Numbered from the stretch's first letter, positions 1 through 64,000 are shown. The stretch is DNA of 64,000 nt from Blepharisma stoltei ATCC 30299 (GCA_965603825.1 CBFDEM010000010.1:372001-436000); one strand, 5' to 3'. Numbers and translations are program-made. The notes: generated by a model not told the origin, from the letters alone.

Positions 1-1
1 C

Positions 2-799
2 CCTGAGAAGGAAACAAGGCAGTGGCAAAGAAAAGACAGATCCAACTCTAATAAACAAGTTACGATCCTGGAGTGCCAAGAATGCCTTAATAAGCAATTA
101 AGAATTGCTGAAAAAGATAGTATTATTAAAGAGCTTCAAGAATCTTTAAGTCCTTCTCCAATTCATTCTAGGAGTCTTGATTCATATGCCAGCAATAAAA
201 ATTTCCAAGTTTTAAAAGAAAGGTTCAGGCAAAAACTTTCATTTATCAGAAATTTACTTGGAGAGCCAAGACAAATCGTACTTCCTGGGCAAAAAGCACT
301 GATTAGTCTTATTGAAAAAAGAGAAAGTTTGGAAAGATGGTGGAGTAAAAGAGCTGAGCTTTCCCAAGAAAGCGAATGGATAAAAGAAGGCCAGCAACTG
401 ATTTCTCAAACGTGTGTATTTGCTAAAGAAGCTTTAGAACTGAAGCCAACGATCAAAGGAAGACCAGGCCGTGAGATGAGAATGAGCGTCCACAAGCAAG
501 TTATTGAAATTGAGCAGGCCCTCAATGATTTGACTTCTTTGACTTCAGAAGTCCAAGAAATCAAGCGAATGTTCTTAGAATTGCCGTATCTTCTTAAACC
601 AATGTTTGATCTGATGAAAGAATATGAGCAGCAAAGCTCAGGGATCGAGCTCTCTCCAGACTTGAAACTTGAGTCTGTCATAAGTGAACTAAAACTATTG
701 CAAGAGTCATTAGGCGACCAGCAGAGCCAAATGGAAAACAATGAGCAGTTTGCTCCTGTAAGAAGAACTTCTAAAAGACATAGAACTAATGCATCATAA
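2..799 (+). CDS. Hypothetical coiled-coil protein, 5'-truncated by window edge
   Basis: The frame of ORF 329..799 is open back to position 2 and ends TAA; E/K/Q/L-rich. Confidence 0.7.
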   Translation, partial: PEKETRQWQRKDRSNSNKQVTILECQECLNKQLRIAEKDSIIKELQESLSPSPIHSRSLDSYASNKNFQVLKERFRQKLSFIRNLLGEPRQIVLPGQKALISLIEKRESLERWWSKRAELSQESEWIKEGQQLISQTCVFAKEALELKPTIKGRPGREMRMSVHKQVIEIEQALNDLTSLTSEVQEIKRMFLELPYLLKPMFDLMKEYEQQSSGIELSPDLKLESVISELKLLQESLGDQQSQMENNEQFAPVRRTSKRHRTNAS

Positions 800-840
800 T
801 AATTGAATGGGTTCTATTAATCCGCAATAAAAAAATAATT

Positions 841-1251
841 ATGAAACATAACTTTTCTCATCCAAATAGACTTATCGCAAGATTTGAAGAAGACCACCTG
901 ACAAGACGGCATTTAATTAGTTTAAATTCAGTCAAATCGACATTGAACCTTAAAAACACTTTTTTTTCTGAAAATTTGAGGAAAAGAAAAACGACGATGA
1001 GAAATAAAAGAATTGGACTAAAAGAAGTGAGCGCTTTATCACCTTCCTCATTCAGCAAATCGACCGTCCATTTAAGTCCTATTATCAGACTCAAAAAAGC
1101 TAGAAATCATATTGTAAGCTTAAAATCTAAATTAGAAGAAAAAGATAAAGAAATAAATAGACTGAAATCTGAATTAGCAGTATGGCAGCATATAAATATT
1201 AATAAAGATGCACCAACTCCAGATATAAACCCGATGCTAACCCCGGATTAA
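841..1251 (+). CDS. Hypothetical basic protein with short C-terminal coiled coil
   Basis: ATG after an A-rich leader, 136 codons, TAA stop; no family recognised. Confidence 0.55.
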   Translation: MKHNFSHPNRLIARFEEDHLTRRHLISLNSVKSTLNLKNTFFSENLRKRKTTMRNKRIGLKEVSALSPSSFSKSTVHLSPIIRLKKARNHIVSLKSKLEEKDKEINRLKSELAVWQHININKDAPTPDINPMLTPD

Positions 1252-1383
1252 GCAATAAAATACGCATTAATTTCTTCATATATCAGCATAAAGCAATCAA
1301 TTAATAAGATACCAAATTAATTTCCCATCCACCCAAAATGATTTCATTAATCAGTAATTTTTTTATCATAGAATTTGTAATTA

Positions 1384-2109
1384 ATGCGTATAGCTAGACT
1401 CATGGCCAGGTCCTTCGCAGATAAGCGAAGTTATTCACGGGTTCCTGCAAAGGCTCCAGAGATGCCAAAATACTTGACGGAAACATACTGATGGGCTTAT
1501 GTTCACCCTAATGCAGTTTGGTTTTTCGAAAGACAGTGGCTAGTCAATTTGATTCTTTGGGGCAATTTTAATCGCTTAAGAGACCATGCCCTGAGAGAAA
1601 TAAACTTCCCAAGCAAGACTTTACAAGTTGCATGCGTTTATGGAAACTTCACCGAAGAGCTCGCTCGTCTTTCAAACTCGGAATCTGAAGTTCATGTTGT
1701 TGATGTTGCTGAAATCCAACTTGAGAATTTAAGAGAAAAATGCAAAAATGTAAAGAACCTACACGTCCACCACCAAGATTCCACAAATTTGGCATTTGAG
1801 GACAATGCTTTTGATAACACAGTGGTCTACTTCTTGCTGCATGAACAGCCTGAAGAAGCCAGAAAATTGACCGTACAGGAAGCTGTGAGGGTCACAAAGC
1901 CTGGAGGAAAAGTGGTATTTATCGATTATCATGGGCCGTCGAGGCTAAACCCATTCCGCTATGTGATGATTCCGATCTTAAAAAACTTGGAACCATTCGC
2001 ACTGGATATGTGGAAGAAAGAAATCAAAGATTGGCTTCCTCCAGTGGCAGATATCTCGAAGGTGACTTATTTTGGAGGGCTATACCAGAAAGTAGTAGTT
2101 AAAAAGTAA
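1384..2109 (+). CDS. rquA: Rhodoquinone biosynthesis protein RquA (methyltransferase-like fold) with predicted mitochondrial presequence
   Basis: With TGA 1489-1491 read as Trp: YLTETYWWAYVHPNAVWFFERQWLVNLILWGNF, LQVACVYG, FLLHEQP and LEPFALDMW, all RquA signatures. N-terminus MRIARLMARSFADKRSYS is Arg/Ser-rich. Confidence 0.92.
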
Positions 2110-2177
2110 GTAGCTTTACTGAATATAATTAAAATTAATTATCATGAAAAGTCTTAATTTTAACACTTTAGAATTAA

Positions 2178-4163
2178 CTACAATGCTTTACCATTGGCCA
2201 AAAACAGTCCTCTTTTGTACACAAGGCTTCCTCTTAAGTAAGTCATATGGATCTTTCCTGGAAGGACTTCTCCTTTAAATGGAGAAATTTGTGGATGTCT
2301 CATATATATGCATGTCTGGGCTTCTTGGTCTTCTGGGTCCCACACTATGAGATCTGCATGCTTATTGATGGCGATGCTTCCTTTTATATGACTTATACCA
2401 ATAATTTCAGCTGGAACTTGGCTAAGAATTTTTGCTAGTTTCGGAGCCACAATTCTTGGGTCTCCTTTTAATGCTTCCCAGCAGCACTGCAAATTAAGCC
2501 CAATACTGCTTATCCCACTTACAGCCCTTTTAAAATCCCCTTTCTGCAAGCATTTAAGAAAAGGTTTTATTGGCCGATGATACGAAGTTAGGATATCAAT
2601 CCCACCAAGTCTTAAAACATCTAACAAAAGTTTTCTATTTTTTTCTTCTCGAATAGGAGGATTTACTTTGAATCTTGTATCTCCATCCTTGATGTGCTCA
2701 TCAGAAAAATGAGTATAAAACCCAGCAGTATCACAAGTGACCATCAAATCAGGATTTTCACGTTTTGCTTTTCTGATAATATAAACTGCATTTGCGCTGC
2801 TTAAATTCGAGATATGAACTTTTGCATTAGGATTTTTAGCTAGCTCAGAAAGCAAAAGCTGAACACCGTTTGCTTCCCAATGAGGAGGAGAGTTTGAGAG
2901 ATAAGTCTTATAATCTGAGTTCTCCATAGGGATTACTGCTTTTTTACACATAATTGGAGGAGGTCTTCGAACTTGTCTTGCATTTGTTTCTGTTATTATT
3001 GGTTTTATTGGGCTCTTTCTGCTGAATAGGGTGAGGTTTGGAGATCTTATTTGAAATGGAGATACAGCTTTTTCGGGCGAAACTTCTAAGAAGTCAGTGA
3101 TTTTAGAGACTGCTGGCTGAAAAACAGTGAAACCTGACCGTGAATAAGTCATCATTTCTGCTTTAATTAAGCTTTCTAGGTTATTTGACTGGTATCTTAA
3201 CTGCCTTTCCAAATATTTTTCACTTTTTATATCAGAGGAAGGAGTATTTCTCATAGGCGTAGACTGATTAGAACTAATAGGAGAAGTATCAGATGAAGTC
3301 GGCTCTATGTCTTCTGGAAAAGCCCCTGCAAAAGTAGTCATTTCTGGCTGTGGGATATTTTGGCGGTTTTCGATACCCTCTTTTCGAAATGGCGAACTCA
3401 TATAAAGATACCTCTCATTAGTCTTTTCTGGATGAAAAAATAGTGGTTTCCCAGTCCTTGCAACAGAGTCATATAAAACCCCAAGCTTCTCAACAGGAAT
3501 AAAATTAATATCTCCTGATGGTGGCAATAAGTATCCTTTAAATCCCATGATTCCTGCTTTAGCGAGATCTTCCATTTCTGATAAAGAGTTCATATCTACA
3601 TGTGCGAGAAACCCAATGTCGCAATAAAGTGATATTTCTTCTAAGGAATTCAGCTTATGAGAAAAATCATGAATTGTTGTTAACGGAGATCTCGTAATTG
3701 TAGGAGACTCTATGACTGTTGTGATTCCCCCTGCAATTGCAGCTCGACTGCCAATTTCGTATCCTTCTCACTGCTCTATACTGGTGCTTGTGATACATCC
3801 TGAATTTTCGCTAACTGCGCTTCCTTCGTACTCTATTGTTTCGTCATTTGTTCCTATAGGATTGTCGTTGTTAAAACAAACATTCAGATCGATTATCCCC
3901 GGACTGACATAAAGGTCACCAAGATCTTCCCACTCATATTCTTCATACAATTCTTGTAGATTTGAAATGGATTGATTGGATCCGTCAAGCTCAATTATAT
4001 TGGATATGATTTCATCATTGATGAAAATTACACCAGGGATTGATGAAGATTTTCTGTATAAATTTTACCCTTCAAGTATGATATTCTTAGAATACAAAGC
4101 TTTGAGAGTTGGCTGAGCTGAAAGTTCGAGACTATTAGGTGTGAGATACACTTGAGATGACAT
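2178..4163 (-). CDS. Allantoinase/dihydroorotase-like cyclic amidohydrolase homologue with degenerate metal ligands; 1 intron
   Basis: PGIID, AAIAGGITTVIESP, FKVNPPIR, KGSIAINKHADLIVWDP and TYLRG motifs; ORF pieces joined by TGA=Trp at 3768-3770 and intron 4054-4068. Confidence 0.85.
4054..4068 (-). other. 15-nt spliceosomal intron GTAAAATTTATACAG
   Basis: GT..AG, A at position 10, removes an in-frame TAA. Confidence 0.85.
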
Positions 4164-4342
4164 TAAATTTTTAAAGTTTTATTTAACGCTCTTTCCATTT
4201 AGCAATTTTTCAAAAGTTTTACTATTAAAATAAAGAATTTTTTGGAGTTTTATGAAGTTTAATAGAAATTATCAATGGATTGGTAGAGCTGAAGATGCTG
4301 ATTTAATCATGCTCAACGTTTTTTTACAATTATTTTCAATAA

Positions 4343-7060
4343 ATGGAGAGAGCAATTGAATCTTCAAGGTATGAAATAGGCAGCAATCAGTCAAATCCAG
4401 AATTTTTTTGAAAACTATATTATAAGATAAGGTTCGGACATGAGCTTGACGAAATTTATAAAACCACAACGAAACCAGTAACTGTAGACAAGGAATTGAG
4501 AGTGATATTGAAAGATTTCAGCGTTGAAATAGGCTGGGATATAGAAGAAAGTCATGAGTATTTTACTCAAAGGCTGAATCCTCACGATTTTCGAGACTTT
4601 TTAAACTTATACGATGTAAGCTTGGACGCCTTAAAAAGGAGGCTTGGCAATTACCTATTAGAAAAAATTTATGAGATAGAAGGAAACGAAAATACAGAAA
4701 TCAGCGACTTTTTGCATGCAATCTGGGACAAAGAAAACCCAGAAGAATTGATAGACTTGCGGTCAAGAAGAAGTCTTATAAAGCCAGTTGAAGACATTAA
4801 AAAAGAAGAAAATGACGTTGAGTCATACAAAAATAAAAAAAATCAGTCGCCAGAGCAGACTATTAGGTCAAATGAAAAAGACATGAAAAATCAGTCACCT
4901 GAACAAAGCATAAGGTCAAAGGATAAGGAAGGAAGTCCAAGGAAAAAAGAAGGAAAAGCTGGGCTGACAGATGAAAGTGTTAAGCAGCTAAAAGAAGATA
5001 TTGAGTCTGCAGTTTCGAGTATCAAAAAAATTGATAGTGAGTTTGCAAGCTTTATGACGGAAAAACAGAATATTTCGGTGAAGAAACGAAAAGGTAGTGA
5101 TAGCTCTGAAGATTCTTCAAATAAAAGTGAAGCAGAAAAGAAGTTTGCTGAAGCTAGTTTTAGATCGAAAGTAAAGGACTCTTCAGAATCGGAAAGGGAA
5201 AGTGCTAAAAGAAAGCCGCCAGCAGGTAATCAAGATAATATGAAAATAAGAAAAGTACAGAAAGAAGATTCACAATCAATAATCAGACGATCGACTGAGC
5301 CTAAAAGAGAAGAATCCCCATCTTTTCAAAAAGAAGCCAATAAGCTAGCAAAAGCATCATCTATTAATAAAATTCTCACGAAGCAAAATGAATCATTCAC
5401 AAAAGATAGCTCCAAAAAAGAACAAGGAACTAGGCATGTAAAGACTCCAAGTCTCCTTATGATTTATCAAGAAACAAAAGATCCTCAAGACGAAAGCGTT
5501 TACGATAGACAAGCCAACGTTTTAAGATCTACTGAAATTTATCCAGTCTATAGCGACTTAGTGTTAAAAGATACATGGCTCACAAAGCTCCTAGAGCCTC
5601 TTACTCAAGAAATTGAAGAAATTTTTTACTCCTACGACCACAAAGAGGAAAAACAAGTTGATGTTCGTCAGCTGAAAAATGTTTTCAGGGAAATCATAGC
5701 AATTGCTCATGTTGAAATTTCTGAAAACAACTACGAAGATTTTGATAAACTAGTCAACCAAGAATTTATGTCAAGTATAAATCACAGCTCATTAAGTAAT
5801 ATGCAAACAAATAAAGCAAACTTCAGCCAGTTTATGAAAATTTTGCAGAAATGGTCTTTAAGAAATGAGCCTGAAGCAAATGATTTAGTAGGAAAAATAA
5901 AAAGAGCAATTAAAGAGTATGAAAATATTGTTAATACATATGGAGGATCAAGTGAAGATACTACTCCTGTAGAAACTTTAATTCAAGAGCTTAAAAAAGA
6001 GCTTGAAGCTCATGTAGCTATAAAAGAAGAAAAATCTGCTAAGCAAATCGCTGATGAACAAAGGAAAAATATTACTGAATTATTCCAGTTTTATTCAAAA
6101 ATACAGAATATGATGGGTCAAGCACCTACATTTGAAGAAATCAATGAGAGTTATACAGTGTGAACTGTCGTCAAATTTTTTAAATTTTTGACGGATTTTA
6201 ATGTTATAGGGAAACAAGAAGAAAGAATAAGGCTTTTAAGCAAAGATCAAGCACAGCAAATTTTCAAAAAGCTAGCAAATAATTCTAGGCTGCTGAGCGA
6301 AAACCAGTTTATTGATGCGCTAGATAAGCTTGCTGATCTGTATTATAATAATGAATACGATACAATTTATAACACTTCATATGCGAGTTTAACAATACCT
6401 GAAAAAAGGATACTTTTTTACAAGTTTTTAGAGCTCAGCAATAAAAATGCCTTATTAAAGAAAGCTAAAGGTTTTCGACTAGCATTCAGCAATGAAAGAG
6501 GCGGCGCTCGAATCCCAGAAAACGATGCCAGCAAACACTACGTTTTCAAAATGTCCGCTGAAAAGAAAAAACAACTCGAAGAGTGGCGAAAAGAAAAGCA
6601 ATCAAAGTCAGCTCCTCAATCAAATATAAAACTGAGGCCTGAACCTCAAAAAAATATCAATGAAATTAAAGTGACAATGCCCACTTCAGGATATGCAAAA
6701 AGAAGAAAGGCTAAAAAAATTGTCAATGGAGAAGAATCCATGATAAAAGCTGAAGAAGAAGAAGAAACTGTGATCCAGCAGCCAAAAATCCCACAACAAC
6801 AAGTTTTGACGCTGCAAGGAATCAATGGGATGGATTATAGGGAATTTGATGAAGATGGAGACCTAAAAGATTTGATTACAGAAGATAATGACGAATATTT
6901 AGATCAGATGTGGGGAATTACCAAAAAAGAGTCACAGCCAAAAATACAGGAAGATATAAAACGATTCCAAGGAATTATGAAGATGCATGATGAAAAGATC
7001 GCTAAGGGCATGAAAGTGCTAGAAAAAGCAAGGCATGGATATGGATATGCTGCAAGATAA
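4343..7060 (+). CDS. Large charged protein (~905 aa) with a p25-alpha/EF-hand-like helical domain in the C-terminal third
   Basis: Single frame from ATG 4343 through two TGA=Trp codons. WTVVKFFKFLTDF...AQQIFKKL...ENQFIDALDKLA resembles p25-alpha (tentative). Confidence 0.7.
4838..4920 (+). repeat. Two-copy 48-nt-period coding repeat (KNQSPEQ[T/S]IRS)
   Basis: aaaaatcagtcgccagagcagactattaggtcaaa versus aaaaatcagtcacctgaacaaagcataaggtcaaa. Confidence 0.7.
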
Positions 7061-7445
7061 CGAATTTCAAATAATTTTTTTAATTGCTATCATAATTCTA
7101 TAGTAATCTTACTCAATCTTAACATGCCGCTGGCTATCCGAAAAATTCTTAAAATTGGTGATTATTAAAAACTATGCCATTTCATTATCCTAAAATTTCA
7201 TATTAATCAAACAAAAATGTTAAATGATGCATTTGGTGACTTTATTATATTTTCTTGCCGAACAAAAAACTATATAAATTTCCCACAATTTCTACTAATC
7301 CGTCTCACAATAAAATTAAAAGTTATTAATTTTCTCGTTAATTTACATAAAACATCATTTTTTACTCCCCACAAGCCCGACCTCCTTCCAGCGAATTTAA
7401 TTTGTCATCCTGTTGAAATAACTTCTTTCAACTCAATAAGAATAA

Positions 7446-8786
7446 ATGTGGAGACAATTTTTGTTCCTCTTGACACTAGGTGTTTCCCTGGGTGCTAAAC
7501 TTTCAGACTTAGTCACGAATCTTCCTGGCTTACCTGATACTCCAAATTTTGCAATTTATTCTGGCTATCTCAGCATTCCTAATTCCAATGGTAAAATGCT
7601 TCACTACATCATGGTTGAAAGCCAAAATAACCCATCTACCGACCCACTTATATTATGGCTTAATGGAGGTCCAGGCTGTTCTTCAATGGATGGTCTTTTT
7701 TACGAGCACGGCCCATACATTTTCCCAGCAACTTCAACTACTTTGGTAAGAAATCAGCATGCCTGGAACACCAATGCAACAGTCATTTACATCGACTCGC
7801 CAGCTGGAGTTGGCTTTTCTGTCTTAGGAGCTGCAGCAAATAACCAAACCAACGACCTAATCACAGCCCACGACACTTTGCAAGCGCTTTTGCAGTTTTT
7901 CGTTGAATTTCCTGAGTATAGAAAGAACGACTTTTATGTCTCCGGAGAAAGCTATGCCGGTATATATGTCCCAACCTTGGTTTATAACATTTTGATGCAC
8001 AATACCTATACCCCTTACCAAAGCATCAATCTTGTAGGAATGATGGTGGGAAATGGATGCACAGACTGGAACGTGGACACCACCCCAGCATTCGTAGAAA
8101 TGGCATGGAGTCATATTCTTTTGGGAGGATCTTGGTATACGAAGTTACCTTATGATTGTGAGAACTGGGATAATTTCAATGGGGAAGCTTGTGATAATGA
8201 TATTGACTATACCGTAGGGACCTTATTACAGAATGTCAATGTTTATGATATTTATGGAGAATGCATTCAGCATACTGGAGAAACTCACTTTGAAGACAAC
8301 CAAGGGAAGTTAAGATTTTTAAGAGACTCAGGGATGCTAGGGATTATCCCACCATGCGCAGCTTGGGTTGGAACTTATACATACCTAAGGAATGCTCAGG
8401 TTTTGAACGCCCTGCATATTAACACCACTTTATCAAACCCATGGTCACTGTGCTCAACTATTGATTATCAATCTGATTACTTGCACGGCTCAATTTACAC
8501 CTACCCATACATCATCCGCAGCGGCATCAAAATCCTTGTATACTCAGGTGACACTGATGGAGCAGTCCCTACAATTGGAACAAGGCAATGGATCAACAGT
8601 CTTAACTTAGGCTACCAGCAGCAGTACTCTCAATGGTACGTCGACGACCAAGTTGCAGGGTGGTATGAAATTTACAATGGGCTTACATTTGTAACTGTGA
8701 GAGGAGCAGGCCATATGGTCCCAGAGTTTAAGCCAGCTCAAGCTCACCATATGTTGCTAGCTTTTCTTAATAATCAAAAGCCTTAG
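7446..8786 (+). CDS. Serine carboxypeptidase, family S10, with signal peptide
   Basis: WLNGGPGCSS, GESYAGIYVP, YSGDTD and VRGAGHMVP motifs; hydrophobic N-terminus. Confidence 0.96.
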   Translation: MWRQFLFLLTLGVSLGAKLSDLVTNLPGLPDTPNFAIYSGYLSIPNSNGKMLHYIMVESQNNPSTDPLILWLNGGPGCSSMDGLFYEHGPYIFPATSTTLVRNQHAWNTNATVIYIDSPAGVGFSVLGAAANNQTNDLITAHDTLQALLQFFVEFPEYRKNDFYVSGESYAGIYVPTLVYNILMHNTYTPYQSINLVGMMVGNGCTDWNVDTTPAFVEMAWSHILLGGSWYTKLPYDCENWDNFNGEACDNDIDYTVGTLLQNVNVYDIYGECIQHTGETHFEDNQGKLRFLRDSGMLGIIPPCAAWVGTYTYLRNAQVLNALHINTTLSNPWSLCSTIDYQSDYLHGSIYTYPYIIRSGIKILVYSGDTDGAVPTIGTRQWINSLNLGYQQQYSQWYVDDQVAGWYEIYNGLTFVTVRGAGHMVPEFKPAQAHHMLLAFLNNQKP

Positions 8787-8817
8787 TTAACAATAAAAAA
8801 ACTTTCATACTAAATAT

Positions 8818-11343
8818 ATGTCCAAATTGATAAAAAGGATAGGGACTAAGAAGCAAGTTTTTTCCTATGATATCACAGTTCACTATATCCAAATGGCACT
8901 AAGTCGTCCAGTTCGCATCAATGTAGTTTGAAAAAGAAGTAAATAGTAATTAGAAAAGAAAAGAATTGAAACAAAAAACAAAAATGCATTGTCCCCGTCA
9001 ACAGGGAGTGTAGAAATCAACGAAACCCTTACGATGATAAATACTCTTTATCAAGAAAAGTCTGGAGAATTTTTGAGGAAGAAAGCTTTATTGACTATAC
9101 AGGCTATTGTTGATGGCCAAGGCATGAAAAAGGTCGGGACATTGAGTTTGAATATTTCTGAGTACTATAATTCTTCATTGGAACAGAAGATTTTCGCAGT
9201 TGAAAAGTGTACAGATAAAAATGCAAAAATTTGCATATCAATTCATGCTCAGCCGCTGGGGGATTTAGCAATTGCGGATAATATGAGTGAAGCGTCTGGA
9301 GTGACTGGGTTTAGTATGGGAACAGAAGGAGATTTTGATGGTCCGTTGTTTGATCAAGATATAGGGGATCTTGAAGAAGAAGCTCATGCTCCAAAGATTA
9401 TCCCGACAAGTATTGCTAAACAATCAATTAATAGACCGATATTGAAGCTGCCTGAGATTGGGCCTGTTAATCCTTTAAAAATTACGCAAGCATTATCGCC
9501 AAAGCCGCCTCCAGACTCTGAAACACCAGAGCTGAAAGCTAAGCTTGAAGTTTTAGAAAAGGAAAAAGCCCAACTGAAAGCAGAAAAAGACCAGCTCAAA
9601 GTAGACCTTGGTGTCCAATATGAAAAAGCCAAAAAGGAACGGCAGCAATACATAGACTACACCAAAAAGCTCGACACAGATTTAGACGCTTTATCAAAAA
9701 AGAATGAAGCACTCAGAGAAAGAAATGCAAGAAGGAACGAGAAAATAAAAATTTTAAAGCAAACCAAAGACAATTTATTAAACGATTTACAAGAAGCAGA
9801 AAAAAGCTTAGCTGATGGACTAGCTGACAAAGAAGCGCTTAAAAATGAAAATAATGATTTAAGAGATGAGCTAAGAGTAGCAAAAGATAACCTTATAAAG
9901 CTAGAAAAACAAAACGAAAGCTTAAAGCAAGATTTCACAAATTTAGAAAATTCTTATAGAAATTTACAAGATATTAATGCCCAGATGAAAATGGATTTAG
10001 AATCAATTAGGCAAGAATTTGCAGCTTCAAGAGAAACACTCACTGCGAGAGGGATGGAAAATGATGCAGTTTTTAATGATTATAAGAAAAAGACTGAGGT
10101 GATTATTAATGATTATAAAAGAGAGCTGAAAAATCTAGAGCATGAAAGAGAGGAAGCGCTGTCTAAGCAGACTGAGCTGACTTTGGAGCTTCAAAAAACA
10201 AAAGCAGAGCTTACTGCTTTTGAAGAAAAGTTCAGGGACCAAAGCATAAAGCTTGAAAGAGAGCTTAATCAGCTGAGGGAAAGCAATACTGAACTTAATC
10301 AAAGGGCTGAAGAAGAGATTCAATCTAGAAAACAGCTGAAAGATAAAATGGCTGCTGACAAAGCAGAATTTGATGGTAAACTTGCAAAAATGACACAAAA
10401 TTATCAGGAAACTAAAGCCAAAAAAGAGCAACTAGAGCAGTCAATTTTAGAGTATGAAAGGCAGCTCCATAGAAGACAAACTGAGCAAGAAGGAGACACA
10501 GTAAATATCCAAAAATTTCAAGATAAAATTGAAAGTCTTGAAAAAAATGCAGCAAGATTAAAACAAGAAATAAAAGAGAAAGATAAAGAAATTGAAGAGA
10601 TTTACAGGCTTAAAGAAGCCTTAGATGAAGAGAATACTATGCTTTCTGAACAGTTAAAGAAAGCTACAACCACTGAATTCTCAGATCCTGCAAATATAAT
10701 ACTCCAAGAACAAATACAAAATTTAGAGAGCAAGCTGAAAATGACTGACCACGCATATAAAGAAGAAAGAAATTCGCTATATGAGCGTATAGAAATTCTT
10801 GAAAAACAAATTGAAATTTTGGAAGGCAAAAATGAAGAAAATTCTGCATTTTATGAAGACCATCTTCACAAATTAACTGTTGACAACCAATTAATGCTAA
10901 GAGAATTAGAAGAGACTAGAAAAGAAAAATCTTTTACAGCGAAAACAAATGCAGAAATGATAGCTTCTATGCAAGAAGAACACTATAAGCAAAATCTCCA
11001 CATGCTTGAAGTAGAAGTAACTGACTTAAAAACAAAACTCTCTCAGTCTCTAGCGGATTATAAAACAATGGAGAAGAAATACGTAGACTCAAAGCTCAGC
11101 TGGGCCAATGTAGATCTAGAAAGGGAAACTCTGATCCAAAAATATAAAGACGCCCAAGAGCAGCTGAGAGATTATTCTTCCCAATGCACAGTTATGGAAG
11201 TTGAGCTGTATAAAATCAATGAAAGGTTTGGACAGACATTAAACAATTACAACGAGCTTGAAATGGAAAATCATAATTTGAGACAGAAGCTAGAAGAATA
11301 TGAAAAGCCAAACGCTGGGAAAAAGAAAAAAAAGTTATTTTAA
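8818..11343 (+). CDS. NT-type C2 domain (EEIG1/EHBP1-like) plus long coiled coil; 1 intron
   Basis: MSKLIKRIGTKKQVFSYDITV...VVW(TGA)KR, KKVGTLSLNISEY, then ~600 aa of heptads and a polybasic C-terminus. Confidence 0.8.
8939..8953 (+). other. 15-nt intron GTAAATAGTAATTAG
   Basis: GT..AG, A10, removes in-frame TAG and TAA. Confidence 0.85.
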
Positions 11344-11417
11344 GGATTATATGTCTTCTGAAAATGCATATTATCTATTTATCACAGTTCAGCTCTTTAT
11401 TTTTCATTTAATATTCA

Positions 11418-13277
11418 TTAGGAAAGAATTATATTGAATAATTGCGTTGAATCATTCTTTCTTCGTACTGCTTCAAACATGTTAGACCTTAAGCTAAACA
11501 GCTGACCCCTCAGCTCGTTTAATTCTGAGTTGTTCTTGCTTGCACTAATACTTTCTATTGCACATGCAACACTTTCAATGCACGATTTGAAACTGATCGT
11601 TAAGCTTAAGCATTCAACAATCACATTTGTTGTAGAAATGCACATTCCGATCAATTTTTGCACACTTTTCATTTTTTTAATATCATTTTCTGTTATATGT
11701 TTTCCATTCATTTTATTTCCAAGCTGCAAAATCCCAACAACTTTATCATTGTGTCCCAGCATGCACCCCATAAGGCAATTTCTTAAATTTGGGACTGAAG
11801 CGACATTATCGATTTCTGGGTTATAAAATCTGAGATTTTTTACACTATGATAGTGGCAGACATCGCCTGTTTTATAGACTTCGCCTGAAACGCCAATATT
11901 CAGAGGAAATTGGATAAATCTGTCTGAATATTTTTCATGGTCGTCGCCTGAAGAGACCATTGTGAAAAATTCGTGGGAATATTCATCTACAAAAACAATC
12001 CCAGCTCTTTCGAATTCAAAGAAGCTGGGGAGGACATTGTAGATTTTATTGGCAAGATCTTTGTAGGAGCGGTTGGTTAGGAGATTTGCTGCGATATTAG
12101 TAAGCTCAAAAACGTGCTGCTTTTGCATCAATGCCTTTTGTTTGTCTTCAAGAGAAGTGAAATAAAGTGTTAAAATGTTGCTGATTACAGATAAAGCTTT
12201 TAAATCTTGAGGAGTGAAAATTCGCATTTTTCCATTTTTTGGGAGTTTCTTTTCTGCTTTTATTATCATACCAACTTCTCCTTGAAAGAAAACAGGATAA
12301 AATCCAAAATCTCCAGAGCTAAAGCCTTTTTTCGACAATTCAGGCTTAATATCATCTGTATCAGTAATTGTCAAGTTTTTTTCATTAGGTAAATAAATTC
12401 ATTTTGAGCCCCAAAAGGACTTATAAATTGTTTGGGGAGGATGGTATTCTTCATACTTTCTTTTAAAAAAATCATCAGTTAGCAATATTGTAGCTTTTTC
12501 ACATTTAAATGTTTCTTTTATGCATGTCCCTGCAGCGCTTAAAACATGTGTGAAATTTTCTTCTTTAGAAATTTGAATAGAAAATATCGATAATGGCTCA
12601 AAGCTAGAAGGACGTATTTTCTTTAGTTCAGGTGGTTTTAGTAATAATTTATCTACAGTTGACATCATTTCAATGCGGCTTGCTAAATGCGAATCATCAC
12701 TACACATACTTTCTCCATCCATTGACGTATCCAATTTCCTTAGTGTTGAATTATTTGTACTGGGAGTTGTTTTATATTTCTTCAACAATGCTCTCATATA
12801 CTTCTTATCTTTTTTCAAAAATTCAGCCTCAAACCTCAGCTTAGCTATTTCCTGTTTATATTTCTCAATTTCTTCCTCCTTCATCTTCAATTGTTTTTGG
12901 AGATCATCTACAAGAATATCATGATAAACCCCTTGTATTTCTCCAGTATTTATTTTTTCTTCAATTAAATTTCGGTTAACCTCTTTCATACTGTCAAGCT
13001 CTTCGTTCAAAAAGGCGTTTTCAGCAGTCAGCTTGTTTATAATTTCTTGATCTTCTTTTCTATGCTTATTTATAGATTCTCTTGAAGGAAAAGATGTATC
13101 AATTGAACGGGTTCGCCTTTCTTTTCTGTCAGCGATCTTAACAGAATTAGGATTGAATGAATATGATGATGCCTTTATGGCCTCATAAAAAGGAATATTG
13201 GGGGTTCTGTTTGCCTGGCGGGATTTTGCTCGGTTTTCGCTTTCCTTTATTAATTTTTTGTAATCTATTGTAAACAT
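11418..13277 (-). CDS. Coiled-coil plus GAF-domain protein (no catalytic domain seen)
   Basis: Two ORFs joined by TGA=Trp at 12399-12401; GAF motifs IGVSGEVYKTG, FYNPEID and VVGILQLGNK. Confidence 0.8.
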
Positions 13278-13290
13278 TTTATATTTGAAA

Positions 13291-14223
13291 ATGTGTGGAA
13301 GAGTAATTTCACGTGTCGATATACCTGGATTAAGAGCAATGACAAGGGCAAGAGGGTCAAGAAGATCAGGACAGCTGAGAAGAGGCTATAATATAGGCCC
13401 TGCATCTCATCAAGCAGCAATTGTCCATGCATCTCGAACTTCAGTTGAAGAAGAAACAAAGCCAGAAGAGTGCATGGAAATCGACCAAAACAGAGTTTTA
13501 TCAGTCATGAAATGGGGCATGAACAATTTCCGAGAAAAAAATCCTGAAAAGCCAATGGTGATTAATATCAGAATTGAATCGATGGACTACAAGTTCAAGC
13601 CTTTTCACAATAACAGATGTGTTATTCTAGCTGAAGGGTACTATGAATGGAAAGAAACACATCCTTATTTGGTCAAACCTAAAAATTCTGATCTTTTCTA
13701 TTTCGCTGGGCTATATAGGGATATTGATGAAAATGAGCAGGAATATGGGATAATTACGGTCCCTCCAAAGGAGAGTATGTTTTGGTTGCATGATAGGTCT
13801 CCAGCGATGATAAGAGAAGAAAATATTGATAGGTGGATAGATCCTCAGGTGTCTTATGAAGAAGCAAGTGCATTGATTGAGTGCAGAGAAGCTGAAGAGC
13901 TAGAGTATTATGAAGTGCCGAGTCTTGTAAATCAGATGAAAAATGACAATAAGGAATGCTGCATGAGAGTTGAAGAGTATCAAGCTTTATTGAAAACAAA
14001 AGGGATTCATAGGTTTTTTAAACCTGTGGAAAAAAGGAAAGCTGAAGAGGAGGAAAGCTTGCCTGCTAAAAAAATTATTGTGGCACCAGTTGGGAATGCA
14101 TCTGATAATAAGGTTTCTATAGGAATAAGTTTGGAAAAACCTGAAATTCAATATGATCCAGACAATAAACCTAAAATTACTGCAAATGTATCAAGTTCGA
14201 GCACAAAAAAGGAAATATGTTAG
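13291..14223 (+). CDS. HMCES: SRAP-domain abasic-site protein (HMCES/YedK family)
   Basis: True start is MCGR at 13291 (catalytic Cys2); RCVILAEGYYEW, FAGLY and HDRSP motifs. Confidence 0.9.
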   Translation: MCGRVISRVDIPGLRAMTRARGSRRSGQLRRGYNIGPASHQAAIVHASRTSVEEETKPEECMEIDQNRVLSVMKWGMNNFREKNPEKPMVINIRIESMDYKFKPFHNNRCVILAEGYYEWKETHPYLVKPKNSDLFYFAGLYRDIDENEQEYGIITVPPKESMFWLHDRSPAMIREENIDRWIDPQVSYEEASALIECREAEELEYYEVPSLVNQMKNDNKECCMRVEEYQALLKTKGIHRFFKPVEKRKAEEEESLPAKKIIVAPVGNASDNKVSIGISLEKPEIQYDPDNKPKITANVSSSSTKKEIC

Positions 14224-14381
14224 ACTAATGCTTTATGCAATTATTTAATTTTTTTGCTTAATATTAACTACAAAGGTAAAAAGCAGCATTTATTGATTAT
14301 CCGATCAATTTATTCAATATTCAGCATAAAGCTATATTATAGTTTAAAACACAGTAAGTTTAACTGAAACCATAATTAAAG

Positions 14382-14891
14382 TTAAGCCTTTGTTCTCTTT
14401 TGTCTACGAGCTTCCTGTTGCTCTTTCAAATTCTTTTCTCTTATGGCATTAGCTTTAGCTTTGAAGATGGAATCCATAAGAACTCTCTTGTTCTTGTACA
14501 TGTTTCCTTTAGCTCCAACATAGAAGTCGTGGTATAAAGTCTTATCAATCTTTGTGCTGGCTCTGTATTTCCTCAAAAGTCTTCTTAAAACTCTTTGTCT
14601 CCTCATCCACATGATCTTTTCTGGCATTCTGGCCTCTGCGGTACCTTTTCTTTTACCAAGACCGGTATGTCTGCCCTTTTTAACACTTTCTTTAAAGAGA
14701 TTAGCCCTGACTCGTGAGTGAATTGCTTGAGGAGTCTTTACGATGAAGCCATCCTTTACGAGTTTGCGAATGTTTTGTCTAGAGTTGGCTAAGGAAATTT
14801 CTTGAATTTCGTTTGGATCCATCCATACACGTCTTTTTCCACATTTGAGAACACTTGCTGCAAGACGCTTTTGGAGCCTGAGAGTGACCAT
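14382..14891 (-). CDS. RPL19: 60S ribosomal protein eL19
   Basis: [25 protein letters not shown] and [12 protein letters not shown]. Confidence 0.98.
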
Positions 14892-15102
14892 ATTTTATGG
14901 AGATTAAGGAAGAATTATTTGTTTCGCTTTTATGACTTATACGAGGTTAAAATTACTCAACCAATATAGATAAATAAATTATTAATTCCTTGAATTAATA
15001 TTTATAAAAGTCAATTATGTTTTCAGTAATTATTTACTAAAAAGAAATGCAAAACCATTATTTTTAGCATCTAAATTATTGAAGCCCAGCTTAAAAATTA
15101 GG

Positions 15103-16656
15103 TTATTCTTCCATTGAATTTTCATCTGCTTGCTCTTCTTCATTATTTAGAATATCCTTCTCCATAAACTTTTGTGCGCGTTTTGAGTTCTCCTGCTCAT
15201 TTTTCTTATCATAAATATTTACCCTTGGTGGAGTCTCAAATCCAAAAGACAGCGCAATTTTAGCTAAATCCAAAGAGTCAAAATTAAATACTTCCTGCAA
15301 ATGGTTAGAATGGTATGCCAAAACATAATCTCTATGAGCCTCTCTTGCAAATCTATGTAAATCATAGTTTTTCCCTATAACCCTTTGAGTTTCAGCTTGA
15401 ATATTTGTGAGTTTATTTTGTGTGTATTGAAACTCAAAGTTATTTTTTAAAAATCTGGTAAACCCATTTTCATGTGGCTGAAGGAAAATTAACCCTTTAC
15501 CTTCTTTATTAGCCCTTACTGCATTCTCGATTTTAATAGCATAATCTTCAGCAGAATTTGGCTGTTCGTATTGTATAATCCAGTCACAATCTGGGATTTG
15601 TAGCCCTTTAAACAATACATCAGTAGATAAAAGTGTGCCTAATTCAGCGTCACAGAATAATTTATAAATTTCTTCTCTATCCTGAAGCTTTTGTTTGCCA
15701 TACAAGCTGTTTACTGAAAGCCCAAAGTGAGAAAATAAATCATTATGGAATTTTACTGAATTTGATGAATTGAAAAAAACAAGAATTTTTTTATCTTGGT
15801 GCTTTCTGAGGAAAGAATATAATAAGTTTAGACGTTGATCTGGCTTCACTATAACGTAGCCTTGGATAGCCTGTCCACTTTGTTCGGTATCTGGTGAGTT
15901 TTCAAAGCCAATTTCTATTTGGTTATTTAAATTCAATATTGAATTTTGAGGATTGAGTCTGGTATCTGAAAAAACAATTTTTTGTGTGGATTTTGGGAGA
16001 AACTTTTCTATTTGAGAAATGGAATCTGCAAGGCCGCTAGAGAGGAAAGCATTTGCATCATCTATAATGATAGCCTTTAGCTCTTGATAATTAAAATCAG
16101 ATGTATTTGATAGATGGTATAATAATCTTTGAGGAGTCGCTATTAAGAGATTTATGCTTTTTTCTAATTTTTTGGATTCTCCTTTGGTATTAGTCCCTTC
16201 AGCAATTACTCCACGTGAATAGTTTGTTGAGTCCAAAATTTCATTTGCTGTTTCCCCATACTGTATCGCTGATTCTCTGTTATTGGTAAGAATTATGATG
16301 GAAGTCCCATTGGTGCTTCCAGATTTATCAAGCAAAATTGTGCCCAGCTCAACAATAAACGTGGAAAGGTTTGGCTCATTTTTAAAGCCAGCCATAATAT
16401 CAAGAGACTTTATGGCAGAACTTATCAATTGTGCTTTCTTTTCTGACAAATCATTGGAACTTAATTGGATTATGCGCTCTTTAATGAAGTCATTGATAGG
16501 AACATCATTTATGGTTTTAATCTCTTTATTTTGCTTTGAGCTCCTAGTTTTTTGCTTTTGTGATTTCTTTTTATCAGTAGCTTTGGCTGCTTTTTTGTGT
16601 TTGGTCTCATCTTTCTGGCTTTTGGCCTTCTTAGAAGATAATTTATTGGAAACCAT
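15103..16656 (-). CDS. Has1/DDX18-like DEAD-box family protein with degenerate ATPase motifs
   Basis: INLLIATPQRLLYHL, QGYVIV, KKILVFFNS and the C-terminal FDSLDLAKIALSFGFETPPRV; motifs I, II, III and VI altered. Confidence 0.85.
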   Translation of the reverse strand: MVSNKLSSKKAKSQKDETKHKKAAKATDKKKSQKQKTRSSKQNKEIKTINDVPINDFIKERIIQLSSNDLSEKKAQLISSAIKSLDIMAGFKNEPNLSTFIVELGTILLDKSGSTNGTSIIILTNNRESAIQYGETANEILDSTNYSRGVIAEGTNTKGESKKLEKSINLLIATPQRLLYHLSNTSDFNYQELKAIIIDDANAFLSSGLADSISQIEKFLPKSTQKIVFSDTRLNPQNSILNLNNQIEIGFENSPDTEQSGQAIQGYVIVKPDQRLNLLYSFLRKHQDKKILVFFNSSNSVKFHNDLFSHFGLSVNSLYGKQKLQDREEIYKLFCDAELGTLLSTDVLFKGLQIPDCDWIIQYEQPNSAEDYAIKIENAVRANKEGKGLIFLQPHENGFTRFLKNNFEFQYTQNKLTNIQAETQRVIGKNYDLHRFAREAHRDYVLAYHSNHLQEVFNFDSLDLAKIALSFGFETPPRVNIYDKKNEQENSKRAQKFMEKDILNNEEEQADENSMEE

Positions 16657-16677
16657 ATTTATAGTCTTAATCGACGC

Positions 16678-17511
16678 TTATTTCTTAGTCTTATTTGTAA
16701 TTAGCGAATGCAAAGAAAGCACAGTTCTAGTAATCGATGCTAAATAGAGAGATAAATAGCTGTTGTTTTCGTCAACTGCAAATGCTTGATTCAATACATT
16801 TGTATTTGGTAGTAGGTTCAATACTTCTTGAAGTTTGTGGAAAATTTCATTATTTGCTTTTCTCCCATTAAGAACTTCTTGTAGGTAATCCTGAATTTCT
16901 GTAAGTCTGCTAAGCATTGCTTTGAGGGCAGCTATTTTATGTTGAGTTTCCGTTGCTAAGCTTGTAGCAGCTACATCTCTAACATCTCTCAATAAATGCT
17001 CAACTCCTACATCCTCTGCTTCTGAAGCTCCAAGCAAAGTTGGGACATGGACAAAATTTTTCACGATATTTCCATCTTCATTGACTTCTTCTTTCGAATA
17101 GTAAGCCTGAGCAGGAAGTTCCAAAGTTTCTGCCGCTTTCACATCTATAACAACTAGCATAGGATTCGGTACATACTGCTTAAAGCTTTCATTAATTTGG
17201 ACATCAGGTGCTTTTACTCCAGGCCCAGTGCTATACCATCCTACGATTTTTTCTTTTGCATTGATTCTCTTATACATGCCAAACATCTCTTCTAAGTAAT
17301 TATGATCCAAAAACCATACTTTGGGGTCCTGAGAATCTTCTTCGAATGGGACTGCAAAAGAGTTCGAGACATCAAGGCGGCCTTTCCACACTTCACCTAA
17401 TAATACCCCAGCAACTCTTTTATTGCTCATTTCTTTGGCGACTCTGTTGAAATGGTCAACTACGCTTAAAAGAACCAAAGGATGTACGACGACCTCTTCT
17501 ATTTTTTGCAT
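16678..17511 (-). CDS. RPN8: 26S proteasome lid subunit Rpn8/PSMD7
   Basis: VVVHPLVLLSVVDH, NSFAVPFEED, WFLDHNY and GVEHLLRD. Confidence 0.96.
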   Translation of the reverse strand: MQKIEEVVVHPLVLLSVVDHFNRVAKEMSNKRVAGVLLGEVWKGRLDVSNSFAVPFEEDSQDPKVWFLDHNYLEEMFGMYKRINAKEKIVGWYSTGPGVKAPDVQINESFKQYVPNPMLVVIDVKAAETLELPAQAYYSKEEVNEDGNIVKNFVHVPTLLGASEAEDVGVEHLLRDVRDVAATSLATETQHKIAALKAMLSRLTEIQDYLQEVLNGRKANNEIFHKLQEVLNLLPNTNVLNQAFAVDENNSYLSLYLASITRTVLSLHSLITNKTKK

Positions 17512-17548
17512 TTTATTAAACAGAAAAGTTTATGTATAAAATTGTGAA

Positions 17549-19612
17549 TTATTTCTTTTTAGGTTTTACTCGATTTTTATGGGCTTCAATTTTCCAGGCT
17601 CGGAATAAAATCCCAAGCACAAGGGACTTAGAAAACATATTATTCCTGGATGAAAAAAGATAGTTTTGGTATTTCCCAATTGTTGACTGGGAAATCTTAG
17701 AAGGAGATTTGATGGACTCTGCTTTTTGATGCTGGGTTTTGAATTTATCAAAGACTTCTTTTATTTGGAAAATTGATGGCTGAGAAATAGATATTTCAGT
17801 CGACATAGGCACCGATTCTGCAGGACTTGCAGCTGGCTTTTTGACAACTCTTCTGATTTTTGCTTTTTGGATAGGAATTATATCAGCTGACAATTGAGGA
17901 GAAGATTTTATGATTTCAATTGAAGATTTTGCTACCTCTGTGCCTACCTCTATTTGAGTTTCAGTCTCAGGCTGCTTAAGTGTTTCGCTTTGAATATTTA
18001 TTTCTGGTACCACTTCTTCAGGCGTAATTATTATTTCTTTTTTATCTTTAAGCTCTTCAGCTACTTCTTTATTTTCTATTTTCAATTCTCCATTCTTTTC
18101 AGGCTCCTTTGGAAGTGATCTTCTCTGATTATCTCCATTTAAATCTTTTTTAATTTCTTCTCTCACAACTACTTTAATCTCCTTTTTGCCTTCATCTTTT
18201 TGAGCTGGCTTAGTTTCTTTATTTTGAACGGCTTTTACCTCTTTTTTAATTTCTTCTTTGGTAAGTGGCTTAACTTCTCTTCTTTGTGGCAACTTGCTAT
18301 CTTTGCTAGGAATCCTAGATTCTTTTTTAATCTCTTCTTTGATAGTTATCTTAATTTCATTAGGTTCTTTGCTTTCTTCTTTGGTAGACATTAACGTTTC
18401 TTTTGTTTCTTCTTTTGGGCGAGGATTGCTCTCATTTGATTCTTTTTTTTCTTCTTTGGTCTCATCAATAAGGATAATTTTTTCTATTTTTGGCTCTATG
18501 GTGTCTGGCTTGGTTTCATCTTTTGGGTCAGAATCAGTGATTTTAAATGGGTTGAAGTTACCATTTATGGTTTCCACGTTGCTTGGAGTTTCTGCTTTTA
18601 TGATATCTACATCTTTTAATATGGCATCAAGATCATCAATTGTTGAGCACTTGCCATCAGTCAAACATATTGTGATTGATCGTTTTTCTTTTCTAGTTTT
18701 TTGCCTGCTTTCTGAATCTTCACTGTCTTTACTGTCTTTATTTTTCCTGCTGCTTAAGTCTTTTAAGCTTACAACTACGTTTAAAACTTCATTCTCTACT
18801 TGTCTTTCTGTTTCCAAAAATTCAGATAATTCAACTTTTTCATTCAAGATTCTGTTACTCATATCATCAATTTTATAGGTTGACGGAGATTTATTTGTAG
18901 GAATAGGCATCGTGCTGGACAATGATAAGCTTACTTTAGGTTTTTTCCTTCCTATTTTAGGAATTTTTCCTTTAACTTGATCCTTTTTATGATCTCTAAG
19001 AGTAGGATTTGTGCTTGACATTCTAGGCCTTAGCATAGGAATTGGCGAAATTTCTCTTTGTTTCGGAGATGTACTAGTATGTCTATCATAATCATCTTTC
19101 ATTTTCAGAGTTTCCAATGCTTCTTTTATATTTAGATCGAGATCCAAACCGCTATCACCTTCAGTATCCTGCCTCGAGCTAATTAACGATCCGCTGCTGA
19201 GTTTTGACGTGCTTGCTCTTGGAGTATGTGTTTGGTCTGTCGAAATTATATTTAAGTTATATACAGATTTGCAAGGATAAGATATATGAATAAAAAATTT
19301 TCTGATTCTTTCTCTCATTGGGTTTACATCTTCAAAATGAGTCGATGCCACTTTAGTAAAAATCTCTTCAAATTGGTTTATATTTAATGTAGCCTTAGAT
19401 AGCGAAGTGGTTCCTGCTGTTTTCGTAACTAGTGTCCTAAGTTCTGATTGGGATATTAAATCCTAATTAGAAAATACTGGAAATATTCTGAGATTTTTGC
19501 AGAGTTTTTGGAACTCCGAAAGCGAAACTTTACCGTCTGAGGACTTGTGCTTGTTGAAGAGTGATTTTATTTTGGGTTTATTGTGCTCAAATAGGATGTA
19601 GTCAGAGTTCAT
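17549..19612 (-). CDS. Hypothetical protein with N-terminal EF-hand-like region and K/E-rich low-complexity body; 1 intron
   Basis: Extends to ATG 19612 via intron 19463-19477; LFNKHKSSDGKVSLSEFQKLC...IFP/DLIS. Confidence 0.72.
19463..19477 (-). other. 15-nt intron GTATTTTCTAATTAG
   Basis: GT..AG, A10, removes an in-frame TAG. Confidence 0.85.
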
Positions 19613-19899
19613 TTATATTAAAATTAGACAAGGCAGATTTTTTAAAATTTAATAATTTAGAGGTGGAAAAAGAAAGGGAAAATCATAGGTCAGAAGTTAC
19701 CTATAAAGAAATAAATTTATTTAAACTAAAAATAGTAAAATTCTTATTTTATTGTTAAATGTTAATATAATATATATTTAGATTGCCTAGGCTATATCAG
19801 CAAATTATAAAGTAATTTGATATGCCTAAAACTTATCTATCAAATCCTCAATAAAATAATTGTTATCAAAAATTAAACAAGAAAACAGGAAATTTCATT

Positions 19900-21336
19900 A
19901 TGTTGAACTATAAGCTTAAAACCTCTTTAAACTCAGACGACAGATCAAGAGATCCATACACAACCCCCAGAAATTTGTCAGCCCCTAAGCTAAAAGAGTG
20001 ATCCTCTCAATCTGATGCCAAACGTAAAAAATCTGAACGAAAAAAAACTCCCAAGCACTCACCTCTGAATTTTACCTGCAAAGAAATAAGTCTATCTCCC
20101 AAAGGCAGAGAGCATGAGCTTTTTATTGTCGACTCTATCCCTTTTCCTAAAAAGCAATTTGAAAAAGCATCATATAAAACTGAAAGAAGGTACGCAGACA
20201 ACACAGATAGGGCTTATTGGAGTAGTGAAAGCAGTGACGTTGAAGGGAAAGACAAAGAAATTGGAAAGCTGCATTATGAAACTATTATTAAAAAGCTTAC
20301 TGAAGAGCTAAACGAAACAAGAAATCAACTGAAAATAGAAAGGGACACGATCCAACGTATTGAGAGAAACCGAATTCGTGATTTAAAAACAAAGCAGAAG
20401 TTAGAAAGCGAATTAGAAGAACTAGAGAAAATATTCATTGAGGAAAGAAAACAGCTGAAACCTAAAGGAAATGAAGAAGAATTTATGCAGATTAAGAAAG
20501 AAAACGATATGATGAAAAAAGAAATTGAAAATTTGAAGAACCAAAATAGCCAATATATAGAAATGCTTAAGCAGAGAGATGAATATATAAAAGAAATAGA
20601 AAAAAAACTGGATAGCGGTAATGAGCATAGTGAGCTTAAAATGCAATTAGGAGAACTTGAGAAAAGTTTTGCGAATTTAACTCTTTTAAGCGATTTATAT
20701 GGAGGAAAGCTGGCAGAAAATGAAAAAACCATACAAAATTTACGGACTCTTCTGGCTGAAAAAGACCAAACAATTAAATTCCTAGAAGAAAATGTTTCGC
20801 TAAATGGATTTAAAGTAGAAATTGATGAAAGAAATAGTATGTATACAAGCCTGGAAAAGGATTTAATAGCTCGCGTCAGAGAATATAAAGACAAAACTTT
20901 AAATGTGCTGAACTCTGGTGAAAAAGCAAAAAAGAGAGCTGAAAACCAATCTCCAGATTTCGAGCAAAGTATCGATAGCATTAAAAATGATGGGAAAATA
21001 TGCTCACAATCAAATCTTTCAAAATCAACAAGTGATCTTATTGATTTTATTGACCCACTATTATCTCCTATACAGTCAGTATCCCCAATACGAGCAGAAA
21101 GAGTATCAGATGTGCACCTGCCAAAGCTTCAGCTCAATACACTCAATGGCCAAGATCCTTATACTCCTCCAACATTCAGAAATCCTGAAGCCAATAATTC
21201 TTTGCAAGCATCCCTTGAAAATTCATTTTCTGATATTAAAAAGCGATTAAGCTACCTCCAAGCAAATACAGCTTATTTAGATCATAGGATGGATATTTTT
21301 GAACAAAAAGTAAAAGCTAATAGTGACATTATTTAA
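19900..21336 (+). CDS. Hypothetical coiled-coil protein
   Basis: ATG 19900 is in frame with ORF 20485..21336 through one TGA=Trp. Confidence 0.7.
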
Positions 21337-21350
21337 ACTCTTTTTAATAA

Positions 21351-24300
21351 ATGGAAGAAATAACAGTAGCATTAGGCTCTACTCAAAATGAATTAAAAGA
21401 AATGTGCTCTACCCTTGCATTTCTTGGGAAAACTGTCCCACAGGACTATTTTCCAGAGTCTTTGCATGAAATTAGAAATCAATTAGAAGATATGAGAAGG
21501 GCAATGTCTAATCCCAGACCTCAGCTGGAAGTTTCTTTTCCTGTAATCCCTCATTTTAAACAGAATTACACATCTTATATTAGAAAAAGAGCAAGTCATC
21601 ATTTGTCTCTTGGACAACCCAGTTTAATAAGAAATGAAGAAAGCCCATCTGTGCTAAAAACAGTCAGAGAAAGGCTAAATTTAAGTAGCCAACAAATTAA
21701 TACAGAAAGAAGCATCGGTAAAGCTACATATGCTAAACCAAAATTTGTGAGGCTAGCAAAAGCAAAGGTGGTTCCTAAAGAACAAAGAATAGACCCCGTT
21801 AACTTTCCTCCTGAAGTGAATGCAGAAGATGTAGATAATGGAGTCATTTCTTTAGTAAATAAAGGACTAGTTTCAAAGAAAACTGACTTAATGCCTTTTT
21901 TAACAGGAAAACTGCCACCTATTCAGCTAAAGGCAGCAAAAATAAATGATGGAAGCTATTCAGCAAAAATACCAAAAAGTCCTCGTAGGAGCTGCAAGCC
22001 AATTTGGGATAAAAAAGACTCATCTTTTGCTTCAAGCGGCCATGGCGAAACCCCTATACAAGTAGGGATTGCTTCACCTGTAGATTTTGTTTCAGAAATC
22101 ATTCATCCAATCATTCGAGCTCCAATCGAAAAAATTTATTTTGAGATAAAAAGAGGAAAGCTAAAAGAAAACCGGCATTTGAATAAATTCAAAGAAAAAC
22201 ATCACACAAAATGAACGAGGATAAGGGTTGTTTTACAAGAAGCTATAAAACATTGCAAAAAAAATAAAATTTTTAAAATGATTATCGACGCAGAAAAGCT
22301 GCTAGAAGAGATAACAGACGAAGTAAGGTCAACTGGGATTAGCGACATTTATAAGTGCATTGTCAATATGAGTGAAATTAAAAATAGGCCAAAGTTTCTT
22401 CAATACCAAGGCAATCTTGGTAGAAACCTTGCTGCTGTAAAAATTCAGGCTGCTTGAAGAGGATATAAAGGTGCTCAGCAGTATCGTCATTTAAAAGCTT
22501 TAAATGTATACACTGAATGCATTCAATTATACTTCCATTTATATCTTAAAAAGATGGAAACTAAAAGGATAATTCAAGAAAAAAGAAAAGACAGGTTTAA
22601 CAACTTTAGGGAAAGGCAGCAAATATTCCAAGAGAGTTATGATGAAATTATTTCGCAGCCTCATATTGAGATTCATATTGGGTCTATCCAGCCTGATGCT
22701 TCGATCCCTTTCTTTTATTCTAAACAGAACTCCCAGATAATGAGGGTGTGCTCTATTCAAGATCCCCTGGTTTCAGTCATTTATATTTCGCCAGTTCCTC
22801 TGGACAATGAATTAATGGAATATTACTATTCATTACTTGAGTTGTCTCATATAAAAAATGCAAGATCCCGAGTAACATTTATTACTCCGAATCATGGGAT
22901 TAGCTTGTCTAATCAATTTTCCACATCAAAACTTTTATTTTTAGCCACTAAAACTATAAATAAAATCAAGGAAATGATCAAAGGCAAGCCAGCATTTTTA
23001 GTCCCTGGAGAAATCTCAGAGGATGACATTTGAATTTCCGATTTACTAGGCGTACCAATGCTTTCTAGTGAACCTGATTTAATCAGAAAATTTTCTGGTA
23101 AATATGAGTCAAAAAAAGTGTTTGAAATGGCAGGAATTCCTACACCTATAGGTATAAGCCAAATTTCCTCAATTGATATGTTTTATTCAGAGCTGACAAA
23201 ATTAATTTTTGAAAATATTTTGGTGGACTCATGAGTATTTAAAATTAACAATGAAAGGAGAGGAAGGGGGATCGCTTATATTGACGTGACTAAAATAAAA
23301 ACTGTAATGAAATTAAGAAAGCAATATGATGATCTGAATGAAAAAAATTATGACGATTTAAGCTTTGACGTCAAAAAAATCGTCCCAACGCTTACAAAAT
23401 TTGCGGTGCCAAGCATGTGGGTAGATTTTGATGCATATCTTGCAGCATTTTGCCATAGTAAAGGGACAATACAAGTAACTCCTAATACAAAGAGCCATAA
23501 TATAACATCTCCTTCTGTATCAATTCTTATACAGCCTGACTCAACGCTTCGTTTTCTATGTGCTGTAGACCGCTTCCAATCCCATGACTACCTAAACGCA
23601 GGGGTGTTTTCCCCTCAAAATTCTATACCTCAATCAGAGCTCCTTGAAATTTGTAAAAGAATCGGAAATGTTTTATATGAGCAAGGCATATGAGGCTATG
23701 TTTCAATAGAGCTTGTTGCTTTTCCTGATCCTTACAATGATGGTGGAATGCCTCTTTACTGAGGAATAGACTTATATTTTGGCCATAATATCATTTCTGC
23801 TAGCTATCTGATGTTCACAACTCTAGTTGGAGGCGCCAATGATATTGTTACAGGCAAATATTTCATTAAATTTGAAGAGCATGAAGACGAAATGTCACTG
23901 GTTGAAGACCGATTTGGGGACGACTTCACAAATTTGCTTACCACAAATAACCCAACTAAAACAATATTTGAGAATCGAGGAATTACTGATATGGACAATG
24001 AATGCATTGATAGGCCAGATTATGAGGATTTTAATATGTTTGACGAAAGGCATTTTGCGTTTTGTTGGCATGCAGAGCATCCAGAAATAAAAGATTTAAG
24101 CTTAGTAGCACTTTTTCATATGTGCAGGCTGGAATCAGTGACATATTCTTTGGAGCATTCCAAAGGGTCAGTTTTTTGTGCATATGATACATTAAAGAAT
24201 CAGCATATAGGAATCATGTCAATTTGCAGCAATAGAAAAGAAGCAATTAGGCTGCTAACTGAAGCGTTTACCTTTATGTTGCAGCAGGCAGGCCCTCCAC

Positions 24301-24443
24301 CTCAGCCTATTCTTGCTTATAAAGAAGCTCCAAAAGAAGAGATAAATCTTAACGAGATTATTACAAAAATAAAAGCAACACACAAGACTATGGAGAAAAC
24401 AGGGAAAAGTGGCAAAAAGAACTATTTAATAGAGCTGATATAG
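21351..24443 (+). CDS. IQ-motif protein, IQCH-like (~1030 aa)
   Basis: Four same-frame ORFs joined by TGA=Trp. IQ motif AAVKIQAAW(TGA)RGY; QNSQIMRVCSIQDPLVSVIYISP resembles IQCH. Confidence 0.82.
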
Positions 24444-24507
24444 TAAAAATGTATTAATTATATATTATTAATTATAGAATCCCTATAGGATACTGATCTG
24501 AATAAAT

Positions 24508-26724
24508 ATGAAAAATTGATTTGATGGCAGATCACTTGAAGAGGATCTTAAAGATAATCTTGAAGGTCTCTCAATTGAAGATAATTTAAAATCGCTGACA
24601 GAGCCAAGGCAGCAATGCAACTTTGTAGGACTAATGAATCAGTAATTTTTACTTAGAGGCGCAACATGCTATCTTAATTCTTTGATACAAGCAATGTTTA
24701 TGACACCTGAGCTTAGATCTGCTATTTTCAAACTTCCTTTATATGATAAAACTATTAACAGCCCTTCACCTTGACTGCCAGATGGCCAAAAAAGAGAAAT
24801 CCTTTCAGCACTTCAAGAATTATTTGTCAGCCTCCAAGCATTAAATTTGAAAGCCTACACAACTGAAAATTTAACTAACAGTTTTCATTGAACTAATAAA
24901 GAAGTCCACGATCAGCATGATGTTCAAGAACTTAATAGAGTTCTTTATGACACAATTGACAGAACTTTGGCAGATTCTGAATATTCTGAATTTATTTCTA
25001 ATCTTTATAAAGGAGTTTTTGTAAATGAAATACAATGCTTTAAATGTCAAGGAGTTTTTCAGATAAATGAAGACTTTTATGATATTGTGCTGCAGGTTAA
25101 AGGAAACAAAGATATAAAGGCAAGCTTAGATTCATTGCAAACTCCAGATATGCTTAGTGGAGACAATCAATATTTCTGTGAAAATTGCAAAGAAAAATGT
25201 GATGCAATGCGCTGCACAAGAATTAAGCAGCTTCCACCGATTTTGACATTTTCATTAAACAGAATCACTTTTGATGCCAAAAAAATGCAAAGGGTAAAGG
25301 TGACTGATAATTTTGAGTTTCCTTTAGAACTTGATTTATCAGCTTTTGTTGAAAAAGAAAAAAAATACGAGCTATTTGCTGTAATAATTCATTATGGCGC
25401 TGGCTCTAGTATAGGGCATTATCATGCTTATATAAGAGATGTGCTGAAAACTGGAAACTGAATAGACCCAAAAAAGACAAATAAAACCAATGAAATTGCA
25501 AAGTCAGAAAGCTCGGCGTCAGACGGCTTTAAATCATATAGCACAAGAAAAAGAGCTAGGAAAAATCTTAAAAGAAAAGGAAAACAATACCCTCAAAAGC
25601 AAAAAGAAGAGACTCAGCAAGAAGGCCCAAAAACCAATATTGATTTCGATTTTGAAGAATTCCCATATGGCTGTGAAAATAAAGAATTATTGCAAGATTG
25701 GTATGATTTTAATGACTCTTTTATCTATCCTATATATTCAGGAAAATTGTTGAAGCAATTTGGAGGTGCAAAAGAAACTGCATATATGCTAGTATATAGA
25801 GATGCCACTTTAAACCAAAATTTAACTATCCCTGATATTCCTGAATATTGAGTTAACAGCTTGGATCTCCTCTTAAAGCCTCTTATTAAAGAAAAAATCC
25901 CTGATGAGCCTTCGGCTGTAAAACCTAATGAGACTGGAACTGTGCAAAATGAATTAATAAAGCTTTATATTCATTTAACATTAACTGGTTTCCCTGATCA
26001 GTGTGAATCAATTGATGAAGTATCTGTTCCTGGAGAAATGACCCTTTTGCAGCTTAAAGAGCATATATTTCAATTACCAAAAATATATCAAGAAAATTCA
26101 TGCCCAGAAAATTTAAGAATTCGTGATAGAACTGAATATTTTTGGTTTGGAAAAATATATAGAGAAGATGATAAGTCGTTAGAAGATCTTGGAATTACTG
26201 ATGGCTCTAATTTGGCAATTCAGGTTTTGGCAGAGCCTGAATCTTTTAACCAAGGCTTTATGCAGTTTTATGTTAGCGAGTGAATAATTGATTTAAAGCA
26301 AAAAGGTCCACCTATTGAAGGCTTTTTTGATGGCTCGACCCCAAATATTGATAAATTGTATTTATGAATAATTGCTACGCTTAAAAATGACTGGAACATC
26401 AAAGACATGACAATCGCCTTATATAAGTCAGCACTCTTTGAGTGGGAGCTTATAAAAGATACAAGAAAGAAAAAAGATAGAGGATCATTGATAGAATATA
26501 AAGGCACAAGAAAATCGAAGGGAATACAGAACCTTAGAAAATCCCCTTACTTTTTAAAAGAAGGAGATTATTTGGTTGTTAAATATGATCCAGAAAATTC
26601 GTTAGACGATGATGATTTTTTGAAACTTCTTAATTGAGAAACAAAGGCGCCTATAAAGGATAATTCCGATATTAAAAACACAGAGCATCGTTCTGAAAAA
26701 TCAATCAAAATCGCAGAATTTTAA
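24508..26724 (+). CDS. Ubiquitin-specific protease (C19), USP40-like; 1 intron
   Basis: Cys box GLMNQ/GATCYLNS restored by the intron; QHDVQE, His box GHYHAYI, WYDFND; C-terminal LRKSPYFLKEGD. Confidence 0.9.
24642..24656 (+). other. 15-nt intron GTAATTTTTACTTAG
   Basis: Splicing restores NQGATCYLNS exactly. Confidence 0.93.
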
Positions 26725-26917
26725 TAAATCTGTAAATTGCATTATTTACAATTTTCTTCTTTATATGTAATTTATAAATGCATTTTACTGTTAAATAGTC
26801 ATTTAAGAATAACGATTATATAAATATAACTGAATTTAATCTGATAAATAATTAAAGCTATATAAAAGCTTTTGAAATTATGCCAAAACTATTAAAATTA
26901 ATTTTTTCTCTATTAAA

Positions 26918-27610
26918 ATGACGTCTAATTGGAATGTGAAATTTTATCCACCTCGACCCTTAGCAGATTTGCTATCATATCACAAGCATCAAAATAGATT
27001 TTCGAGTCTAAGGTCACTATCCCCTATCCTTCTCAAAGAAAAAAAATCCGAAAATTTAATTGAGCTAAAAAGTTTACTCGAAAAAGCTATCAACAGAAAA
27101 TCAAGCCCAATGAGTATTATAGAAGACTCTCCTCAAAAAGAATCAACCCCAAAAATACAAACTACAGAATCAGTTAAAAAAATTGATTTACTTCCATATA
27201 TTTATAAAAGGAAAAGGCGACGATCTAAAAAGCCATTGCTCTTTGTTCTCAATAAGTGCACATCCCCTGTAACATTCCTCTCCAATCCCGTCAATTTTCC
27301 ACGACCCAAGCCAATTCCTTCAAACCGTCAAATTTCCAAACCAAAACTCCCTACAGCAAAACAAAGCTCCCGCTCATTCTCCTTAAGCCCAGCCACTGAA
27401 GACACAATTTATGACATAAGAAGAAAGAGCGTTTTACCCGAAATCCGAAAAGACATAAGCAGAAAAGAACTTAGCCCGAATCTAATAAGAAAACTCGACT
27501 TAAGCCATTGCAGAAATCCCTCAAAAAGCAGCTTTTTGAGCAGCTCTAATGAGACTTATGACTATGTAAAAAATGAGCTGACTCCTCAGATAATGGAAAA
27601 ATGGTTTTAG
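26918..27610 (+). CDS. Hypothetical basic S/P-rich protein
   Basis: aaaATG start, 230 codons, TAG stop. Confidence 0.6.
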   Translation: MTSNWNVKFYPPRPLADLLSYHKHQNRFSSLRSLSPILLKEKKSENLIELKSLLEKAINRKSSPMSIIEDSPQKESTPKIQTTESVKKIDLLPYIYKRKRRRSKKPLLFVLNKCTSPVTFLSNPVNFPRPKPIPSNRQISKPKLPTAKQSSRSFSLSPATEDTIYDIRRKSVLPEIRKDISRKELSPNLIRKLDLSHCRNPSKSSFLSSSNETYDYVKNELTPQIMEKWF

Positions 27611-27640
27611 GTAACTTTGCATAATCTATAATATAAAGAA

Positions 27641-29326
27641 ATGGGTAAATCCGCTGAATTTTGTGTAAAATCTAAATAGGTTTCTGATAGCGGAGCAGAA
27701 TGTGCGCTTACATTGTAATAATCACTCAGAATTTTCCCTCTGATAACTTGGCTAAGTCTAATCGTTGTATGGATATTCTCTAGAAAAGCTCAAATAGAAG
27801 ATGCTGACGAAATTGAGGCAAATTATACATTTAACCACATAGTCAAGCTTACAATGTCAATGCTGTGTGCTGGAACTTCAGTGGCTTTATTTTTCTGGAA
27901 TGTAATTTGTGAGGATACTGTTGTTGGAGGACCATTAATAGAAGATATAGGAGATGCATTTACATGGATCATGGCTAGTATATTGCTAAGAAAAGAATAT
28001 CTAGCCACAGGCAGAACAAGTTTGGCGCTGAGGATATGATGGGTTGTGGTAATGGTAGAAGAAATTCTTATAATAACCCTTATGAGTGCTTATGACGGTG
28101 GGAGGCCTTATTTTGATCACATTAGGATTGAGCTTGTAGTGGCTTTACTTTTATATACAGGCTTGGCGTTAATTGGATACTTAAGACCAAGCGATATGGC
28201 CTTAGACAAAAAAGATGTAGTAGAGGGGTACTATAAAAAAGTTCTTGACAATTATACAAGAATGCAAACACCTCAGGAGATGAAAGAAGATATATGGGGC
28301 AAACTTGAGGATATAAAAGTTATTGAGGAAGAAGAGAAGAAGCTAAACTTAGAAAAAAATCTGTCAATGAGAGAAAAAATTATGACTATTGATGTAGATG
28401 GGTATGAAATTATAGATCAAGGCGGAGAGCCAGCAATATATTATAATGTGACAGTCAGGAAAGGAAAAGTTGGGAAAATATTAGAAAAAACCAAAAGAAA
28501 ATATGAAGAATTTGCAGGACTGTATAAAGAGCTACAAATTCGGTTCCCAAGCTTATCTTTTCCTCCTCTTCCACCGCTAATTCCAAGCCAGTAAGTTTTA
28601 TATAGAAATCGGTACCGTGAAGATATTCTTAAAGGGCGCCAAAAAGTCTTTGATGAGCTTATGAAATTTTTGGTCGTTAAAAATATTCCTCTTGAAGCCT
28701 ATAAAGATTTTTTGCTTCCAAACTCAGCTCTTGCCTTTTATGGCAAAGAAGCAAACAGTGAAGTTTATTTGCCTTCTTTCCAAGCGCCTGTGGTTGTCTC
28801 AGTCGAAGAAGTCAAAGAAATCAAAGAGATAAAAGAAATTTCTGAAACAAAAGAAACTATAAATTCAGAGCCAAAATCTCCTAAAAAAAAGAAAAAAGAA
28901 ACCAGCGAAATCTCTATGGAGCCTATTTCTCCATCGCCAATAATAGAAGAAAAAAGAGAACTAAGAAGCCAAAGTTTAATAATAGAGCCAGCTTGCCGAG
29001 TAAATATTTTATCTACCTATGAGTCAGGCTCAGGATATAGCAGACACACTATGTACGAAATTGGCGTGAAATATGGAAAAGAGCATATAATATGCGCTCA
29101 CCGATTCAAAGATTTCAAAAAACTCTATGAAGAACTGAAAAAAGATTTCAGCACCTTGCCTGAATTGCCGTCATCTGGGCTTACTTTTTCATCAACTGAT
29201 CCAGAAATTGTGTCTGAAAGAAGAGATAAATTAGAAAGATTTTTAGCTGAATGCGTAGAAAACCCAGCAATCAGAAGTCATCAGGCTGTAATGGACTTTC
29301 TTGAGCTTAATAAATCTACAAGCTAA
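27641..29326 (+). CDS. Multi-pass membrane protein with two PX (phox homology) domains; 3 introns
   Basis: Hydrophobic N-terminal segments; PX1 KRKYEEFAGLYKELQIRFPSLSFPPLPP; PX2 HRFKDFKKLYEEL...LPELPS...ERRDKLERFL. Confidence 0.8.
27665..27679 (+). other. 15-nt intron GTAAAATCTAAATAG
   Basis: GT..AG, A10, removes an in-frame TAG. Confidence 0.78.
27715..27729 (+). other. 15-nt intron GTAATAATCACTCAG
   Basis: GT..AG, A10, removes in-frame TAA TAA. Confidence 0.78.
28591..28605 (+). other. 15-nt intron GTAAGTTTTATATAG
   Basis: Joins the two parts of PX1 in frame. Confidence 0.88.
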
Positions 29327-29337
29327 AATAACAAATA

Positions 29338-30738
29338 TTATCATTTAACATTTTTATATTGATTGAATAAGACTTTAAGCTTCCCTTCATTTGCTATAAG
29401 TAAGATGTGGCTGATTATTAAATCACTTCCGGTATCTAATAATGTTTGCTGCACTTTCTTGATAACAATTTCAGGCACAAAAACCCCATGGGCTGCACTT
29501 TTATGGTCCCCAACAGTAAAGGACTCATAGCTGCTGTTTTTATATGATTTTTTCCTACTTAATATAGGGTTCACCCGCGGGACCCAGTTGCAAAAAGTAT
29601 TCCAAATACAAATTTTCCCGTTTTCTGACCCAGATACCAAATGCATACTATTATGCGAAAAACTTGCTTTTAAAGGAAATTTTTCGTTTTTGCATCCTTT
29701 ATATTTTTGTTTTATATTGAAATCTTCAAGACTATAAAGCCTGATTCTTGAGTCATTTGTGGTTACAATAAACTGCTGGTCATCTAGAAAATCAAACCCC
29801 GTGATTTTTCGGCCATCTTTTTTCCTTCCTTTTCGGTTTTTGCATTGGATTTGGGTAAGAAATGAAAGTTTCATTTCTTGAAAATTAGTCTCATATATCA
29901 TACACTGCCCATGAGAAAGACCAAGAAGAATAAAATGCCCTAAAGGGCTAAATGTAGCTGCTGTTATAAAATCGGGAGCTTGATAATAGCATTCTAAAGA
30001 ATAATTGGGGATATTTCAGATTCTTACCATTCTGTCAAAGCAGCCTGTTAAGAAATAATTTGCATTTTCTGGGTGAAAGCATACGCTACTTACAATTTGT
30101 GGGTGCTTAAATTCGAGAACTGGGGCATTATTGCCAATTCTTCATAGATAAACCATACAGTCTGCTCCTGCTGAAATTAAGAATGTAGAACTCTTTGACC
30201 ATGATAAATCAATAACAGGCTGATTATGCCCTTCTAATAAATTAACTGGCTCTTCACTAAACAATTTAAAATTTTCATTCATAAATTGGTATCGAAATTC
30301 ATATAATTTAATTGCTGGATCATCCCCTGCTGCAGCTAAATATTTCCCATCAGGACTGATTTTAAGTACTCAAGCTCTATAAGCTGCGTCTTGATTTATC
30401 GTGATTTCTTGGACAATTTCTAATCCAGCGAACTCATATGAGTCCTTTCGATTTTTTTTGACGAAATTTTTTGAAGACCACGTGAAGAGCATTGATTGAT
30501 CTGAATCTTTAGGGCATGACTGGTCTGTTGAGTACTGAGAAAGAGAAGTAGGGTTTGACTTATTTTCACTGTCTTTTGCCCCCGTTTGGGAGTAAAAAGG
30601 AGTGATGTCGATTTCAATCTGAGCAGATGGTACGTTTAAGGAGCCATAAGATGATGTTCTCTTAATTGGTGTGGTAAGCTCTTCTTTTGTTTCTGCTGCA
30701 TCAAAGAACTCTTCATCGCTCGCTCCTGATGTTTCCAT
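29338..30738 (-). CDS. WD40-repeat protein, WDR44-like, with N-terminal FFAT motif
   Basis: EEFFDAAE (FFAT); GHNQPVIDLSWS, TGCFDRMVRIW(TGA)N and VTTNDSRIRLY; ends TGA(Trp)-TAA. Confidence 0.87.
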
Positions 30739-30790
30739 ATTATGAAGATTTGTTTAATTTACTGCAAGAATTTAGCTTAAAGTTAATTAC

Positions 30791-32248
30791 TTAATGAGCT
30801 GGGTGTTCGTGACCTTCTGGGTGAGGATGTGCATGTGGCTCTGGGTGAGGATGAGCATGTTCTGGGTGAGGGTGAGCATGTTCTGGATGAGGGTGAGCAT
30901 GGGTCTCAGCTGGGGCGTGAGGATTTCTGAAGTGGACTCCTGCATATCTTGCTCTTGCTCCAAGTTGTTCCTCAATTCTTAAAATTTGGTTGTACTTAGA
31001 AAGTCTTTCAGATCTGCAAGGAGCGCCAGTCTTGATTTCTCCAGTCCCAAGGCCAACGACTAAGTCAGCAATAAAGTTGTCTTCAGTTTCTCCACTTCTG
31101 TGGCTGACCATGACTCCCCATCCTGCACCTTGTGCCATCTTGCAAGCTTCAATAGCTTCAGTGAGTGACCCAATTTGGTTTACCTTCAACAACAAAGCAT
31201 TGCAAGCTTTCTCCTCAATTGCTTTAGCAACTCTGACTGGGTTGGTGACCAACAAGTCATCTCCAACAATTTGGATGTGAGCTCCAACATCACGGGTGAT
31301 GGCTGCATAATGGAGCCAGTCGTCTTGGTCAAATGGATCTTCAATTGATACCAAAGGATAGTTGTTGATGAAATTCTTATAGACATTGGTCAGCTCTTCT
31401 CCTGTAAGTCTTTGGCTGCCATCATTATTAGCAGTCTTGAAGTCCAAGTCGTATTTATTTTGGTCACTCTTGTAGAATTCTGATGCTGCGACGTCCATGC
31501 CGATTTTGACTTTTCCGTCGTGTCCAGCTTTGTGAATGGCTTCCATTAAAAGAGTCAAGGCTTCAGTGTTGTCTTGAATGTTAGGGGCAAATCCACCTTC
31601 ATCTCCAACGTTTGTGGCATCAAGGCCGTATTTGGTTTTGATGACAGCTTTGAGGTTGTGGTAGACTTCAGCGCCGATTTGCATGGCTTCTCTGAAAGTT
31701 TGTGCGCCAGTTGGGAGAATCATGAACTCTTGCATAGCAAGCTTGTTACCAGCGTGGGAACCACCATTGATGACATTGAAAGCTGGAACTGGAAGAATGA
31801 ATTCTTGCTCGTTGTTTCCAGCAAGGCGGGCAAGGTATTGGTAAAGAGGAACGCCAGCGTGGGCAGCTCCTGCTCTGGCAACAGCCAATGAAACAGCTAA
31901 GATTGCATTTGCACCTAGCCTGGTCTTGCACCATCCCCATTCGTTTGAGGTTCCATCAAGCTCTCTGACTAAGAAATTGTCAAGGGCAGCTTGGTCAAGG
32001 ACTGAGCGTCCGATGATGGCTGGCTTGATGATCTGGTCAACGTTTCTGACTGCATTCAGGACTCCTTTTCCAAGGTATCTGTTCTTGTCGCCATCTCTCA
32101 TTTCGAGGGCTTCGTAGATTCCAGTGGAAGCACCGCTTGGTACAGCTGCTCTGAAGGTTCCCAAAGAGGTAGTAACATCAACTTCGACTGTTGGGTTGCC
32201 TCTTGAGTCAAGGATTTCACGAGCTTTGACGTCTTGAATTTCTGCCAT
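30791..32248 (-). CDS. ENO: Enolase with C-terminal His/Pro repeat extension
   Basis: [36 protein letters not shown] and the EWGWC insertion. Confidence 0.98.
30812..30901 (-). repeat. 21-nt coding tandem repeat encoding HAHPHPE, four copies
   Basis: Direct reading of the enolase C-terminus. Confidence 0.9.
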
Positions 32249-32724
32249 TGATTTATTATAAGAGATTAGATTAATGGATTCAATAAATAATTTGTGTACT
32301 TACGTGTAATCTTAAATAAATGGACTATAAAATGGATACTCGATATTCAAATTTGATAAAGCGAAGCTTCTTTTCGAAAACTACTAAGGAGGTGCTCACT
32401 TTTTGCCCCTTTTTATATTTTTGATTTTATAAATTGAAATTTGCCCTTTAAAATCACTAAGGTTTATAATAGCTACCAACCAGATATTTTGACAGAACTA
32501 GAATCAAATGGCAATAAGCTAGCAAGAGATGAATTCGCTATAATCCTATAATTACTTAATTATTGATATCATGCATATCTCCTTTGAATCTGCTTAAAAA
32601 AGAATTGATCATCTTAAAATGTTTAAATCAGATTTTATTTTATTATTGGCATAATATGAGTTAGATAAATTTACATTTCTACTTTAAATAATATTTATCT
32701 GTATCTGCTCAATTTTAAGAAAAA

Positions 32725-33066
32725 TTATGAAGTCATCAATACAAAGGTTTTCGATGGGCCAATCCTTCGGCATACTTCTCTATATTCCTGTGTTGCTGCA
32801 CAAATAGGGCAAAAAAGGTGAGCTAAACAATCAGTAATGAAATGTCCGTCAATTAAGAAAGCGTCTCGAATTTTTCTCCTGTTTAGTGCTGCTCCAAGAC
32901 ACATTCCTAAGCAAACATTTAACAAAGGCCCAAAGAAATGCCCACCATTTACAATTGAAGTAGTTTTTGATTGAAGTCAACAATATCCACCTGGGATAAG
33001 ACAAGCAATAGCACAAGGCCAACGATCTCTGCATATTCCAAAAAAAGGTTCTTGGAAGTCTACCAT
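32725..33066 (-). CDS. PLAC8 family Cys-rich protein
   Basis: MVDFQEPFFGICRD...CAIACLIP, RRKIRDAFLIDG...DCLAHLFCPICAATQEYRE; one TGA=Trp. Confidence 0.88.
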
Positions 33067-33226
33067 TATAGTTTCTTTATTTTATATTTTTAAATTGATA
33101 AGTTTTTTGGTTTGAGGTAAAGGGGTTTTGGAGATTTTAATTCGAATTTTACATATTAAGTACTCAAATGCTAAGCACGCTGAATAAGTAATTAAATAAA
33201 GATTGCAGCTATCCCCCAAATTATAT

Positions 33227-34231
33227 ATGAAAGTTTGCAGATCAAGATCTAGAAGCCCTTCTTTTGAAACCCCGCTGTTTCCTCTTATTTTAGCGTTTCC
33301 AAAAAACAAATTCACAAGAGAACTCTATAAAATCTTTGAAAATGCAGTCTCGAAATACAGAATTGATAGAATTCATGTTTCATCAGAAACAGGCCTGGAA
33401 AGCTATGAAGATGGTATTGTTTATATTTATGGTCCTTCATCAAGTGAAAAATACTCAGTTGTCAAACTTATATTCAATTTATTTCTTAGCAGCCAAGAAC
33501 AGCCTATTTTATCTTTGAAAATTCTTGTCCCGGATAATATCGTTGGGATTTTGACAACTAAATATGGCAAACATCTTCATGGTCTGCAATCTTATTCTCA
33601 TGCGACTGTTATCATATACAAACAAATCCCAAATCTAAGGGAACGGCAAATAAAGCTTGAAGGCAGATCATCAGATTTAGGCCTCGCAATAAAGTGCATT
33701 TACTCTTTAATAGTAGAAAGTAGCCATTTTTCTAAGCCAAAATCTCCAGCTGATCATAGAAGTGTACAATTTGTTATTCCAGAAGAATGCGCTAAATATA
33801 TCATAGGCAAGCATGGAACGTTTATCAAATGAATAAAAACAGAGTTCAATGTAAAAATTAAAGTTATAAAAAATGAAGAAAAATTTTCTAAGGGCAATGA
33901 ACAAGTTGTGGTAAATACTATGTAGATTCTCCTCGGTGAATCATCTCAGGTTAAAAAATCATTGAATGTTATAATAGATAGAATAATTCAAGGAATCAAA
34001 TCAATTTACAGTTCTAGTGATTTAGATTTAAAAATGCTAATTCACAAAGACACAATTAAGGATTTTAATCGTATTTTTAAAGATGCTGCTAGGAAATCTG
34101 GAACTAGAATAAATGCAATTAATGAAGCAGATGGTGATGCTTGAAAATTAATTGCTATTAATGGAATACTAGAAGCAAAAATAGACGCTGCAGAAAAAAT
34201 TTTGGATTATATTACCAATGGTAATTCTTAG
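33227..34231 (+). CDS. KH-domain RNA-binding protein; 1 intron
   Basis: LKILVPDNIVGIL and FVIPEECAKYIIGKHGTFIK (GxxG); two TGA=Trp. Confidence 0.8.
33911..33925 (+). other. 15-nt intron GTAAATACTATGTAG
   Basis: GT..AG, A10, removes an in-frame TAG. Confidence 0.85.
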
Positions 34232-34332
34232 GTATATTTTAAAAACTTTTTTAATTAAAAAATTCTGTTAATCTGCACTGGCCATCCCAATTACAATTAC
34301 CAGCTATTAAAAAGATATTAATAAGCAAGGAT

Positions 34333-35040
34333 TTATAAATTAATGGTCGCTTTATACTTATGCAAGATGAACTCCCTCAATCCGCTGGAACTTAAAATCC
34401 TCGAAACTTCTCCATGCTCACTGAAAGCAGTTTCTAGTTCCTTGATTCCTAAATCTTCACTATTTCCCAATAAAACTTTATAAGTTTCTTCGATATATTT
34501 GTCTTCTTCTTGGCTCAAAGATTCCCCATATTGAGAAATCTCCTCTGAGCTAAGTTTATCTGGGCCTTCTCCAATAGCCAGCAATGGTGTATGATGTAGA
34601 CTCACCACAAATAAATCCAAAACCATTTTTCTCAAATTGCCTGGCTTCAGGAGACGATCATTATTATCTTTGTATTCCTCAAACAAGACTTTTAATTTCT
34701 TGTCAATTTCACTCGTAGATAAAAGAACTGCTGATGTAATGATTTTTGTTAAATCCAATAATTTTCCATCCTCAAAGGAAGTAAAGTACTTAAATAAAGG
34801 ATTATCTGGCTCTTCCATTGCAGAACGATTTAACCCGAGCTCATGCAGCGCTCTTTTGAGCTGGGGTATGCTTAATTGTTTTTGGAGGCCTTCTCTTTTG
34901 AAGCTTTCCACTATTTTCTGCAATGGTTTTTTAGCGAAAAGGGATTCTCGCTCATTCTTCCTGATAGTCAGTTCTTGGGTGGGTAACTGAAGCAATTGTT
35001 GAGGAGGCTGGACGATATTTAAGGATGAACAGCAACCCAT
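34333..35040 (-). CDS. Predicted N-acylated (MGCCSS) protein with degenerate EF-hand-like helices
   Basis: MGCC N-terminus; KKLKVLFEEYKDNNDRLL. Confidence 0.7.
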   Translation of the reverse strand: MGCCSSLNIVQPPQQLLQLPTQELTIRKNERESLFAKKPLQKIVESFKREGLQKQLSIPQLKRALHELGLNRSAMEEPDNPLFKYFTSFEDGKLLDLTKIITSAVLLSTSEIDKKLKVLFEEYKDNNDRLLKPGNLRKMVLDLFVVSLHHTPLLAIGEGPDKLSSEEISQYGESLSQEEDKYIEETYKVLLGNSEDLGIKELETAFSEHGEVSRILSSSGLREFILHKYKATINL

Positions 35041-35129
35041 TTATCTTATAACTGAGAAGACATTTAATTCATTCAATTTTAATTAGACTTTATCATCTAA
35101 CTGGGATAAATACAATTTAAATAAATTAA

Positions 35130-35759
35130 TTATGATACAGGAACTTGTGGGCCATTTGGACTTGAAAGCTGAAACCTGCAGATAGGACAGGTGTTGTGCA
35201 TCCTGAGCCATGTTGAAAGACAACTATCGTGGAAATCATGCTTGCAAGGCATTTGTCGGATTTTATCTTCTTCTCTATAGTTATCTTGGCAAATTGGGCA
35301 TACTGATTTTGCGATTGTACAATTAATTAAGGGCAAAGAGTTAATGGCCTCTTCAGATGCAGGTGGAGAGCCTTGCTGATTTTGTTGGGCTTGATTTAGT
35401 ATATCTAGAAGTGATACAAAATTCATAAATGATGAAAAATTTGCAAAGTCTTGAGGATTTGTATTCCTTAAAGATACCGGGATATAGAGGTTTGTTTGTG
35501 TCACAATCACAGAGCCATCTGGCATTAGATTAAAAACTCGATGTATATGTAGATCATAGAGAGGTTGATTTGTGCTCTGTGAAGGGTTTTCTTCTCGTCC
35601 GGATGTGGACGGGAAAGATTGTGATTGAGGATTCGGAGTCTTATCGTGAACTGATTGAGATGAACATCTTGAGCATCTCATGGGCTGGTTTAAGTCTTGT
35701 AAATAATCGCTTTGGCATGCGTCGCAGTGGAAGCTTTTCATATGATAGTCTGTATTCAT
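35130..35759 (-). CDS. RING-H2 E3 ligase, RNF126/RNF115-like
   Basis: N-terminal CxxC..CxxC; PPASEEAINSLP; CPICQ..MPCKHDFHDSCLSTWL..CPICR. Confidence 0.9.
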   Translation of the reverse strand: MNTDYHMKSFHCDACQSDYLQDLNQPMRCSRCSSQSVHDKTPNPQSQSFPSTSGREENPSQSTNQPLYDLHIHRVFNLMPDGSVIVTQTNLYIPVSLRNTNPQDFANFSSFMNFVSLLDILNQAQQNQQGSPPASEEAINSLPLINCTIAKSVCPICQDNYREEDKIRQMPCKHDFHDSCLSTWLRMHNTCPICRFQLSSPNGPQVPVS

Positions 35760-36226
35760 TTTTTATAGATTTGATAGAGGTATTTTCTTTAAAGACAATA
35801 GATGTTTCTAGAAATAGATGCCATTAGCAATATAAAAATGAAGTCGAATATGATATCAGAAAGTCTTTAGAAGTGAAAATATCAAGTTTTGCCAATACTG
35901 AAATGGTAAAAATCTTTTTTAATTGAAGATTTATTTATCCAGTTATGATTATGAATATAAAATTTATTAAATTAATAGTTCTTTTCTTTTAGCTGCTTTG
36001 TGAGCAGCCATGAGCTTTTTAGATCAAATTTAATTGAGACTTAATCAGAAGAAGTAAATTCATTATAGATTAACTGGGTTTGATTTTTACTAAAATTTAC
36101 ATGTATTGAAATAGCTTAATTTTATATCCTTCTCATGATAAAATCCTATTACTATAAGAATGACTTAATTATTAATATATTAAATACATGTCAAAAGTCA
36201 TGTAATTTTATAATTTACAAACTTAA

Positions 36227-37150
36227 ATGATTTCTAAATCTTCCTTCAATGGAGTAATCGTCAGATCAACCTTTACTATAACAGAAGAAGACCCAAAAAT
36301 CAGCGAATCAAAAGCTCCTGCTTCAGAACTTTCCCCAGGAGTCGACTCTATAAAGTTGACAATTAAAGAATCATCCAAAAGTGAGCGTCGAAATTTAATG
36401 AGAGGCACATTTGCTGGCTCAGCTTCCCCTAAAGTCAACCAAAGCAAAAATTGCCACATTTGTGGGAAAAAATTCAAGTTAGGCTTAAAATATACCTGCA
36501 AAATCTGCCTGCAAGCTGTATGTGGTGAAGATTCTCAGAAAAAGCCTTTTGGAGACAACCCCAAAAAGAGAAGAATATGCAACCAATGTGATGAAGCTGA
36601 GACCAGACAAATTGTCAGGGAAGAGCTAAAAGAAAATTTAGAAAGGGTTCATGAAGAATTAAGATCAGCTAAAGGCTGTTATGACAGATTAAACAGGGAA
36701 AGGTTCGATAAAACAGCAAAAATCAATGAATTTGAATTTATCAAAAAATCAATGAAAGCCCAGCACGAACAAAAAATGCAAAAACTGCAAAATCAGCTTG
36801 ATGAAGAAAAACAAAGGTCATCTGACCAAAGAATTTCTATTGAAAATTTAGAAAAAACAATTTCTAATTTAAATTTATCAAAGCGAGAGTGATCAGAAAA
36901 GTGTGAAGCTAAAAAAAACGAAACAGAAGAGTGATCCAAAAGGCTGGATTTATTATTAGAAAGGAGAAATCTTTTAGCGAATCAGGCTGAGCATTTAGAG
37001 CATATTATGGATGGGAAAGTTGCAATTGAGGAACTAGAGAAGAGGCTTTGTAGTAAATGCAAAAAGAAAGTTTTCCATAATAACCAGGAGTGCAGAAGCG
37101 ATCTGTCAATGGTGCATTATCAAAGCAGCGATACCCAAAAGATTGTATAA
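36227..37150 (+). CDS. FYVE-like zinc finger plus coiled-coil protein
   Basis: CHICGKKF..CKICLQAVCGEDS..RRICNQC; frame continues past two TGA to TAA at 37150. Confidence 0.78.
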
Positions 37151-37336
37151 TTTGAAAATTTAAAATTTCATTATGAGTCACACATCTGAATTCGAGATTC
37201 AAATTGAAAATTAATCAAATAATTAGTAGAAATTAATTTCTATTGCAAGAGCATGATATAGATGAAACTTATAATTAATCCAAAAATAAATTAATAATTA
37301 TTTCTGTCTTGAAAAATTGAAAAATATTGAGATGGG

Positions 37337-37939
37337 CTAGCCGCTTCTATTTCCATCAATACTTTTAGGGAGCGATAAATTTCTTTTGATACTTTCATCA
37401 CGTGATTTTGATATGTCTTTAAGTTTAAAGCTTACTACACTTTTTCTTTGACTTTTTAATGGAGAATTGGGAAGGATTCTTTTAGAGTTTGCACGTTTGA
37501 TGCTTTCCCTTTCAGTTATAAAAAAGCTTAGATTATCATCAATTCTTGCCCTGGAAGTATTAATTTGTTTAGGACTAGATTTTCTTTTTCCAATAATTTC
37601 TCTAATCCTTTTGATTTCTTCATTTTTCTTTTCTTTATTTCTAATCATTTCGTAAGTATATCTCTGAGATCTCAATTCACCCTTCATTTTCGAAATTAAA
37701 TCCCTTTCCTTTATCAGTTCCCTTTGGCTTTTAACTCTTTCTTGAAGCTCTTTTAGCTTATTTTCTCTTTCCTTTTTTTCTTCAGTCCTCAAATTATAAG
37801 GATACAGTAAATTTAAATCAAATTTGGGTTTTTCTTTTTTAACTATAGGATTAAGTGATAAAACATCAACTCGTTCATGCTGTCTTGAGTAGCTATCAAA
37901 AGAATGATTCACAAAATAATGTTGGAATGGTCTCCACAT
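37337..37939 (-). CDS. Hypothetical basic protein
   Basis: aaATG start, 200 codons, TAG stop. Confidence 0.6.
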   Translation of the reverse strand: MWRPFQHYFVNHSFDSYSRQHERVDVLSLNPIVKKEKPKFDLNLLYPYNLRTEEKKERENKLKELQERVKSQRELIKERDLISKMKGELRSQRYTYEMIRNKEKKNEEIKRIREIIGKRKSSPKQINTSRARIDDNLSFFITERESIKRANSKRILPNSPLKSQRKSVVSFKLKDISKSRDESIKRNLSLPKSIDGNRSG

Positions 37940-38054
37940 TTATAAGCATTTTAAATGGAGTTTCTATTTGTAAGGGTTTTATTTCCCTATTTGATAAACT
38001 ATAAATTAACAATTAGTGCATTTATTTACGCCATTACTTTGTGGCTCTATAAAT

Positions 38055-39476
38055 ATGGATTCTGAAAGTCTTAGAGAAAGATTGGAAGCAGGTGTTGACA
38101 ATGGCATCATCCCAACTTTGATGGATTATATCAGAGTCCCAAGTCTTTCCCCAGCATTTGATAAAGATTGGGAGACTAATGGCAAGATGGAACAAGCAAT
38201 GGAAATTCTTGTGAATTATGTAAAATCCTTAAACATTACTGGGTTTACCCACGAAATCTTAAAGGAACCAGGCATCCCTTGGCTTTTCTTTGCCGAATTC
38301 CCTGCAACAGCTCCAGGCCTCGGAACAGTACTCATGTACGGCCATATGGACAAGCAGCCACACTTTTCAGGATGGATTGAAGGAGCAGACAACACCAGCC
38401 CAGCTATCATAGACGGCAAGCTCTATGGAAGAGGAGGTGCAGATGATGGCTATGCCTTACCAAGTGCAGCCCTCATCATAAAAACAATGGACGACCTCGG
38501 AATCCCTCGTGGAAGAATTGTTTACATTGGTGAAAATGAAGAAGAAAGTGGAAGTGACCATTTAATGGACTATGTAAAGAAGCTTAAACATAAAATTGGC
38601 GAACCTGACATCATTGTCTGCTTGGACTCAGGAATTGGAGATTACGAACATTTCTGGCTGACTGGCAGCTTAAGAGGATTCACAGCTCTAGATGTAACTG
38701 TAAAAGTCTTGACTGTAGGACAACACTCAGGAGATGTGTCAGGTGTTGTGCCTTCTAGCTTCAGAGTCTTTAGGCAGATTTTGGACAGAATTGAAGACCC
38801 AAGAAGCGGAGAAATTTTGATCCCTGAACTTTATACCCCAATTACCCCAGAAATTTATGAGCATGCTGCTGGGTGTGCAAGAGCGCTTGGACCTAATCTG
38901 CTTGGGAAGATTAACTGGCAGCCTGGAATGCAGCCTGTAACTCATGATCCAGTCCAACTAGTTTTGAATAGAACTTATAGACCTACACTATGTGTTACTG
39001 GAGCACAAGGACTCCCAGACCTTGCTAATGCTGGAAACTTGTTAAGACCAAGCACAACATTTAGACTGTCTGTCAGACTCCCTCCAGGTGTTGATTCTGA
39101 AGTTGCTGCTGCCAAGTTGCACGAAGTTATAACTAAAGATCCTCCTTATGGAGCTACAATTGAAGTAAAAATCCCATTCAAAGGGAATGGATTTGCTCCA
39201 AATCCTTTGGAGCCATGGCTAAGTGATGCTCTTAATGTTGCAGGCCATAAGTATTTTGGAAATGAATTTTTAGTGATGGGAGAAGGCGGAAGCATACCAT
39301 TTATGGGCATGCTTGGAAAAGAATTCCCACAGGCGCAATTCATGATCATTGGAATTTTAAGCTCTGACAGCAACGCTCACTCAGCAAATGAAAACTTCAG
39401 CATTGCTTACTTAAAGAAACTTTTATGCTGCCTTTCAGAAGTCCTTGCTCAACATGGTAGGAGAACCAAAGCTTAA
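38055..39476 (+). CDS. M20 family metallo-dipeptidase
   Basis: YGHMDKQP, GRGGADDG, EEESGS, CLDSG and NAHSANE; probable ATG at 38055. Confidence 0.93.
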   Translation: MDSESLRERLEAGVDNGIIPTLMDYIRVPSLSPAFDKDWETNGKMEQAMEILVNYVKSLNITGFTHEILKEPGIPWLFFAEFPATAPGLGTVLMYGHMDKQPHFSGWIEGADNTSPAIIDGKLYGRGGADDGYALPSAALIIKTMDDLGIPRGRIVYIGENEEESGSDHLMDYVKKLKHKIGEPDIIVCLDSGIGDYEHFWLTGSLRGFTALDVTVKVLTVGQHSGDVSGVVPSSFRVFRQILDRIEDPRSGEILIPELYTPITPEIYEHAAGCARALGPNLLGKINWQPGMQPVTHDPVQLVLNRTYRPTLCVTGAQGLPDLANAGNLLRPSTTFRLSVRLPPGVDSEVAAAKLHEVITKDPPYGATIEVKIPFKGNGFAPNPLEPWLSDALNVAGHKYFGNEFLVMGEGGSIPFMGMLGKEFPQAQFMIIGILSSDSNAHSANENFSIAYLKKLLCCLSEVLAQHGRRTKA

Positions 39477-39589
39477 TAATTTAGAGTTCTTTTATCAATA
39501 TATTATTTTAAATCCAAAATGACACTATCAATACAGTGAAATAATTAGCTTATAAATTTAATTATATTTGAGATAGTAATGGCTTATTG

Positions 39590-40609
39590 TTAGTTAGACG
39601 AGAAACTTTCTAAATCAACTATTTCATCTGTTAACCGAACATCATAAGTAATCGCTGCAATAAGCTCTTCAAGGCTAAAAAAGGTTGATTCAGCTCTTAC
39701 ATAAGCAATCAGCGTGACTTCGAGCTCTTTATTATATAAATTATTTTCAAATGTATGCAATATATATGCCTCGATGCTTTTTTGAGTGTTTCCATAGTAA
39801 GGATTTCACCCAATTGACACAGCTGTTTTATAAAGAGTGCTGTAATCGTCTGCAAATCTTGCAACTCCTGCATACACGCCTGGGACTAAATCATTTGCAT
39901 TATTAAGGTTAATAAGGTCTAAATTTGCAGTCGGAAACCCAAGCTCTTTGCTGCCTCTTCCAAAACCTGGAATAATATTCCCTCTAACAGTAGAAGCGTT
40001 TGGGAGTCTATAATAAGCTTTTCACTATTGATAATCATCATAAGGATCAGGCTGGCTTGGTAAAATTGCTCTCAGGCTATTTAAACTTTCTTCATTTCCA
40101 GGCTCGTTGGGGAATTTTACATGTGAGACTTGAAATCCGTTCTGTTTTAGCATCTGGGCTGAATCGAAGTGTGCTACAATAATTTGATGCTCATGCTGCT
40201 TGATGTGGAAGAGATCCTCTAAAATAGTGCTGGCAGAAGTATAGATGATCTGTTCAGATAAGTCGCCTAGCAATTCTTTAAAAGGCTTTAAAGACTCAAT
40301 TGTGGTTTCCAGAACGTCTTTTTCAAAGAAACTAAGCAACTTAATTTGTGAAGAAGAATCTGATAGCGCTTTTAACGTCTGATAAGAATTTATAGTGGGC
40401 CTAATAGTATTTAAGTAGGATAGCAGCATTTCTCTAGGGACATCTGCATTTAAAAGTCTAAGTCCTTCTATCAGCGTTTTATGATGTATCTCAGACTTTA
40501 GCTCATACGCAATTCCTTCACTTGATCTCGCCAGACAAAACTGAAGACCCCTTATATTGAAAATTAATTCAGCGTCGAAAATTACAATTTTCTTCGCAAA
40601 GGCCATCAT
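39590..40609 (-). CDS. RFK: HAD-like domain plus riboflavin kinase domain in one frame, interrupted by in-frame TAG at 40025-40027
   Basis: Downstream half: GFGRGSKELGFPTANL, GVYAG, SIGW(TGA)NPYYGN, IEAYIL, YVRAE. Upstream half begins KIVIFDAELIFN (HAD motif I-like). Confidence 0.8.
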
Positions 40610-40705
40610 ATTTGAAGTATTGATAGCAAAACTCTATGAATTCTTGTAATCATTAATCTTTATTAAACTTATTATAAGGCAGAATAGCTAAAAATAATCT
40701 TTAGA

Positions 40706-40885
40706 TTAGGCTAAAACGGGGTGTTTTATGTTTGGGTCATGAAGTTGGGTAAAGCGTCTATTCTTTCTGTACTTCAAATCGCAGCCTCTCAGTGACTCGT
40801 GGAGCTGCTTTTTAGGTTTTTTGATCCCATTGCGATGGTTCTTGTGTCCTTGATTGTGACTGGAATGCACCTTCTCCTTCGCCAT
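40706..40885 (-). CDS. RPL29: 60S ribosomal protein eL29 (59 aa, below the ORF-track cutoff)
   Basis: MAKEKVHSSHNQGHKNHRNGIKKPKKQLHESLRGCDLKYRKNRRF. Confidence 0.92.
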   Translation of the reverse strand: MAKEKVHSSHNQGHKNHRNGIKKPKKQLHESLRGCDLKYRKNRRFTQLHDPNIKHPVLA

Positions 40886-40926
40886 TTACTTTATAACGAG
40901 TGATGCTAATTTATAAATAAACTTAA

Positions 40927-42909
40927 CTAAATTTCTAAAAGATCAACAATTGCAGGCTTAGGGGGTTGCTGAGGAATCTGGGCAGCTGGAGCCATATTAG
41001 GCTTGATTTCTACAGGTTTCTCAGTTTTGGCAGCTTCTGTGTGGTGGTCCATGTGCACCATTCTTCTAATAAGCATATTTTGGTTTTTTATGTCTTCGCT
41101 AAAGGTAGGCATGACGTCTAGGACTTCATTTCTGATAGCCTCATAAGTGTCTTTGCAGAGGTTATAATACTCAATAGCTCTTTGTTGGAGGTCTGGGTCT
41201 ATATGCATAGTATGGTGCTCGAAGACTGGGATTGCGGACATTAGAAGGTCAGGATAGTTGTGGCTGAGCTTCATATAAGCAGTAAGGACCATACATTTGG
41301 TCTCAGATGAACATACAGGGAAATGCCTGTTTAAAATTTCAAATAAAGCTTGAGGGTTCATGTCAGGCTTGTTGACGATGTATTGGCTGAACTCACTTAT
41401 CAAGTATGAGCCCATTTTCACCATTTTTTCATGGGCGTGAGAGTTATTTAAAGCGTTATACGCTTGAGTGGCTGCATATTCTTGCAGCTCTGTATCAATG
41501 CTGCTACCAAAACCAGTGACTACTTGAATTACGCGGTGCCATATATCATTTGACACATAATCCCCTGCAAAAGTAATTAGCCTTATTATTACGTCAATAT
41601 ACCACTTCAAATTCTGGCCAAATCTTTCTGCCAATAGTGCAGTTTTAAGCACTAGATCTTCTTTTATATTAAACTGTGCTTCAGGAAGGCTATCTAATAA
41701 TTCTCCCACGATTTCATTAGCATTGCTTTGCTTACACATCCCAAAAAGTACGTCTAAAGCTCTTTTTCTGATAGAAATGTCAGGGTCTTTTAAAGAAATC
41801 ATCACAGTGCTTTGGTGCCTTTCTATCATATACTGGCCATCAGGATGTTCAGCAAGCTTTGCCATCGTTTCAAGTCCTATATATCGGATATTTGGCTCTT
41901 TTACAGAAATAAACCTCCCAAGCAAGGCTGAGCATTGGGTTCTTAAGCTTTCTGGGATATTGTCTTTATAATGGATCATTAAATTGATGGCTTCAAAGAG
42001 GATTCCGTGATCAGTGTTGTTTTTATTCACATTTTTGGTGACTTCGGTCTGTGAAGTAATTTTTTCTAGAACTTCGTTGATATCTGAACAAATTCTTGGC
42101 TCTGTTGGGTAAGGGAACATCTGTAAAAGCTTGAGAAGCTTTATTTGGAGCCACGGACAAGGGGTTTGATAGTATAGATAATCAGCAGAAACTTCTTTAA
42201 GCATCACAAGTCTATAAAGATGCTGGAGAATTTTAGTAAAGCATGATATAAAATTTTCATAGCCATTTTGCCTCATCATTTCCAATAATAAGCTGCTTGT
42301 TGCCAAAAGCATCCCAACTGACCTTGTATCCATCAAATCAGATATCTTCCCACCCCATTCTGCCGGATTTATAATGGTTTTATCTTGTTTATATAGCCTT
42401 GTTAAGCAAGTAAGTGCCTTTTTGTTAACTTCGAAGTCAAGCCCAAAGCCTTCTCCTCTGATAATACGAATTACATCTTGTGAAAGCTCAGCTGTAAGCA
42501 GCTGTCCGCCTAGGTTTGCTACAGTAGATAATGCGAGGGACTGGTGAGCTATATCATAAGAAACTATATCATTTCTAATAGCGTTGACAACTTGTTCAAG
42601 ATATGGAGAATTGGCATGCAAAAGGAGAGAGGCAGCCATGTAGCCAGTGAACTTTTCACTGTATCTTGGAGAGCAGATCATGTTTATTGCTTCCATATGT
42701 CCGAAATCAACGTCATAGCCAAGCATAAAACAGTAAAGAAGCTTTCACACATATTTCTTCCTATCATAAGCACTCAAGGTTTTTCTTGTATTGGAAAATA
42801 GCTCTCTTATCTTGGACATTTCTTTCAGAACTCTTTTCTCCTCTAGATCTTTACTCTGGCAGTTCCTTATGTCAGAGATAAACATAGTCAAGCCTCTCAT
42901 ACTAGACAT
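40927..42909 (-). CDS. AP2A: AP-2 complex alpha adaptin, trunk only (~660 aa)
   Basis: MRGLTMFISDIRNCQ, KKYVW(TGA)KLLY, PWLQIKLLKLLQ, DISIRKRALD and LQQRAIEY. Confidence 0.92.
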
Positions 42910-43079
42910 TTTATAAATATTGATTATTATATTGCAAGTATAAAGCAATGTTTCTTTTCTCTAAGGAATTGATATAAATTCTATTGAGCTTTTTAAATAA
43001 TTTTTTATATATAATAAAATAGTTATTTCCATCCCTAATAATTATTTTACCAGCGAAAATAAATTTATAAAAAATTCAG

Positions 43080-43787
43080 ATGGATGAAGAAGTAAATTAT
43101 AAATCACTCTATGAAGAAAAATATGAAGAATTAGAATCATTCAAAAAAGACTTCGAAGAATACCAAGGTAATTTATAAACAGAAAGCAATAAGCGCTTTG
43201 AGCTAGAAGTTGAAGAAGAAATAGAACAATTGATGGTCGCAAAACTTGAGCTGGAAAGAGAAAATAAAGCTTTGCAAGAAAAGCTAGAAAAAGCTAAAGG
43301 CTCTTTAGCTAAAAAAACTAAAGAGCTTGAAGCCATGTCTCAAAGATTGAAGACTACATCATCAACGACATCAGGAGAAATTGATGCATTAAAGCAAAGA
43401 CTGAAAGAAGTGGAAACAGAAAATGAAGTTTTAAGAGGAAGAGTTAGGGAAAAAGACCAAAATATTGGCGATTTAACTAAATTTTATCATAAAACGCTAG
43501 AAGAGTTGTCATTGGCTGGGTCAGAGCTAGAGAGGATTAAAACGACAAAAGAAAAAGAGTCCCAAAAGCTGAAAGAGCATGTAAGCGAACTTACACAGGA
43601 ACTGCAAATAATTAGAAGACCTAATTTGCAAGCAGCTGAACTAGAGCAGCCACCTCCAGAAAAAGATTTTAAAATTAAATTTGATACAAACGTGCAGAAT
43701 AAAGATCCATTGGATATGATAGATTCCTTAATCCTGACAATTTCTAACAGCTTAGACGAGTATAAATCTTCGTATGCATTGAAATAA
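43080..43787 (+). CDS. Coiled-coil protein, weakly NudE/NDE1-like N-terminus; 1 intron
   Basis: DFEEYQ/ESNKRFELEVEEE after splicing; heptad pattern. Confidence 0.68.
43168..43182 (+). other. 15-nt intron GTAATTTATAAACAG
   Basis: GT..AG, A10, removes an in-frame TAA. Confidence 0.85.
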
Positions 43788-43854
43788 CGCAGTCTTTAAC
43801 TAAGCGCTGATTATTTTTCATTAAAATTTGACAATAATAAAGCAAATAATTAAA

Positions 43855-45066
43855 TTAAGAAAGCTTTTGCTCAATTAACCGTAAACCGAAAGGATTGTAG
43901 GTTTGAAACGCTAAAAAATCTTCATACTGATTTTCAATCTTTATATTACCATTATCTCTGTTTTTATTATAAGGCATAGGACTATGATAGGAGAAATGCA
44001 GGCTAAGGAATTGCTGAATATATTTAGCACAATCTTCAATTTCCTCTATGTTTTTCAAACATAAAGTTTTGCATAAAAAGTAGCTTAAAGTGTCATGAAC
44101 AATTTTTTTCTCTTCAATTTCTCCAGGTTTTTTAAGTTTAATTCCATCTCATCGTAGCAGAAGATATTCAGAGTCACTGAAAGCTTTGCTGGCCATGACA
44201 TAAATTAAAGCGCCACTGGCAGTTGATGGTTTATAATTTAAAAAGGATATGTCCATAGATGCAGTGTCTAAGATTTGCATGAGTTCTCGGTATCTTTTAT
44301 AGGAATATTGGTTTAGTTGCTTATAAGTTATCATTCTGAAATCTAATAGGTCTTGTTCTCTTTTCCTTGCACTTTCATTAAGTCCTTTGAAATATACATA
44401 GGAATTGCAAGGGAAAATTCCATATTGGCTTGTTAAAAACTCATCTCACTCCCCAAGAATACAATTTAAATAAGTCACATGTGTCGGAGGGAATATTTTT
44501 CAGCCTACCAAGTACAATATTTCCCTCTCCATCGCTAATATCTCTCCTTGTGGAACCTCATATTCCGCCACTTTTACCAATTTTTTCAAACATATAGGTT
44601 TTTCTTCCTCCTTTGCTGCAATTCAAATTGCTAATAATGCAATTTTTTGTATATTATCTTTATTGATATTTGTCATTTTCATAACTGCTCGGTTCAGATG
44701 AGAAAGTGCTGTGTGGAAAGTTTCGCGATGAAGCAGCAAATCTGAACACACTTCCATCATTCAGTCTATTAAAATTGCTCTCATTAGAACAGTTAAACTG
44801 CCTAATGGGTTTTGAATTGATAAGCTATTTACTTTATATTCCTCTTCAATTAACTTAAGCTGCATTATATAATCGTCTGATTTTGGTTTTCACATCCCTT
44901 CTGTATCTTTGATTTCTCCTATCATGTCATCTAATATATTTTCTTCAATGCTCTCGAAGTCTCCAAAGCATACACATGAAGATGAGGTAATTTCAAGGTA
45001 TTGTGATCCTTCTGTTGAAGATTTGCTCTCTGTTTCAATGTCCATTTCAGAGCACTCGTAGTCCAT
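43855..45066 (-). CDS. Cyclin (canonical cyclin box, A/B/E-like)
   Basis: MRAILIDW(TGA)MMEVC..LHRETFH, IAAKEEE and MEREIL..GW; six TGA=Trp, so mostly missed by the ORF track. Confidence 0.9.
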
Positions 45067-45208
45067 TTTTAAATTTAAATTTTAAATTATAAATAAAATA
45101 GGACTTAGTGAAATTTAGCCTTGAGGAAAAAAAGATTAGAATAAATTTTGAAGATAATTAAATGACATAGGATTAGTTAATATAAATCTTTAGATAGAGA
45201 AAAAATAA

Positions 45209-46411
45209 ATGGCATCAAGCAATATTACTTTAGTAACAGGAAATTTGTTTAATGCATCAGAAACTTACTCGCTAGCTCACTGCGTCTCAAAAGATTTAGA
45301 AATGAGCAAAGGGATTGCATTAGAATTTAGAAATCGCTTTGGAAAAATTGATGATCTCCAATCTCAATCCCCTGAAATCGGGAAAACTCTTGTTTTACAT
45401 ATAGGGAATGGTAGATTTGCTTTTTATTTGATCACTAAGGATAAATATTTTCAAAAGCCGACTTATTCAAATTTGCAGAGGTCACTTGTAGATCTTCGGA
45501 ATAAATGCCTAGATATGAGCATAAATAAACTAGCCATGCCAAAAATTGGGTGTGGCCTGGATAAGTTGAAATGAGATAAAGTATACCAGACAATTAATCA
45601 AGTATTTTGCGAGACAAATATTGAAATCTTGATTTACTCTTTTAAAGATATAAATTCCTTAAATAATATGGGGGAAAAGTCTAAGCTACCTGTAACAAAA
45701 CTCCAACTCGCCAAAATATTTTCCCTCGGGGCTGCTTTCTTTGGTGAGGCTTCTAAAGCTTTAAAAAACAAGCCAACAAAAAAAATATCAATCAAAGAAG
45801 ATAAACCTGCAAGAGAAAAATCAGAAAGCCCATCCAAGCCAAAGCAAAAAAAGCCAAAAATAGACTTATCCCCAACCCCAGGCACAGGCTTATGGGCATA
45901 TATGGAAGAGAGGCTAAAAATATTAAAAAGAGAGCCATTGCACATAGGAACTCAAGAAAGTGTGCTTAAAAAGATTATTGTAAATGAGTGAAGGGGTATG
46001 GATAAAATTGACAAAGATCGCTGGAATGAAAATGGTCTAAATGAACTGCAAAAAAGAAACAAAGAGGCCAGCAAGACCCCAGTCACAAGCCCAGCAAAAG
46101 AGCAAGGATTATCGGCACCATCAAAGCCAGAAGAAGTAAAGCAGCAAACACCATTGAAAACTCCTTCGAAAGAAGAAAAAAAGAGCCACCACAAAGATGA
46201 ACATCGCTCAGAGCATAAAAGCAAGAAGAAAAGCGAAAAGAAGAGATCAAGGTCAAGGTCAAGATCAAGCTCAAGCTCAGAATCTGAAGAAGAGAGATCA
46301 CATAAGAAAAAACACAGGCGTAAGAAATATATAGATAAGCGTAGATCAGACTCAGAAAGCGAAAGCAGTGGTAACGAGAAATCAAAGAAAAAACATAAGA
46401 GGTCTAAGTAA
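45209..46411 (+). CDS. TARG1/OARD1-type macrodomain followed in frame by HMG-box-like domain and K/RS-rich tail
   Basis: SLAHCVSKDLEMSKGIA, YLITK and MPKIGCGLDKLKW(TGA); then LWAYMEER...VNEW(TGA)RGMDKIDKDRW; RSRSRSRS. Could be two genes. Confidence 0.72.
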
Positions 46412-46617
46412 TTTAGCCATAATTCTAGCAATGGGGATATTTAGGATTTTAATAATTTTTTAAATAAGCGCATCATCAATCTGCATAAGCAAATTCTAAT
46501 GCCAGAAAATTACATTAGGATTTTAATAATTAGCATTTATTTGTTGAAATCTATATAGAAGCATTCTCAGAATTTAAATTATAACTTAAACCTAACGTTT
46601 ATAAGTTATTATTTGAA

Positions 46618-47556
46618 ATGAATAATCCATTATTTTGCAAAAACCTAGCTCAAGCTTTTCAATTTATACCTAGAAAAAGAATTATTTCAGCCAAATCTCC
46701 TCGAGATTCCGGAGAATCTAATGCAGATCCTTTAGCAATCCATAACAGCTCTTTGTTTCAGTTCATCAAACCAAATGCTCGTTTATCTCCCAAGCAAATA
46801 ATTCACCAAAATAGAGAAAGAATAGAAGATGTATTATTGAGAAAAGGAAAGGAATCCAAAGAAAAAAAAGAAATAGAGAAAACCAAATGGATTGCTGAAA
46901 GAATGTCGCATTTTACTTATTCCCCAAAAATTAACAAGCAGTCAAAGAAATTGATAGAAAAAAAAGACCAAATAGCCTTTTGCAGCACAGAACTAGCTAG
47001 CTCAGCAAGAAGAAGGTCGAACTCTTTATCTGTGATTTCAAATTCTGTTAGTACAAATATTAATAAAAATGAAAGAGCCGCTAAAGGGCACCATATTGCA
47101 AGCAATTCATGCTCTAATTTCGATGATTCAATAAAAGCAAAGAAAATAATTCCTCAGTCAGCCAAAGAAAATCCTTGCCATTCTAGGGCGAAAAATAAAA
47201 GTCAACCAATATGCTTGATGATACCTTCTAAAAATGACCCAAATTACCCTCATGATGATGGCTTCGATCAATCAAGTAATTGGCATGCAAGTGATTTAGT
47301 AGAAAAAGATAAGGAAAACTGCTCAAAACATAGTGTTAATAAAAAACTGAGGAATTGCAAAAAAGTTATAAAATCCCAACCAAATAGCTGCAATAACAGT
47401 AAAGTTTTAAAAAATTCATTTTTGACAGAAGCTTCTATTGATTCTGCCCATGCAAAAGATATTGCTCGAAACTGCTCTATAGAAATTAAAACAGCCAGAA
47501 TATATAAAAAAATAATCGAAGACCGTAAAAAGATGTGCAGTCTAATAAATAATTAA
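46618..47556 (+). CDS. Hypothetical basic protein
   Basis: 312-codon ORF with ATG and TAA; FTYSPKINKQS motif. Confidence 0.6.
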   Translation: MNNPLFCKNLAQAFQFIPRKRIISAKSPRDSGESNADPLAIHNSSLFQFIKPNARLSPKQIIHQNRERIEDVLLRKGKESKEKKEIEKTKWIAERMSHFTYSPKINKQSKKLIEKKDQIAFCSTELASSARRRSNSLSVISNSVSTNINKNERAAKGHHIASNSCSNFDDSIKAKKIIPQSAKENPCHSRAKNKSQPICLMIPSKNDPNYPHDDGFDQSSNWHASDLVEKDKENCSKHSVNKKLRNCKKVIKSQPNSCNNSKVLKNSFLTEASIDSAHAKDIARNCSIEIKTARIYKKIIEDRKKMCSLINN

Positions 47557-47566
47557 TGTAAATCTC

Positions 47567-48598
47567 TTAAAGAACTGCTCCGGGGCGCCTTCCTCTTACA
47601 TTATGGCATTGGCATTCTTGCTCAGGCTTCATGCATGCTGTACAATAGCTTTGCCCGCACCTACATTTGTAATTTTGATTTAAATTTTCCACCTTGTTCA
47701 TGGCATTACAATTTTTGCATTTCAAACTTACATATGCTGGCGGGGCATTAATAGCTGGCTTATTCCCTGGATCAGTCCTTATACAAGCGCAAACATCAAG
47801 CAATCTTTTGCAGACTCCACAAATTTTTTTCCTGCAGGATGGACATATAAATTCTTCTTGATTTTGGGGTTTTTCGAACTTTTCTTTACATTGGCCATTT
47901 GGACAAGTCATTAACTCTCCTTCTATTAATTTCATTACACCGTTTTCTTCGTATTTCTCTAAGTCTTCTCTTGATAAAAGCATAGTCAAATCATTCATGC
48001 TGATATCTTTTTTACAGCTGCTGTTTGGACATTTAATCTCAGTTATTCCATTTAATACTTGCATGTGAAAGTAATCTTCAATACAGGCTTTATGAAACAT
48101 ATGTGGACAGTTTTCCAAAACGGAGCATTCGTTGTATGACATATCATTTGTGCATAAAGAGCACTCCAAAGCAGATTGATTTCTTATTAAATCAGTTTCA
48201 GGAACTGAATCAAGTGCTCTCATCATATCAAGAAGATCCAAAGCTTCTTTTTCTACACTTTTGTATTGAGCTTCAGCTTGTTCTTGTACGCTTCTCTTGG
48301 TTTCTTGATTTTTTCTTTTAGGGAAAGGAATATCTGACGTAAGAAAGCTGTTAAAGATTTTCATTGCGGTTTCGACTTCTCCAATATATAAATTTTCTTC
48401 TATTCTCTCGCGCAAATCTAAAGAGATTTCGTGCGTTTCTGATTTTTGGTAAAGGATTCTAAGAAAATTGAAAATTTCAGATAGAGAAAGGCTAGCTTTA
48501 TTGTGAACTATCCCCGCAAGGTAAATTGCTTGTGGAGGTAGCCCTTTGGAAAATCCTATAACAGCTTTAAGGTCATTTCGGCAGTCACCAGTAAGCAT
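47567..48598 (-). CDS. RBR-type (RING-IBR) E3 ubiquitin ligase-like protein
   Basis: CSLC..CPHMFHKACI..IKCPNSSC; CPNGQC..CPSCRKKICGVC; CRCGQSYCTAC. Confidence 0.82.
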   Translation of the reverse strand: MLTGDCRNDLKAVIGFSKGLPPQAIYLAGIVHNKASLSLSEIFNFLRILYQKSETHEISLDLRERIEENLYIGEVETAMKIFNSFLTSDIPFPKRKNQETKRSVQEQAEAQYKSVEKEALDLLDMMRALDSVPETDLIRNQSALECSLCTNDMSYNECSVLENCPHMFHKACIEDYFHMQVLNGITEIKCPNSSCKKDISMNDLTMLLSREDLEKYEENGVMKLIEGELMTCPNGQCKEKFEKPQNQEEFICPSCRKKICGVCKRLLDVCACIRTDPGNKPAINAPPAYVSLKCKNCNAMNKVENLNQNYKCRCGQSYCTACMKPEQECQCHNVRGRRPGAVL

Positions 48599-48721
48599 TG
48601 GGTTATAAAAATCCAATATTAATAAAATAAAAATGACTAGCTTTTCTGAGTAAACACATAAAGAAACTTAATATATTTAGAAAGGATTTACAATTATATG
48701 TATTTTTAAGCGTCTGCCTAT

Positions 48722-51700
48722 TTAACCTTCAGCCTCTTTCCAATCTTCAAGCTTCTGCTTCATAGTAGCTATATTATTTTCTAATCCTTCAAGCACAAAA
48801 TCAATACTAGGCTGAACCAGCAAATTCAAGCACTTCCAAACAGGCACCACAACATAATTCAAAAAGCCGATTTCATTTGAATAATAAACTTGAGGCCTAT
48901 CCAAATCTTTCATAAAAACACTTAAAGGCAGGCCATTTCTTTCTTCATCAGCATATTGGTCCGAAAATTCTTGACAAACCAGCATTGATCACATTTCATA
49001 AATCCTAAATGGCTTGGTCGGGTGAGCTAAATCAGCACAATGCAAAATTAATTGCCCTAATTTTTCTTTATCTTTCGCCACTTTTCCTATAGGATTTATT
49101 AATAAATCATTAAATCTCGCAGTCATATTTGAAATCATAGAAATGTGTTTTGACATATCAGTTCCTAATATTGCCATAATTATCATTTTTCTAATATTCA
49201 TATAATTTTCTCTTGATACTGCTTTTAGTATATTATTTTTGTCATCTTGAAGCGTTTGGAATGCAACAGCTGCATGATGCTGTTCTAATACACTTTTATC
49301 ATGATATAATATAGAAAACTCTGATCTGGAATTTACTTCATACATATTCGTTCTTCCTGTGTGGTCTAAATCATGGCAAATTCCTGCAACTAGTAGAGCG
49401 AGGATGTCGTTTACTTCAAAATAGCCTCCTGCAGGGGTTATAGAAAGCAGCATATAACTGGCATGCATGACATTAAAACAATGATAAAAATTATGAAAAG
49501 GGTTTTTCCTTTGCTCGCATATATTTTTGAGACTAGAAATGAAGCTAAATAGAGTGTTTTCTTCAATCTTAAAGGTAGCTATTAAACTGAAATCATGAAA
49601 CATCGTATAAATCCAGTTAAACTCGTTATCTACTTGAAAAGCGTTCAGATTCCAATTGCGCAGGACTTCTAAAGGTACTATTTTGTCTTGTGTAGGCATT
49701 GTAAACGTAAATTCATGCAGTGGGGAACTGTCTTTTTCAAACTGATCAGCTGTGGTCATATTCAGAATCGATCGCAGTTTATCATTTAAATTTGGAGCCT
49801 TTGGCTTGGTAAGTCCACCTGCTTTTAGTCTTCCTATGATTTCTTGGATTTGTTCACTGATATGCTCATTCCCTACATTTGAAGATATAAAATTCAGCTC
49901 ACTGATGCAAACTTGAAGCTGAGTTTCAGTATTAAACGGAACAGCCATAGACCTTAAATGGTTTTGAACTTCTTTGAACTCAGACTGAAGCGCTTCTAAA
50001 GCACTTGCATCTTCTAATATCACAACAACTCCAGTCAAATAGTCTGTGTTAGAGCTTTGTAGCTGCATAATTCTATAATTAAAAGTTTTATTTGCGTTTT
50101 TCCCATCAATTTCTGTTTGGAACGACGAAATTTTTCTGCCTGCTTTTTTTATTTTTTGTGATGTTTTTCTTATTTTTTGCTCAGGATTATGCATGACAGT
50201 CCCAATATCCTCTATCAGCTGCCTATTTCCATGCAGCCAAGCAAAGTATGATAATTTAGCAACTTCTCCTTCAGAAACACCAAATATCGGCTCAATTGGC
50301 TTATTAGTATAATAAAGCTTCTCTTCATTATTGATTACTAATATATAATCAGCTATAGAATTTGATATTTCTAATAAAGTCGATTTTTCTTCAATTATTT
50401 TCCTTATAAGTTCCCCATTCTGTATAAAAGCGATCATAATTTCTGCAAAATCTTCTAATGCAGGGATTTCTTTTTCTGTAAAAAAGCCATTTCGCTTGTT
50501 TATCAGCTGAAGAACCCCAATGACTTTACCATATGAGTCAACCAATGGCATACACATCATATTAGAAGTTTTATACCCTGATAGCTTGTCAATTTTAGGG
50601 TCGAACCGTTTATCAGAATACACAGACTCAATTATTTCGGTCTTTCGATTCAAAGCTACAAATCCAGCTATTCCTTGGCCGATTTCGAGTGAGTGTCCTT
50701 CAGGGGCTTCATGTTCTAGTCCTTGAGGCCTTATTGTTAATTTAGATCCTTTAAGTGAATAAATTACTGATAGCTCGCAGTCAAATAAATGCTGAGCAGC
50801 TGTCCTAATAGTAATCAAAGTTGAGTTATTTTTATAGTTAGCTGCAGCTTGGCAAATAGTTTGTGTTAGCTGCTTTAAAGATTCGCTTGAAGGTGTTGGG
50901 TTGTCTTTTATAGGATTTGCTAATGATTTTACAAACTCTAATAAAAATTGTTCATCTTGTGAGGTAAAATCTATATATGATCTTAATGTTGCATCTTTTT
51001 TATTGATAACTCTAAGCATTGCTATACATTCTGCGTTAAAAAATATTGGGACATAAATAATTGAATAAGAATTCGAATTTGGCTGTGAAGTCACTGTAAT
51101 CCCATCTTTGAAGATTTTATTATAAAAAGAAATTTCTTGATCTGCATATTGAGTTGCAACAAAAATCTGCTCTTTCGAAAACTCATAATATCCATCATAG
51201 TCTTTATAAATAATCGTACATTTCTCTGCATTAGTTACTGCATTAATCACATCAAAGGCTGTTTGCAATAGATTTTCAAATTTTTCTTGTGTGACAACCT
51301 TAAAAGCTACTTCCTTACAAAACGCCAATTTTTGAAAAGTGCTGTTAGATACTGAATAAATTTGCTTATATCACTGCTTAAACATAGTCATTTTCCTATA
51401 GTCTTCAACAACGCTTTTTCAGTTATTAGAATCTTTGTCAGTGCACAGAGAAATTTCTCATAAAATAAAAGCTAATGATTTTATGCTTGATATTTCCTCT
51501 TCTGATAATTCATGGTCGAAATTGACAAAAATGATGACTCCTAGAATATTCCCAGAAATATGCATGACTGGGACAAGTAAAATTGAGTCTACTGGGGAAG
51601 TGCTGTGAAAAGCATCAATATCAAGAGAAAAATCAAGGTTTAAAAAAGCTTTGGAAGGGATGTAAATTGTGTTGCGATCGTCTATGCATTTTTTAACGAG

Positions 51701-53815
51701 CCCTTTTGGGGGTAAAGGGAATTTTCTGTAAAAATCTAATATTTGATTTCTAAAATTATCATACAAATAAAGTGATGATTTTTTACAATTAACAATTTTT
51801 GAAAGACTCTCTGTAAAATCTTTAAGAGGCTCTTCTGAATATTGTATTGAAAAAAGGCTGCTTTTTAATCCTTCTAGTTTCTCAAATGGCATGCTAATAA
51901 CTGTTGTGATGTTTTTGACAAATCGTTCTTTTTTACTATTTTTTGATCTAAGCTCTATCATATCAAAAGATTCCAATCTTCCTCTAGATAGTGGAATTGA
52001 TCCTGAGCGATGAAAATTTCCTCTGATTTTTAATTTTGATTCCTCAAAAAAGGTAGGAGGACTTTTCATTAAAATATCAGCAGATTTTGGCTCAGTAACT
52101 ATATATGGTCAATCAGGCAGGAATTGCATAAATAAAGAATCAAAAATCCTACCTAACCCCATAGTGAATTTTTCAAGCATCCAAATCTCATCTTTAGAAA
52201 ACGGAGGAGACTCCCTTGTAATAAGAATCACTCCTGTAACTGGATCTTTTAATTTTTCTCCCAGAATTGCAGTGCATAATACATCTTTGTCTTTATAAAT
52301 ATCAATATCTCCTAAATCATCAAATTCTTCATTAGGAAGATGCACAGTGCTTCTCAAATCATATGCATTTCATAATAAAGTTTCTTGAGACCTCGGCACC
52401 ACAGTGATATCAGAAAACTCCGAAGTGGTTCACAGGCTTTTTTCATGCTGATCTGCAATATAAACACTACATGAATCCACTTGTATTATTTTGCAGATTT
52501 TTCGCTTAATTTCTCTGATCATTTCTCCGTAATCAAATAACTTTCCAGACTTTTTTAAGGTATAGTGATAGAAGCTGTTAATAATTCCTTTAACTTCTTC
52601 AGATGTTATTGAGTTTTCAATGAATTTAGTCTTATCGACGAAGTTTTGTATAGAAATATTGCCAAGCATCTTGCAGATTTCTTCACCAAGCAACTCGTCT
52701 ATTTTTTTGAATTCTTGGATTTCTCTGAAGAAAAATAAGGCACCAATTTTTTCATTTTGAGGAGATTTTATTGGACAAATTAAGCAGTTTTTATATAAGG
52801 AGGAAACTGTTTTGGAACATAGAGGCTCACTTTGTAAATCACGGATGTTTATGATTTCATTATAAGAGATCACTCGATATTCAGAGAATTTTTCGACTGC
52901 TTCTAAATCTAGTTTTTCGCCTGCAGATATAAAAGTATGAAGGCTTCCATGGTTGTTTAGCAGGAGTACTGTAGATACGCTGTCCATAATATCATTCATA
53001 ACCTTTATTATGCTGCAATTTACAGTAGGATTTGCTTCTAAAATATATTGGATTTCAGTTAATAATCTTTTTCTTCTAGTAATGTGATTCACAGTTTTGA
53101 AAAGATCAATTTGGTCTGACAGAAAGCTGGCGCTTTGTGAATAATCGAATTTCACATCAAAATATTTATTCCTAGAATGCAAAATTTCCCCAAAAAGTCT
53201 TCCAATACTTTGAACAGTATTGACATCCTCATTTGTAAACATATTAGCTGAGTTCGTTCTTTCCTGCTTGTTAAACAGCTGCACCACGCCATACAGTTTC
53301 TGATCAATGTCCTAAATATTAATTACAAATAATGGAATGCATGCAGTCGATGTAGGCTTGGTAGCTGTTTTTGTAAGTGTTGAATAAGCAGACAATTTAA
53401 TAGAAAATTGTGCATAAAATACTGATGTGTGTGAATTGGTTATAAGTATCGGCTCTTGCTTGGACGCAGTCAATCCTGGTAAAGATGTTGTTTCATCAAT
53501 TATTAATGTTTGTATTGATTGTTTTCTTCCGCATACCCGGAGTGCATTGTCCTCAAGTAATAACAATTCAACTCAATTAGAATGAGTGAAGGATTTAATT
53601 AAATTTACAAATGTGTCTTGGATGCTTTCAATTGAGGCTTTTTCTGGATCAATTATTTGTGACAGCTTTTCGAATAAACTCGTCGACAGTAAATTTTCTT
53701 CTTCCTTTATTGAAACATGTCGAGGAGTGTAAAGAGTGGTTGATCGAGCCCCACAAAAAAATTCTGATTTCCTTCTTGTATTTTTTCTGGTAGAACTTCG
53801 GGTGAATTGCTCCAT
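48722..53815 (-). CDS. Class I cyclic-nucleotide phosphodiesterase with multiple GAF domains and a PAS-like domain (~1690 aa); 1 intron
   Basis: Seven ORFs in one frame joined by TGA=Trp and intron 53312-53326; FHNFYH, CHDLDH, LEQHH, GTDMSKH and HCADL; GAF GIAGFVA..DKRFDPKID..LQLINK. Confidence 0.9.
53312..53326 (-). other. 15-nt intron GTAATTAATATTTAG
   Basis: Restores the GAF strand CIPLF/DIDQKLYGVVQLFNK. Confidence 0.88.
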
Positions 53816-54292
53816 TATTTGATGATATAATATTTTAAATTTCAGCCTTTTATGATCTAAATATGTCACAGAATTAAACTATCTTTAAATTTAATAGCGA
53901 ATAAAAAAATCTAAATAGTGAGGTAAATCAGCAATAATAAGCACTTTCTCAAAATAATGATGAGGTGCAATACGAAATTAAAAAAAAGGATGGAAATTAT
54001 TACTGAGAATTATGACTTTTTTAGGAATGTCATAATTAATCCTATAAGAATTTATGGAAATAATGAGCTTTTGCTAATTTAAAAATACGCCATTTAGATT
54101 ATTATTTTAGCGTATAATTGCATTATATATGCATGAAAGTGAGCAATCAGTATAAATATATTAAAAATTAATTAAACAGCCTATTTAATCAAGATATAAA
54201 TTAGTAACCTCATATAATATAAATTGTTAATACTTATATAAAATATCTATTTATGTTATGTATAGAAAGTGATTCACTGCAAATTATTATTT

Positions 54293-55924
54293 TTAATCTG
54301 TTTTATCTTTTTCTGGCAAATCATCCAGATAATGTCTGTTTGGATCAACTCTATAACTCCATTTTTGATATAAGTAAATCACAAATATAATATCATCTCT
54401 AAAGCAAGCTAATCTGTGCATTATTGGCATAGCTATTATAAACGCAAACATATCATCAATAAACGTATTCAGCGCTTTATAAGTAAGAACTTTCCAAGGC
54501 ATATGGGCAACAGACTTCAGCTTATAATTAATATAAAGCTGAGGTGTCATCATAATAAACCCAGCCGTATATATAAAAGTCGCCAAAGTCCCTATAAACC
54601 AAGACCACCAACTTTTATATTCATAAGCATACAATGAATAAATGCTAAATATCAGTATTAAAGGCATCAAAATATACGACAAATACTTTGCAGCGACATT
54701 ATCAAGCAGATCGGTTCCGCCTTCTTTGTGTGCTTCTTTTCCTTTAACTGACAGAAAAGGAAAAGTATTTTTTATAGAAATATCAAACCCTTTTGTAAGC
54801 TTTCATAGCTCAATAACAATCCCAACTGTCATAGGTAGCCAAACAGCCCATGAGGTTTCTCCAGTGTCTAAAAGATACAGTAAAATGATAATACTTGAGA
54901 CAAAATTATAAAGCAGCATATTTGTAGAGAGCCCTTTTAAGTTTTGGCGACCTTTCCAAAACTCAATTTCACTTTTAAATGCCATGAACTCAAAAATCAT
55001 GTGTACAAATGACACAACTAAGGTGAGTCCAAGAAAGTATGGGTTGGTTTCTAGAAACATACGCTTCATTAAGTCGTATTCATGCTCGCTCTGAAGGCCA
55101 TAAGTGCTTCCGATTGTTTGACTAAGCTCAAACTGCTTCATCATGAAATATTTGTAAACCCAGTAGGAGTCGTATGTAAGTTTTAATTTTACTTCTGAAA
55201 GAGTTGAGTTTAGAGGGATCAATTTGTCTTTGAGAACCCAAAAATCAGAAAGAAGAATTATTGGATAGTAATGGGTGTTTTGGTAAATTTGGATTACATC
55301 AGCTATTTGGGGTGGGAAATCAGAATAAACATTGACGTCGTGAACAGCATGAATTTCTATTTCAGGGATAAAGTGCATAGCTTTTTTTTCGTCTTCAGCA
55401 CTTTTTACCACTGGTTCTCCACTCATTAGATTTACTGTTGTTTCTTTTGCAAAAGTCACGTATTTTGTTAATTTTTTCTTAGCAGAATATAAAACCGGAT
55501 TTTGAAATCTTGATGTATGTAAAATAAACTCTGCATTTAAACTTGCTGTCCCATTTGTTTGTAGATAAGATGTTAATGGGATTGATACATCAAGCTCTCT
55601 ATGGTTTTCTGGTGCGAAATCATATGTCAGCCCATACTGTTCCCAAATCAATTCTGGATTAGAACCAGGCTCATCAGAAGAAAAAAATATCTTAAAGTCT
55701 ATTTTGTCCCCATCTTGAAGTATATTTGGATATGTTATTTTTGGAGGTTTAGGCAAAGAGCTCGATGATTTTGATGTTGACGATGAAGTAAAAAACATCT
55801 CTGCTAATTTAGAAAAAACAAAGTAAAGTATCACAAAGTTTAATATTGTAGACAAAAAACCTCTCCCGCCTGCTTGATTACCTTCTTGTGGAGCTTGCTG
55901 AGCTGGCTGATTCCCTGGCTGCAT
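54293..55924 (-). CDS. CLPTM1: CLPTM1 family membrane protein (lipid scramblase-like)
   Basis: FLETNPY, IELW(TGA)K, FIMMTPQLYINYKLKSVAHMPW, LNTFIDD and HRLACFRDD. Confidence 0.93.
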
Positions 55925-56227
55925 ATTTATCTAATTAAAATGGAAGCTTGCTTTTCATCCTCATGAGAAATTAAATTAATTTAAGCATTTATGTAAGTGA
56001 TGATTTACGCTCAAAATAGAAGTAAATAGAAAAATAGTATGATATTTGTGTAGAAAAGTAATCCTTTGAAGAGATTTATTTCAGAAATAAATTTAAAACA
56101 TTTTGACTTTATGTATTTATTATTTTACTTATTCAAAATTTAAGCTTGAAATTTCTTATTATTAAATCTAGCTTTACTACACTGGACTTATCAATTACTT
56201 AATAAGCTAATTATCGTAAATTTTAAA

Positions 56228-56962
56228 ATGGAAGTTAGCGAATACTCTCTAAACTCACTAGTCAATAAAAGATTCGAAGAATTTCTACAAGAATCACACG
56301 ATGAAATGCACCAATTTTTTGAAGCCCACAGAGCAGCTAATGTAGAGGTATTCACTAACGAAAAAAAAGTGCTCCAAGAAAAAATCGAATCTCAAATAAA
56401 TGAAATTAACCAACTCAAAGCTACTATTAACCATTATAAAGCAGAAAAATCAAAATCCAAGTTTCATGCATATCTTGTATGTAAAAATGTGAATGGAAAA
56501 AGAGTAAAGAAAAAGGTTATGGACTCATGAAAAGACTTTTTAGTTGATAGTTTAAAGAAGAAAAAGATGAATGAATATTTAGCCACTTTTTATAAGCGTG
56601 GGCTGCTTAAAAGATCGTGCAGAGGCTGAAAAAATGAGCTGCAAGTAAATCAGCGGAAAAATATAGATCAAGCCACTGAAAGAAAAATTAGAGAAGCTGT
56701 AGAGAAAGCTGTTAAGGAAAGGAACCAAGAGCTAGAAATTTTAAGGAAAATGGTTACTGAAATATCTGATGATCTGAAAAATGAAAATCTGGCAAAAAAT
56801 CATCTTCAGTACCAATGTGATCAAGCACTATTAAGAAGCATGTCTGCATTGCATCTTGAAAATATGACAATAAGGCAAGTAAGTATCGAGAATAATAAAG
56901 CTTTAACACAAACTAGCAGAAATTTATTGTTTACACCAGATAAAGCAGCAGTTTTTAGATAA
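56228..56962 (+). CDS. Coiled-coil protein, POC5-like centrin-binding candidate
   Basis: Two TGA=Trp in Sfi1-like contexts (KKVMDSWK, KRSCRGWK); QALLRSMSALHLENM resembles the POC5 conserved box. Confidence 0.62.
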
Positions 56963-57268
56963 ATGCTTATTAGTTAACTATTTAAATAGAGTTATATTTT
57001 AATTTACTTCTTTAAAATCATAAGTTACTGCTTATGACTAATTTTTTATTGAATTAATTTTGAAGTATTTTATTACTGTCCACAAATATGGGGTTTCCTT
57101 TTTAGTTAAAACAGTTCTGAGTCAAATAAGAATAAATTTTCGAAAAAAGCAATAATATTTTATTATTTAGCTTCTCTGTAAAAAATTAACTTTTGAAAAC
57201 TAAATTCTTTTATTAATAAGCAAATAAAAGTAATATAATGGCAGAATTTATAATAGATTTACAGTGCA

Positions 57269-58018
57269 ATGTCAGAGGCTAACAAAAAAATTAAGAGAAA
57301 TTCTTTAATTTATCCTTTATTTCCCATAGCATCCCCATCACCACAAAAGCTTATCAGCCCAAAATCTTTAAAAAAACTGATAAAACCGCTTCATAAGCGA
57401 GCACAATCAGATATAGTCAATCCCTATCTAGACCATCGAGATCTTATTAACTTAAAAGCTTCCACAAAACTATCACGACAAAATATCCAGGAAACCAAAA
57501 ATTCGCCACAAATCCCAAAAAAATCAAAATTATCCTCAATTATTCAACCAAAAATTATTTCAAAGCCCAACTTAATTATAAAAAAATCTGAAAAAATGCC
57601 TAACCCTGATATTATGCTGACTGAGCTACAAGGTGAACCTGTATTTAAAGCCCCAAAGCGGTTTTCTAACCAATTTTTTACTGATGTTTATGACATTGAT
57701 GGAAATCACGACAGAATTGAAGTAGAAGACTCTATGGAGTTATTCAGTGAGCTTGAATCAAATAAAATTATGCTAGATCCCTGCACAACTTTTTATATTT
57801 CTGATCTTGAAAAGGAAGCATCGCCTACAAAAAAATCAATAAAAGTGCAAGATAGCAGTTACATAGAAAAATCAAGAGAAATCCCTGATGATTCAGTAAA
57901 AAAACTTTCAGTTGGACAAGAATTCTTTTGCAAACTTAATAAAATGCTGAATGAGCAGGACCAAGATTATCAAAGTGAAGAAACAACCAGCATAAGTGGT
58001 GGAAAATCAAGGGTGTAG
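57269..58018 (+). CDS. Hypothetical protein
   Basis: 249-codon ORF with ATG and TAG. Confidence 0.6.
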   Translation: MSEANKKIKRNSLIYPLFPIASPSPQKLISPKSLKKLIKPLHKRAQSDIVNPYLDHRDLINLKASTKLSRQNIQETKNSPQIPKKSKLSSIIQPKIISKPNLIIKKSEKMPNPDIMLTELQGEPVFKAPKRFSNQFFTDVYDIDGNHDRIEVEDSMELFSELESNKIMLDPCTTFYISDLEKEASPTKKSIKVQDSSYIEKSREIPDDSVKKLSVGQEFFCKLNKMLNEQDQDYQSEETTSISGGKSRV

Positions 58019-58135
58019 CATAAAATATTAATTAATTAATATTTTTCAATAGAATTTTGCAGAGTAAATAAATTGATTTTATTTAATAAATGATGATAAA
58101 AAATGTATAAATAACTGTAGACTTGCTTAATTATC

Positions 58136-60805
58136 TTAAAAGTCCTGATCCCAATTTTCTGGACAGTGTCTTGGACGTCTGCTTTTTCCTGGTGGGATTT
58201 CTTCTGAGTTTTCTTCTCTAGTTATGACATCGTCTAGTGGCCTATTTTGTTTAAGAGCAGATTGGATATCTCTAGACAGATCATTTACCCTTGGAATATA
58301 AGGTGGCCTAATTTCTCTTGTCAAAAGATGTTCCTATATATTTTTTACCCAATTAAATCCTTGGAACCACTGATGGTTCTTCAAATTATCAATGCTTCCT
58401 CCAGTTCTCATCGCTGGCTGTTTACTTAACAACTGCTCTATAATTGGCTTAGCTGGCATATTCCTGCTACAAAATGAAGGATAAGATAGCTTACGTTCAA
58501 GTACCTTTTCATAAATGGCGTATGGGTCGTCTAAGTCTTCTCCAAATGGTACACCTCCACATAAGAACTCATACAGCATAATCCCTACGCTCCAAAAATC
58601 AGCTGAGTGGCCGTATCCTTTTCCAATGATAATTTCAGGAGCCATATAATGAGGAGTCCCTACAATGGTATAAGTTCTTCCATGGACAATTTTCGATATA
58701 CCAAAATCAATTAGTTTAGGGTAGCCTTCGTCATCTACCATTACATTTTCTGGCTTGAGATCTCTATAAATGATGTCACGCTCATGCAAATGCTCTAAAA
58801 TCACTATTAAACAGCCTATGAAAAATTTTGACTCTTGGTCAGAAACTTCGTTCATTTGTCGGAGGACGTCGAATAGGTCCATTCCTCTTACAAATTCCAT
58901 TAAAAAGTAAATTCTTTTAGGATCTTTAAAGCTTCTCACAAGTTTCACGATCAAAGAGTGGTCGAGCTGGTTTAAAATAGCGCGCTCCAGAATTAAATTT
59001 TCTTGGATTTCATAGCGTTCAATTTTTCGTCTATCCACAGTTTTAAGTGCATACAAGCGGTTTTGCTGCTTGTGGACAACCAAAAATACGTTCCCAAACA
59101 TCCCTTTTCCTAGTACTTTTACAATAGCAAGGTCATTTAGTGTTATATTATCGTCTTGCAGCTCAATTCTCTTAATCAGCTGTGTTCTAATATTTTCGTC
59201 TATAGCTTGTAAAAAGTCTTGCTGATGTAAAATCCAGCAAGACACATTTCCTTTGGCAACAACAGTGGCTGTCCTATGGTCTCCAAACAGTACACTTCTT
59301 TCTCCAAAATAGTCGTGTTTTGTTATTGTTCTCACTCCTACCCCATCTTTTAAGACATCGACTTTTCCTGATTTTATGATAAAAAATGAATCTCCAGGGT
59401 CATTTTGACGTACAATTACAGATCCATCTTCAAATTCGACTACTCTTAAAGCTCTATGCAAGGCACTGAATCTTTCTGAAGATAGGCCTCTTAATACCTG
59501 AACCCTTCTGAGTACAGTAATAGCTTCGTTATCAGTGGCGATTTGCTCATAATGCCCACCAATACACTCTTCAAACTCACTTCTATTAATTTCAGCTATA
59601 TCTGAGTCTCCATCAGAAACAATATCTTCTATATAAAGCCCATTTTCAAACTGCGTTATTTCGACATCTCCTAAACATTGGAAAACTTCAGCGGCAGGTC
59701 TCTCACTTCTATATTTCAGCTGTCCTCTGAGGACAATTAATAGCACAGCTCCTTTATTTGTGTTTCTTGGAATGGCGACTTCATTTTTCCTTAAGGACCT
59801 GACTCTGAGAGAATTGAGAAGTTTTGCTTTCTGCTCATGGGTTAATCGGCTTAAAATTTGGCTTCCGTCCATAGCAATTCTTTTGGTATTTTGATAAATA
59901 ACCTGCTGTAGGTGGTTTCCTAAGGCTTTAGTCAGTTTTTCTCGTCCTATAGCTACACATTTTACGTCAGTTACTGCAACTATGCTGGCTGTTCTTACAC
60001 AGTTATAAAGAAGGGCTTGTTCACCGAAATAATCTCCTCTTGCCATTTGTCTGATTTCTCTGCCTTCTTGTAGACAAGAAACTAAGCCTTCTTTTATTAA
60101 AAAGAATAAATCGCCTGGGTCACCTTCGTTTACTATTCTTTCACTTGGGCGGAATTTTAGTGTAGATAAAGAACTTACTAAAGAGTCTTTTTGTGCGGTC
60201 GTTAATATATGGAATAAAGGCACACTTTCAATAAATTGTTTATTTTCTTGGTAATTTTGAGCGTTGAGACTTTCTACTGCATTTCTGAACGTCCTTCTGT
60301 CAAGTCCCCACATTGTGACCCTTTCTGCTGTTTTTATTGTTGCAGATCTTGGTGAATCGTGAAGTAAAGCGAGCTCTCCAAAGCTATCATTTGCGCTCAA
60401 AGTATTTACTTTTTTACCGTTAACATACACATCAAGTTTTCCTGATGCCACAATGAAGAAATTAATCCCAGGCTGATCTTGTTCAAACACAATTTCATTT
60501 GGTCCTAGTGTAAAATGCTTCATGTGGTCAATAAGCACAGCTCGGTTTTCATCAGTGAGGCTGGTGAAAATGAAATTTCTGTTCAAAGCGTTTGTAATCA
60601 CTTCTAAGTCCCTACCAGATTTTGGCTTATCAACCACTAATGCATTTGGAGCATCAATTGACACTCGACTAGTCAAGCGGGCATCAATAACAGGGGCTTT
60701 TTTCTTGATAGGGTTTCTTGGAGCTTCTCTTCTGATTACTGACTTCTTTTCTTCTTCAAAAGAGGACATATGGCTGGAAGCATCGAGTTTAGCCTTCATT
60801 TCCAT
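58136..60805 (-). CDS. PKG: cGMP-dependent protein kinase, alveolate type (four cNMP-binding domains, third degenerate); 1 intron
   Basis: FGELALLHDSPRSAT, FGEQALL..RTAS, FGERSVL..RTAT; GKGMFG, YRDLKPEN, DFG and GTPHYMAPE; first in-frame ATG at 60805. Confidence 0.93.
58334..58348 (-). other. 15-nt intron GTAAAAAATATATAG
   Basis: Restores the AGC tail FNW/EHLLTREIRPPYIP. Confidence 0.9.
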
Positions 60806-61593
60806 AGTTATTTTCAAATACTTTAAATGGAGTAATGCGAAGTATGAATGGCTCCATGGCTAATCTTATATAAAGATATCAAGGTTGTTGAAATTTTATA
60901 CTTCGAGAAATAATTAACATTATAAGTGAGCTATTAATTTTTACGGCAGAATGCTTTATTCTGGCTGAAATTAAATTTAAAAAATAGACCAGATTATTGG
61001 AGAATAAATTTTAATACAAAACTAACATAGAATGCAAGCAATTTTGCTCCTTTTATAAGCAATTTTTTGATTTTTAAAGTGAAAATAATTAGATCAAATT
61101 TGATGCTTATAATAAAAATAATTATATTTGCCATCTAATCTGTTGAGATAAGCCAGTATTAATTATTCTAAAATTATTTAATATGAAGATAATCAGAAAT
61201 GAAAATATTAAAAGCAACTTCTCATCAAAAATAAATTATAACTTATCAACATTTTATTTGAATCAGAAAATGATGGATAAATTTGAAATTAAAATCTGTT
61301 TTCATGTCTATTACATATATCATTACTTTTAATTTATTTTTACTAGTTAATTCAGCTATATCATTTCTTAAAGACCATAAAAAATCTTTAAAGCCTCATT
61401 CCATTTACAGTCGTCCTTATATATCTTTCCAAAAACAGCCTATTTCTCTATTTATAAAGAATGTTTTTGCAAAACTAAATCATTTCTATTTATTTTTAAA
61501 ATATAACAGCTCTTGCTATTAAGCCAGCAAGATTATTTATCCTTATAGAAAATCTTCATAATTTCCAGCTTTACAAATTCATATAATATTTAA

Positions 61594-62448
61594 ATGAGCC
61601 AACAAAGGATCAGAAAAAAGCCCAAAGAAGAAGATTTTGTAAGCGAAGAAGAATACGAAGGTTTCGAAACTCCCCCTTCCGAAAAACAGCGCAAAAGCCG
61701 TCAAAGTTCCGCAGTAAAATCCGACGACAGCTACAATATTGGCAGAAATGATAACTCACTCGGCGTTCTCACAAAAAAATTTGTTTCACTAATTCAAAAA
61801 GCTGAAAACCAATGCATTGACTTAAATGAAGCCGTCCAGATCCTCAACGTCCAAAAGCGTCGAATTTATGACATCACGAATGTGCTAGAAGGAATCGGCC
61901 TGATTCAAAAAAGGCACAAAAATAAAATCCAATGAATCGGAGGCAGTGGAGCAAGTGAGCATACCCAGTTTGAAGAGATGAATATTTTGAATAAAGAGCT
62001 GGAAATGCTGAATAAAGAAGAAGATCGGCTGGATTATTGGACTAATCAAATCCAAGAATCGCTTAATCAGCTTACTAATGATCCAAGCTATGCTGAGTTT
62101 GCATATGTCACATATGATGATATTAAGAGCCTGCCAAATTTGACTGAGTATCCTAATGAGACGCTGCTGGCTATAAGAGCACCTCCAGGAACGTCACTTG
62201 AAGTACCAGACCCAGAGCAGTTTCCACCTGAGGAAAAGGAAAAATATCAGATCTATCTGCACTCAAAAAGTGGGGAGATTTTGGTATATGTTGTGTCGAG
62301 TGATAAACCGATTGAAAATGAAGAGCCGAAGATTTTAAGCACAAATACGTTTAAAGTATCATCAGCGATGGCGGAAGAGCTGAGAAAAAATACTGTTTAT
62401 AATAACGCAATGAAAAATGAAGGAATTTCAGATTTGTGGTCAGTTTAA
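61594..62448 (+). CDS. E2F: E2F transcription factor
   Basis: [33 protein letters not shown](TGA); marked box [21 protein letters not shown]. Confidence 0.95.
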
Positions 62449-62701
62449 GTTAGATAACATTACTTCTGGATTGATGAAATAAAATATTTAATTAAATCTC
62501 ACAATAATTATTGTGCTATTATTTGTCTTTGAGATTAAAATAATTAAATTGCGTTTCAATATAAATTAAGGTTGAATTTTTGGATAAATTTAAAATTTAG
62601 CATTATTTAGTAGTATTATCTACAAATTTCTAATAAAAATCGAATAATCGTCTCATTCTTTATTTTTATGACCTTCTAGTTTCTTTTATTTCTTTTTATA
62701 A

Positions 62702-63805
62702 ATGGGTAGTTGTAATTTCAAAGAAGACAGTACAGATACAACGGTCAGCATCTCCAAAACGCATTTTCAATTCCAATATGTGATCGGCAAAGGTGGCTTT
62801 GGGAAGGTTTGGAAGGTTGAATTGAAGAAATCTCATGAAAATTTTGCTATGAAAGAAATGCTGAAAGCAAGAGTTCTAGCAAAGAAAAGTGTAAATTCAG
62901 TGATGAATGAGAGAAGACTCTTGTCAATGCTTCATCATACTTTTATAGTAAACATGCACTATGCATTCCAAGATAGAGAGAATCTTTATTTAGTAATGGA
63001 CCTGATGCCAGGAGGAGACTTAAGATATCATTTAGGACGTTGAAAAACATTTACGGAAGAACAGACTAAATTTTTTATCGCGTGTATTGTGCTAGGTCTT
63101 GAATATTTACATAAAAACGGGATCCTTCATAGAGATATCAAACCTGAAAACTTAGTGATTGACGGTCAAGGATATGTAAGAATCACAGACTTTGGTATCG
63201 CTAGGGTCTGAAATCCAGAAAACGCTAAAGACACAAGTGGTACACCTGGCTATATGGCCCCTGAAGTAATGTGTCGGCAAAATCATGGAGTTGCTGCTGA
63301 CTATTTTGCACTTGGGATTATTGGCTATGAATTTATGAACGGAAAGCGGCCTTATCTAGGAAAGTCAAGGAAAGAAATCCGTGACCAAATTTTAGCTAAG
63401 CAAATCCAAATCAAAAAAAATGAAATTCCTGAAGGATGATCAGTAGAAGCTGCTGATTTTATAAACAGAGTAAAACTTATTTAGATGATTCAAAGAAAAC
63501 CTGGGAATAGGCTAGGGTTAAATGGTCCTGATGAGGTAAAAAACCATCCTTGACTCAAGGATTTTGAATGGGATAAGCTTTTGGAGCACTCTTTAGTGTC
63601 TCCTTTTATACCTGACAAAAATGAAGATAACTTCGATATGAGGCTGCATCTTTCTAATGACCCTTGAAAAGATGCGGATAATAGTGAGCTTCAGGAAAGT
63701 GCAGAACTACTGAGAAATAATTCAACTCAAAATTTATTTGCAGGCTATTTCTATGATATAAATCAGCAACAGCCAAATAATTCTGATTCGGCAACAACAA
63801 AATAA
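62702..63805 (+). CDS. AGC-group Ser/Thr protein kinase, predicted N-myristoylated; 1 intron
   Basis: [19 protein letters not shown] and GTPGYMAPE; five TGA=Trp; MGSC N-terminus. Confidence 0.92.
63470..63484 (+). other. 15-nt intron GTAAAACTTATTTAG
   Basis: Restores [16 protein letters not shown]. Confidence 0.9.
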
Positions 63806-64000
63806 TATCTGATACAATACTTTTAGTAATTAATTTAAGGTCAAGCATTCATTTCCTATGAATGAATATATTTTATTATTGTATAACCGCATAAGTAAAC
63901 TAATTAACGCAATAAAAATAAAACTTAAAAAAAATTTAAATAATTTACTAGTAATTTTAATTCTTATCAAAATATTGCAAAACGCCTAGCTATAAGCTTT

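Follow-up and report, generated by a model that had tools for sequence, protein, structure and literature searches.

An in-frame UAG in the only riboflavin kinase gene of Blepharisma stoltei: possible readthrough of an apparently recent nonsense codon

In Arabidopsis, AtFMN/FHy is a bifunctional FMN hydrolase/riboflavin kinase (Sandoval and Roje 2005, in the summary given by the citing paper, PMC9678776). An N-terminal HAD-fold domain and a C-terminal Flavokinase domain (PF01687) share one polypeptide in this plant enzyme, and the same arrangement is predicted for the ciliate locus described here, in which an in-frame UAG lies between the two domains.

For internal stops, the closest described systems come from other ciliates and from yeast. 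Efficient termination in Condylostoma, a related heterotrich, has been proposed to depend on proximity to the poly(A) tail (PMC4967479). Blepharisma stoltei is like Condylostoma magnum and the karyorelicts (PMC4967479; 10.1101/2022.04.12.488043) in its ciliate class (heterotrich), in its very short 3′ UTRs, in the principle proposed for them that a 'stop' distant from the poly(A) is translated while a close one terminates, and in its use of near-cognate decoding (tRNA-Trp at UGA). It differs in that UAA and UAG are not general sense codons, and here we consider a single putatively leaky site rather than a reassignment. In Euplotes, stop-codon-directed +1 frameshifting takes place at thousands of internal stops (PMC10235951); the likeness is a ciliate internal stop that lies far from the transcript 3′ end and does not terminate, which for B. 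stoltei we infer. Unlike in the Euplotes cases, the B. stoltei kinase is in the same frame as the N-terminal domain, with no frameshift, and one site was found here. In yeast, a study of QXQ contexts reports that a 5′ Gln codon influences readthrough (PMC13192750).

Blepharisma itself reads UGA as Trp, and its introns are tiny, mostly 15/16 nt (B. stoltei genome paper, 10.1101/2021.12.14.471607). A later paper gives the Blepharisma code as UAR = stop and UGA = Trp, with decoding of UGA by a near-cognate tRNA-Trp and signs of competition between eRF1 and tRNA (10.1101/2023.10.09.561518). Published frequencies of in-frame UAA/UAG in B. stoltei are at most 0.09%, and the rare in-frame UAR codons that align to Gln in Blepharisma domains have been published as possible readthrough. 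We found no report of a cognate UAG-reading tRNA in B. stoltei in the literature. The locus lies in a 64,000-nt stretch of DNA (the window) and is identical to the record of assembly GCA_914767885.1, B. stoltei ATCC 30299, which was built from 145x PacBio HiFi reads of a strain described as 'virtually homozygous', with 1277 heterozygous SNPs.

A two-domain gene with an internal TAG

The feature is a frame on the minus strand that runs from an ATG at 40609 to 39590 (Table 1). An earlier note on this DNA had described a 194-codon ORF ending GAT TAT CAA TAG whose frame goes on with TGA (Trp). Translation confirms this, and the rest of the note's description of the sequence also proved correct: behind the TAG come the TGA and then 143 further codons to a TAA. 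The two TGAs in the kinase frame sit at Trp positions that are invariant or conserved in the alignment of relatives. No in-frame ATG lies between the TAG and the kinase motifs, as the note had also stated; a search of codons 196-339 found no Met codon at all. The TAG stands in a non-repetitive context, CAATAGTGA. The deposited product of the locus is a 194-aa protein (P0001); with the gene model ending at the TAG, riboflavin kinase is missing from the proteome deposited for B. stoltei. The germline-inclusive assembly has an additional eliminated sequence in the gene, with TTA direct repeats and inverted termini (CTCCCCCC/GGGGGGAG), which is missing from the somatic window.

Table 1. Features of the locus, with positions counted along the window
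Feature	Position	Strand	Basis and remarks
Codons 1-194, N-terminal domain (predicted HAD fold)	40028..40609	-	Translation; ends GAT TAT CAA; only part annotated in the deposited genome
Codon 195, in-frame TAG	40025..40027	-	Leu (5), Ile, Ser or Thr in eight related fusions
Codon 196, TGA (Trp)	40022..40024	-	Invariant Trp column in all fusions; TGG in L005, TGA in L003
Codons 197-339, riboflavin kinase domain	39593..40021	-	PF01687; GFGRGS, PTAN, SIGWNPYY, IEAY; without Met codon
Codon 268, TGA (Trp) within SIG-W-NPYY	39806-39808	-	Translation
Codon 340, TAA, normal stop of the full-length gene	39590..39592	-	435 nt 3′ of the internal TAG
279-bp eliminated sequence in the germline-inclusive assembly	40335..40336		Alignment to the window; inside the N-domain coding region

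Downstream of the TAG, the two TGA-separated pieces of the kinase match Pfam Flavokinase (PF01687) at model positions 4-61 (E 2e-10) and 63-123 (E 5e-13) of 124, and each piece alone scores above the cut-off. In a six-frame search of the genome, the whole kinase reached 104.8 bits (E 1e-28, model positions 4-123 of 124, one TGA inside), with the cut-off at 19.6 bits. The B. stoltei protein was searched in pieces, never as a sequence joined through the TAG. GFGRGS and FPTANL do not vary in any of the aligned fusions, and the predicted catalytic Glu of IEAY aligns with IEAH, VEAH or IESY in relatives. The apparently intact riboflavin kinase (RFK) proposed in the note is thus upheld: GFGRGS, PTAN, SIGWNPYY and the Glu of IEAY align with the motifs of eight relatives, and the PF01687 match is significant. 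An open, Pfam-significant kinase of 143 codons directly 3′ of a stop cannot be explained by chance.

We also carried out the check for another RFK gene that the note had suggested. Six-frame translation of the 41.46-Mb genome (64 contigs) yielded this one PF01687 match and no second, and neither an archaeal CTP-dependent RFK nor a RibF-type enzyme was found in it. A search of the genome with the Fabrea fusion protein aligned residues 4-323 to this locus only, with '2 TGA, 1 TAG' inside. Together, the searches for three RFK types turned up neither a second RFK gene nor a non-homologous replacement, and leave this locus as the genome's sole riboflavin kinase gene, whatever the type. Without a second gene, the kinase can be produced from this sequence only if the UAG is decoded. 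A eukaryote-type FAD synthase gene is present in B. stoltei, so FMN is needed by the cell.

Eight further sequences, which appear to come from heterotrich relatives, join the N-domain and RFK in one continuous ORF; Fabrea salina belongs to one cluster of these. A word-index search with the 194-aa piece led to a 57%-identical protein, on contig L003, that was also listed as '194 aa', a standard-code gene caller having halted at a TGA (Trp). The L003 ORF runs for 336 codons through the kinase, with TTG (Leu) at the position of the TAG and then TGA (Trp), and gene order is conserved, with Adaptin_N upstream and Peptidase_M20 downstream on the other strand. Clustered at 90% identity, the 194-aa B. 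stoltei protein has one companion, a 267-aa protein of a close relative. The contig of that protein, L005 (1086 nt), is 93% identical to B. stoltei at the nucleotide level, ends in poly(A) and is thus a transcript. Its ORF runs uninterrupted for 339 codons, reads TTA TGG at codons 195-196 without a gap at the junction, and stops (TAG) at the same codon as the B. stoltei TAA; some 25 nt of 3′ UTR separate this stop from the poly(A). Six more distant full-length fusions of 324-384 aa, found in an exhaustive search of representatives and a second word search, have L, I, S or T at the TAG position and the invariant W next.

Two adjacent genes are ruled out, since the kinase part has no Met, the relatives are continuous and a relative has one transcript. 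Window positions 40609-39590 on the minus strand thus read as a single gene, predicted to encode a two-domain protein with a divergent HAD-fold domain and a riboflavin kinase.

Origin of the TAG and the meaning of UAG in B. stoltei

All eight relatives carry a sense codon where B. stoltei has the TAG, so the UAG is, on this comparison, a lineage-specific nonsense substitution. It is probably recent, and Leu was probably the ancestral residue; TTG to TAG is a single base change. The idea that readthrough might be a conserved, programmed feature did not survive the alignment, in which the orthologues have sense codons (TTA, TTG, and L/I/S/T in the six distant fusions), an outcome that the note had listed as refuting. 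Conserved programmed recoding is therefore not supported by the orthologous sequences, and because the UAG is not conserved there is no sign of selection for two products.

The note had also held that UAG is otherwise a stop in this organism. Long ORFs in the window appear only when TGA is read as sense and TAA/TAG as stops, and many genes there end in TAG. Given these ORFs, the published code and the L005 transcript, the close relative's own RFK message, which itself terminates at UAG, we conclude that UAG really is a terminator here. As controls for in-frame stops we used 134 protein-kinase and 122 kinesin domains (256 in all) in the B. stoltei genome, in which 35 in-frame TAA/TAG codons were counted; 34 lie in tiny 15/16-nt introns and 1 at the edge of a gene fragment. 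TAA or TAG occurred in 10/134 kinase domains, and all 12 of these codons fall in 15-nt GTA...AG introns. Among the kinesin domains, 19/122 contained such codons, 23 in number, of which 20 are in 15/16-nt GTA...AG introns and the other three in a GTG...AG 15-mer, a GC...AG 15-mer and the ragged edge of a gene fragment. No unexplained in-frame UAR was thus found in the 256 conserved domains, and of the remaining ORF pairs that share a frame in the window, two are accounted for by introns and one by separate genes. Stops like the internal TAG are not a background feature of this assembly. A Condylostoma-like code, with UAG as Gln and in-frame UAA/UAG common in conserved domains, is ruled out by the ORF statistics of the window, the published analyses and the 256 control domains, all of which show UAA and UAG to be stops.

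These controls also bear on the quality of the assembly. The TAG could be a consensus error for a Leu codon such as TTG: one wrong base would give the picture we see, and the relatives have TTG or TTA. However, the assembly comes from 145x HiFi reads, and errors in HiFi consensus sequence mostly take the form of homopolymer indels; a T-to-A substitution outside a repeat would be untypical. The control domains, with no unexplained in-frame stop in 256, imply that such errors are at most very rare here, and we consider an error extremely improbable. The NCBI record, a germline-inclusive version of the same assembly, carries the same TAG; since it was built on that assembly, it is not an independent confirmation.

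Similar to what the note had reported, no 15/16-nt GT-AG intron spans the TAG. More broadly, the TAG is not covered by any GT-AG element up to 30 nt long, which rules out a tiny intron at this place. The single overlapping GT-AG element, of 18 nt (GTGAAAAGCTTATTATAG), would recreate a TAA and delete the conserved WKAYY. The only formal splice rescues are GC-AG elements of 11, 14, 35 or 39 nt, of which the 39-nt option removes the invariant Trp and the other three swap the conserved junction for unrelated residues.

Repair or bypass of the TAG at the level of the transcript could take several forms. These are a non-canonical splice, using the in-frame 39-nt GC-AG element; a separate kinase ORF, starting from an out-of-frame ATGATG 14 nt upstream and using the 11- or 14-nt GC-AG element; base editing of the UAG; and non-AUG initiation at the ATT codons 212/213. 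We know of no A-to-I mRNA editing system in ciliates, which counts against editing. Such GC-AG solutions exist on paper, a 15-nt GC-AG element in a kinesin gene of this genome resembles a real intron, and at least one non-canonical intron, of the GT-GG type, is described in the genome paper (10.1101/2021.12.14.471607). Yet the element lengths are atypical for a genome dominated by 15/16-nt GTA...AG introns, the options cost either the invariant Trp or the conserved junction, and the L005 mRNA is colinear through this region. With the Pfam match beginning near codon 205, a start at codon 212 would leave strand 1 of the kinase fold incomplete. Rescue by any of these routes seems very unlikely.

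The N-terminal domain and the plant enzyme

The earlier note had called the upstream half HAD-like on weak grounds, with DAE in place of DxD. An AlphaFold2 model built from a seven-sequence alignment (pLDDT 82, pTM 0.79) has a strand at residues 8-12, a helical insert at 19-85 and then alternating strands and helices, and so shows the Rossmann-like core with a cap after strand 1 of the HAD fold. When the model was compared to the PDB using Foldseek, the best 50 matches all belonged to the HAD superfamily, with TM-scores of 0.4-0.63 and probabilities of 0.99-1.0. Sequence profiles gave no such match. The B. stoltei N-domain has no Pfam match above threshold, the best sub-threshold HAD matches being Hydrolase_6 (E 0.0015) in one relative and HAD_2 (E 0.15) in another, and a PDB profile search with the domain returned nothing. 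A search of 1.8 billion representatives found only 5 relatives; the three that are full-length are fusions with the same N-domain, and none of these three matches Pfam HAD_2. The N-domain is thus predicted to have a HAD fold, and the HAD-like reading of the upstream half draws its support from the model and from Foldseek.

The predicted nucleophile is Asp12, in IVIFD-A-E-L; together with Ser93, at the end of strand 2 (motif II), it is invariant in the fusions, and the domain carries the signature RGLQFCLAR. At the second position of motif I, Fabrea and five other fusions (P0005, P0006, P0019-P0021) have Asp, and B. stoltei and its two closest relatives have Glu, so that DAE in place of DxD was a correct observation: D-A-E-L is the Blepharisma type, and other heterotrichs have D-x-D-L. 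We sought a conserved Lys (HAD motif III) in the fusion alignment and found none, and the acidic residues after strand 4 (motif IV) vary (AHFDS, AHFES, NDLS, ADEDS, SHLPS). Any phosphatase activity of the predicted domain is putative.

The parallel to plant FMN hydrolase/RFK drawn in the note stands for the domain order and, as modelled, the HAD fold; it does not extend to the sequence of the N-domain. A green-algal HAD-RFK protein of the plant type (P0025) was found in the search. Pfam HAD_2/Hydrolase models recognise the plant-type N-domain, whereas no Pfam model recognises the heterotrich one, and hhalign of the heterotrich profile with the N-terminal 235 aa of a Coccomyxa HAD_2-RFK gave a probability of 0.3% (E 0.2). 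The Blepharisma domain differs further in having Glu as the second acidic residue of motif I, and an FMN hydrolase role is putative there. The heterotrich HAD-RFK fusion may have arisen independently of the plant type. As a family, the predicted HAD-fold domain that precedes RFK in Fabrea and the related sequences has not been described before.

Possible routes to the kinase

The region downstream of the UAG, an intact Pfam domain, shows the coding constraint that readthrough calls for. Compared to L005, the kinase half has 4 non-synonymous and 15 synonymous codon differences (dN 0.012, dS 0.214, dN/dS 0.056) and no further stops or frameshifts; the N-domain gives dN 0.029 and dS 0.345. When the four non-synonymous differences were polarised with outgroups, three sites were ambiguous. 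From these substitutions, the kinase half appears to be under strong purifying selection, and any loss of constraint could cover no more than roughly one tenth of the branch leading to B. stoltei. However, a very recent mutation or coexisting wild-type copies would equally leave the kinase half intact and constrained in appearance.

Our best reading, which we put forward tentatively, is that tolerated readthrough of a recent nonsense codon supplies the kinase. Some ribosomes would decode the internal UAG with a near-cognate tRNA and then the UGA as Trp, and so pass into the kinase domain; the residue usually inserted at UAG is Gln. The products would be mostly the 194-aa HAD-like protein with some full-length enzyme of 339 aa. 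The UAG lies ~460 nt from the poly(A) tail and would terminate poorly if termination needs poly(A) proximity, and an enzyme needed in small amounts could tolerate inefficient readthrough. Because relatives tolerate Ser, Thr and Ile at the junction, a substituted residue there is plausibly harmless. Readthrough itself, its efficiency and the inserted residue are what we infer. Against this reading, a premature stop ~460 nt from the 3′ end may trigger mRNA decay. The claim that the kinase is made only by decoding of the UAG holds in that there is one gene, no AUG or canonical intron and no second RFK; what falls away is conserved programming.

Similar to premature stops read by near-cognate tRNAs (PMC13192750), this internal UAG follows CAA, is distant from the poly(A) and precedes a long ORF. 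The CAA before the UAG, pointed out in the note, fits the known influence of a 5′ Gln codon, but UAG-UGA-AAA is not known as leaky. Readthrough of the TMV type has the context CAA-UAG-CAA-UUA. In B. stoltei the 3′ side is UGA AAA GCU, neither a Gln codon nor CARYYA, and corresponds to no known stimulatory context. There is also no conserved signal or structure: the 100 nt from the UAG onward showed no stimulatory RNA structure compared to shuffles (z = +0.58). The ancestral residue, moreover, was probably Leu, not Gln.

The main rival to readthrough, although we consider it unlikely, is that wild-type copies coexist with the TAG, as a second germline allele or as a fraction of somatic copies, and that the kinase is made normally with no recoding. 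The assembly collapses the many copies of a highly polyploid somatic nucleus into one consensus, and the 1277 heterozygous SNPs show that polymorphic sites exist in the strain. In the heterozygous state, a recessive null allele of an essential single-copy gene can persist, a single base change leads from TTG to TAG, and the germline-inclusive record with the same TAG shares its assembly. Yet heterozygosity is only 3e-5 per site, and no B. stoltei-type variant with a sense codon is present in the protein collection, which may not include B. stoltei read sets.

True loss of function is also conceivable. The strain would then obtain FMN and FAD from its food organisms, and the kinase half would be intact only through lack of time to decay. 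Blepharisma is a phagotroph, which counts for flavin scavenging; the TAG is derived and the relatives are intact, the limit of about a tenth of the branch fits a very recent event, and the deposited annotation ends the gene at the TAG. However, the genome has no RFK of another type while retaining an FAD synthase that requires FMN. The flavin that cells generally take up is riboflavin, not FMN or FAD, and neither yeast nor mouse can do without RFK. We regard recent loss as quite improbable.

It is tempting to ask whether B. stoltei retains the position-dependent termination of Condylostoma, such that a UAG ~145 codons before the end of the mRNA would be decoded well enough to meet the cell's need for its sole RFK. 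We consider this distinctly unlikely. If it were true, the locus would be a living 'ambiguous intermediate' of stop-codon reassignment at a single essential locus.

The nonsense codon in the one RFK gene is a real feature, and an unusual one for a ciliate genome that is well assembled and close to homozygous: the cell either reads through the UAG or keeps intact copies that are absent from the assembly. If a wild-type allele exists, the finding shrinks to an ordinary heterozygous nonsense variant. If instead every DNA copy and the mRNA carry the UAG, a free-living eukaryote relies on the decoding of a stop codon for an essential enzyme with a single gene copy. Ciliates have reassigned stop codons many times, and the leading explanation is weak termination far from the poly(A) tail. 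If readthrough holds true, this locus would be a natural test case, so far lacking, for the weak-termination model in a species with 'conventional' UAA/UAG stops.

Gene models cut short at TAG or TGA

The deposited model of the HAD-riboflavin kinase (RFK) gene (L004:3001-3864 in the germline-inclusive record, window 39590-40609) is 194 aa long and stops at the TAG, leaving the kinase half without annotation. Because the model stops there, the B. stoltei proteome as deposited contains no riboflavin kinase. In the orthologue (L003:4355-5365), the true ORF spans 336 codons; its misleading "194 aa" product arose because a standard-code gene caller halted at a TGA (Trp) codon. Where an organism uses the Blepharisma code, its publicly available gene predictions are systematically truncated at TGA. 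We found one eukaryote-type FAD synthase (FMN adenylyltransferase) gene in the B. stoltei genome, and it carries a single TGA, at a Trp-like position.

Tiny introns and germline-only inserts

At two window sites, an in-frame stop between long same-frame ORFs lies inside a canonical 15-nt intron, and therefore each ORF pair is a single gene. The 15-nt elements in the two kinesin genes are likely GC-AG (L017) and GTG-AG (L026) tiny introns, respectively.

The 279-bp insert has TTA direct repeats, inverted termini (CTCCCCCC...GGGGGGAG) and 25% GC, and therefore looks like a miniature transposon-derived IES. The neighbouring Peptidase_M20 gene is interrupted by two TA-bounded germline-only inserts.

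Locations of stop-containing introns and probable introns, FAD synthase and germline-only inserts
Feature	Location	Strand	Remarks
Kinesin gene, in-frame TAG in 15-nt element GCAAGCTCTATATAG	L017 = G000:C44:259870-260838	minus	non-GTA 5' end
Kinesin gene, in-frame TAG in 15-nt element GTGACTTTAATATAG	L026 = G000:C11:1009351-1010310	minus	non-GTA 5' end
In-frame stop	window 28592-28594	plus	intron GTAAGTTTTATATAG
In-frame stop	window 53312-53314	minus	intron GTAATTAATATTTAG
FAD synthase	L035:1429-2199, G000:C57	minus	top PDB match human FAD synthase (E 2e-15)
279-bp eliminated sequence	window 40335/40336 = L004:3275-3553		within N-domain coding region; germline-inclusive assembly
109-bp insert	window 38261/38262 = L004:5628-5736		TA-bounded; Peptidase_M20 gene
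82-bp insert	window 38073/38074 = L004:5925-6006		TA-bounded; Peptidase_M20 gene

Family of the RFK-fused HAD-fold domain

The family is represented by six fusion proteins (P0004, P0005, P0006, P0019, P0020 and P0021; alignment A3), and its signature RGLQFC[LY]AR comes shortly after the nucleophile Asp. Pfam has no model for it, and a search of 1.8 billion representative proteins returned only 5 relatives. The RFK-fused HAD-fold domain constitutes a family so far known only from Fabrea and related sequences.
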